Shown here piece by piece: positions 1 to 64,000 of a stretch of 64,000 bases of DNA. The notes under the pieces are model-generated. The model was not told the DNA's origin and did no database searches. It was given only the letters and a program-made list of their open reading frames with translations. The stretch's first letter is position 1; the number at the start of each line of letters is the position of its first letter. Source of the DNA: Eledone cirrhosa (taxonomy: Eukaryota); contig OZ024744.1 of assembly GCA_964016885.1 (NCBI GenBank), forward strand, positions 95,294,001 through 95,358,000, in the 5' to 3' direction. The position numbers and the translations under genes are program-made.

Positions 1-3000
1 GATTTAGAACTACACAATATTAGATTTAGAACTACACAATATTAGATTTAGAACTAAACTATTAGATTAGGACTACACAATATTAGATTTAGAGCTACAC
101 AATATTAGATTTAGAACTAAACAGTATTAGATTAGAACTACACAATATTAGATTTAGAACTACACAGTATTAGATTTAGAACTACACAGTATTAGATTTA
201 GAATTACACAGTATTAGATTTGAACTACACAGTAATAGATTTAGAACTACACAATATTAGATTTAGAACTACATAGTATTAGATTTAGAACTACATAGTA
301 TTAGATTTAGAACTACACAATATTAGATTTAGAACTAAACTATTAGATTAGAACTACACAATATTAGATTTAGAACTACATAGTATTAGATTTAGAACTA
401 CACAATATTAGATTTAGAACTACACAATATTAGATTTAGAACTACACAATATTAGATTTAGAACTATACAGTATTAGATTTAGAACTACACAGTATTAGA
501 TTTAGAACTACACAGTATTAGATTTAGAACTACACAGTATTAGATTTAGAACTACACAGTATTAGATTTAGAACTACACATTAGATTTAGCACTACACAA
601 TATTATATTTAGAACTACACAGTATTAGATTTAGAACTACACGATATTAGATTTACAACTACACAGTATTAGATTTAGAACTACACAATATTAGATTTAG
701 AACTACACAATATTAGATTTAGAACTACACAGTATTAGATTTAAAACTACACAGCATTAGATTTAGAACTACACAGGTTTAGATTTAGAACTACACAATA
801 TTAGATTTAGAACTACACAGTATTAGATTTACAACTACACAGTATTAGATTTAGAACTACACAATATTAGATTTAGAACTACACAATATTAGATTTAGAA
901 CTAAACCATTAGATTAGGACTACACAATATTAGATTTAGAGCTACACAATATTAGATTTAGAACTAAACAGTATTAGATTAGAACTACACAATATTAGAT
1001 TTAGAACTACACAGTATTAGATTTAGAACTACACAGTATTAGATTTAGTATTACACAGTATTAGATTTGAACTACACAGTAATAGATTTAGAACTACACA
1101 ATATTAGATTTAGAACTACATAGTATTAGGTTTAGAACTACATAGTATTAGATTTAGAACTACACAATATTAGATTTAGAACTACACAATATTAGATTTA
1201 GAACTAAACTATTAGATTAGAACTACACAATATTAGATTTAGAACTACATAGTATTAGATTTAGAACTACACAATATTAGATTTAGAACTACACGATATT
1301 AGATTTAGAACTACACAATATTAGATTTAGAACTATACAGTATTAGATTTAGAACTACACAGTATTAGATTTAGAACTACACAATATTAGATTTAGAACT
1401 ACACAATATTAGATTTAGAACTATACAGTATTAGATTTAGAACTATACAATATTAGACTTAGAACTACACAGTATTAGATTTAGAACTACACAATATTAG
1501 ATTTAGAACTACACAGTATTAGATTTAGAACTACACAATATTAGATTTAGAACTACACAGTATTAGATTTAGAACTACACAGTATTAGATTTAGAACTAC
1601 ACAGTATTAGATTTAGAACTACACAATATTAGATTTAGAACTACACAATATTAGATTTAGAACTACACAATATTAGAGTTAGAACTATACAGTATTAGAT
1701 TTAGAACTACACAGTATTAGATTTAGAACTACACAGTATTAGATTTAGAACTACACAGTATTAGATTTAGAACTACACAGTATTAGATTTAGAACTACAC
1801 AATATTAGACTTAGAACTACACAGTATTAGATTTAGAACTACACAGTATTAGATTTAGAACTACACAATATTAGATTTAGAACTATACAATATTAGACTT
1901 AGAACTACACAGTATTAGATTTAGAAATCCACAATATTAGATTTAGAACTACACAATATTAGATTTAGCACTACACAGTATTAGATTTAGAACTACACAA
2001 TATTAGATTTAGAACTACACAGTATTATATTTAGAACTACACAGTATTAGATTTAGTACTACACAGTATTAGATTTAGAACTACACAATATTAGATTTAG
2101 AACTACACAGTATTAGAGTTAGAACTACACAATATTAGATTTAGAACTACACAGTATTGGATTTAGCACTACACAGTATTAGATTTATAACGACACAGTA
2201 TTAGATTTAGAACTACACAGTAATAGACATAGATCTACACAGTGTTAGATTTATAACTACACAGTATTAGATGTAGAACTACACAGTATTAGATTTAGAA
2301 CTACACAGTATTAGATTTAGAACTACACAGTATTAGATTTAGAACTACACAGTAATAGACTTAGAACTACACAGTATTAGATTTAGAACTACATAGTATT
2401 AGATTTAGAACTACACAGTATTAGATTTAGAACTAAACAGTATTAGATTTAGAACTACACAGTATTAGATTTAGAACTACACAATATTAGATTTAGAACT
2501 ACACAATATTAGATTTAGAATTATACAGTATTAGATTTAGAACTACACAGTATTAGATTTAGAACTACACAATATTAGACTTAGAACTACACAGTATTAG
2601 ATTTAGAACTACACAGTATTAGATTTAGAACTACACAATATTAGATTTAGAACTACACAATATTAGATTTAGAACTACACAATATTAGATTTTGAATTAT
2701 ACAGTATTAGATTTAGAACTACACAGTATTAGATTTAGAACTACACAATATTAGACTTAGAACTACACAGTATTAGATTTAGAACTACACAGTATTAGAT
2801 TTAGAACTACACGATATTAGATTTACAACTACACAGTATTAGATTTAGAACTACACAATATTAGATTTAGAACTACACAATATTAGATTTAGAACTACAC
2901 AGTATTAGATTTAAAACTACACAGCATTAGATTTAGAACTACACAGGTTTAGATTTAGAACTACACAATATTAGATTTAGAACTACACAGTATTAGATTT

Positions 3001-6000
3001 ACAACTACACAGTATTAGATTTAGAACTACACAATATTAGATTTAGAACTACACAATATTAGATTTAGAACTAAACCATTAGATTAGGACTACACAATAT
3101 TAGATTTAGAGCTACACAATATTAGATTTAGAACTAAACAGTATTAGATTAGAACTACACAATATTAGATTTAGAACTACACAGTATTAGATTTAGAACT
3201 ACACAGTATTAGATTTAGTATTACACAGTATTAGATTTGAACTACACAGTAATAGATTTAGAACTACACAATATTAGATTTAGAACTACATAGTATTAGG
3301 TTTAGAACTACATAGTATTAGATTTAGAACTACACAATATTAGATTTAGAACTACACAATATTAGATTTAGAACTAAACTATTAGATTAGAACTACACAA
3401 TATTAGATTTAGAACTACATAGTATTAGATTTAGAACTACACAATATTAGATTTAGAACTACACGATATTAGATTTAGAACTACACAATATTAGATTTAG
3501 AACTATACAGTATTAGATTTAGAACTACACAGTATTAGATTTAGAACTACACAATATTAGATTTAGAACTATACAGTATTAGATTTAGAACTACACAGTA
3601 TTAGATTTAGAACTACACAGTATTAGATTTAGAACTACACAATATTACACTTAGAACTACACAGTATTAGATTTAGAACTACACAGTATTAGATTTAGAA
3701 CTACACAATATTAGATTTAGAACTACACAATATTAGATTTAGAACTACACAATATTAGATTTAGAACTATACAGTATTAGATTTAGAACTATACAATATT
3801 AGACTTAGAACTACACAGTATTAGATTTAGAACTACACAATATTAGATTTAGAACTACACAGTATTAGATTTAGAACTACACAATATTAGATTTAGAACT
3901 ACACAGTATTAGATTTAGAACTACACAGTATTAGATTTAGAACTACACAGTATTAGATTTAGAACTACACAATATTAGATTTAGAACTACACAATATTAG
4001 ATTTAGAACTACACAATATTAGAGTTAGAACTATACAGTATTAGATTTAGAACTACACAGTATTAGATTTAGAACTACACAGTATTAGATTTAGAACTAC
4101 ACAGTATTAGATTTAGAACTACACAGTATTAGATTTAGAACTACACAATATTAGACTTAGAACTACACAGTATTAGATTTAGAACTACACAGTATTAGAT
4201 TTAGAACTACACAATATTAGATTTAGAACTATACAATATTAGACTTAGAACTACACAGTATTAGATTTAGAAATCCACAATATTAGATTTAGAACTACAC
4301 AATATTAGATTTAGCACTACACAGTATTAGATTTAGAACTACACAATATTAGATTTAGAACTACACAGTATTATATTTAGAACTACACAGTATTAGATTT
4401 AGTACTACACAGTATTAGATTTAGAACTACACAATATTAGATTTAGAACTACACAGTATTAGAGTTAGAACTACACAATATTAGATTTAGAACTACACAG
4501 TATTGGATTTAGCACTACACAGTATTAGATTTATAACGACACAGTATTAGATTTAGAACTACACAGTAATAGACATAGATCTACACAGTGTTAGATTTAT
4601 AACTACACAGTATTAGATGTAGAACTACACAGTATTAGATTTAGAATTACACAGTATTAGATTTAGAACTACACAGTATTAGATTTAGAACTACACAGTA
4701 ATAGACTTAGAACTACACAGTATTAGATTTAGAACTACATAGTATTAGATTTAGAACTACACAGTATTAGATTTAGAACTAAACAGTATTAGATTTAGAA
4801 CTACACAGTATTAGATTTAGAACTACACAATATTAGATTTAGAACTACACAATATTAGATTTAGAATTATACAGTATTAGATTTAGAACTACACAGTATT
4901 AGATTTAGAACTACACAATATTAGACTTAGAACTACACAGTATTAGATTTAGAACTACACAGTATTAGATTTAGAACTACACAATATTAGATTTAGAACT
5001 ACACAATATTAGATTTAGAACTACACAATATTAGATTTTGAATTATACAGTATTAGATTTAGAACTACACAGTATTAGATTTAGAACTACACAATATTAG
5101 ACTTAGAACTACACAGTATTAGATTTAGAACTACACAGTATTAGATTTAGAACTACACAATATTAGATTTAGAACTACACAATATTAGATTTAGAACTAC
5201 ACAATATTAGATTTTGAATTATACAGTATTAGATTTAGAACTACACAGTATTAGATTTAGAACTACACAGTATTAGATTTAGAACTACACAATATTATAC
5301 TTAGAACTACACAGTATTAGATTTAGAACTACACAGTATTAGATTTAGAACTACACAATATTAGATTTAGAACTACACAGTATTAGATTTAGAACTACAC
5401 AATATTAGATTTAGAACTACACAATATTAGATTTAGAACTACACAATATTAGATTTAGAACTATACAGTATTAGATTTAGAACTACACAGTATTAGATTT
5501 AGAACTACACAGTATTAGATTTAGAACTACACAATATTAGACTTAGAACTACACAGTATTAGATTTAGAACTACACAATATTAGATTTAGAAATACACAG
5601 TATTAGATTTAGCACTACACAGTATTATATTTAGAACTACACAGTATTAGATTTAGCACTACACAGTATTAGATTTAGAACTCCACAATATTAGACTTAG
5701 AACTACACAGTATTATATTTAGAACTACACAGTATTCGATTTAGTACTACACAGTATTAGATTTAGAACTACACAATATTAGATTTAGAACTACACAGTA
5801 TTAGAGTTAGAACTACACAATATTAGATTTAGAACTACACAGTATTATATTTAGAACTACACAGTATTAGATTTAGTACTACACAGTATTAGATTTAGAA
5901 CTACACAATATTAGATTTAGAACTACACAGTATTAGAGTTAGAACTACACAATATTAGATTTAGAACTACACAGTATTGGATTTAGCACTACACAGTATT

Positions 6001-9000
6001 AGATTTATAACTACACAGTATTAGATTTAGAACTACACAGTAATAGACTTAGAACTACACAGTATTAGATTTAGAACTACACAGTATTAGATTTAGAACT
6101 ACACAATATTAGACTTAGAACTACACAGTATTAGATTTAGAACTACACAGTATTAGATTTAGAACTACACAGTATTAGATTTAGAGCTACACAATATTAG
6201 ATTTAGAACTACACAATATTAGATTTAGAACTACACAGTATTAGATTTAGCACTACACAGTATTATATTTATAACTACACAGTATTAGATTTAGCACTAC
6301 ACAGTATTATATTTAGAACTACACAATATTAGATTTAGAACTACACAGTATTAGAGTTAGAACTACACAATATTAGATTTAGAACTACATAGTATTAGAT
6401 TTAGAACTACACAATATTAGATTTAGAACTACACAATATTAGATTTAGAACTAAACTATTAGATTAGAACTACACAATATTAGATTTAGAGCTACACAAT
6501 ATTAGATTTAGAGCTACACAATATTAGATTTAGAGCTACACAATATTAGATTTAGAACTAAACAGTATTAGATTAGAACTACACAATACTAGATTTAGAA
6601 CTACACAATATTAGATTTAGAACTACACAATATTAGATTTAGAACTATACAGTATTAGATTTAGAACTACACAGTATTAGATTTTGAACTACACAGTATT
6701 AGATTTAGTACTACACAGTAATAGATTTAGAACTACACAGTAATAGATATAGAACTACACAGTATTAAATTTACAACTACACAGTATTAGATTTAGAACT
6801 ACACAATATTAGATTTAGAACTACACAGTATTAGATTTAGAACTACACAGTATTTGATTTAGAACTACACAGCATTAGATTTAGAACTACATATAATTAG
6901 ATTTATAACTACATAGTATTAGATTTAGAACTACACAGTATTAGATTTATAACTACATAGTATTAGATTTAGAACTACACAGTATTAGATTTAGAACTAC
7001 ACAGTATTAGATTTAGAACTACACAGTATTAGATTTAGAACTACACATTAGATTTAGCACTACACAGTATTATATTTAGAACTACACAGTATTAGATTTA
7101 GAACTACACAGTATTAGATTTAGAACTACACAGGTTTAGATTTATAACTACACAATATTAGATTTAGAACTACACAGTATTAGATTTACAACTACACAGT
7201 ATTAGATTTAGAACTACACAATATTAGATTTAGAACTACACAATATTAGATTTAGAACTAAACTATTAGATTAGGACTACACAACATTAGATTTAGAGCT
7301 ACACAATATTAGATTTAGAACTAACCAGTATTAGATTTAGAACTACACAGTATTAGATTTAGAACTACACAGTATTAGATTTAGAACTACACAGTATTAG
7401 ATTTAGAACTACACAGTATTAGATTTAGAACTACACAGTAATAGACTTAGAACTACACAGTATTAGATTTAGAACTACATAGTATTAGATTTAGAACTAC
7501 ACAGTATTAGATTTAGAACTACACAGTATTAGATTTAGAACTACACAGTATTAGATTTAGAACTACACAATATTAGATTTAGAACTACACAGTATTAGAT
7601 TTAGAACTACACAGTATTAGATTTAGAACTACACAGTATTAGATTTAGAACTACACAATATTAGATTTAGAACTACACAATATTAGATTTAGAACTACAC
7701 AATATTAGATTTAGAACTATACAGTATTAGATTTAGAACTACACAGTATTAGATTTAGAATACACAGTATTAGATTTAGAACTACACAATATTAGACTTA
7801 GAACTACACAGTATTATATTTAGAACTACACAGTATTCGATTTAGTACTACACAGTATTAGATTTAGAACTACACAATATTAGACTTAGAACTACACAGT
7901 ATTATATTTAGAACTACACAGTATTCGATTTAGTACTACACAGTATTAGATTTAGAACTACACAATATTAGATTTAGAACTACACAGTATTAGAGTTAGA
8001 ACTACACAATATTAGATTTAGAACTACACAGTATTAGATTTAGAACTACACAGTATTAGATTTAGTACTACACAGTATTAGATTTAGAACTACACAATAT
8101 TAGATTTATAACTACACAGTATTAGAGTTAGAACTACACAATATTAGATTTAGAACTACACAGTATTGGATTTAGCACTACACAGTATCAGATTTATAAC
8201 TACACTGTATTAGATTTAGAACTACACAGTAATAGACTTAGAACTACACAGTATTAGATTTAGAACTACACAGTATTAGATTTAGCACTACACAATATTA
8301 GATTTAGAACTACACAGTATTAGATTTAGAACTAACCAGTATTAGATTTAGAACTACACAGTATTAGATTTAGAACTACACAGTATTAGATTTAGCACTA
8401 CACAGTATTATATTTATAACTACACAGTATTAGATTTAGCACTACACAGTATTATATTTAGAACTACACAGTATTAGATTTAGCACTACACAGTATTAGA
8501 TTTAGAACTACACAATATTAGATTTAGAACTACACAATATTAGATTTAGAACTAAACTATTAGATTAGAACTACACAATATTAGATTTAGAACTACATAG
8601 TATTAGATTTAGAACTACACAATATTAGATTTAGAACTACACGATATTAGATTTAGAACTACACAATATTAGATTTAGAACTATACAGTATTAGATTTAG
8701 AACTACACAGTATTAGATTTAGAACTACACAATATTAGATTTAGAACTATACAGTATTAGAATTAGAACTACACAGTATTAGATTTAGAACTACACAGTA
8801 TTAGATTTAGAACTACACAATATTATACTTAGAACTACACAGTATTAGATTTAGAACTACACAATATTAGATTTAGAAATACACAGTATTAGATTTAGCA
8901 CTACACAGTATTATATTTAGAACTACACAGTATTAGATTTAGCACTACACAGTATTAGATTTAGAACTCCACAATATTAGACTTAGAACTACACAGTATT

Positions 9001-12000
9001 ATATTTAGAACTACACAGTATTCGATTTAGTACTACACAGTATTAGATTTAGAACTACACAATATTAGATTTAGAACTACACAGTATTAGAGTTAGAACT
9101 ACACAATATTAGATTTAGAACTACACAGTATTATATTTAGAACTACACAGTATTAGATTTAGTACTACACAGTATTAGATTTAGAACTACACAATATTAG
9201 ATTTAGAACTACACAATATTAGAGTTAGAACTACACAATATTAGATTTAGAACTACACAGTATTGGATTTAGCACTACACAGTATTAGATTTATAACTAC
9301 ACAGTATTAGATTTAGAACTACACAGTAATAGACTTAGAACTACACAGTATTAGATTTAGAACTACACAGTATTAGATTTAGAACTACACAATATTAGAC
9401 TTAGAACTACACAGTATTAGATTTAGAACTACACAGTATTAGATTTAGAACTACACAGTATTAGATTTAGAGCTACACAATATTAGATTTAGAACTACAC
9501 AATATTAGATTTAGAACTACACAGTATTAGATTTAGCACTACACAGTATTATATTTATAACTACACAGTATTAGATTTAGCACTACACAGTATTATATTT
9601 AGAAGTACACAATATTAGATTTAGAACTACACAGTATTAGAGTTAGAACTACACAATATTAGATTTAGAACTACATAGTATTAGATTTAGAACTACACAA
9701 TATTAGATTTAGAACTACACAATATTAGATTTAGAACTAAACTATTAGATTAGAACTACACAATATTAGATTTAGAGCTACACAATATTAGATTTAGAGC
9801 TACACAATATTAGATTTAGAGCTACACAATATTAGATTTAGAACTAAACAGTATTAGATTAGAACTACACAATACTAGATTTAGAACTACACAATATTAG
9901 ATTTAGAACTACACAATATTAGATTTAGAACTATACAGTATTAGATTTAGAACTACACAGTATTAGATTTTGAACTACACAGTATTAGATTTAGTACTAC
10001 ACAGTAATAGATTTAGAACTACACAGTAATAGATATAGAACTACACAGTATTAAATTTACAACTACACAGTATTAGATTTAGAACTACACAATATTAGAT
10101 TTAGAACTACACAGTATTAGATTTAGAACTACACAGTATTTGATTTAGAACTACACAGCATTAGATTTAGAACTACATATAATTAGATTTATAACTACAT
10201 AGTATTAGATTTAGAACTACACAGTATTAGATTTAGAACTACACAGTATTAGATTTAGAACTACACAGTATTAGATTTAGAACTACACAGTATTAGATTT
10301 AGAACTACACATTAGATTTAGCACTACACAGTATTATATTTAGATTTAGAACTACACAATATTAGATTTAGAACTACACAATATTAGATTTTGAATTATA
10401 CAGTATTAGATTTAGAACTACACAGTATTAGATTTAGAACTACACAGTATTAGATTTAGAACTACACAATATTATACTTAGAACTACACAGTATTAGATT
10501 TAGAACTACACAGTATTAGATTTAGAACTACACAATATTAGATTTAGAACTACACAATATTAGATTTAGAACTACACAATATTAGATTTAGAACTATACA
10601 GTATTAGATTTAGAACTACACAGTATTAGATTTAGAACTACACAGTATTAGATTTAGAACTACACAATATTAGACTTAGAACTACACAGTATTAGATTTA
10701 GAACTACACAATATTAGATTTAGAAATACACAGTATTAGATTTAGCACTACACAGTATTATATTTAGAACTACACAGTATTAGATTTAGCACTACACAGT
10801 ATTAGATTTAGAACTCCACAATATTAGACTTAGAACTACACAGTATTATATTTAGAACTACACAGTATTCGATTTAGTACTACACAGTATTAGATTTAGA
10901 ACTACACAATATTAGATTTAGAACTACACAGTATTAGAGTTAGAACTACACAATATTTGATTTAGAACTACACAGTATTATATTTAGAACTACACAGTAT
11001 TAGATTTAGTACTACACAGTATTAGATTTAGAACTACACAGTATTAGAGTTAGAACTACACAATATTAGATTTAGAACTACACAATATTAGATTTAGAAC
11101 TACACAGTAATAGACTTAGAACTACACAGTATTAGATTTAGAACTACACAGTATTAGATTTAGAACTACACAATATTAGACTTAGAACTACACAGTATTA
11201 GATTTAGAACTACACAGTATTAGATTTAGAACTACACAGTATTAGATTTAGAGCTACACAATATTAGATTTAGAACTACACAATATTAGATTTAGAACTA
11301 CACAGTATTAGATTTAGCACTACACAGTATTATATTTATAACTACACAGTATTAGATTTAGCACTACACAGTATTATATTTAGAACTACACAATATTAGA
11401 TTTAGAACTACACAGTATTAGAGTTAGAACTACACAATATTAGATTTAGAACTACATAGTATTAGATTTAGAACTACACAATATTAGATTTAGAACTACA
11501 CAATATTAGATTTAGAACTAAACTATTAGATTAGAACTACACAATATTAGATTTAGAGCTACACAATATTAGATTTAGAGCTACACAATATTAGATTTAG
11601 AGCTACACAATATTAGATTTAGAACTAAACAGTATTAGATTAGAACTACACAATACTAGATTTAGAACTACACAATATTAGATTTAGAACTACACAATAT
11701 TAGATTTAGAACTATACAGTATTAGATTTAGAACTACACAGTATTAGATTTTGAACTACACAGTATTAGATTTAGTACTACACAGTAATAGATTTAGAAC
11801 TACACAGTAATAGATATAGAACTACACAGTATTAAATTTACAACTACACAGTATTAGATTTAGAACTACACAATATTAGATTTAGAACTACACAGTATTA
11901 GATTTAGAACTACACAGTATTTGATTTAGAACTACACAGCATTAGATTTAGAACTACATATAATTAGATTTATAACTACATAGTATTAGATTTAGAACTA

Positions 12001-15000
12001 CACAGTATTAGATTTAGAACTACACAGTATTAGATTTAGAACTACACAGTATTAGATTTAGAACTACACAGTATTAGATTTAGAACTACACATTAGATTT
12101 AGCACTACACAGTATTATATTTAGAACTACACAGTATTAGATTTAGAGCTACACAGTATTAGATTTAGAACTACACAGCTTTAGATTTAGAACTACACAA
12201 TATTAGATTTAGAACTACACAGTATTAGATTTACAACTACACAGTATTAGATTTAGAACTACACAATACTAGATTTAGAACTACACAATATTAGATTTAG
12301 AACTAAACTATTAGATTAGGACTACACAATATTAGATTTAGAGCTACACAATATTAGATTTAGAACTAAACATTATTAGATTTAGAACTACACAGTATTA
12401 GATTTAGAACTACACAGTATTAGATTTAGAACTACACAGTATTAGATTTAGAACTACACAGTATTAGATTTAGAACTACACAGTAATAGACTTAGAACTA
12501 CACAGTATTAGATTTAGAACTACATAGTATTAGATTTAGAACTACACAGTATTAGATTTAGAACTACACAGTATTAGATTTAGAACTACACAGTATTAGA
12601 TTTAGAACTACACAATATTAGACCTAGAACTACACAGTATTAGATTTATAACTACACAGTATTAGATTTAGAACTACACAATATTAGATTTAGAACTACA
12701 CAGTATTAGATTTAGAACTACACAATATTAGATTTAGAACTACACAGTATTAGATTTAGAACTACACAGTATTAGATTTAGAACTACACAGTATTAGATT
12801 TAAACTACACAACATTAGATTTAGAACTACACAATATTAGATTTAGAACTACACAGTATTAGATTTAGAACTACACAGTATTAGATTTAGAACTACACAA
12901 TATTAGATTTAGAACTACACAATATTAGATTTAGAATTATACAGTATTAGATTTAGAACTACACAGTATTAGATTTAGAACTACACAATATTAGATTCAG
13001 AACTACACAGTATTAGATTTAGAACTACACAGTATTTGATTTAGAACTACACAGCATTAGATTTAGAACTACATAGTATTAGATTTATAACTACATAGTA
13101 TTAGATTTAGAACTACACAGTATTAGATTTAGAACTACACAGTATTAGATTTAGAACTACACAGTATTAGATTTAGAACTACACATTAGATTTAGCACTA
13201 CACAGTATTATATTTAGAACTATACAGTATTAGATTTAGAACTACACAGTATTAGATTTAGAACTACACAATATTAGACTTAGAACTACACAGTATTAGA
13301 TTTAGAACTACACAATATTAGATTTAGAAATACACAGTATTAGATTTAGCACTACACAGTATTATATTTAGAACTACACAGTATTAGATTTAGCACTACA
13401 CAGTATTAGATTTAGAACTCCACAATATTAGACTTAGAACTACACAGTATTATATTTAGAACTACACAGTATTCGATTTAGTACTACACAGTATTAGATT
13501 TAGAACTACACAATATTAGATTTAGAACTACACAGTATTAGAGTTAGAACTACACAATATTTGATTTAGAACTACACAGTATTATATTTAGAACTACACA
13601 GTATTAGATTTAGTACTACACAGTATTAGATTTAGAACTACACAATATTAGATTTAGAACTACACAGTATTAGAGTTAGAACTACACAATATTAGATTTA
13701 GAACTACACAATATTAGATTTAGAACTACACAGTAATAGACTTAGAACTACACAGTATTAGATTTAGAACTACACAGTATTAGATTTAGAACTACACAAT
13801 ATTAGACTTAGAACTACACAGTATTAGATTTAGAACTACACAGTATTAGATTTAGAACTACACAGTATTAGATTTAGAGCTACACAATATTAGATTTAGA
13901 ACTACACAATATTAGATTTAGAACTACACAGTATTAGATTTAGCACTACACAGTATTATATTTATAACTACACAGTATTAGATTTAGCACTACACAGTAT
14001 TATATTTAGAACTACACAATATTAGATTTAGAACTACACAGTATTAGAGTTAGAACTACACAATATTAGATTTAGAACTACATAGTATTAGATTTAGAAC
14101 TACACAATATTAGATTTAGAACTACACAATATTAGATTTAGAACTAAACTATTAGATTAGAACTACACAATATTAGATTTAGAGCTACACAATATTAGAT
14201 TTAGAGCTACACAATATTAGATTTAGAGCTACACAATATTAGATTTAGAACTAAACAGTATTAGATTAGAACTACACAATACTAGATTTAGAACTACACA
14301 ATATTAGATTTAGAACTACACAATATTAGATTTAGAACTATACAGTATTAGATTTAGAACTACACAGTATTAGATTTTGAACTACACAGTATTAGATTTA
14401 GTACTACACAGTAATAGATTTAGAACTACACAGTAATAGATATAGAACTACACAGTATTAAATTTACAACTACACAGTATTAGATTTAGAACTACACAAT
14501 ATTAGATTTAGAACTACACAGTATTAGATTTAGAACTACACAGTATTTGATTTAGAACTACACAGCATTAGATTTAGAACTACATATAATTAGATTTATA
14601 ACTACATAGTATTAGATTTAGAACTACACAGTATTAGATTTAGAACTACACAGTATTAGATTTAGAACTACACAGTATTAGATTTAGAACTACACAGTAT
14701 TAGATTTAGAACTACACATTAGATTTAGCACTACACAGTATTATATTTAGAACTACACAGTATTAGATTTAGAGCTACACAGTATTAGATTTAGAACTAC
14801 ACAGCTTTAGATTTAGAACTACACAATATTAGATTTAGAACTACACAGTATTAGATTTACAACTACACAGTATTAGATTTAGAACTACACAATACTAGAT
14901 TTAGAACTACACAATATTAGATTTAGAACTAAACTATTAGATTAGGACTACACAATATTAGATTTAGAGCTACACAATATTAGATTTAGAACTAAACATT

Positions 15001-18000
15001 ATTAGATTTAGAACTACACAGTATTAGATTTAGAACTACACAGTATTAGATTTAGAACTACACAGTATTAGATTTAGAACTACACAGTATTAGATTCAGA
15101 ACTACACAGTAATAGACTTAGAACTACACAGTATTAGATTTAGAACTACATAGTATTAGATTTAGAACTACACAGTATTAGATTTAGAACTACACAGTAT
15201 TAGATTTAGAACTACACAGTATTAGATTTAGAACTACACAATATTAGATTTAGAACTACACAATATTAGATTTAGAATTATACAGTATTAGATTTAGAAC
15301 TACACAGTATTAGATTTAGAACTACACAGTATTAGATTTAGAACTACACAATATTAGACCTAGAACTACACAGTATTAGATTTATAACTACACAATATTA
15401 GATTTAGAATTATACAGTATTAGATTTAGAACTACACAGTATTAGATTTAGAACTACACAGTATTAGATTTAGAACTACACAATATTAGACCTAGAACTA
15501 CACAGTATTAGATTTATAACTACACAGTATTAGATTTAGAACTACACAATATTAGATTTAGAACTACACAGTATTAGATTTAGAACTACACAATATTAGA
15601 TTTAGAACTACACAGTATTAGATTTAGAACTACACAGTATTAGATTTAAACTACACAACATTAGATTTAGAACTACACAATATTAGATTTAGAACTACAC
15701 AGTATTAGATTTAGAACTACACAATATTAGATTTAGAACTACACAATATTAGATTTAGAATTATACAGTATTAGATTTAGAACTACACAGTATTAGATTT
15801 AGAACTACACAATATTAGATTCAGAACTACACAGTATTAGATTTAGAACTACACAGTATTTGATTTAGAACTACACAGCATTAGATTTAGAACTACATAG
15901 TATTAGATTTAGAACTACACATTAGATTTAGCACTACACAGTATTATATTTAGAACTATACAGTATTAGATTTAGAACTACACAGTATTAGATTTAGAAC
16001 TACACAATATTAGACTTAGAACTACACAGTATTAGATTTAGAACTACACAATATTAGATTTAGAAATACACAGTATTAGATTTAGCACTACACAGTATTA
16101 TATTTAGAACTACACAGTATTAGATTTAGCACTACACAGTATTAGATTTAGAACTCCACAATATTAGACTTAGAACTACACAGTATTATATTTAGAACTA
16201 CACAGTATTCGATTTAGTACTACACAGTATTAGATTTAGAACTACACAATATTAGATTTAGAACTACACAGTATTAGAGTTAGAACTACACAATATTTGA
16301 TTTAGAACTACACAGTATTATATTTAGAACTACACAGTATTAGATTTAGTACTACACAGTATTAGATTTAGAACTACACAATATTAGATTTAGAACTACA
16401 CAGTATTAGAGTTAGAACTACACAATATTAGATTTAGAACTACACAATATTAGATTTAGAACTACACAGTAATAGACTTAGAACTACACAGTATTAGATT
16501 TAGAACTACACAGTATTAGATTTAGAACTACACAATATTAGACTTAGAACTACACAGTATTAGATTTAGAACTACACAGTATTAGATTTAGAACTACACA
16601 GTATTAGATTTAGAGCTACACAATATTAGATTTAGAACTACACAATATTAGATTTAGAACTACACAGTATTAGATTTAGCACTACACAGTATTATATTTA
16701 TAACTACACAGTATTAGATTTAGCACTACACAGTATTATATTTAGAACTACACAATATTAGATTTAGAACTACACAGTATTAGAGTTAGAACTACACAAT
16801 ATTAGATTTAGAACTACATAGTATTAGATTTAGAACTACACAATATTAGATTTAGAACTACACAATATTAGATTTAGAACTAAACTATTAGATTAGAACT
16901 ACACAATATTAGATTTAGAGCTACACAATATTAGATTTAGAGCTACACAATATTAGATTTAGAGCTACACAATATTAGATTTAGAACTAAACAGTATTAG
17001 ATTAGAACTACACAATACTAGATTTAGAACTACACAATATTAGATTTAGAACTACACAATATTAGATTTAGAACTATACAGTATTAGATTTAGAACTACA
17101 CAGTATTAGATTTTGAACTACACAGTATTAGATTTAGTACTACACAGTAATAGATTTAGAACTACACAGTAATAGATATAGAACTACACAGTATTAAATT
17201 TACAACTACACAGTATTAGATTTAGAACTACACAATATTAGATTTAGAACTACACAGTATTAGATTTAGAACTACACAGTATTTGATTTAGAACTACACA
17301 GCATTAGATTTAGAACTACATATAATTAGATTTATAACTACATAGTATTAGATTTAGAACTACACAGTATTAGATTTAGAACTACACAGTATTAGATTTA
17401 GAACTACACAGTATTAGATTTAGAACTACACAGTATTAGATTTAGAACTACACATTAGATTTAGCACTACACAGTATTATATTTAGAACTACACAGTATT
17501 AGATTTAGAGCTACACAGTATTAGATTTAGAACTACACAGCTTTAGATTTAGAACTACACAATATTAGATTTAGAACTACACAGTATTAGATTTACAACT
17601 ACACAGTATTAGATTTAGAACTACACAATACTAGATTTAGAACTACACAATATTAGATTTAGAACTAAACTATTAGATTAGGACTACACAATATTAGATT
17701 TAGAGCTACACAATATTAGATTTAGAACTAAACATTATTAGATTTAGAACTACACAGTATTAGATTTAGAACTACACAGTATTAGATTTAGAACTACACA
17801 GTATTAGATTTAGAACTACACAGTATTAGATTTAGAACTACACAGTAATAGACTTAGAACTACACAGTATTAGATTTAGAACTACATAGTATTAGATTTA
17901 GAACTACACAGTATTAGATTTAGAACTACACAGTATTAGATTTAGAACTACACAGTATTAGATTTAGAACTACACAATATTAGATTTAGAACTACACAAT

Positions 18001-21000
18001 ATTAGATTTAGAATTATACAGTATTAGATTTAGAACTACACAGTATTAGATTTAGAACTACACAGTATTAGATTTAGAACTACACAATATTAGACCTAGA
18101 ACTACACAGTATTAGATTTATAACTACACAGTATTAGATTTAGAACTACACAATATTAGATTTAGAACTACACAGTATTAGATTTAGAACTACACAATAT
18201 TAGATTTAGAACTACACAGTATTAGATTTAGAACTACACAGTATTAGATTTAGAACTACACAGTATTAGATTTAAACTACACAACATTAGATTTAGAACT
18301 ACACAATATTAGATTTAGAACTACACAGTATTAGATTTAGAACTACACAGTATTAGATTTAGAACTACACAATATTAGATTTAGAACTACACAATATTAG
18401 ATTTAGAATTATACAGTATTAGATTTAGAACTACACAGTATTAGATTTAGAACTACACAATATTAGATTCAGAACTACACAGTATTAGATTTAGAACTAC
18501 ACAGTATTTGATTTAGAACTACACAGCATTAGATTTAGAACTACATAGTATTAGATTTATAACTACATAGTATTAGATTTAGAACTACACAGTATTAGAT
18601 TTAGAACTACACAGTATTAGATTTAGAACTACACAGTATTAGATTTAGAACTACACATTAGATTTAGCACTACACAGTATTATATTTAGAACTACACAGT
18701 ATTAGATTTAGAACTATACAGTATTAGATTTAGAACTACACAGGTTTAGATTTATAACTACACAATATTAGATTTAGAACTACACAGTATTAGATTTACA
18801 ACTACACAGTATTAGATTTAGAACTACACAATATTAGATTTAGAACTACACAATATTAGATTTAGAACTAAACTATTAGATTAGGACTACACAATATTAG
18901 ATTTAGAGCTACACAATATTAGATTTAGAACTAACCAGTATTAGATTTAGAACTACACAGTATTAGATTTAGAACTACACAGTATTAGATTTAGAACTAC
19001 ACAGTATTAGATTTAGAACTACACAGTAATAGACTTAGAACTACACAGTATTATATTTAGAACTACATAGTATTAGATTTAGAACTACACAGTATTAGAT
19101 TTAGAACTACACAGTATTAGATTTAGAACTACACAGTATTAGATTTAGAACTACACAATATTAGATTTAGAACTACACAGTATTAGATTTAGAACTACAC
19201 AGTATTAGATTTAGAACTACACAGTATTGGATTTAGAACTACACAATATTAGATTTAGAACTAAACAATATTAGATTTAGAACTACACAATATTAGATTT
19301 AGAACTATACAGTATTAGATTTAGAACTACACAGTATTAGATTTAGAACTACACAGTATTAGATTTAGAACTACACAATATTAGACTTAGAACTACACAG
19401 TATTATATTTAGAACTACACAGTATTCGATTTAGTACTACACAGTATTAGATTTAGAACTACACAATATTAGACTTTGAACTACACAGTATTATATTTAG
19501 AACTACACAGTATTCGATTTAGTACTACACAGTATTAGATTTAGAACTACACAATATTAGATTTAGAACTACACAGTATTAGAGTTAGAACTACACAATA
19601 TTAGATTTAGAACTACACAGTATTAGATTTAGAACTACACAGTATTAGATTTAGTACTACACAGTATTATATTTAGAACTACACAATATTAGATTTAGAA
19701 CTACACAGTATTAGAGTTAGAACTACACAATATTAGATTTAGAACTACACAGTATTGGATTTAGCACTACACAGTATCAGATTTAAAACTACACAGTATT
19801 AGATTTAGAACTACATAGTATTAGATTTATAACTACACAGTATTAGATTTAGAACTACACAGTATTATATTATAACTACACAGTATTATATTTAGAACTA
19901 CACACTATTAGATTTAGAACTACACAATATTAGAGTTAGAACTACACAATATTAGATTTAGAACTACACAGTATTAGATTTAGCACTACACAGTATTAGA
20001 TTTAAAACTACACAGTATTAGATTTAGAACTACATAGTATTAGATTTATAACTACACAGTATTATATTTAGAACTACACGGTATTGGATTTAGAACTACA
20101 CAGTATTATATTTAGAACTACACAGTATTAGATTTAGAACTACACAGTATTAGATTTAGAACTACACAGTATTAGATTTAGAACTACACAGTATTAGATT
20201 TAGAACTACACACTATTAGATTTAGAACTACACAATATTAGATTTAGAACTACACAGTATTAGATTTAGAACTACACAGTATTAGATTTATAACTACACA
20301 GTATTAGATTTATAACTACACATTATTAGATTTAGAACTACACAGTATTATATTTAGAACTACACAGTATTATATTTAGAACTACACAGTATTATATTTA
20401 GAACTACACACTATTAGATTTAGAACTACACAATATTAGATTTAGAACTACACAATATTAGATTTAGAACTACACAGTATTATATTTAGAACTACACATT
20501 ATTAGATTTATAACTACACATTATTAGATTTAGAACTACACAGTATTAGATTTAGAACTACACAGTAATAGACTTAGAACTACACAGTATTAGATTTAGA
20601 ACTACACAGTATTAGATTTAGAACTACACAGTATTAGATTTAGAACTACACAGTATTAGATTTAGAACTACACAGTATTAGATTTAGAACTACACAATAT
20701 TAGATTTAGAACTACACAATATTAGATTTAGAATTATACAGTATTAGATTTAGAACTACACAGTATTAGATTTAGAACTACACAGTATTAGATTTAGAAC
20801 TACACAATATTAGACCTAGAACTACACAGTATTAGATTTAGAACTACACAGTATTAGATTTAGAACTACACAATATTAGATTTAGAACTACACAGTATTA
20901 GATTTAGAACTACACAATATTAGATTTAGAACTACACAGTATTAGATTTAGAACTACACAGTATTAGATTTAGAACTACACAGTATTAGATTTAAACTAC

Positions 21001-23175
21001 ACAACATTAGATTTAGAACTACACAATATTAGATTTAGAACTACACAGTATTAGATTTAGAACTACACAGTATTAGATTTAGAACTACACAATATTAGAT
21101 TTAGAACTACACAATATTAGATTTAGAATTATACAGTATTAGATTTAGAACTACACAGTATTAGATTTAGAACTACACAATATTAGATTCAGAACTACAC
21201 AGTATTAGATTTAGAACTACACAGTATTTGATTTAGAACTACACAGCATTAGATTTAGAACTACATAGTATTAGATTTATAACTACATAGTATTAGATTT
21301 AGAACTACACAGTATTAGATTTAGAACTACACAGTATTAGATTTAGAACTACACAGTATTAGATTTAGAACTACACATTAGATTTAGCACTACACAGTAT
21401 TATATTTAGAACTACACAGTATTAGATTTAGAACTACACAGTATTAGATTTAGAACTACACAGGTTTAGATTTATAACTACACAATATTAGATCTAGAAC
21501 TACACAGTATTAGATTTACAACTACACAGTATTAGATTTAGAACTACACAATATTCGATTTAGAACTACACAATATTAGATTTAGAACTAAACTATTAGA
21601 TTAGGACTACACAATATTAGATTTAGAGCTACACAATATTAGATTTAGAACTAACCAGTATTAGATTTAGAACTACACAGTATTAGATTTAGAACTACAC
21701 AGTATTAGATTTAGAACTACACAGTATTAGATTTAGAACTACACAGTAATAGACTTAGAACTACACAGTATTATATTTAGAACTACATAGTATTAGATTT
21801 AGAACTACACAGTATTAGATTTAGAACTACACAGTATTAGATTTAGAACTACACAGTATTAGATTTAGAACTACACAATATTAGATTTAGAACTACACAG
21901 TATTAGATTTAGAACTACACAGTATTAGATTTAGAACTACACAGTATTAGATTTAGAACTACACAATATTAGATTTAGAACTACACAATATTAGATTTAG
22001 AACTACACAATATTAGATTTAGAACTATACAGTATTAGATTTAGAACTACACAGTATTAGATTTAGAACTACACAGTATTAGATTTAGAACTACACAATA
22101 TTAGACTTAGAACTACACAGTATTATATTTAGAACTACACAGTATTCGGTTTAGTACTACACAGTATTAGATTTAGAACTACACAATATTAGACTTAGAA
22201 CTACACAGTATTATATTTAGAACTACACAGTATTCGATTTAGTACTACACAGTATTAGATTTAGAACTACACAATATTAGATTTAGAACTACACAGTATT
22301 AGAGTTAGAACTACACAATATTAGATTTAGAACTACACAGTATTAGATTTAGAACTACACAGTATTAGATTTAGTACTACACAGTATTAGATTTAGAACT
22401 ACACAATATTAGATTTAGAACTACACAGTATTAGAGTTAGAACTACACAATATTAGATTTAGAACTACACAGTATTGGATTTAGCACTACACAGTATCAG
22501 ATTTAAAACTACACAGTATTAGATTTAGAACTACATAGTATTAGATTTATAACTACACAGTATTAGATTTAGAACTACACAGTATTATATTATAACTACA
22601 CAGTATTATATTTAGAACTACACACTATTAGATTTAGAACTACACAATATTAGAGTTAGAACTACACAATATTAGATTTAGAACTACACAGTATTAGATT
22701 TAGCACTACACAGTATTAGATTTAAAACTACACAGTATTAGATTTAGAACTACATAGTATTAGATTTATAACTACACAGTATTATATTTAGAACTACACG
22801 GTATTGGATTTAGAACTACACAGTATTATATTTAGAACTACACAGTATTAGATTTATAACTACACAGTATTAGATTTATAACTACACATTATTAGATTTA
22901 GAACTACACAGTATTATATTTAGAACTACACAGTATTATATTTAGAACTACACAGTATTATATTTAGAACTACACACTATTAGATTTAGAACTACACAAT
23001 ATTAGATTTAGAACTACACAATATTAGATTTAGAACTACACAGTATTATATTTAGAACTACACATTATTAGATTTATAACTACACATTATTAGATTTAGA
23101 ACTACACAGTATTAGATTTAGAACTACACAGTATTATATTTAGAACTACACACTATTAGATTTAGATATTAGATT
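1..23175. repeat. 22-bp satellite array (about 1050 copies visible, runs off the left edge), consensus GATTTAGAACTACACA(G/A)TATTA
   Basis: Direct 22-bp periodicity from base 1 to about 23175, with recurring variant units. No ORF is listed here in the six-frame track. Confidence 0.98.
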
Positions 23176-23270
23176 TATGAAAACTATATTCTTTCATTAT
23201 CAATGAAGAAATTATCATCTAAGCCTTTAAATAAGAACATCATTTTTAATTGTCCACATGCTAATTATAG

Positions 23271-23440
23271 TTAAAGATGTGGACGACTCACCTATACCGA
23301 TGAAACCAGCTTTGGCACGAGGGTCTGCTTCCAGTCGCAGTTGCAGTAGCAGTAGCAGCAGCCGCAGTGAAATGCAACTACTTTCCAACTCTCCTGATAT
23401 CAATCAATCCTCATACACTTCATTTAGTTCTTCTGATGAG
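23271..23440 (+). CDS. TOGARAM1: TOGARAM1/FAM179B-like internal exon 1 (in window): (V)KDVDDSPIPMKPALARGSAS...SFSSSDE
   Basis: Acceptor ttatag|TT (phase 1) and donor GAG|gttagt (phase 0). Phase 0 joins in frame to the next exon. Confidence 0.8.
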
Positions 23441-23513
23441 GTTAGTAAATGTTTAAGATATATATATATAAGGAAAATGATTTTAAAAAAAGGTTTGAAA
23501 ATATATATATAAA

Positions 23514-24016
23514 AGGACGATTTGATAAATTCCGACCTCACACACTTACACCTCTCCAATACAATGTCACTGGACCGAGATCTTTGGCGCTACGCAGTAA
23601 TACAGAAGACCCGCCTTACCTAAGTACAAAGCGAAACCTACAATCAGTAGACACCTCTAACAAAAATACACCCCCGTCCCACTACCCCCACCCCATCCAC
23701 ACCACCCCTTTCAATGTAAAGTTATGTTGGTACCACAACATCCAGGCCGAAACAAATGAGGCCGTGTAGGTGTCATGACAAAAAAACACACACAATCCAC
23801 GCTGTAATGTGGCCGTGTAGGTAACACGGTAAAAACCTCCCAGTCCCACACTGTAAATGTGGTTGGTGTTAGGAAGGGCATCCAGCTGTAGAAAACCCGC
23901 CAGAGAGTCCTATGCGAGCAAGACAACCACTCTTGCCTCAAGTGAGAAAACTCCCGTCCAAACCCATGCAAGCGTGGAAGATGGACAATAAACGATGATG
24001 ATTATGATGATGATGA
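23514..24016 (+). mobile_element. RTE-like LINE 3' end (end of ORF, 3'UTR and (GAT)n tail)
   Basis: Closely matches 33001-33510 of the longer RTE copy and ends in GATGATGAT. Confidence 0.85.
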
Positions 24017-24317
24017 TAAAGGATTTTTATAACATGTACAAAAATTAATGTTAAAAATTGATGTTAAAAATAGATGCTAGAAAAGCCTTCTTTCTTCATT
24101 TTTGATCATCAAAACATGTTATTAGATTGAATTGTTTTTTCATTAAAACTCCTGCATGCTGTTTCTCGACCAGGTGCATTTTTCAAACCCTTGTTCTTAA
24201 TCAGTTTCCTTATATAATGTGATATCTATAGAATGTTTTCTAACATCCACACTTTTTTCACTGTGTTTGTATGTATGTGTGTGTGTGTGTGTATGTGTGT
24301 GTGTTTGATGGAATGTT

Positions 24318-24520
24318 TCTTAGTGGTGAGGGTGTTTGGTTCATAATCTTAACGGTATGTGTTTGATTCCTGGCATTTTTCTGTCCTCAAGCTAGGCACT
24401 TTATTTCCCATTGCTTCGGACAATCTAAACTGGCAAAATGAATTGTACCTGTAATTCAGGTGGGCGGTTTTGTCAAGCATTGTTTCATTCTGAATCTCCC
24501 TGAGAACTATATTAAAGATA
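24318..24520 (+). mobile_element. Degenerate tRNA-derived SINE (same head and central domain as 34290-34550)
   Basis: tagtggt...gtttgattcc head followed by gtcctcaagctaggcactttatttc. Confidence 0.55.
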
Positions 24521-24664
24521 AACATGGTTTGATAATTTCAGCACAGTATATATTTAGCAATCTTTCTAATTCGTAAACAGACACAAAGACATGCATGAAA
24601 TGCATGAAAACCACATGGCGATGGTGATAATGGTGATATTGATGGTTGTTATTAATGTTATTAT

Positions 24665-25595
24665 TGGTGGATTGGCAGTATTGGTAGAGGGTCGGACGCC
24701 ATGCTTTCCAGCATAGAGTTACGTCCCTTGCCATTCTGAGTTCAAATCCCGCCGAGGTTAACTTTGCCTTTCATCCTTACGGGGGTCGATAAAATAAAGT
24801 ACCAGTAATACACTGGGTAACTGCTGGCCTTGTGCCAAAAGTAGAAACAACTATTACTATAAAAAAATAAAAAAATAAATAAATAAAAATATAATAAATA
24901 AATAAATAAATAAAAATAAATAAATAAATAAATAGATAAATAAATAAAAAAAGAAAGAAATAAAGAAAGAAATAATAAAGAAATAATAAATAAAGAAATC
25001 ATTATTACTATTAAGGGTGGTGGATTGGCAGTATCGGTAGAGGGTCTGACGCCATGCTTTGCAGCAAAGAGTTACGTCCCTTTATGGTCTGAGTTCAAAT
25101 CCCGCCGAGGTTAACTTTGCCTGTCATCCTTACGGGGTTGATAAAATAAAGTACCAGTAATACACTGAGTGATTGCTGGCCTTGTGCCAAAAGTAGAAAC
25201 AATTATTACCATTATTATGCTCCTATGCTCTGCAGCATAGAGTTATTTCCCTTTACGTTCTGAGTTCAAATCTTGCCAAGATTAGCTTTGCCTTTTTATC
25301 CTTACGGAGTCGATAAAATAAAGTACCAGTAATGCTCTGGGGTTGATTTAATCCACTTTCCCCTTCCCCAAAAATTGTTGGCCTTGTGTATAAATTAGAA
25401 ACCATTAGGTAGTATCCATAGAGCGCCAGACACCATGCTTTGCAGCATAGAGTTATGGCCCTTTATGTTCTGCGTTCAAATCCCGTTGAGGTTAACTTTG
25501 CCTTTCATTCTTACGAGATCGATAAAATAAAGTACCAGTAATGCACTGGGGGGTAATTGCTGGACTTGTGCCAAAAGTAGAAACATTATTATTAT
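24665..25595 (+). mobile_element. Cluster of four head-to-tail tRNA-derived SINE copies (about 24665, 25015, 25228, 25425)
   Basis: A-box-like TGGCAGTATCGG in the first two copies, B-box GAGTTCAAATC, shared body GTTAACTTTGCCTTTCATCC...GTCGATAAAATAAAGTACCAG...CTTGTGCCAAAAGTAGAAAC and an ATT-rich tail. Confidence 0.85.
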
Positions 25596-25743
25596 TTTTA
25601 AGTCGTTTGGAAGCCTCGACAATGCATATGGGTAAATCTCCGGGTAACAAGGTCCGGTGGTGGAGAGAGAGATGTAAGTGGGTGTACATTATTATTATTG
25701 TTATTTGCTGTTTAATATGAGTTGTTTTTTTAAATATTGGTAG

Positions 25744-25925
25744 ATGCAAAGTTCTTTGAAAAATATAAGAGATAGTGCTTCAAAAAGACGAGCTGAAAAA
25801 TTGGAAAGGAGTAGCAATTCAGCAGACATATTCCAAGGTTTCAACTCCAGTGACAGAGATCACTGGAGTGATTTTCATGATAAGAAGGATGACATGAAGA
25901 GGAAAGAAAGTTTAACAAGCAAACT
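25744..25925 (+). CDS. TOGARAM1: TOGARAM1-like exon 2: MQSSLKNIRDSASKRRAEKLERSSNS...SLTSK(L)
   Basis: Acceptor tag|ATG (phase 0) and donor CT|gtgagt (phase 2). EMQSSLKNIRDSASKRRAEKL resembles the vertebrate TOGARAM1 linker motif EMxSSLRSLRNSAAKKRAKL, recalled from memory. Confidence 0.85.
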
Positions 25926-25984
25926 GTGAGTATTGTTATTGCTTCTAAATGTACTTTCTTGAATATTACAATAATAATTTAAAG

Positions 25985-26780
25985 CAGCCAGTCCACACTG
26001 TAAAGTGGTCATGTAGGTGTCACGACAAAAAGTACCCAGTCCACACTGTAAAGCGGTCATGTAGGTGTCACGACAAAAAACACCCAGACCACACTGTAAA
26101 GTGGTCATGTAGGTGTCACGACAAAAAACACCCAGTCCACACTGTAAAGTGGTCATGTAGGTGTCACAACAAAAAGCACCCAGTCCACACTGTAAAGTGG
26201 TCATGTAGGTGTCACGACAAAAAGCACCAGTCCACACTGTAAAGTGGTCATGTAGGTGTCACGACAAAAAGCACCCAGTCCACACTGTAAAGTGGTCATG
26301 TAGGTTCCACAACAAAAAGCACCCAGTCCACTCTGTAAAGTGGTCATGTAGGTGTCACGACAAAAAGCACCCAGTCCACACTGTAAAGTGGTCATGTAGG
26401 TTCCACAACAAAAAGCACCCAGTCAACACTGTAAAGTGGTCATGTAGGTTCGACAACAAAAAGCACCCAGTCCACTCTGTAAAGTGGCCATGTAGGTGTC
26501 ACAACAAAAAAAACACCCAGTCCACACTGTAAAGTGGTCATGTAGGTGTCACAACAAAAAAACACCCAATCCACACTGTAAAGTGGTCATGTAGGTGTCA
26601 CGACAAAAAAAAACACCCAGTCCACACTGTAAAGTGGTCATGTAGGTGTCACAACAAAAAAACACCCAGTCCACACTGTAAAGTGGTCATGTAGGTGTCA
26701 CGACAAAAAGCACCCAGTCCACACTGTAAAGTGGTCATGTGGGTTCCACAACAAAAAGCACCCAGTTCACACTGTAAATT
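25985..26780 (+). repeat. 48-bp minisatellite (about 16 copies), CACCCAGTCCACACTGTAAAGTGGTCATGTAGGTGTCACGACAAAAAG
   Basis: 48-bp period, seen as a 16-aa repeat in the spurious ORFs. Runs directly into an RTE-type 3' tail. Confidence 0.95.
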
Positions 26781-26947
26781 TGGTTGGCGTTAGGAAGGAC
26801 ACCCAGCCATAGAAACCAAGCCAGGATCAGTTCTGTATGATCAGGACACAGTCATCTGACATGGCTTATCTCACAATGGGACAACTCGTCTAACCTATGC
26901 TAGCATAGAAAAATGGATGTTAAACAGTGATGATGATGATGATGATA
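26780..26947 (+). mobile_element. RTE-type 3' tail (TGGTTGGCGTTAGGAAGG...CATGCTAGCATAG...(GAT)n)
   Basis: Similar to 33345-33510. Confidence 0.75.
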
Positions 26948-27189
26948 ATTTCTTTATGAAACATATCACTTTACATCTTAACGGCCTGTGTACCACATGA
27001 AACTACATTAGCAAGACATTCTTGAAAAGAACAAAACAGTATTATGACTGCATTTCATTAAATATTTACTCTAATACTATAAATTCTCACAACAATCTAT
27101 CCACTAGTAAAGATACTATAAACATTTGAATTAACAAAGCCTGTGTTTAGATATTTTCTGCCAAATTATTGCAGGATGTTAAGAATTAA

Positions 27190-27428
27190 ACATGATGATG
27201 GTTGTGGTGCTGGTAATGGTAATGGTGGTAGTGGTGGTAGTGGTGGTTCTAATAGAAGGGGGCGTTGCTGCTGATGCTGGTTGTTGTGGTGGTGGTGGTA
27301 GTGGTGGTAGTAGTGGTGGTGGTAGTCATGGTAGGGATATTGGTGATAGTAGTGTTGGTGACAGTAGCGTGTGAAGATGATGGTAGTAGCGGTGATGCAT
27401 CTGCTGGCTGTGGTGGTGGTGGTAGTGG

Positions 27429-27459
<31 letters not shown>

Positions 27460-29700
27460 AGTGCTGGTCTTGGTTGTGTTGTTGTGGTGGTGGTGGTGGT
27501 TTTGGTGGTGCTGGTAGTAGTGGTGGTAGCGATGGTAGAGATATTAGTAATAGTCATAGTGGCATTGTAGATGATGGTAGTGGTGGTGGTGGTACTGGTG
27601 GTGCTGGTCGTCGTTGTTGTGGTGGTGGTGGTGGTAGTAGTGGTGGTGCTGGTGGTAGTAGTGGTGACAGTGGTGTTGTAGATGATGGTAGTGGTGGTGG
27701 TGGTACTGCTGGTGCTGGTTGTTGTTGTTGTGGTGGTGGTGGTGGTAGTAGTGGTGATGGTGGTGGTGGTAGTGGTGCCAGTGGTGTTGTAGATGATGGT
27801 AGTGGTGGTGGTGGTACTGCTGGTGCTGGTTGTTGTTGTTGTGGTGGTGGTGGTGGTAGTAGTGGTGATGGTGATGGTGGTAGTGGTGACAGTGGTGTTG
27901 TAGATGATGGTAGTGGTGGTGGTGGTGGTACTGCTGGTGCTGGTCGTCGTTGTTGTGGTGGTGGTGGTGGTAGTAGTAGTGGTGGTGCTGGTGGTAGTAG
28001 TGGTGGTGGTGATGGTGGTGTTGTAGATGATGGTAGTGGTCGTGCTGGTACTGCTGGTGCTGGTCGTTGTTGTTGTGGTGGTGGTGGTAGTAGTAGTGGT
28101 GGTGCTGGTAGTAGTGGTGGTGGTGACAGTGGAGTTGTAGATGATGGTAGTGGTGGTGGTACTGCTGGTGCTGGTCGTTGTTGTTGTTGTGGTGGTGGTA
28201 GTAGTAGTGGTGGTGCTGGTAGTAGTGGTGGTGGTGATGGTGGTAGTGGTGACAGTGGAGTTGTAGATGATGGTAGTGGTGGTGCTGGTCGTTGTTGTGG
28301 TGGTGGTGCTGGTGGTAGTAGTGGTGGTGGTGATGGTGGTAGTGGTGACAGTGGAGTTGTAGATGATGGTAGTGGTGGTGGTACTGCTGGTACTGGTCGT
28401 TGTTGTGGTGGTGGTGGTGGTAGTAGTGGTGGTGCTGCTGCTGCTGGTTGTGGTGATGGTGGTAGTGGTGACAGTGGTGTTGTAGATGATGGTAGTGGTG
28501 GTGGTACTGCTGGTGCTGGTCGTTGTTGTTGTGGTGGTGGTGGTAGTAGTAGTGGTGGTGCTGGTCGTTGTTGTGGTGGTGGTGGTGGTGGTAGTAGTGG
28601 TGGTGCTGGTAGTAGTGGTTGTGGTGATGGTGGTAGTGGTGACAGTGGAGTTGTAGATGGTGGTAGTGGTGGTGGTACTGCTGGTGCTGGTCGTTGTTGT
28701 TGTTGTGGTGGTGGTGGTAGTAGTGGTGGTGGTGATGGTGGTAGTGGTGACAGTGGTGTTGTAGATGATGGTAGTGGTGGTGGTGGTGGTACTGCTGGTG
28801 CTGGTCGTTGTTGTTGTGGTGGTGGTTCTGGTAGTAGTGGTGGTGGTGATGGTGGTAGTGGTGGTGGTACTGCTGGTGCTGGTCGTTGTTGTTGTGGTGG
28901 TGGTGGTAGTAGTAGTGGTGGTGCTGGTCGTTGTTGTGGTGGTAGTGGTGCCAGTGGTGTTGTAGATGGTGGTAGTGGTGGTGGTGGTACTGCTGGTGCT
29001 GGTTGTTGTTGTTGTGGTGGTGCTGGTGGTAGTAGTGGTGATGGTGATGGTGGTAGTGGTGACAGTGGTGTTGTAGATGATGGTAGTGGTGGTGGTGGTA
29101 CTGCTGGTGCTGGTCGTCGTTGTTGTGGTGGTGGTGGTGGTAGTAGTGGTGGTGCTGGTGGTAGTAGTGGTGGTGGTGATGGTGGTAGTGGTGACAGTGG
29201 TGTTGTAGATGGTGGTAGTTGTGGTGGTACTGCTGGTGCTGGTCGTCGTTGTTGTGGTGGTGGTGGTGGTAGTAGTGGTGGTGCTGGTGGTAGTAGTGGT
29301 GGTGGTGATGGTGGTAGTGGTGACAGTGGTGTTGTAGATGATGGTAGTGGTGGTGGTGGTACTGCTGGTGCTGGTCGTTGTTGTTGTGGTGGTGGTGGTG
29401 GTAGTAGTAGTGGTGGTGCTGGTAGTAGTGGTTGTGGTGACAGTGGTGTTGTAGATGGTGGTAGTGGTGGTGGTGGTACTGCTGGTGCTGGTTATTGTGG
29501 TGGTGGTGGTGGTGATTTTGGTGGTGCTGGTAGTAGTGGTGGTGGTGGTGCGCGCTGCTGCTGGTTGTGGTGATGGTGGTAGTGGTGACAGTGGTGTTGT
29601 AGATGGTCTTAGTAATGGTGCTGCTTCTTGTTGTTATTGTTGTTGTGGTAGTGGTGGTTCTGCTGCTTGTTGCTGGTGGTGGTGAAGAAGATGATGATGA
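27190..29700. repeat. GGT/GGTAGT/GTT compound low-complexity array with about 100-bp variable super-units
   Basis: Anchors GGTGACAGTGGTGTTGTAGATGATGG and GGTACTGCTGGTGCTGGTCGTTGT recur many times. Confidence 0.92.
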
Positions 29701-29766
29701 CTTTTTTGTATTCTATTTTTTTTCTTCTTTTTTCTTTTTTTTTTTTTTTTTTGTTAAAACTTGCAG

Positions 29767-30023
29767 CTCCTCTGATTCTTTATTTGATGCGAAGCCTAAT
29801 TTAGTAAGGAACAACTCGATACGGTCCAGACACCAGCATGACTACATAAATGAGAGCATAAAGGTGAGCCAGTCACCAGATTGTGCTCCAGTCACTAGAT
29901 CTCAGAGTAAGACATCAGATGTATGTGTGTTTGGAAAAGGCTATACAGAGGAATCGTATCCGGACGGCAAAGCAGTCGGTAACTCTGCAAATAAAATGAA
30001 ATATCAAAAGAGACTCAGCAAAG
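29767..30023 (+). CDS. TOGARAM1: TOGARAM1-like exon 3: SSDSLFDAKPNLVRNNS...YQKRLSK
   Basis: Long poly-T tract, acceptor ttgcag|C (phase 2), donor AAG|gtaagt (phase 1). Open frame. Confidence 0.85.
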
Positions 30024-30227
30024 GTAAGTATAAAATATGGATGTGCATATATATATATGTATATATTTATATATAGAAAATTACAAAAAAAATATTATTA
30101 AAAACACCATAATCCAGATGAGTGGAAATAGCTTTTATTGTATAATACACGTGTTTCATCATACGTATTACATATAAGTCTAGGGCCACTAATTTTTTCA
30201 TTATCTAATTATTTTAATCAAAATTTA

Positions 30228-30420
30228 TGGCGGTGGATTGGCAGTATCGGTAGAGAGTCGGACGCCATGCTTTGACGCATTGAGTTACGGCCCTTGCCAT
30301 TCTGAGTTCAAATTCCGCCGAGGTTAACTTTGCCTTTCATCCTTACAGGGTCGATAAAATAAAGTACCAGTAATGCACTGAGTAATTGCTGGCCTTGTGC
30401 CAAAAGTAGAAACAATTATT
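30228..30420 (+). mobile_element. tRNA-derived SINE (same family as 24665-25595)
   Basis: GGCGGTGGATTGGCAGTATCGG...GAGTTCAAATTCC...GTAGAAACAATTATT. Confidence 0.88.
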
Positions 30421-30793
30421 TTAATCAAAATTAATTTGCATCCATTTACACTCCATAAATTGTTACACTTGGAAATATAACTACCACATGAACTACCAAT
30501 TGGAATAATTTGTACGTTGAGTAAACACTACAGTAAGCAGTCTTTGATTCTTGTTGAACAATCAATTTAATTGATTACACAAACAGAATTTGAATAATTA
30601 CATACATGTATACATATATGTATATATATATATATATTAGGTTATGCAAGAAATGCTTAGGATTATCCTGAATGCAGTAATGGTTAATTACTACACTAGA
30701 TAGAGTTGACGTATGGTGAGGGGTTACTCAACGAGTTATGGAAGAATAGTTGAAGAAACTCAGTTTCTAATCCTTCTGTATTCCGGAGTGTAG

Positions 30794-31069
30794 ATAAAGA
30801 ATGAATAATAACAGGTAGACATCATAAAAAGGTAATTTATTCCGAGTGCTTACAAATGTTTCAACAGTAGTTATACAGCCTAGTCATGCTATGTGCAAAT
30901 TGGTGATTATTTGATTGCAGAAACTCAATTTTCAAATGAGTTTCTGCAATCAAATAATCACCAATTTGCACATAGCATGACTAGGCTGTATAACTACTGT
31001 TGAAACATTTGTAAGCACTCGGAATAAATTACCTTTTTATGATGTCTACCTGTTATTATTCATCTTTAT
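30794..31069. repeat. Near-perfect inverted repeat with about 133-bp arms and a 9-nt spacer (30928-30936)
   Basis: 30794-30927 is the reverse complement of 30937-31069, apart from one indel near the outer end. Confidence 0.95.
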
Positions 31070-31169
31070 ATATATATATATATATGATCTATTTTTAGAA
31101 GTATTGAGTGTATATGTATTTTATTGAAATTAAGTTAGAGTTAGAAGCTTCAACATCTTCTCTAGACGC

Positions 31170-31620
31170 TAAACTCCGCCAGTTGCAGACTGCGCATCAA
31201 CATGAGATATTTTTCTCCACAAAGTTTGATCACCAGCAGCAGAGTTCAAAGAGCAAAGATCAAGTCCAGTCCATAAGTTGACATTATCAAGCCATCATTT
31301 TGGCTGCTGACCTCTGCTTCTCTCACCAGCCAACGTTCCTTCCAGGCATAACGTATTCACACCCCGAGTTGATATTTTTATATGACCGTATAGTTTGAGT
31401 ACTTTTGATTTGACAATTCATGTAATTGGTCTAAGTTTGGTAATGTTGAGCAGCTCACTGATACAGATTCGGTCGCTGAGCCACTTGCCAGTCATAAGTC
31501 TCATGATGTGGTTCTGGAATGTAGATAGCTTCTGAAGTGACCTTGTCGTCTAATTAACACAGTCAACGCCATATAACACAACTGGTAGGATGTAAGTATC
31601 AAAGATTTTAGCCTTCAAAT
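31170..31620 (-). mobile_element. Decayed RTE-clade LINE ORF C-terminus, a different family from 32480
   Basis: Minus-strand translation LKAKIFDTYILPVVLYGVDCVN*TTRSLQKLSTFQNHIMRLMTG...LKLYGHI...LEGTLAGERSRGQQPK*WLDNV, with in-frame stops. Confidence 0.8.
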
Positions 31621-31847
31621 GGTAGGAAACTCATATAAAATTTGTACTACTTTTTGGTCTTCTAGTTTTAGCCTATGCTGCATATTCGACTACTCAACAT
31701 CGCGCATATCTATGTTTGATTAAAATTGATTTTACTCGGTTGCCATTGGATATTTTAGTCCAGTGTCTGATCAGCTTGTTAATCATATGTTATGGGGTTG
31801 TGCATATTGTTGGTACCTTCAAAATTTCAACGTACATATATATATAG

Positions 31848-31886
<39 letters not shown>

Positions 31887-32030
31887 TTTATGTCCGTTCT
31901 TCCACGCTAGCATGGGTTAGACGGGTTGTCCTGTTATGGGCAGTGTCCAGTCGGCTGACCTTGTCTTGCTCATATGGGAACTGATTCTGGCTTGATTTCT
32001 ACAGCTGGATGCCCTTCCTAACACCAACCT
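31848..32030 (-). mobile_element. RTE-type 3' tail, antisense, with (CAT)n
   Basis: (CAT)n followed by TTCCACGCTAGCATGGG...CTGGATGCCCTTCCTAACACCAACC. Confidence 0.75.
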
Positions 32031-32479
32031 CATATATATATTCATTAAAAAGACACCAAATACATTAATGCATTATATGCTGATTAACGAACGTTTCCTC
32101 CCCTCCTGGGATTTTTCAAAATCAGAAATTTAATACATAAACCTTGTTACAATCTCACCATAATACATTCTATCCAACAGCCAGGTATTTGTTTACATTA
32201 AAAAAAAAATACAAAGTTACACCATATTGCTATTTTGAGCTGTAACATCTTCACCTATGGTTATAACGTCTTATATTGTTTTTGTAAAACGATATATATC
32301 TCATCATCATCATCATCATTTTATGTCCGCTTTTCCCTGCTTGCAAGGGTTGGACGGGTCCTATTCAGCACAGCATCTCTCCACTTGTCACAGTCCTTCG
32401 TCATCTCCTCGGTGAGTTTCCGCCCATGTTTTACGTGGTCTACCTCTACTGCGTCTTCCTTCTATACATATATATATAT

Positions 32480-33481
32480 AGCAGCAAGTGCCCACAAAAT
32501 ACTAGCTCTTTCAATTGCGCAGAGGGTTCTATAGAAATAGTGGACAGCTTCCGTTACCTGGGCGATAAAATCAGCAGTGGCTCTGAAAGTACTGTAGCTA
32601 GAGTCAGAACTGGTTGGAAAAAGTTCAGAGAGCTTATACCACTATTAGCTGCTAAAGGGTTCTCACTAAAAATGAAAGGCAGGTTGTACGATGCCTGCAT
32701 ACGAACAGCAATGCTGCATGGCAGTGAGACCTGGGCATTGTGTGCAGAGGATATACGCAGACTAGAGAGGAACGAAGCTTGCATGCTCCGCTGGATGTGT
32801 AACAGTAATATACGTGAACGGCAAAGCATAAACGAACTAAGGAAAAAATTAGAGATAAGAGGGATCAGATGTTGTTTACTCGAGAGAAGGCTACGTTGGT
32901 ATGGACACGTGATGCGCATGAAAGTCGATAGCTGTATAACAAAGTGCAGGGCAATAAAGATAGACGGTAGCCACGGAATAGGCAGACCTAGAAAAACCTG
33001 GGACGAGCTGATAAACTCCGACCTAACACACTTACACCTCTCCAAGACAATGTCACTGGACCGAGACCTTTGGCGGTACTCAGTAACAGAGAAGACCCGC
33101 CTTACCTAAATACATAGTAAAACCTACTCCAGCCAGTAGGCATCTCTAACAAAATACACCCCCGCCCCACCACCCCCACCCCATCCACGCCACCCCGTTC
33201 TATGTAAAGTTGTGTTGGTGCCACACCATCCAGGCCGAAACAAATGAGATCGTGTAGGTGTCACGACAAAAAAACACACAGTCCACGCTGTAATGTGGCC
33301 GTGTAGGCAACACGGTAAAAACCTCCCAGACCCACACTGTAAATGTGGTTGGTGTTAGGAAGGGCATCCAACTGTAGAAAACCTGCCAGACAGTCCTATG
33401 CGAGCAAGCCAATCACTCTTGCCTCAAGTGGGACTACCCCCGTCCAAACCCATGCAAGCGTGGAACACGGACGTTAAACGT

Positions 33482-33510
<29 letters not shown>
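32480..33510 (+). mobile_element. 5'-truncated RTE-clade LINE: C-terminal ORF region to 33109, 3'UTR and (GAT)n tail
   Basis: Uninterrupted frame IEIVDSFRYLGDKI...KGRLYDACIRTAMLHGSETW...RRLRWYGHVMRM...GRPRKTW, typical of the RTE ORF C-terminus. The 5' end sits in a (TA)n tract. Confidence 0.92.
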
Positions 33511-33512
<2 letters not shown>

Positions 33513-33559
33513 ATAATAGGAGCCTTTAATTGTTAATTGTGTCAAAGAAACAACCTGTC

Positions 33560-34005
33560 TGGTGTTGGTGATCAACACAATAAATGCTCCCAGTACACGT
33601 TGTAAAGTGTTTGGTGATAAAAAGGGCGTCCACACATAGAAAGCTTGACAAAGGGTTGGAAGGACTTTTCAGTTGTGTGAAGGAGATGACAGGCTCCCTA
33701 GTGTTGGTGATCTATATAATAAAAGCACACAGTACATGCTGTAAAGTGGTTGGTGTTAGGAAAGGCATCTAGTTGTAGAAAACTTGCTAAACAAGGACTT
33801 AGGAGGATCCTTCAGTTTGTGTCAAAAACATGACAACTTCTGAGTACTTGATAGATGTATGAGCTTACATAAAAGGTATACAGACCCCTCAGCCTGTCTG
33901 GGAGGTCAGTAGCCCCGCTTCAGTACTGACTTAATCTTTGTAGATTTGTCTAACCCTTGCTAGCAGGGAGGGAGGACATTAAATGATGATGATCATCATC
34001 ATTGA
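33560..34005 (+). mobile_element. Old RTE-type 3'UTR fragments with a partial internal duplication
   Basis: Two CAGTACA..TGTAAAGTG.TTGGTG segments and a GATGAT tail. Confidence 0.55.
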
Positions 34006-34289
34006 TGATATAATATCAATTTCTGGAAACATTTTTTGGGGGTATTCTCTATATTTTGGGGTCCAAAATTAGCTGCCAATAACAAGGTTGTTACCGATAT
34101 AGCAAGTGATGTCTGCTATGGTACTTGGTTATTCCAGCTTCATTACAGCAATGCTGCAAGTGTGTTGGCTTGTTACAAAAAATTATTAGAGGGTAAACTC
34201 CAGTGCCTCTTGTGGTCTGTAATTGAGTATGCAGGTTCTTTTCTACATATTTTCTCTTCTGTTTTTCTGCCCACATATATATATATATA

Positions 34290-34550
34290 TCACCTTGACC
34301 GACCAGTCTGTTGGGCACCAATCGGCGCCGCTGGTCACAGCATGTTGTGCTGTTTTAGCCATAAGATAACGCCATCCCACTGGCTGGGCGGGCAGGCCGG
34401 TACTCATTTCTACAGCTGAGTAAACTGGAGCAACGTGAAATAAAGTGTCTTGCTCAAGGAAACAACACATCACCCGGTCCGAGAATTGAACTCACAACCT
34501 TTCGATTGCAAGCCCAATGCTTTAACCACTAAGCCATGTGCCTTCACACA
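34290..34550 (-). mobile_element. tRNA-derived SINE with a CORE/V-like central domain
   Basis: Minus strand reads TGGCTTAGTGGTTAAAG (A box)...GAGTTCAATTC (B box)...CCTTGAGCAAGACACTTTATTTCACGTTGCTCCAG. Confidence 0.8.
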
Positions 34551-34569
34551 TATATATATATACATATAC

Positions 34570-35070
34570 ATACATACTTACATTTAAGTATCAGCTGTAC
34601 TAAGAGTGAGAAATGAAATTTCGTTTCATTCTTTTCCATTTATCGTTTTCAGTACGCCTGGCCGACTAACTCACTTGATATGCAAATTAGGCTGCTCAGC
34701 CGTTAATAGGCATGAGGAAAGTATATACTTTCAGATGTTCAATCATCTGGCAGAAAGGTATACGATGCTGATGATAGCTAATAAGCTTGAAACTAGTACA
34801 TCGTTCCTGTGTCAGTGTTGAACAAAAGGGCGACGATGGTTGCCGAGCACTGTACGGCGTAATTCGGGCTGTTTGTTTACAGACAAACCAAACATTATAA
34901 TAAATGTTTGGTAAACCCATACGTACATATATATATGTGTGCATGTATGTATATATATACATACTACTGTACGTCTGTATACATATATGTATGTACGTAT
35001 ACATACATACTTACATTTAAGTAACAGCCGTACTAAGAGTGAGAAATGAAATTTCGGTTCATTCTTTTCC

Positions 35071-35075
<5 letters not shown>
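34570..35075 (+). mobile_element. Retrozyme/Penelope-pLTR-like unit: about 433-bp monomer with about 70-bp terminal redundancy, containing a hammerhead ribozyme
   Basis: CTTACATTTAAGTA...TCATTCTTTTCCATTTAT occurs at 34577 and 35010 (offset 433). The hammerhead lies between the copies and the unit is flanked by (TA)n. Confidence 0.65.
34762..34804 (+). ncRNA. Minimal type I hammerhead ribozyme
   Basis: Stem I ACGATG (34762-67) pairs with CATCGT (34799-804); core CTGATGA; stem II AGCT-AATA-AGCT; GAAA; palindromic CTAG in place of stem III; TA cleavage site. Confidence 0.85.
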
Positions 35076-35111
<36 letters not shown>

Positions 35112-35117
35112 CACATA

Positions 35118-35380
35118 TCATCAACATCATCACCATCATCATCATCGTTTAACGTCCATCTTCCATGCTAGCATGGGTTAGACATGTTTGTCCAATTTAG
35201 AGGCAAGTTGGGTCAGGTGACCATGTCTCGCTCATATAGGACTGTTTCTGGCTGGTTTTCTATGGTTGGATGCCCTTCGTAGCACCAACCACATTTACAG
35301 AGTGTGCTGGGTGCTTTTTGTTGTGACACCTATACGACCACTTTACAAAGAGGGCTGGACGTTTTGTGGTACCAACATAA
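35118..35380 (-). mobile_element. RTE-type 3'UTR/tail, antisense
   Basis: (CAT)n-CGTTTAACGTCC...CATGCTAGCATGGG...GGATGCCCTTC plus the reverse complement of the 48-bp unit. Confidence 0.75.
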
Positions 35381-35464
35381 CATATACACACACACATATA
35401 TATATATATGTATACACACATATATAGCATAATAGGGATATATATATTTGTGTGTTTATACATA

Positions 35465-36177
35465 TATCATCATCACCTCCATCTTACATCCATTTTCCAC
35501 ATCAGCGTGGGTTAGATGGACTGTCCTATTGTAGGCAATGCTAGGTCAGGTGACCATATCTTGCTCATACAGGACTGACTCTGCTTTGGTTTCTACAGCT
35601 GGATGCCCTGTCTAATGCCAACCTGATTTACAGTGAGTACTGGGCACTTTTTGCCATGTCACCATCACAACCACTTTACAGTGTGGGCTGAGGGCTTCAC
35701 TGGATGCATTTATTTTGGCCTGTCCTCATGGGGGTGTATGCTAGGGTGGGGTGGGGCACACTGTATATATGCTTCAGCTCGTGGAAATTTAAGTATTCTG
35801 TATTACTGCATATCACCAGAGATCTCGGTCATGTGTCATCACAGTTGAGAGGTGCAATTGGGCAAGGTCGGCTTTTATCACCTCATCCCAAATCTTTCTT
35901 GGGTCTCCCCACTCCAAGGCTTCCATCGAATTTGAGCACTCTGCACTTTTTTATGCAGCTGTCATCCTTCATATGCATCACATGTCCATACCAACGCTAT
36001 CTCCTCTCCTGCGCACAACATCTGATTCCTCTTATGCCTAATTTCTCTCTTAGTTCATTTATGCTTTGCTGTTCTCGTATATTACTATTACACATCCATC
36101 GGGGGATGCAAGCTTCATTTATTTCCAATATATGCAAGTCTTCTGCACACAGCACCTAGGTCTCACTACCATGCAAC
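35465..36177 (-). mobile_element. RTE-clade LINE 3' fragment, antisense
   Basis: 35820-36177 is a reverse-complement homologue of about 32715-33070 (TGTCCATACCAACG, GTCTCACTACCATGCA), followed by the tail. Confidence 0.85.
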
Positions 36178-36718
36178 AAATATATATATATATATATATA
36201 TAATGCATATAGTTTTTTGGGTAGGTGGGAGGTGTATTTCTGCATGTGTGTTTGTTCTTCAAAATATAGACAACACAGCACAGACTTTCACTATAATTAC
36301 AGGTGGTTGTTGATGTTATTGAGAGAGAAATACAGTGAAAGAGAGAGAGTGTGTGTGTGTGTGTGTGTGAAAGATAGAGAGATAGTTAGAGAGCGTTATC
36401 ATCATAGTAACTAATGAATTTTGAAACTGTGGGAATTTTAAGTACAAGCCTGTCAACACATGTGGAAAAAAAACGTGTGTTTGTGTCTGTATATCCTAAT
36501 GAAAACCGAGGTACAATAGTAGTTTTGAAAATAATCAAGAATTTTTAAGTTGGTGTTTAGAACTTAAAAAAACTATGATGGAAGGTTTTTAAATAGATAT
36601 AAATACTTTAACCCTAGTAATATAACTTTCTTGTTATTAAACTGGTGTTTGGAACATATCTCAACAAAGGTTCTTTTGTAATATTATGATGGAGTGGTAT
36701 TAGATGTATACAAACACT

Positions 36719-36970
36719 TTAACCTTTTCTTTGTCATATTTCTAATAAAGACACTGCCTATGACTTACAAATAATTTTGAAATTTGGAGGAATTTAGTAA
36801 TATAATTAATATTCTCATTATTAAGTTGATGTTTGGAGCGTTACATAACAAAGGTTGTTTCATAAAATTATGATGGACGGTTTTTAGATAAATATAAATA
36901 CTTTAAAACAAGCAGTTTAGTATCATAGAAGCTGAGTAGCTTTCTTGCAGTTTGTTATCAAAAGGGTTAA
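36719..36970. mobile_element. TTAA-flanked MITE-like element (TTAACCTTTT...AAAAGGGTTAA)
   Basis: Short inverted termini bounded by TTAA, as in piggyBac-type elements. Related sequence lies at about 36500-36720. Confidence 0.5.
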
Positions 36971-37099
36971 GTTTCTGGTGACTCTTGGGTTTCAAATAAT
37001 TGTCCATCCATCCACCCCACCTCTCACCCCACTTATTAACTTTTCAAACTTTTTCCAAACCCCCTGCATATTCAATTTTGCTAATCTATCTCTGGCGAA

Positions 37100-37354
37100 A
37101 TTGTATTTTAAGTGATAGCATTCTAGCAACAATTAATTTTATTTATACATTAACCCTAACTATTGTATTTTCATGGAAAACACTTTATCTCACATAATTA
37201 CCTCACATAATATCGAATCTGCAAGATCTTGATATTATTTATTTTGAGAACGATACCTTAACATAAGTATAAGCAGCCAGTTACAGCTGGTTTGAACAGA
37301 AAGAGGTGAGAGAATTCTGGCCGGATATGGCCGGTTTAAATGCTAAAGGGTTAA
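37100..37354 (+). mobile_element. MITE family A copy ending ...GGCCGGATATGGCCGGTTTAAATGCTAAAGGGTTAA
   Basis: Shares its body with 41757-41984 and 57719-57925. Confidence 0.75.
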
Positions 37355-37693
37355 AAAAGTTTCTAGCTTGTCTCTGTCGATGGAGTACAGACCAATAAGA
37401 GAGTCTCGATGTGGTCACACAGCCTGTTAGAAATGGCAACTACATCTCCCTCATATTACACCATACTGTCTTCAAAATGGAAGAGCACAATCCAAGATGT
37501 GGTCCTGTGTATGCAAAAAGCTGGAATGGTCATGGCTGGAAAGCCTTAGATCATATGTCCTTTCTCTCTCTCTCTCTCCAATGAAGAACTAATGTCCGAA
37601 ACGTTAAGAATCTTTTCCAACCATATCAAGTGTTAAACCAATATATATCATCAGTGTACTATATTGTTATCCTGTGTTATTTTTCCTTGCTAA

Positions 37694-37695
<2 letters not shown>

Positions 37696-37779
<84 letters not shown>

Positions 37780-37848
37780 TATATATATAGATATATGTAT
37801 ATACATATATATACACACACACACACATATATATATACATATATATAC

Positions 37849-37899
<51 letters not shown>

Positions 37900-37964
37900 T
37901 GTAATATATATATACATATAAATACATACATATATATAAATACATATATACATATAAATATATA

Positions 37965-38043
<79 letters not shown>
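37696..38043. repeat. (TA)n/(CA)n/(TG)n compound microsatellite
   Basis: Seen directly. Confidence 0.95.
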
Positions 38044-38044
<1 letters not shown>

Positions 38045-38050
38045 TTGTAG

Positions 38051-38164
38051 ATGCTTCATCTGGAACTCCCCTTGGTATGGCATCATTATATTCTTACGGG
38101 AGTTCAGAAATAGGTTCTGGAGAGATTGCTGCTGAACCAAAATTGATTGGTGTTATTGGAAAAG
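38051..38164 (+). CDS. TOGARAM1: TOGARAM1-like exon 4: (D)[37 protein letters not shown]
   Basis: Acceptor cttgtag|AT (phase 1) and donor AAAG|gtataa (phase 1). Open frame compatible with both neighbours. Confidence 0.75.
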
Positions 38165-38514
38165 GTATAATCTATTTATTGAACTATATGTTACATATGA
38201 AATATCGATAGTTTTTCCATTTTTGTATATGTATTTATTATTTTGTTTGTTTCGTATGACCCATGTTTTGTATTGACCCATACATACAACTTCAGTTCCG
38301 CTCTGATTCTCGGTCTCCGTCCATTCAAAGACATGTGCTCCTGCGTGTCGTATGAGGAAACTAAGAAGGCCTAGTGCCAAGGAAAGGGCATCCTGCCTTA
38401 AAACGTTGCCTCAGAAAAAAAAAACAAGCCCTTGAATGGATATATGAAACCTGTTTTATGGGAGAGAGGGCAAAGACTTAACCCCCAGCTTTCGCAGAAT
38501 GCTTCTTGTTGTTA

Positions 38515-38586
38515 TTGTCTCGTCGTCGTTGTTGTTGTTGTAGTAGTAGTTGCAGTAGTAGTTGCAGTAGTAGCAGCAGTAGTAGC

Positions 38587-38647
<61 letters not shown>

Positions 38648-38660
38648 AGTAATAAGTAGT
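38515..38660. repeat. (GTT)/(GTA)n microsatellite
   Basis: Seen directly. Confidence 0.95.
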
Positions 38661-38911
38661 ATCAAGGAGGAATTGTTTTGTTTTTTTATGTAGCGTTTAA
38701 TTTTTTCGTAGGCCGAATTTTTGTGTGGAAAACTTTTTTCTGGTCACCCTTTTTATAGTTCCTTGAGTCTTCTGGCTTTTCCATTCTTGTTTATTCAAAA
38801 GATGATACATATTGAAGAATTTTTTTTCTATTTTTTTCCCTATTTTCTATTTAGACTTTCTCAGAAACGAAATTGCATTTTTTTCTTCTTCCGCCTCTCC
38901 AATTTTTGTAG

Positions 38912-39108
38912 GAATAAATCCTGTTGAAACCAATTTAGGGGGCCAAATGAGCGGGTTACACATGGAGTCGTTTGAACACAAACTGAACGATGTGAACGTG
39001 AGCGGGGGGGTCCATGGAATTGGTATCGGAAGTTCTACAAAGGATAAGCAACCGCCCAAAGAGAGTGTACAAGACAACAGTGACACTGACGCCGATTCTA
39101 TGAGAGAA
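38912..39108 (+). CDS. TOGARAM1: TOGARAM1-like exon 5: (G)INPVETNLGGQMSG...DNSDTDADSMRE
   Basis: Pyrimidine tract, acceptor tttgtag|GA (phase 1), donor GAA|gtaggt (phase 0). Confidence 0.8.
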
Positions 39109-39139
39109 GTAGGTATTTCTTTGCCACGACACTGACATC

Positions 39140-39380
39140 CTCATCATCATCATTCTTCTTCTTCTTCTTCTTCTTCTTCTTCTTCTTCTTCTTCTTCTTC
39201 TTCTTCTTCTTCTTCTTCCCCTCCTCCTCCTCCTCCTCCTCTTCGTCCTCCTCCTCCTCCTCCCCCTTCTCCTCCTCCTCCTCCTCCTCCTAATCCGCCT
39301 CCTAATCCTCCTCCTCCTTATCACCCTCCACCTTTTCACCATCCTCATCCTCATCATCCTCATTCTTCTTCGTTTCCTCT
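39140..39380. repeat. (CTT)n-(CCT)n polypyrimidine tract
   Basis: Seen directly; begins about 30 bp after the exon 5 donor. Confidence 0.95.
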
Positions 39381-40003
39381 TGACTTGACCCTCATTCCTG
39401 AGGGTCAACAACCGCGAACCATTGCACCAATACTGTCCAATAATGGCCTTCTCGTCCTCACTCTGCTACCCGTACACTCTGCCAGCGTTCTTCCCATCTC
39501 CTCCCCAATGTCTGAGTCACCACTCCAGTGTCACCTCAGACATTGCTCTTTCTCTCAATCGTCTGCCATTGATGTGTGTGTGTGTGTGTGTGTGTCCCCC
39601 CCTCCTCCAGGATGTGAGTTGTAGATCTTCTGGAAGCTGGTGATGTGGCCAAACAACCACCAAGACACACATGATGGCAAATTAACAGAGAATGCCAGAG
39701 CGTCGGATTGAAAATGCCTCTGGTATTTGTTCCAGCTCACTGGTCTCTCAGTTCAAATCCTGCTCAAGTCAACTTTCCATCCTGTCTTCCTTTTTTTTTA
39801 CGTTCAATAAATAAAGAACTAGTTCAATCCAGTCCATGCGGCGGTGGCGCTTCGCCGATTCATCCCGACGCCGTTTTCGTCTCTCCTCTTTCTTCTACCG
39901 CCTTCGCCCTCTTCGGGAGAGCAGGGGGGGGGGGGGTTTTCACGGAGGGTCGCAACAGAGTCGGGTCGTATTCACCACGACCACCATCACCACCATCACT
40001 CCC

Positions 40004-40079
<76 letters not shown>

Positions 40080-40269
40080 TCATCATCCTATATATATATA
40101 TATGAGTTCGGATCTAGCCGTTGAAACAGCCGGAGCTCAGCCGTCGGGCTCCTGATTCTTTTCCTATTACCCACTCTACTACCCATAGTATCGAGTACTC
40201 TGATGAGTTATGGTCCACCTGGTTCCTTATCACTCTTCCTTCGTTATATATATATATATATATATATAT

Positions 40270-40884
<615 letters not shown>

Positions 40885-40893
40885 TCTCTCCCC

Positions 40894-40925
<32 letters not shown>

Positions 40926-41179
40926 GTGTGTATATATATATATATGTGTGTATATATATATATATACGCACATAAATAAATAGGTTTACAAAACTAGTTG
41001 AAGAGAATCAGTACAGCTTCAGCTGTTTCCTTACTCACTTAGTGAGAAATACAAACCCATTACTCAGAGTACGCACATACGTTAATCAATAAGATACGTC
41101 TAAAATCATGAAATATGTAATCAAAATATATTCACTGAATGCTAATAAATTATTTAAATGAATCAATATTGAAAAGTTT

Positions 41180-41545
41180 TTAAACCCTTTCGATACCAAC
41201 CCAACCAAAACTGCCTCTGGTTCTTTGAAACAAAATCGCCCATTTAAAGGGTTCCTGTTTAAATAAAAATCTTCCAACGTAATTATTTTTATAAAATCCA
41301 TATGTTATATGAAATAATTAGTAAATCCTTTAAAATTCTTCATTAATTAATTGAAATGGAGTGTATTTCATTAAAAATACAGTCACAAAATTATTTAAAT
41401 TAAAATCTTCCAAGATTTTATATAAGAACTATTTGTTAAGTTATTAATGAAATAATTAATTATTTTTGTAAAATCCACAAAATATGTTGTTAATTAATTG
41501 AAATAGAGTGCATTTCCTTTAGAATTAAGTCCCAAAAGGGCTAAA
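41180..41545. mobile_element. TTAA-type MITE-like element (TTAAACCCTTTCGATACCAACC...AAAAGGGCTAA)
   Basis: Imperfect inverted termini and a duplicated internal AT-rich segment. Confidence 0.5.
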
Positions 41546-41619
41546 AATTCATCACTATCATCACATTTCGATAGTTCAGGGTTTCCTTCAACTTAGATTT
41601 CTATTTTAAATTTTACTAG

Positions 41620-41728
41620 GATTTTACCCAAATTCCTATAAAACCGACAAAAGAACGAACAACAATGAAGAGACGAAAAGGAGATAAAACAAAGCCAACT
41701 GAAAACTATAACAAAATTCAACTTGAAG
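41620..41728 (+). CDS. TOGARAM1: TOGARAM1-like exon 6: DFTQIPIKPTKERTTMKRRKGDKTKPTENYNKIQLE
   Basis: Acceptor ttttactag|GAT (phase 0) and donor GAAG|gtataa (phase 1). Its 109 bp supply the 0-to-1 phase change needed between exons 5 and 7. Too short for the ORF track. Confidence 0.72.
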
Positions 41729-41756
41729 GTATAAAATATCTTTTTTTTTTGTAGCC

Positions 41757-41984
41757 TAATACTTTAGCATTTACATTACCCTACATTTACTGTTGCATTT
41801 TCACGGTAAAGGCTTCACTTTACATAATTATTCACATAGTATTGAATCTATGAGATTTAGATGTTATATATTTTGAGAACAATACCTTAACATCAATATG
41901 AGTGACCAGTTATGGCTGGTTTGAACAGAAAGTGGTGAGAGAATTCTGGCCGGATATGGCCAGTTTAAATGCTAAAGGGTTTAA
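41757..41984 (+). mobile_element. MITE family A copy, about 230 bp, termini CTTTAGCATTTA...TAAATGCTAAAG
   Basis: Terminal inverted repeats; homologous to the 37100 and 57719 copies. Confidence 0.8.
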
Positions 41985-42049
41985 CATGAATATTTACACT
42001 AGACTTTTTTAAACTTTAAACATTAATACACAAAACGATCACCCTAGTT

Positions 42050-45000
42050 CTGATGGCATGATAAAATGCAGCCATTCCACTCTGTAAAGAAGTAGTGTAA
42101 AGGCTGGTGCCATGATAAAATACACCCAGCCAACACTGTAAAGTGGTAGTGCTGGTGCCATGATAAAATACACCCAGCCAACACTGTAAAGTGGTAGTGC
42201 TGGTGCCATGATAAAATACACCCAGCCAACACTGTAAAGTGGTAGTGCTGGTGCCATGATAAAATACACCCAGCCCACTCAGTATAGAGGTAGTACTGGT
42301 GTCATGATAAAATACACCCAGCCCACTCAGTAAAGAGGTAGTACTGGTGTCATGATAAAATACACCCAGCCCACTCAGTAAAGAGGTTGTACTGGTGTCA
42401 TGATAAAATACACCCAGTCCACTCAGTAAAGAGGTAGTACAGGTGTCATGATAAAATACACCCAGCCCACTCAGTAAAGAGGTAGTACTGGTGTCATGAT
42501 AAAATACACCCAGCCTACTCAGTAAAGAGGTAGTGCTGGTGTCATGATAAAATACACCCAGCCCACTCAGTAAAGAGGTAGTATTGGTGTCATGATAAAA
42601 TACAACCAGCCCACTCAGTATGGGAGGTAGTACTGGTGTCATGATAAAATACACCCAGTCCACTCAGTAAAGAGGTAGTACTGGTGTCATGATAAAATAC
42701 ACCCAGCCCACTCAGTAAAGAGGTAGTATTGGTGTCATGATAAAATACACCCAGCCCACTCAATAAAGAGGTAGTATTGGTGTCATAATAAAATACACCC
42801 AGCCCACTCAGTAAAGAGGTAGTACTGGTGACATGATAAAAGACACCTAGCCCACTCAGTAAAGAGGTAGTGCTGGTGTCATGATAAAATACACCCAGCC
42901 CACTCAGTAAAGAGGTAGTGCTGGTGTCATGATAAAATACACCCAGCCCACTCAGTAAAGAGGTAGTGCTGGTGTCATGATAAAATGCACCTAGTCCACT
43001 CAGTAAAGAGGTTGTACTGGTGTTATGATAAAATGCACCTAGTCCACTCAGTAAAGAGGTTGTACTGGTGTTATGATAAAATACACCCAGCCCACTCAGT
43101 AAAAAGGTAGTACTGGTGTCATGATAAAATACACCCAGCCCACTCAGTAAAGAGGTAGTACTGGTGTCATGATAAAATACACCCAGCCCACTCAGTAAAG
43201 AGGTAATGCTGTTGTCATGATAAAATACACCCATCCCACTCAGTAAAGAAAGAGGTAGTGCTGGTGTCATGATAAAATACACCCAGCCCACTCAGTAAAG
43301 AGGTAATGCTGGTGTCATGATAAAATACACCCATCCCACTCAGTAAAGAGATAGTACTGGTGTCATGATAAAATACACCCAGCCCACTCAGTAAAGAGGT
43401 AGTGCTGGTGTCATGATAAAATGCACCTAGTCCACTCAGTAAAGAGGTAGTGCTGGTGTCATGATAAAATACAGCCAGTCAACACTGTAAAGTGGTAGTG
43501 CTGGTGTCATGATAAAATACAACCAGCCCACTCAGTAAAGAGGTAGTACTGGTGTCATGATAAAATACACCCAACACACTCAGTAAAGAGGTAGTACTGG
43601 TGTCATGATAAAATACACCCAGCCCACTGAGTATGGGAGGTAGTACTGGTGTGATGATAAAATACAATCTGCCTACTCAGTAAAGAGGTAGTACTGGTGT
43701 CATGATAAAATACACCCAGTCCACTCAGTAAAGAGGTAGTACAGGTGTCATGATAAAATACACCTAGCCCACTCAGTAATGAGGTAGTACTGGTGTCATG
43801 ATAAAATACACCAAGCCCACTCAGTAAAGAGGTAGTGCTGGTGTCATGATAAAATACACCCAGCCCACTCAGTAAAGAGGTAGTGCTGGTGTCATGATAA
43901 AATACACCCATCCCACTCAGTAAAGAGGTAAGGTAGTGCTGGGGTCATGATAAAATACAGCCAGTCCACTCAGTAAAGAGGTAGTGCTGGTGTCATGATA
44001 AAATACACCCAGCCCACTCAGTAAAGAGGTAGTACTGGTGTCATGATAAAATACACCCAGCCTACTCAGTAAAGAGGTAGTACTGGTGTCATGATAAAAT
44101 ACACCCAGCCCACTCAGTAAAGAGGTAGTGCTGGTGTCATGATAAAATACACCCAGCCCACTCAGTAAAGAGGTAGTACTGGTGTCATGATAAAATACAC
44201 CCAGCACACTCAGTAAACAGGTTGTACTGGTGTCATGATAAAATACACCCAGCCCACTCAATAAAGCGGTAGTATTGGTGTCATAATAAAATACACCCAG
44301 CCCACTCAGTAAAGAGGTAGTACTGGTGACATGATAAAAGACACCTAGCCCACTCAGTAAAGAGGTAAGGTAGTGCTGGGGTCATGATAAAATACACCCA
44401 GCCCACTCAGTAAAGAGGTAGTGCTGGTGTCATGATAAAATACACCCAGCCCACTCAGTAAAGAGGTAGTGCTGGTGTCATGATAAAATGCCCCTAGTCC
44501 ACTCAGTAAAGAGGTTGTACTGGTGTCATGATAAAATACACCCAGCCCACTCAGTAAAGAGGTAGTGCTGGTGTCATGATAAAATACACCCAGCCCACTC
44601 AGTAAAGAGGTAATGCTGTTGTCATGATAAAATACACCTAGCCCACTCAGTAAAGAGGTAGTGCTGGTGTCATGATAAAATACACCCAGCCCACTCAGTA
44701 AAGAGGTAGTGCTGGTGTCATGATAAAATACACCCAGCCCACTCAGTAAAGAGGTAGTACTGGTGTCATGATAAAATACACCCAGCCCACTCAGTAAAAA
44801 GGTAGTACTGGTGTCATGATAAAATACACCCAGCCCACTCAGTAAAAAGGTAGTGCTGGTGTCATGATAAAATACACCCAGCCCACTCAGTAAAGAGGTA
44901 GTGCTGGTGTCATGATAAAATACACCCTTCCCACTCAGTAAAGAGGTAGTGCTGGTGTCATGATAAAATACACCCAGCCCACTCAGTAAAGAGGTAGTAC

Positions 45001-48000
45001 TGGTGCCATGATAAAATACACCTAGCCCACTCAGTAAAGAGGTAGTGCTGGTGTCATGATAAAATACACCCAGCCCACTCAGTAAAGAGGTAGTGCTGGT
45101 GTCATGATAAAATACAGCCAGCCAACACTGTAAAGTGGTAGTGCTGGTGTCATGATAAAATACACCCAGCACACTCAGTAAAGAGGTAGTACTGGTGTCA
45201 TGATAAAATACACCCAGCCTACTCAGTAAAGAGGTAGTGCTGGTGTCATGATAAAATACACCCAGCCCACTCAGTAAAGAGGTAGTACTGGTTCCATGAT
45301 TAAATGTACCCAGTCCACTCAGTAAAGAGGTAGTACTGGTGCCATGATAAAATACAGCCAGCCCACTCAGTAAAGGGGTAGTACTGGTGTCATGATAAAA
45401 TACACCCAGTCCACTCAGTAAAGAGGTAGTACTGGTGTCATGATAAAATACACCCAGCCCACTCAGTAAAGAGGTAGTACTGGTGTCATGATAAAATACA
45501 CCCAGCCCACTCAGTAAAGAGGTAGTGCTGGTGTCATGATAAAATACACCCAGCCCACTCAGTAAAGAGGTAGTGCTGGTGTCATGATAAAATACACCCA
45601 GCCCACTCAGTAAAGTGGTAGTGCTGGTGTCATGATAAAATACACCCATCCCACTCAGTAAAGAGGTAGTGCTGGTGTCATGATAAAATACACCCAGCCC
45701 ACTCAGTAAAGAGGTAGTACTGGTGCCATGATAAAATACACCCAGCCCACTCAGTAAAGAGGTAGTACTGGTGCCATGATAAAATACACCTAGCCCACTC
45801 AGTAAAGAGGTAGTGCTGGTGTCATGATAAAATACACCCAGCCCACTCAGTAAAGAGGTAGTACTGGTGTCATGATAAAATAGACCCAGCCCACTCAGTA
45901 AAGAGGTAGTACTGGTGTCATGATAAAATACACCCAGCCCACTCAGTAAAGAGGTAGTGCTGGTGTCATGATAAAATACACCCAGCCCACTCAGTAAAGA
46001 GGTAGTGCTGGTGTCATGATAAAATGCACCTAGTCCACTCAGTAAAGAGGTTGTACTGGTGTTATGATAAAATGCACCTAGTCCACTCAGTAAAGAGGTT
46101 GTACTGGTGTTATGATAAAATACACCCAGCCCACTCAGTAAAAAGGTAGTACTGGTGTCATGATAAAATACACCCAGCCCACTCAGTAAAGAGGTAGTAC
46201 TGGTGTCATGATAAAATACACCCAGCCCACTCAGTAAAGAGGTAATGCTGTTGTCATGATAAAATACACCCATCCCACTCAGTAAAGAAAGAGGTAGTGC
46301 TGGTGTCATGATAAAATACACCCAGCCCACTCAGTAAAGAGGTAATGCTGGTGTCATGATAAAATACACCCATCCCACTCAGTAAAGAGATAGTACTGGT
46401 GTCATGATAAAATACACCCAGCCCACTCAGTAAAGAGGTAGTGCTGGTGTCATGATAAAATGCACCTAGTCCACTCAGTAAAGAGGTAGTGCTGGTGTCA
46501 TGATAAAATACAGCCAGTCAACACTGTAAAGTGGTAGTGCTGGTGTCATGATAAAATACAACCAGCCCACTCAGTAAAGAGGTAGTACTGGTGTCATGAT
46601 AAAATACACCCAACACACTCAGTAAAGAGGTAGTACTGGTGTCATGATAAAATACACCCAGCCCACTGAGTATGGGAGGTAGTACTGGTGTGATGATAAA
46701 ATACAATCTGCCTACTCAGTAAAGAGGTAGTACTGGTGTCATGATAAAATACACCCAGTCCACTCAGTAAAGAGGTAGTACAGGTGTCATGATAAAATAC
46801 ACCTAGCCCACTCAGTAATGAGGTAGTACTGGTGTCATGATAAAATACACCAAGCCCACTCAGTAAAGAGGTAGTGCTGGTGTCATGATAAAATACACCC
46901 AGCCCACTCAGTAAAGAGGTAGTGCTGGTGTCATGATAAAATACACCCATCCCACTCAGTAAAGAGGTAAGGTAGTGCTGGGGTCATGATAAAATACAGC
47001 CAGTCCACTCAGTAAAGAGGTAGTGCTGGTGTCATGATAAAATACACCCAGCCCACTCAGTAAAGAGGTAGTACTGGTGTCATGATAAAATACACCCAGC
47101 CTACTCAGTAAAGAGGTAGTACTGGTGTCATGATAAAATACACCCAGCACACTCAGTAAACAGGTTGTACTGGTGTCATGATAAAATACACCCAGCCCAC
47201 TCAATAAAGCGGTAGTATTGGTGTCATAATAAAATACACCCAGCCCACTCAGTAAAGAGGTAGTACTGGTGACATGATAAAAGACACCTAGCCCACTCAG
47301 TAAAGAGGTAAGGTAGTGCTGGGGTCATGATAAAATACACCCAGCCCACTCAGTAAAGAGGTAGTGCTGGTGTCATGATAAAATACACCCAGCCCACTCA
47401 GTAAAGAGGTAGTGCTGGTGTCATGATAAAATGCCCCTAGTCCACTCAGTAAAGAGGTTGTACTGGTGTCATGATAAAATACACCCAGCCCACTCAGTAA
47501 AGAGGTAGTGCTGGTGTCATGATAAAATACACCCAGCCCACTCAGTAAAGAGGTAATGCTGTTGTCATGATAAAATACACCTAGCCCACTCAGTAAAGAG
47601 GTAGTGCTGGTGTCATGATAAAATACACCCAGCCCACTCAGTAAAGAGGTAGTGCTGGTGTCATGATAAAATACACCCAGCCCACTCAGTAAAGAGGTAG
47701 TACTGGTGTCATGATAAAATACACCCAGCCCACTCAGTAAAAAGGTAGTACTGGTGTCATGATAAAATACACCCAGCCCACTCAGTAAAAAGGTAGTGCT
47801 GGTGTCATGATAAAATACACCCAGCCCACTCAGTAAAGAGGTAGTGCTGGTGTCATGATAAAATACACCCTTCCCACTCAGTAAAGAGGTAGTGCTGGTG
47901 TCATGATAAAATACACCCAGCCCACTCAGTAAAGAGGTAGTACTGGTGCCATGATAAAATACACCTAGCCCACTCAGTAAAGAGGTAGTGCTGGTGTCAT

Positions 48001-49600
48001 GATAAAATACACCCAGCCCACTCAGTAAAGAGGTAGTGCTGGTGTCATGATAAAATACAGCCAGCCAACACTGTAAAGTGGTAGTGCTGGTGTCATGATA
48101 AAATACACCCAGCACACTCAGTAAAGAGGTAGTACTGGTGTCATGATAAAATACACCCAGCCTACTCAGTAAAGAGGTAGTGCTGGTGTCATGATAAAAT
48201 ACACCCAGCCCACTCAGTAAAGAGGTAGTACTGGTTCCATGATTAAATGTACCCAGTCCACTCAGTAAAGAGGTAGTACTGGTGCCATGATAAAATACAG
48301 CCAGCCCACTCAGTAAAGGGGTAGTACTGGTGTCATGATAAAATACACCCAGTCCACTCAGTAAAGAGGTAGTACTGGTGTCATGATAAAATACACCCAG
48401 CCCACTCAGTAAAGAGGTAGTACTGGTGTCATGATAAAATACACCCAGCCCACTCAGTAAAGAGGTAGTGCTGGTGTCATGATAAAATACACCCAGCCCA
48501 CTCAGTAAAGAGGTAGTGCTGGTGTCATGATAAAATACACCCAGCCCACTCAGTAAAGTGGTAGTGCTGGTGTCATGATAAAATACACCCATCCCACTCA
48601 GTAAAGAGGTAGTGCTGGTGTCATGATAAAATACACCCAGCCCACTCAGTAAAGAGGTAGTACTGGTGCCATGATAAAATACACCCAGCCCACTCAGTAA
48701 AGAGGTAGTACTGGTGCCATGATAAAATACACCTAGCCCACTCAGTAAAGAGGTAGTGCTGGTGTCATGATAAAATACACCCAGCCCACTCAGTAAAGAG
48801 GTAGTACTGGTGTCATGATAAAATAGACCCAGCCCACTCAGTAAAGAGGTAGTACTGGTGTCATGATAAAATAGACCCAGCCCACTCAGTAAAGAGGTAG
48901 TGCTGGTGTCATGATAAAATACACTCAGTTATAACACAGTAAAGAGGTTGTACTGGTGTCATGATAAAATACACCCATCCCACTCAGTAAAGAGGTAGTG
49001 CTGGTGTCATGATAAATTACACCCAGCCCACTCAGTAAAGAGGTAGTACTGGTGTCATGATAAAATAGACCCAACCCACTCAGTAAAGAGGTAGTACTGG
49101 TGTCATGATAAAATACACCCAGTAATCACACAGTAAAGAGGTAGTACTGGTGTCATGATAAAATACACCCAGCCCACTCAGTAAAGTGGTAGTGCTGGTG
49201 TCATGATAAAATACACCCATCCCACTCAGTAAAGAGGTAGTGCTGGTGTCATGATAAAATACACCCAGCCCACTCAGTAAAGAGGTAGTACTGGTGCCAT
49301 GATAAAATACACCCAGCCCACTCAGTAAAGAGGTAGTGCTGGTGTCATGATAAAATACACCCAGCCCACTCAGTAAAGAGGTAGTGCTGGTGTCATGATA
49401 AAATACAACCAGCCCACTCAGTAAAGAGGTAGTGCTGGTGTCATGATAAAATACACCCAGTAATCACTCAGTAAAGTGGGAGTGCCAGGGCTGTAATAAA
49501 ATGTACCCTGCCCACAATGTAAAGTAGTTGTGCTGGTGTCAAGAAAAAATTCATGCAACCTACTTTATAATGTTGTTGTGTTGGTGCCACAATAAAATGC
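42050..49600 (+). repeat. 48-bp satellite (about 155 copies), GGTGTCATGATAAAATACACCCAGCCCACTCAGTAAAGAGGTAGT(A/G)CT
   Basis: 48-bp period (16-aa repeat in the spurious minus-strand ORFs). Ends in an RTE-type tail at about 49600-49765. Confidence 0.97.
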
Positions 49601-49873
49601 ATCCAGTACACACTGTAAAGTGGTTGGCATTAGGATATGGACATAAAAACCAGCCATGGAAACCATTGCCAGAGCGAGACATGGTCGTCTGAACTGTCTA
49701 ATCTCAGACTGTGACAACCCATTTAAAACCATGTCAGCGTGGAAAATGGACATAAAACGATGTTATAGCTTCTGTGTATTAAGAGTTTAAAGGTAAATAT
49801 CATCATCATCATCATCATTATCATCATCATCGTTGTCATTGTCGTCATCATCATAATTACCACCTCCACAACT

Positions 49874-49915
<42 letters not shown>

Positions 49916-50130
49916 GCTATCGTCAATGCAAAAAAGCACCCAGTTGACACTGTAATGTGGTTAGTGTTAGGAAGTAGAATCCTGTAAAAAACCAAGTGAA
50001 AAACAGACCCATATGAGTAAGACATGGTCACCTGACCTGTCTAGCCTCATAATGTGACAACCCATCTAACCCATGCAAGTATGAGAAAGAGACATTAAAC
50101 GGTGTTGATGGTGGTGGTGATGGTGGTATA
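49600..50130 (+). mobile_element. Two decayed RTE-type 3' tails separated by a (CAT)n tract
   Basis: CACACTGTAAAGTGGTTGGCATTAGG...CATGTCAGCGTGGAAAATGGAC and CACTGTAATGTGGTTAGTGTTAGGAAG...CCCATGCAAGTATG. Confidence 0.65.
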
Positions 50131-50274
50131 AATATACTCAGTTTAAACCAAACCACTTTCTTGTTTCTCATGTTTAAATGTTATTAATACTAATAATGTG
50201 TCTATTACACATATATATCTTTATATATACATTTATTTATTTGTTTATTCATTCATTTATGTATTTTTTTTTAG

Positions 50275-50359
50275 TTCTTCCTGTGAATTCAAATTCTCTA
50301 AATACAGAGAAGCTGTGTAAACCAACGCCAAGCTTAACTCCGAAGATAAAATCAAAGAC
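50275..50359 (+). CDS. TOGARAM1: TOGARAM1-like exon 7: (V)LPVNSNSLNTEKLCKPTPSLTPKIKSK(T)
   Basis: Acceptor tttttttag|TT (phase 1) and donor AC|gtaagt (phase 2). Confidence 0.8.
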
Positions 50360-50504
50360 GTAAGTAATTAGATACATGCATGACATGTAGGCTGTGCTCC
50401 AACATGGCTTAACCACGATGGTTAAAACAAACTAAAGCACTAAAGTAATACAAAAAAAAAAATGGCTCTTTTCGTTGGAGATTGACATTAAGACACATTT
50501 TGGT

Positions 50505-50915
50505 CACAAATGACCAACAGTTTTTGCACCTAGAAAGTTCTCCCTCCGAAACACAATCTTGGGCAAGGTGTTGTTTGTGGAAGGCCAGGAGCCGCCCATA
50601 CATACCAGTCTCCCCTCTCCATGCCACTGATTTGTCCAAGGGAAAGGTAAAAGCCAATATAACTTAGAACCAGTGACATCACAACTAATATATACACTAT
50701 ACATACACTATGTATACATTATGTATACACTATATATGATGTTGTCCAAGGGAAAAGCAAAGGTTGATACAACTTGGCACCTTTGACATTGCAACTAATA
50801 TACACACACACTATATATATATATATATACACTATGTATACATTGTATATCATATATACACTATACATGATGTCCAAGGGAAAGGCAAAGGCCGATACAG
50901 CTTAACACCAATATC
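50505..50915. mobile_element. SINE-like tail fragment with a locally triplicated segment GTCCAAGGGAAA(G/A)G
   Basis: Three copies at about 50634, 50744 and 50872, separated by TA/CA-rich spacers. Confidence 0.55.
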
Positions 50916-50934
50916 AAGTACTCCTTACAGTTGT

Positions 50935-51140
50935 AAGGAGTACTCTTTTTATGCAGCTGTCATCCTTCATACGCATCACATGTCCATACCAACGCAACCT
51001 CCTCTCCTGCACACAGCATTTTATTCCTCTTATGCTCAGTCTCTCTCTCAATTCATTTATGCTTTGCCGTTCACGTATATTACTATTACACATAAATCAG
51101 AGCATGCAGGCTTCGTTTCTTTCTAATCTACGCAAGTCTT
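50935..51140 (-). mobile_element. RTE LINE ORF fragment, antisense
   Basis: Reverse-complement homologue of about 32750-32950 (RRLRWYGHVMRM region). Confidence 0.85.
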
Positions 51141-51146
51141 ATATAT

Positions 51147-53708
51147 ATTATACATACAAAATAAACATGTAATATACATACTAAATAAACATGTAATATA
51201 CATACAAAATATACATGTAATATACATACTAAATAAACATGTAATATACATACAAAATAAACATGTAATATACATACTAAATATACATGTAATATACATA
51301 CAAAATATACATGTAATATACATACAAAATAAACATATAATATACATACTAAATAAACATGTAATATACATACAAAATAAACATATAATATACATACAAA
51401 ATATACATGTAATATACATACAAAATATACATGTAATATACATACTAAATAAACATGTAATATACATACTAAATAAACATGTAATATACATACAAAATAA
51501 ACATGTAATATACATACAAAATAAACATGTAATATACATACAAAATAAACATAATATACATACAAAATAAACATGTAATATACATACAAAATAAACATGT
51601 AATATACATACAAAATATACATGTAATATACATACAAAATATACATGTAATATACATACTAAATAAACATGTAATATACATAATAAATAAACATGTAATA
51701 TACATACAAAATATACATGTAATATACATACTAAATAAACATGTAATATACATACTAAATAAACATGTAATATACATACAAAATATACATGTAATATACA
51801 TACAAAATATACATGTAATATACATACAAAATATACATGTAATATACATACTAAATAAACATGTAATATACATACTAAATAAACATGTAATATACATACA
51901 AAATAAACATGTAATATACATACAAAATAAACATGTAATATACATACAAAATAAACATATAATATACATACAAAATAAACATGTAATATACATACAAAAT
52001 AAACATGTAATATACATACAAAATATACATGTAATATACATACAAAATAAACATATAATATACATACAAAATAAACATGTAATATACATACAAAATATAC
52101 ATGTAATATACATACAAAATATACATGTAATATACATACAAAATATACATGTAATATACATACTAAATAAACATGTAATATACATACTAAATAAACATGT
52201 AATATACATACAAAATATACATGTAATATACATACAAAATATACATGTAATATACATACAAAATATACATGTAATATACATACTAAATAAACATGTAATA
52301 TACATACTAAATAAACATGTAATATACATACTAAATAAACATGTAATATACATACAAAATAAACATGTAATATACATACAAAATAAACATGTAATATACA
52401 TACAAAATAAACATATAATATACATACAAAATAAACATGTAATATACATACAAAATAAACATGTAATATACATACAAAATAAACATATAATATACATACA
52501 AAATAAACATGTAATATACATACAAAATAAACATGTAATATACATACAAAATAAACATGTAATATACATACAAAATATACATGTAATATACATACTAAAT
52601 AAACATGTAATATACATACTAAATAAACATGTAATATACATACAAAATATACATGTAATATACATACAAAATATACATGTAATATACATACAAAATATAC
52701 ATGTAATATACATACTAAATAAACATGTAATATACATACTAAATAAACATGTAATATACATACAAAATAAACATGTAATATACATACAAAATAAACATGT
52801 AATATACATACAAAATATACATGTAATATACATACTAAATAAACATGTAATATACATACTAAATAAACATGTAATATACATACAAAATATACATGTAATA
52901 TACATACAAAATATACATGTAATATACATACAAAATATACATGTAATATACATACTAAATAAACATGTAATATACATACTAAATAAACATGTAATATACA
53001 TACAAAATAAACATGTAATATACATACAAAATAAACATGTAATATACATACAAAATAAACATATAATATACATACAAAATAAACATGTAATATACATACA
53101 AAATAAACATGTAATATACATACAAAATAAACATATAATATACATACAAAATAAACATGTAATATACATACAAAATAAACATAATATACATACAAAATAA
53201 ACATGTAATATACATACAAAATAAACATGTAATATACATACAAAATAAACATATAATATACATACAAAATATACATGTAATATACATACAAAATATACAT
53301 GTAATATACATACAAAATATACATGTAATATACATACTAAATAAACATGTAATATACATACAAAATAAACATGTAATATACATACAAAATAAACATATAA
53401 TATACATACAAAATAAACATGTAATATACATACAAAATAAACATGTAATATACATACAAAATAAACATGTAATATACATACAAAATAAACATATAATATA
53501 CATACAAAATAAACATGTAATATACATACAAAATAAACATGTAATATACATACAAAATAAACATGTAATATACATACAAAATAAACATGTAATATACATA
53601 CAAAATAAACATATAATATACATACAAAATAAACATATAATATACATACTAAATATACATGTAATATACATACAAAATAAACATGTAATATACATACAAA
53701 ATATACAT
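51147..53708. repeat. 24-bp AT-rich satellite (about 106 copies), AATATACATACAAAATA(A/T)ACATGT
   Basis: 24-bp period (8-aa repeats in the spurious ORFs), with occasional 22-bp units. Confidence 0.97.
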
Positions 53709-53731
53709 TCGATGGGGTTTTATATTTACAG

Positions 53732-53860
53732 ACATGTTTCAGAAAATGAAAACAATCAAGCACTGAGAAGCTGTGACATGAGTCAAGCTCTAGAGAATTC
53801 TGTCTCAGTGCCAATACTAGGAATTGATGAACTGCAACAAAAGTTAAGTCAAGATGACTG
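53732..53860 (+). CDS. TOGARAM1: TOGARAM1-like exon 8: HVSENENNQALRSCDMSQALENSVSVPILGIDELQQKLSQDD(W), start of TOG domain
   Basis: Acceptor tttacag|A (phase 2) and donor TG|gtaatg (phase 2). The split TG+G codon forms the conserved Trp of the first TOG HEAT-repeat loop. Confidence 0.85.
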
Positions 53861-55023
53861 GTAATGATTATGTTTCTTAATATTATATATATATATATAT
53901 TTTGTTTTTTTTCTTTTTTTCATTTTTGTACTTTTGTGTCAGGGTAGCTAGTCTAGTCAATGATGGTGTTTAATCTAAAGTCTAAAGCAGTGTTTCCCAA
54001 CGTGGGCGCTAGTACCCCCTTGTGGGTGCTGTTGTGTTGAAAGGCAACACTGGAAGTTTTTATTTTATTGGGGGGGAGGGCGGTGAATATACTCAGGTGG
54101 ATGGTGGGCATTTATCCAATTTTTTAAAAAACTTTTTTTTCAAATTTTCAAAATTTAAAAAAAACACTTTTTCCACGTTGGCGACACCAAGCGAATTCCT
54201 GGTACCATGTATAACTGGTGTCACTAAAGTGAAACCCCTCAAAAGAAAAACAAAGAACAGATGAATGGTGACAGATGACTAAAAGCCAAAAAAAAAACCA
54301 ATGAATAAAAGCGAAAAGCTGAAAGTATTTGTGTGCAAATATATAAAGAATGGTGGTCAGAATTTTGGATGAAACTAGCTTTTGGGAGTAGCTGATATGT
54401 ATGTGTTTGTGTATGTTTGTTTGTATATGATTGCATGTATGTGAGTGTGCTGCTGTTTTGAATTCCTTTCTGCGATTAAACTTAAATTGACCCCTGGTGA
54501 TTAAAGACCCAACCACGCATGTGCACGCACGCGCACACACACATACACACACATTTGTTTTAGGTTTTGTACCCATTAGAAACTGTGGCCATACGCCAGA
54601 TAACGTGGTAAGTCTTATGAATTCAGTATCTTATGCGGTAGCCATATATATATATATATATATAGCAGAGTATAAAAGTTTTAATATAGATGAGATTCTA
54701 CAGGACTAGAACTGTTTCATTCATTAGAAAAAATGAAATATGTTGAGCCTCATCATTATCTTTTCACTTCAGCTCATGTGTTAGTGGCAAATTTTTTCTT
54801 ATTTGTAAATGGTCATTAAAACTATCGCCTTGTCCTTTGTTTATTTGTTGCTGTCCCTTGTGTACTAGAGCCAGTGGTATCGATCATAAATACTGAAACA
54901 ACATGTATCTAGTGGTCAACTGATGAGATGGGACTGTCTGTATTCGTTCATTTTCCTGCCTTTGTCCATATTTTTTATTCATATATATATATATTTATTA
55001 AAATATATATATATATTTATTAA

Positions 55024-55060
<37 letters not shown>

Positions 55061-55170
55061 ATATATATATTTATTAAAATAACAGATTTGCTCTACGGTT
55101 CTTATATATTTGATATATATTTATCCTTATCGAGCCCTCTTTGGATTTTAGTCTTGAAATTTATTATTAT

Positions 55171-55224
<54 letters not shown>

Positions 55225-55226
<2 letters not shown>

Positions 55227-56330
55227 TAATAATCACCATCATCACTGATTAACCTCCATTTTTCCACGCTAACATGGGTTAGACGAGTTGTCCCATTGAT
55301 AGACAAGCCAGGTCAGATGACCATGTCTTACTCATACAGAACTGATTTAAACTTGGTTTCTTTGGCTGGATGCCCTTCCTATCATCAACCACATTTACTG
55401 TGTGGGATGGGTGTTTTTTGTTGTGTCATCTACACAACCACTTTCAGAGTGGGCTTTTTGTCGTGACACCTACATGACCACTGTATAGTGTGGCCTGGGC
55501 GCTTTTTGTCATGTACCATCTCAACTACTTATCAGTGTGGGCTGGGGACTTGGGTGGGGTGAGGTGTGTGGGGATTGGGGAGGTGGATCTATGGACGTGT
55601 GTGAGGGACTGTGTTAAGACGTGGGTGGAGTATGGAATATTAGGATGTGGGAGATGCAGGAGTGAGGGATGTTGCCAAATGGAGAGGTGTTAGAACGTGG
55701 AGGTGTATGGAAGGGGGAGGGGAAGATAATGCATGCAAGATGTATGCTGCAACCCATGCACATGGGAGGGCAAGTCTTCTATATTATTTCATATAGCCAG
55801 AGATCTCGATCCTGTGTCATTGCCTTTAAGAGATGCAATTGTGCAAGGTCAGCTTTTATCACCTCATCCCAAGTCTTCCAGCACCATAGCTTTGAGTGCC
55901 CTGCACCTTTTTATACCACTGTCATCCTTCATATGCATCACATATCCACACCAACACATTCTCCTCTCCTTCACACTGCATCTGATCCCCATTATACCCA
56001 GTTTCTCTCTCGGTTCATTTATAATTTGCCGTTCATGTATATTACTATTACGCATCCATCGAAGCATTGAAGCTTTTCAATCTTTGTAGGTCCTCTGCAC
56101 ATAGTGCCTGAATGTCACTACCATGCAACATTGCTGTTTGTATACATGCATCATACAATCTGCCCTTCATTTTGAGGGTAAAACCTTCTGTGGTTAGCAG
56201 CAGTTGTAGCTCCTTGAACTTTCAGAATCCCATTCTCACTCTGGCTACAGTACTTTCAGAATACCCACCTCCACTGTTAATCTGGTCACCCAGGTAGGGG
56301 AAAATATCAACCCCTTCTACCGATTCTGGA
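55225..56330 (-). mobile_element. Decayed RTE LINE 3' portion, antisense (ORF remnant, 3'UTR and tail)
   Basis: Minus-strand MLRWMRNSNIHERQIINEPREKLGIMGIRCSVKERRMCWCGYVMHM, plus a YLGDQI motif near 56290. The 3'UTR holds two to three copies of the 48-bp unit. Confidence 0.88.
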
Positions 56331-57144
56331 GTATTCGACTATTATTTTTGGTAAGGTGAGAGAAGCTCAATGCAGACTAAAAGATCTCAGCATATTAGGT
56401 ATTCAAAACAAACAAAATACTCTTCGAAAGTTGTTGTTGCTGAACACAGATGGGTAGCAAAGCATTAATATTTTAAATGAAGAAAAACCAAGGTTAGCAA
56501 CTTAAATCCATCTAAGCATTTGATAGAGTATATTTCATATGAACCTTTGCTATTTACTGCTCTTGTGCACTTGCCATATATATAGCCTACATTCTTTAAT
56601 AGACTGTTAGATATCCCGCTACAGCTCTTGTGAACCCCTAATTTACATTTTGTAGTTTATGGAAATTCCACCAAATCCTTTCTTACATACTGAATATGGC
56701 CATTTCCCTGGTGGAATCAGGACCCTGTCATCTTAACCACTTACTAAGTTTTTAGTCTTAACTAAGTTAACTGTCGGACTTTTTTATTCCAGGTTTTTCT
56801 TCCAAGCCTGGAATTTCTTCTCTAGTCCCACAGCGGATTCAGCTATGATGCATATGAGTCAACATAGCATGGTTGAATAGTTAAGAAGTTCACTTTGCAA
56901 TCATTATTAGGTCCTCAGTTCAATCCCACTGTGTACAACGTACATGGTATGATATGGTCTTGTAACTCCTGATAGAGCTATAGGGGCATACAGCGTATTG
57001 ACATAGAGCATTTCTTGGACAATTTAAAGCCCGGCGGAGCCCATCCCCTCTCCAGGTCTGAGTACAGCAGATTTCTTCCAGAGGAAGATAGAAAGTGAGA
57101 GAGAGAGGAAACGAGAAAGAGATATAGAGGAAGAATCGACACCA

Positions 57145-57225
57145 ATACTTGACTGGTACTTTTTATTATCAACCTTGAAAGGATGAAAGGCAAAGTTGAC
57201 CTCGGCGGGATTTGAACTCAGAGAA
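57145..57225 (-). mobile_element. tRNA-derived SINE fragment, antisense
   Basis: CTGGTACTTTTTATTATC...GGATGAAAGGCAAAGTTGACCTCGGCGGGATTTGAACTCAG is the reverse complement of the 30228 family body. Confidence 0.8.
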
Positions 57226-57294
57226 CAGAGACAACATGCATAGACATATGGAATACATGACTTTAAGAAATCTTCTTTGTTTCTATTTCTACAG

Positions 57295-57400
57295 GAAAGT
57301 AAAATGTGAAGCTCTTAATTCAATGAGACAGCTGTGCAAAGAATGCCCAAGTGCTTTTGATTCTGGTTTCCATCCCCTGATGATGGCGATAACCAAGGAG
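57295..57400 (+). CDS. TOGARAM1: TOGARAM1-like exon 9: KVKCEALNSMRQLCKECPSAFDSGFHPLMMAITKE (TOG HEAT repeat)
   Basis: Acceptor ttctacag|G (phase 2) and donor GAG|gtattc (phase 0). Fits the TOG/CLASP-like pattern DW..K.EgL..iR.L. Confidence 0.9.
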
Positions 57401-57718
57401 GTATTCATTATTTGCTTTTTCAATCAATTTTAATATTTAATCGCAGAGGAATGTGTGTGAGATTTATTAGCTTTTATTAAAAAAATGTTTATGATGATGA
57501 TGATGATGATGATGATATGTGTGTTTGGGTGTGTGTGTGTGTGTGTGTGTGTGTTTGAACCTTAGTTTCACTACTCTTTCCAGTGCCTCTCCAGAAAACC
57601 CAGCTAATCCAGCTAGTCTCCAGATCTTATTTGCATACATGCCCACCTGTTTTCCAATCCATTTAACACTTCCCATCGTGCTATAAATTACTATGAAAAC
57701 AAACAAAAATAAACCTAT

Positions 57719-57925
57719 TTGACCCTTTAGCATTTACATTACTTTATATTTACTGTTGTATTTTCACAATAAACACTACCTCACATAATTATCTCACTTG
57801 ATATTAAATCTATTAGATTTTTATATTATTTATTTTGAGAACAATACCTTAACGTCAGTATGAGTGGCCAGTTACAGCTGGTTTGAACAGAGAGAGGTGA
57901 GAGAATTCTGGCCGGATATGGCAGA
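57719..57925 (+). mobile_element. MITE family A copy, right end truncated
   Basis: TTGACCCTTTAGCATTTACATT...GAGAATTCTGGCCGGATATGGC. Confidence 0.8.
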
Positions 57926-57993
57926 TAATAGGAGATTGTATGTTCAACTTGTGTAGGAATATTTATTACAATTCAAGTCACATAATAGTGAAA

Positions 57994-57994
57994 G

Positions 57995-58028
<34 letters not shown>

Positions 58029-58036
58029 CCACCACC

Positions 58037-58068
<32 letters not shown>

Positions 58069-58078
58069 CACCACCATC

Positions 58079-58110
<32 letters not shown>

Positions 58111-58134
58111 CACCACCATCATCATCACCACCAC

Positions 58135-58175
<41 letters not shown>

Positions 58176-58186
58176 CCACCATCATC

Positions 58187-58239
<53 letters not shown>

Positions 58240-59497
58240 CGTTACTACCACCACCACCATCATCATCAACATCACCATCATCATCATCATCACTACCACG
58301 CCTACCACCACGACTACCACCACCACCACTACCACCACCACCACCACGACTACCACACCACCACCGTCACCACCACCACTACCACTACCATCACCACCAC
58401 CACCACCACCACCACTACCACCACCACCACCACCACCACCACTACCACCACCACCACCACGACTACCACACCACCACCATCACCACCACCACTACCACTA
58501 CCATCACCACCACCACCACCACCACCACTACCACAACTACCACCACCATCACCACCACCACCACCACCACCACTACCACCACCATCACCACCACCACCAC
58601 CACCACCACCACGACTACCACCACCACCACCACCACCACCACCACCGCCACCACCACTACCACCACCACCACCACCACCACTACCACCACCACCACCACG
58701 ACTACCACACCACCACCATCACCACCACCACTACCACTACCATCACCACCACCACCACCACCACCACTACCACAACTACCACTACCATCACCACCACCAC
58801 TACCACCACCACCACCACTACCACCACCATCACCACCACCACCACCACCACCACCACGACTACCACCACCACCACCACCACCACCACCACCGCCACCACC
58901 ACTACCACCACCACCACTACCACCACCACCACCACGACTACCACCACCACCACAACTACCACCACCACAACTACCATCACCACCACCACAACCACCACCA
59001 CCACCACCACCACCACCACAACTACCACTACCATCACCACCACCACCGCCACCACCACTACCACAACTACCACTACCACCACCACCACCACCACAACTAC
59101 CATCACCATCACCACCACCACTAGCATCACCACCACCACCGCCACCACCACTACCACAACTACCACTACCACTTCCACCATCACCACCACCACCACACCA
59201 CCACCACCACCACCACCACCACCACCACAACTACCACTACCATCACCACCACCACCACCACCACCACTACCACAACTACCACTACCACTTCCACCACCAC
59301 CACCACCACCACTACCACCACCACCACCACCACCACAACTACCACTACCATCACCACCACCACCACCACCACCACAACCACCACCACCACTACCACCACC
59401 ACCACCACCACCACAACTACTACTACCATCACCACCACCACCACCACCACCACCACCACTACCACCACCACCACCACCACTACCATCATCATCACCA
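57994..59497. repeat. 1.5-kb (CAT)n to (CAC/TAC)n trinucleotide array
   Basis: Seen directly; shifts from CAT to CAC near 58240-58300. Confidence 0.95.
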
Positions 59498-59562
59498 GCT
59501 GTATATATCTTATTTTTTTTTACTTGTATGTATTTTATTTCATTCTTTTTGTCTGTTTCCAG

Positions 59563-59649
59563 TTGGAAAACCTAAGGTCCCAAGTGAAACGAGATGCTAT
59601 TCTTTGCGTTACTGATATGTTTGTCTATCTAAAGAGAAGAATGGATGCT
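59563..59649 (+). CDS. TOGARAM1: TOGARAM1-like exon 10: LENLRSQVKRDAILCVTDMFVYLKRRMDA (TOG HEAT repeat)
   Basis: Acceptor gtttccag|TTG and donor GCT|gtgagt (phase 0/0). NLRSQV.R.A..C..dmF..Lk..MD is characteristic of the C-terminal TOG domains of TOGARAM/FAM179 and CLASP-type proteins. Confidence 0.92.
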
Positions 59650-59730
59650 GTGAGTTACATTTGTTTACTAATGTTTGTTATTATGACATGTAGTAACATT
59701 TTATGACAAATTTGGGGGTTGTTTTAACCC

Positions 59731-62700
59731 TTAACATCCTGTACCACATGAAACCACATTAACAAGACATTCTTGAAAAGTACAAAACAGTACTATGACT
59801 GTATCACATTAACTGTTAACATCCTGTACCACATGAAACCACATTAACAAGACATTGTTGAAGAGTACAGAACAGTACTATGACTGTATCACATTAACTC
59901 TTAACATCCTGTACCACATGAAACCACATTAACAAGACATTGTTGAAAAGTACAAAACAGTACTATGACTGTATCACATTAACTCTTAACATCCTGTACC
60001 ACGTGAAACCACATTAACAAGACATTGTTGAAAAGTACAAAACAGTACTATGACTGTATCACATTAACACTTAACATCCTGTACCACATGAAACCACATT
60101 AACAAGACATTGTTGAAGAGTACAAAACAGTACTATGACTGTATCACATTAACACTTAACATCCTGTACCACATGAAACCACATTAACAAGACATTGTTG
60201 AAGAGTACAGAACAGTACTATGACTGTATCACATTAACTCTTAACATCCTGTACCACATGAAACCACATTAACAAGACGTTGTGGAAAAGTACAAAACAG
60301 TACTGTGACTGTATCACATTAACTCTTAACATCGTGAACCACATGAAACCACATTAACAAGACATTGTTGAAAAGTACAAAACAGTACTATGACTGTATC
60401 ACATTAACTCTTAAGATCCTGTACCACATGAAACCACATTAACAAGACGTTGTTGAAAAGTACAAAACAGTACTATGACTGTATCACATTAACACTTAAC
60501 ATCCTGCACCACATGAAACCACATTAACAAGACGTTGTTGAAAAGTACAAAACAGTACTATGACTGTATCACATTAACTCTTAACATCGTGAACCACATG
60601 AAACCACATTAACAAGACATAGTTAAAAAGTACAAAACAGTACTATGACTGTATCACATTAACACTTAACATCCTGCACCACATGAAACCACATTAACAA
60701 GACATTGTTGAAAAGTACAGAACAGTACAATGACTGTATCACATTAACTCTTAACATCCTGTACTACATGAAACCACATTAACAAGTCATTGTTGAAAAG
60801 TACAAAACAGTACTATGACTGTATCACATTAACACTTAACATCCTGCACCACATGAAACCACATTAACAAGACGTTGTTGAAAAGTACAAAACAGTACAA
60901 TGACTGTATCACATTAACTCTTAACATCCTGTACTACATGAAACCACATTAACAAGACATTGTTGAAAAGTACAAAACAGTACTATGACTGTATCACATT
61001 AACTGTTAACATCCTGTACCACATGAAACCACATTAACAAGACATTGTTGAAATGTACAAAACAGTACTATGACTGTATCACATTAACTCTTAACATCGT
61101 GAACCACATGAAACTACATTAACAAGACATTGTTGAAAAGTACAAAACAGTACTGTGACTGTATCACATTAACTCTTAACATCCTGTACCACATGAAACC
61201 ACATTAACAAGACATAGTTGAAAAGTACAAAACAGTACTATGACTGTATCACATTGACTCTTAACATCCTGTACCACATGAAACCACGTTAACAAAACAG
61301 TTGAAAAGTACAAAACAGTACTATGACTGTATCACATTAACTCTTAACATCCTGTACCACATGAAACCACATTAACAAGACATTGTTGAAAAGTACAAAA
61401 CAGTATTATGACTGTATCACATTAACTCTTAACATCCTCTACCACATGTAACCACATTAACAAGACACTGTTGAAAAGTATAAAACAGTACAATGACTGT
61501 ATCACATTGACTCTTAACATCCTGTACTACATGAAATCACATGAACAAGACATTGTTGAAATTTACAAAATAGTACAATGACTGTGTCACATTAACACTT
61601 AACGTCCTGTACCACGTTAAACCACATTAACAAGACATTGTTGAAAAGTATAAAACAGTACTATGACTGTATCACATTGACTCTTAACATCCTGTACCAC
61701 ATGAAACCACATTAACAAGACATTGTTGAAAAGTACAAAACAGTACTATGACTGTATCACATTAACTGTTAACATCCTGTACCACGTTAAACCACATTAA
61801 CAAGACATTGTTGAAAAGTATAAAAAAGTACAATGACTGTATCACATTGACTCTTAACATCCTCTACCACATGTAACCACATTAACAAGACACTGTTGAA
61901 AGGTACAAAACAGTACTGTATCACATTAACTCTTAACATCCTGTACCACATAAAACCACATTAACAAGACATTGTTGAAAAGTACTAAACGGTACTATGA
62001 CTGTATCACATTAACTCTTAACATCCTGTACCGCATGAACCCACATTAACAAGACATTCTTGAAAAGTACAAAACAGTACTATGACTGTATTACATTAAC
62101 TCTTAACGTCCTGTACCACGTGAAACCACATTGATAAGACATTATTGAAAAGTATAAAACAGTACTATGAGTGTATCACGTTAACTATTAACATCCTGTA
62201 CCACGTGAAACCACATTAACAAGACATTGTTAAAAAGTACAAAACAGTCCTGTATCACATTAACTCTTAATATCCTGTACCACATGAAACCACATTAACA
62301 AGACATTGTTGAAAAGTACTAAACAGTACTGTGACTGTATCACATTAACTCTTAACATTCTGTACAGCATTAAACTACATTCACAAGACATTCTTGAAAA
62401 GTACAAAACAGTACTATGACTGTATCACATTAACTCTTAACATCCTGTACCACATTAAACCACATTAACAAGACATTGTTGAAAAGAACAAAACAGTACT
62501 ATGACTGTATCACGTTATCTCTAATATCCTGTACCACATGAAACCACATTAACCAGAGATTCTTGAAAAGTACAAAACATTACTATGATCGTATCACATT
62601 AACACTTAACGTCCTGTACCACGTGAAACCACTTTAAGAAGACATTCTTGAAAAATTCAAAACAGTACTATGACTGTATCACATTAACTCTTAAGATCCT

Positions 62701-64000
62701 GTACCACATGAAACCACATTGATAAGACATTATTGAAAAGTATAAAACGGTACCATGACTGTATCACATTAACTCTTAACATCCTGTACCACGTGAAACC
62801 ACATTAACAAGACATTCTTGAAAAGTACGAAACGATACTATGACTGTATCACATTAGCTGTTCTCATCCTGTACCACATGAAACCACATTAGCAAGACAT
62901 TCTTGAAAAGTACAAAACAGTATTATGACTGTATCACATTAACTCTTAACATCCTGTACCACATGAAACCACATTAACAAGACATTCTTGAAAAGTACAA
63001 GATAGTACTATGACTGTATCGCATTAACTCTTAACATCCTGTACCACATGGACCACATTAACAAGACATTCTTGAAAAGTACACTACAGTACTATGACTG
63101 TATAATATTAATTCTTAACATCCTGTACCACGTGAAACCACATTAACAATACGTTCTTAAAAAGTTCAAAACAGTACTATGACTGTAGCACATTTACTCT
63201 TAACATCCTGTACCACATGAAACCACGTTAACAAGACATTCTTGAAAAGTACAAAACAGTACTATGACTGTATCACATTTGCTCTTAACATCCTGTACCA
63301 CATGAAACCACATTAACAAGACATACTTGAAAAGTACAAAACAGTACTATGACTGTATCACATTAACTGTTAACATCCTGTACCACATGAAACTACATTA
63401 ACAAGTCATGGTTGAAAAGTAAAAAACAGTACTATGACTGTATCACATTAACTGTTAACATCCTGTACCACATGAAACCACATGAACAAGTCATTGTTGA
63501 AAAGTACAAAACAGTACTATGACTGTATTACATTAACTGTTAACATCCTGTACCACATGAAACCACATTAACAAGACATTCTTGAAAAGTACAATACAGT
63601 ACTATGACTGTATCACATTAACTATTAACATCCTGTACCACGTGAAACCACATTAACAAGACATTGTTGAAATGTACAAAACAGTACTATGACTGTATCA
63701 CATAAACTCTTAACATCCTGTACCACGTGAAACCACATTAACAAATCATGGTTGAAAAGTACAAAACAGTTCTATGACTGTATCATATTAACTCTTAACA
63801 TCCTGTACTACATGAAACCACATTAACAAGACATTCTTAAAAAGTTCAAAACAGTACTATGACTGTATCACATTAACTCTTAACATCCTGTACCACATGA
63901 AACCACATTAACAAGACATTGTGGAAAAGTACAAAACAGTACTATGACTTTATCATATTAACTCTTAACATCCTGTACCACATGAATCCACATTAACAAG
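59731..64000. repeat. 85-bp satellite (about 50 copies visible, runs off the right edge)
   Basis: Unit TTAACATCCTGTACCACATGAAACCACATTAACAAGACATTGTTGAAAAGTACAAAACAGTACTATGACTGTATCACATTAACTC; starts at 59731, 59816 and 59901. Confidence 0.97.

Follow-up and report, generated by a model that had tools for sequence, protein, structure and literature searches.

Metazoan non-LTR retrozymes, in the accessible parts of Cervera and de la Pena 2020 (PMC7229834) and of the preprint by Li, Clavereau and Pollet (bioRxiv 10.64898/2026.07.22.740005), are non-coding tandem repeats of 150-450 bp with a low GC content, below 50%, and one type I hammerhead each, which occur in thousands of copies, carry no LTR, PBS or PPT, and coexist with Penelope-like elements. 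Circular RNAs have been shown for other animal retrozymes (PMC7229834), and their mobilisation from circular RNA by Penelope-like elements has been proposed, backed by co-occurrence and pLTR phylogeny, while the preprint takes dimers or multimers with intact hammerheads as its criterion for active elements. Penelope-like elements and their non-autonomous derivatives such as Chlamys MRC1 (10.1101/2021.04.23.441226, accessible parts) form partial tandems with an inverted 5'-truncated arm and a tail on one end, target microsatellites, among them (TA)n, and include head-to-tail non-autonomous copies. Tandem units with a promoter ahead of the hammerhead, an arrangement in which an upstream copy would transcribe the next one, are described for schistosome repeats (Pol III) and newt satellite 2 (Pol II) in the accessible text of PMC6765202. 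The retrozyme class, the proposed Penelope link and such promoter-plus-hammerhead tandem units are therefore already known.

The family analysed here shares the sequence features listed for these systems, in the third case with a candidate promoter ahead of the hammerhead, and, judged by the sequence criteria of the class, is a new member of the non-LTR retrozymes. It differs from the described retrozymes in that a Penelope footprint could be counted from the insertion ends and a U6-like box lies within the unit; circular RNA was shown for the published families and is predicted for the present unit. The accessible text of PMC7229834 names no cephalopod, octopus or squid, the words 'promoter' and 'tail' are absent from that of the preprint, and our literature search, supplements aside, found no description of the family, which may already be catalogued in Repbase or Dfam. 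With good confidence we interpret the locus as one insertion of a high-copy non-coding retrozyme whose RNA is predicted to cut itself, is likely circular, and was likely reverse-transcribed into (TA)n by a borrowed Penelope-like enzyme.

Structure of the window copy

The window is the whole 64-kb stretch of DNA that was analysed, and unit positions were obtained by subtracting 34576 from window positions. The features of the locus are as follows.

34548..34576, plus strand: remnant of the AT-rich end of the preceding monomer, 5'-truncated and merging into host (TA)n; 5' boundary approximate
34577..35009, plus strand: full monomer of 433 bp, based on the period of 433 and on full-length genome copies 92-96% identical; phase arbitrary
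34632..34649, plus strand: two T4 runs, at 34632 and 34646, the only ones in the monomer, flanking the tail end at 34643
34679..34691, plus strand: box TATGCAAATTAGG, containing the octamer ATGCAAAT; matches the box located at -77 to -79 in the U6 and RNase MRP genes of the host
34718..34731, plus strand: TATA-like palindrome AAAGTATATACTTT; TATA begins at 34722, 43 nt after the box
34747..34815, plus strand: type I hammerhead, extended stem I with internal loop; predicted cut after A34798
34888..34910, plus strand: hairpin CCAAACATT..AATGTTTGG; family majority CCGAAC..GTTCGG
34921..35009, plus strand: AT-rich self-complementary segment, present in every monomer, length variable
35010..35076, plus strand: terminal tail, unit 1-67, one of two fixed family 3' ends, the other being at about unit 7
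35074..35108, no strand: (TA)n target or 3' junction; most arm ends of the family enter (TA)n

The period of 433 is the spacing of a 96-nt direct repeat, 94% identical (34548-34643 and 34981-35076), of which the non-simple portion, 34577-34643 against 35010-35076, comprises 67 nt at 95.5% identity. This confirmed the preliminary description, which had reported a direct repeat of about 70 bp at 34577 and 35010 and a unit of about 433 bp present as about 1.2 monomers. Its further statement that the unit is embedded in (TA)n applies to 35074-35108 but not to the AT-rich segment at 34921-35009, which is a conserved part of the monomer and not a host microsatellite. Similarly, the terminally redundant unit does carry a ribozyme, but the hammerhead lies inside the unit and the repeated 67 bp are themselves without one. 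Among the several hairpins it had listed, CAGATG..CATCTG is not conserved: the majority sequence of the family forms it imperfectly, and one subfamily has lost part of it. The octamer noted near 34680 was located at 34680-34687. No convincing open reading frame had been seen, and the only two frames of at least 80 aa from stop to stop over the unit (104 and 86 aa) run on the minus strand through the AT-rich repeat and look non-coding. The region folds with a z of -8.4, partly because of the AT-rich hairpin, and the GC content of one 429-nt family monomer is 0.37. The T4 runs around the tail end could possibly act as Pol III terminators.

In comparison to the overall family majority, the window copy differs at 16 of 344 sites, roughly half of them at CpG as judged by reading; it is an ordinary copy, about 5% decayed, and with its single ribozyme is unable to make a circle alone. 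The same 11-mer stands on either side of it, at 34542-34552 and 35108-35118. Loose (TA)n ends behind 34643 were also observed in public contigs from three runs, all of one study that possibly used the source sample and thus giving no independent support. A tRNA-derived SINE with (TA)n flanks adjoins the left side of the element (34291-34546, minus strand; tRNA match at 34479-34536, 29.8 bits). Farther to the left, a 273-aa frame at 32288-33109 (plus strand) has no Pfam match, and we take it to resemble the C-terminal part of an RTE-type LINE protein. The window also contains large satellites with units of 22, 48, 24 and 85 bp at 1-23166, 42103-49550, 51149-53708 and 59724-64000, respectively; the 48-bp units, found also at 25981-26778, resemble by eye a dispersed repeat around 33550-33800 and 35130-35700.

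Family size and subfamilies

Exact matching in the 3.0-Gb genome gave 5,144 hits for a 28-mer of the tail, 23,644 for the hammerhead core, sister subfamilies included, and 299 for a motif of the window copy's own variant, in comparison to 0 for the reversed-pattern control in each case. A similarity search returned 6,589 candidates, of which 40 were scored, and the best full-length copies among these were 92-96% identical. The unit is thus not single-copy, and tandem copies, dimers and multimers with intact hammerheads of the kind that Li et al. associate with activity exist in the genome, while the window copy itself has one hammerhead. A total of 194 near-full monomers from 145 loci were grouped into five clusters, each with 14-93 members, and 14 singletons; mean divergence was 1.2-4.0%, and the subfamily periods were 420-556. 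Besides single arms, both tandem and back-to-back arrangements of copies are found, dispersed over many contigs. The proposal of a non-autonomous ribozyme retroelement family is supported by this high copy number, by the tandem copies and by the lack of a tie to a Penelope ORF (see below).

The predicted hammerhead ribozyme

The hammerhead core was read from the sequence as CTGATGA (34768-34774), GAAA (34789-34792) and GTA (34796-34798), with a stem II of 4 bp (AGCT/AATA/AGCT, with U.U at its base) and a palindromic stem III of 2 bp. In Rfam no ribozyme match was found in the sequence at gathering level; the best ribozyme match, HH9, was sub-threshold, scoring 20.5 bits (E 0.035) where the gathering level requires 52. 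The miRNA matches returned by the same search were discarded as AT-repeat noise, and HDV-like and twister folds considered by eye for 34828-34875 were not found.

Each unit carries one type I hammerhead, whose core and stems are conserved across the 194 monomers. The core is intact in 169 of 194, a figure biased upward by the fact that some loci were fetched by the core pattern. At the stem I pair formed by unit positions 189 and 225, the combinations A-U, G-U and U-G were found 97, 48 and 41 times among 193 monomers, and pairing was kept in 187 of 193. Based on this sequence, the unit RNA is predicted to cut itself at the hammerhead, after A34798. The motif agrees in layout with the canonical metazoan hammerhead, a form that performs best as a dimer, and a stem III of 2 bp may cut poorly as a monomer (accessible parts of PMC4209133).

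Insertion ends

Arm ends were recorded in two sets of loci, set A comprising 70 tail-anchored loci in genome order, of which 7 were dropped for an overlapping neighbour to leave 109 arms, and set B comprising the 126 loci left after 3 duplicates of set A were dropped. Among the 108 non-edge arms of set A, 57 were tail ends at unit 56-67, 35 were short ends near unit 7 and 16 ended elsewhere; nearly all arm ends entered (TA)n and a few (TC)n. The 31 back-to-back pairs of set A consisted of 21 with one tail and one short end, 2 with like ends and 8 with an unclassified end, and the corresponding numbers for the 56 two-armed insertions of set B were 30, 3 and 23. For both sets together, 51 of 56 classifiable two-armed insertions, out of 87 examined, have one arm with a tail of about 60 bp and the other arm without it. 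The family therefore has two fixed 3' ends about 60 nt apart, one on each side of the insertion, while the 5' ends are scattered. In 7 of the 21 set-A pairs (read from the table) and 4 of the 30 set-B pairs, it is impossible for either arm to have arisen from the other by fold-back copying, which points to two separate priming events. Target-site duplication was detected at 1 of 192 loci in comparison to 0-3 in controls, a weak test because the flanks are simple repeats.

This pattern is the published footprint of Penelope-like elements, and on sequence grounds the family is likely copied by elements of that type.

Relation to Penelope-like elements

The genome is rich in elements with RT and GIY-YIG domains; 10,597 GIY-YIG candidates were obtained, of which 150 were scored and 48 loci examined. 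A linkage of the unit to Penelope RT/GIY-YIG ORFs had been suggested as a check, and it was found to be unattached: a Penelope-like protein match lies within about 1.5 kb at only 4 of 200 unit loci, and in the two same-strand neighbours that were read (L287 and L134) (TA)n separates the unit from the Penelope 3' end. Upstream of a monomer we found another monomer, an inverted arm or host DNA, and no ORF. Segments of the unit, when compared with the 3' regions of 46 Penelope-like loci sampled from the 10,597 candidates, gave no alignment better than shuffles, and a stretch of one Penelope 3' UTR that looked tail-like on inspection was rejected because its score lay in the range of the shuffles. 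The lack of both a 3' match and an attached ORF indicates that the unit is not the pLTR of any sampled family.

In comparison to published Penelope-like elements (10.1101/2021.04.23.441226, accessible parts), the unit is without an ORF, its tail is about 60 bp instead of 30-40 bp, its hammerhead is canonical rather than minimal, and it has no 3' similarity to the sampled autonomous families. One Penelope-like RT-GIY-YIG family of the same genome (L126, L127, L129, L136 and L080) carries a minimal type I hammerhead about 380 nt past the stop codon; of its 5 hammerhead matches, 1 had a short and 4 had a tailed 3' end in (TA)n. The 3' regions of the L051 and L124 types (e.g., at L287 and L134) have a GAAA-CCGG-TA motif near the 3' end, which from its letters may be a variant hammerhead with altered core.

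A promoter-like box ahead of the hammerhead

The box of the unit is its sole match in the window and was found in 0 of 2000 shuffles, and the octamer is intact in 172 of 194 monomers. In the host, the box TATGC(A/T)AAT(T/G)AG at -77 to -79 with a TATA at -30 is present in three distinct U6 promoters and in the single RNase MRP gene, and the best U6atac locus has a one-letter variant of it; an octamer-like box at about -78 thus accompanies the host U6, MRP and U6atac genes (L031, L032, L033, L221, L213), while U2 is without it. The vertebrate distal element is located much farther from the gene. The box was absent from the U2 promoters examined, from 7 other U6atac matches and from some U6 copies; three other U6/U6atac classes without a box near the gene are probably retrocopies or disrupted copies. 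A tandem U6 gene cluster with a period of about 1.8 kb (L033-L050, G000:C19:31.78-31.84 Mb) includes several copies in which a SINE-like insertion separates the gene from the TATA region. The newt satellite 2 promoter is also of the snRNA type. The unit differs from the schistosome and newt repeats in that its box matches the upstream box of host U6 and MRP genes, which the U2 promoters examined do not have. Our literature search found no retrozyme with a snRNA-type Pol III promoter and no mollusc U6 octamer with TATA.

The order of box and TATA is the same as in the host genes, while the spacing is 43 nt in comparison to 47-49 nt, that is, 4-6 nt or half a helical turn shorter; the value of 43 nt recurs in 201 of 202 regex matches, a count in which overlapping loci are included. 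Transcription is predicted from these positions to start at about 34752, inside distal stem I. A cluster of 5' ends at the predicted start was seen in set A (5 of 15) but did not replicate in set B (5 of 49, 5.1 expected), and it was not retained. Judged from the motifs, the chances that box and TATA function as a promoter are about even; the short spacing, the loss of 8 nt after the TATA in one subfamily and the 5'-end cluster that did not replicate speak against it.

The RNA template and alternative explanations

Copying of cut linear monomers from unit 67 would be expected to make 5' ends accumulate at unit 223. Only 2 of 33 and 1 of 76 5' ends fell within unit 220-226, in comparison to 1.0 and 2.4 expected; the lack of such an accumulation speaks against linear monomers as the template and agrees with either a circle or an uncut multimer. 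By analogy with related families for which the circle is documented (PMC7229834, accessible parts), the unit RNA probably forms a circle of about 430 nt. Within some young arrays the monomers are identical (three monomers of 466 nt in one, two of 430 nt in another), and in other arrays they are not. A five-monomer array (L243, G000:C1:19.31 Mb) alternates between two variants, A and B, at 15 sites, and its monomer 2 has 5' variants in common with the last monomer and 3' variants in common with monomer 0. Reading this array as copied from a dimer circle was rejected in favour of a local two-monomer duplication or an assembly artefact, and because DNA-level duplication explains it best, tandem number alone is no proof of rolling reverse transcription. 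A-to-I editing scars were not established: private changes were A>G 46 against T>C 48, and shared changes, whose counts are not independent, were A>G 48 against T>C 16 but also G>A 65 against C>T 9.

In the retrozyme interpretation, tandem copies would be transcribed from the U6-like box and TATA or by read-through, and cutting as a dimer is suggested by the short palindromic stem III. The cut monomers would be ligated into circles of about 430 nt. The GIY-YIG endonuclease of Penelope would then nick (TA)n, and the RT would prime at about unit 67 on one side and about unit 7 on the other. From there, synthesis would proceed backwards over the ribozyme site to an extent that varies between insertions, and the window copy would consist of one arm only, started at 67 and about 1.2 turns long. 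A more specific version, which we put forward tentatively, is a self-promoted RNA-circle retroelement. Its circularising unit would have captured the host U6/MRP box within it, and a Penelope enzyme, working from the two ends of a single DNA break, would start on one and the same RNA at two fixed sites some 60 nt from each other and continue around it. Less likely is the same Penelope-type mobilisation with an uncut linear RNA as template, transcribed as a multimer from a tandem source locus, in place of a circle. Such a template accounts equally well for the scattered 5' ends and also fits arms that exceed one monomer, uncleaved oligomers have been proposed as templates of Penelope enzymes (PMC6765202, accessible parts), and the poor monomer cutting that may go with a 2-bp stem III points the same way, while the identical monomers of some young arrays fit one template copied repeatedly and the circles shown for other animal retrozymes favour the circular form.

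The remaining explanations depart further from the data. It is improbable that the unit derives, as a 5'-truncated fragment, from the pLTR of an unsampled autonomous Penelope-like element; the tail and inversion footprint is shared with such elements and only 48 of the 10,597 GIY-YIG candidate loci were examined, but no ORF stands upstream of the monomers, few loci have a Penelope-like neighbour, the neighbours at L287 and L134 are set apart by (TA)n, and multimers of the bare unit exist. We give an equally small chance to a Pol III SINE-like retroposon, started at the U6-like box, ended at a T4 run and copied by a LINE, for which the match of box and TATA to host U6/MRP promoters, the position of the only T4 runs about the tail end, and the precedent of schistosome promoter-plus-hammerhead SINEs (PMC6765202, accessible parts) can be cited. 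Copies routinely contain the promoter together with whole extra monomers, no cluster of 5' ends was established at the predicted start, and the target-site duplication test, weak as it is, gave no signal, all of which count against such a retroposon. Two fixed ends, one per arm, are to our knowledge also not what L1 twin priming produces. Finally, a DNA-level repeat, either a satellite or a rolling-circle DNA element with an incidental hammerhead-like motif, is very improbable: the L243 array and the sub-threshold Rfam score agree with it, but fixed 3' ends with variable 5' truncation, dispersal on many contigs, a conserved core and stem I changes that preserve pairing across five subfamilies do not.

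Significance

With more than 20,000 hammerhead copies, the family is a sizeable repeat component of the genome. To the proposal that Penelope mobilises animal retrozymes it adds an insertion footprint that can be counted and a candidate promoter, and the two defined candidate priming sites are testable in a Penelope RT assay. If the tentative reading of a self-promoted RNA circle is true, each newly inserted tandem would be able to initiate a transcript of its own, and the step from circle to genome, proposed for animal retrozymes but not shown, would gain direct genomic evidence from this family.
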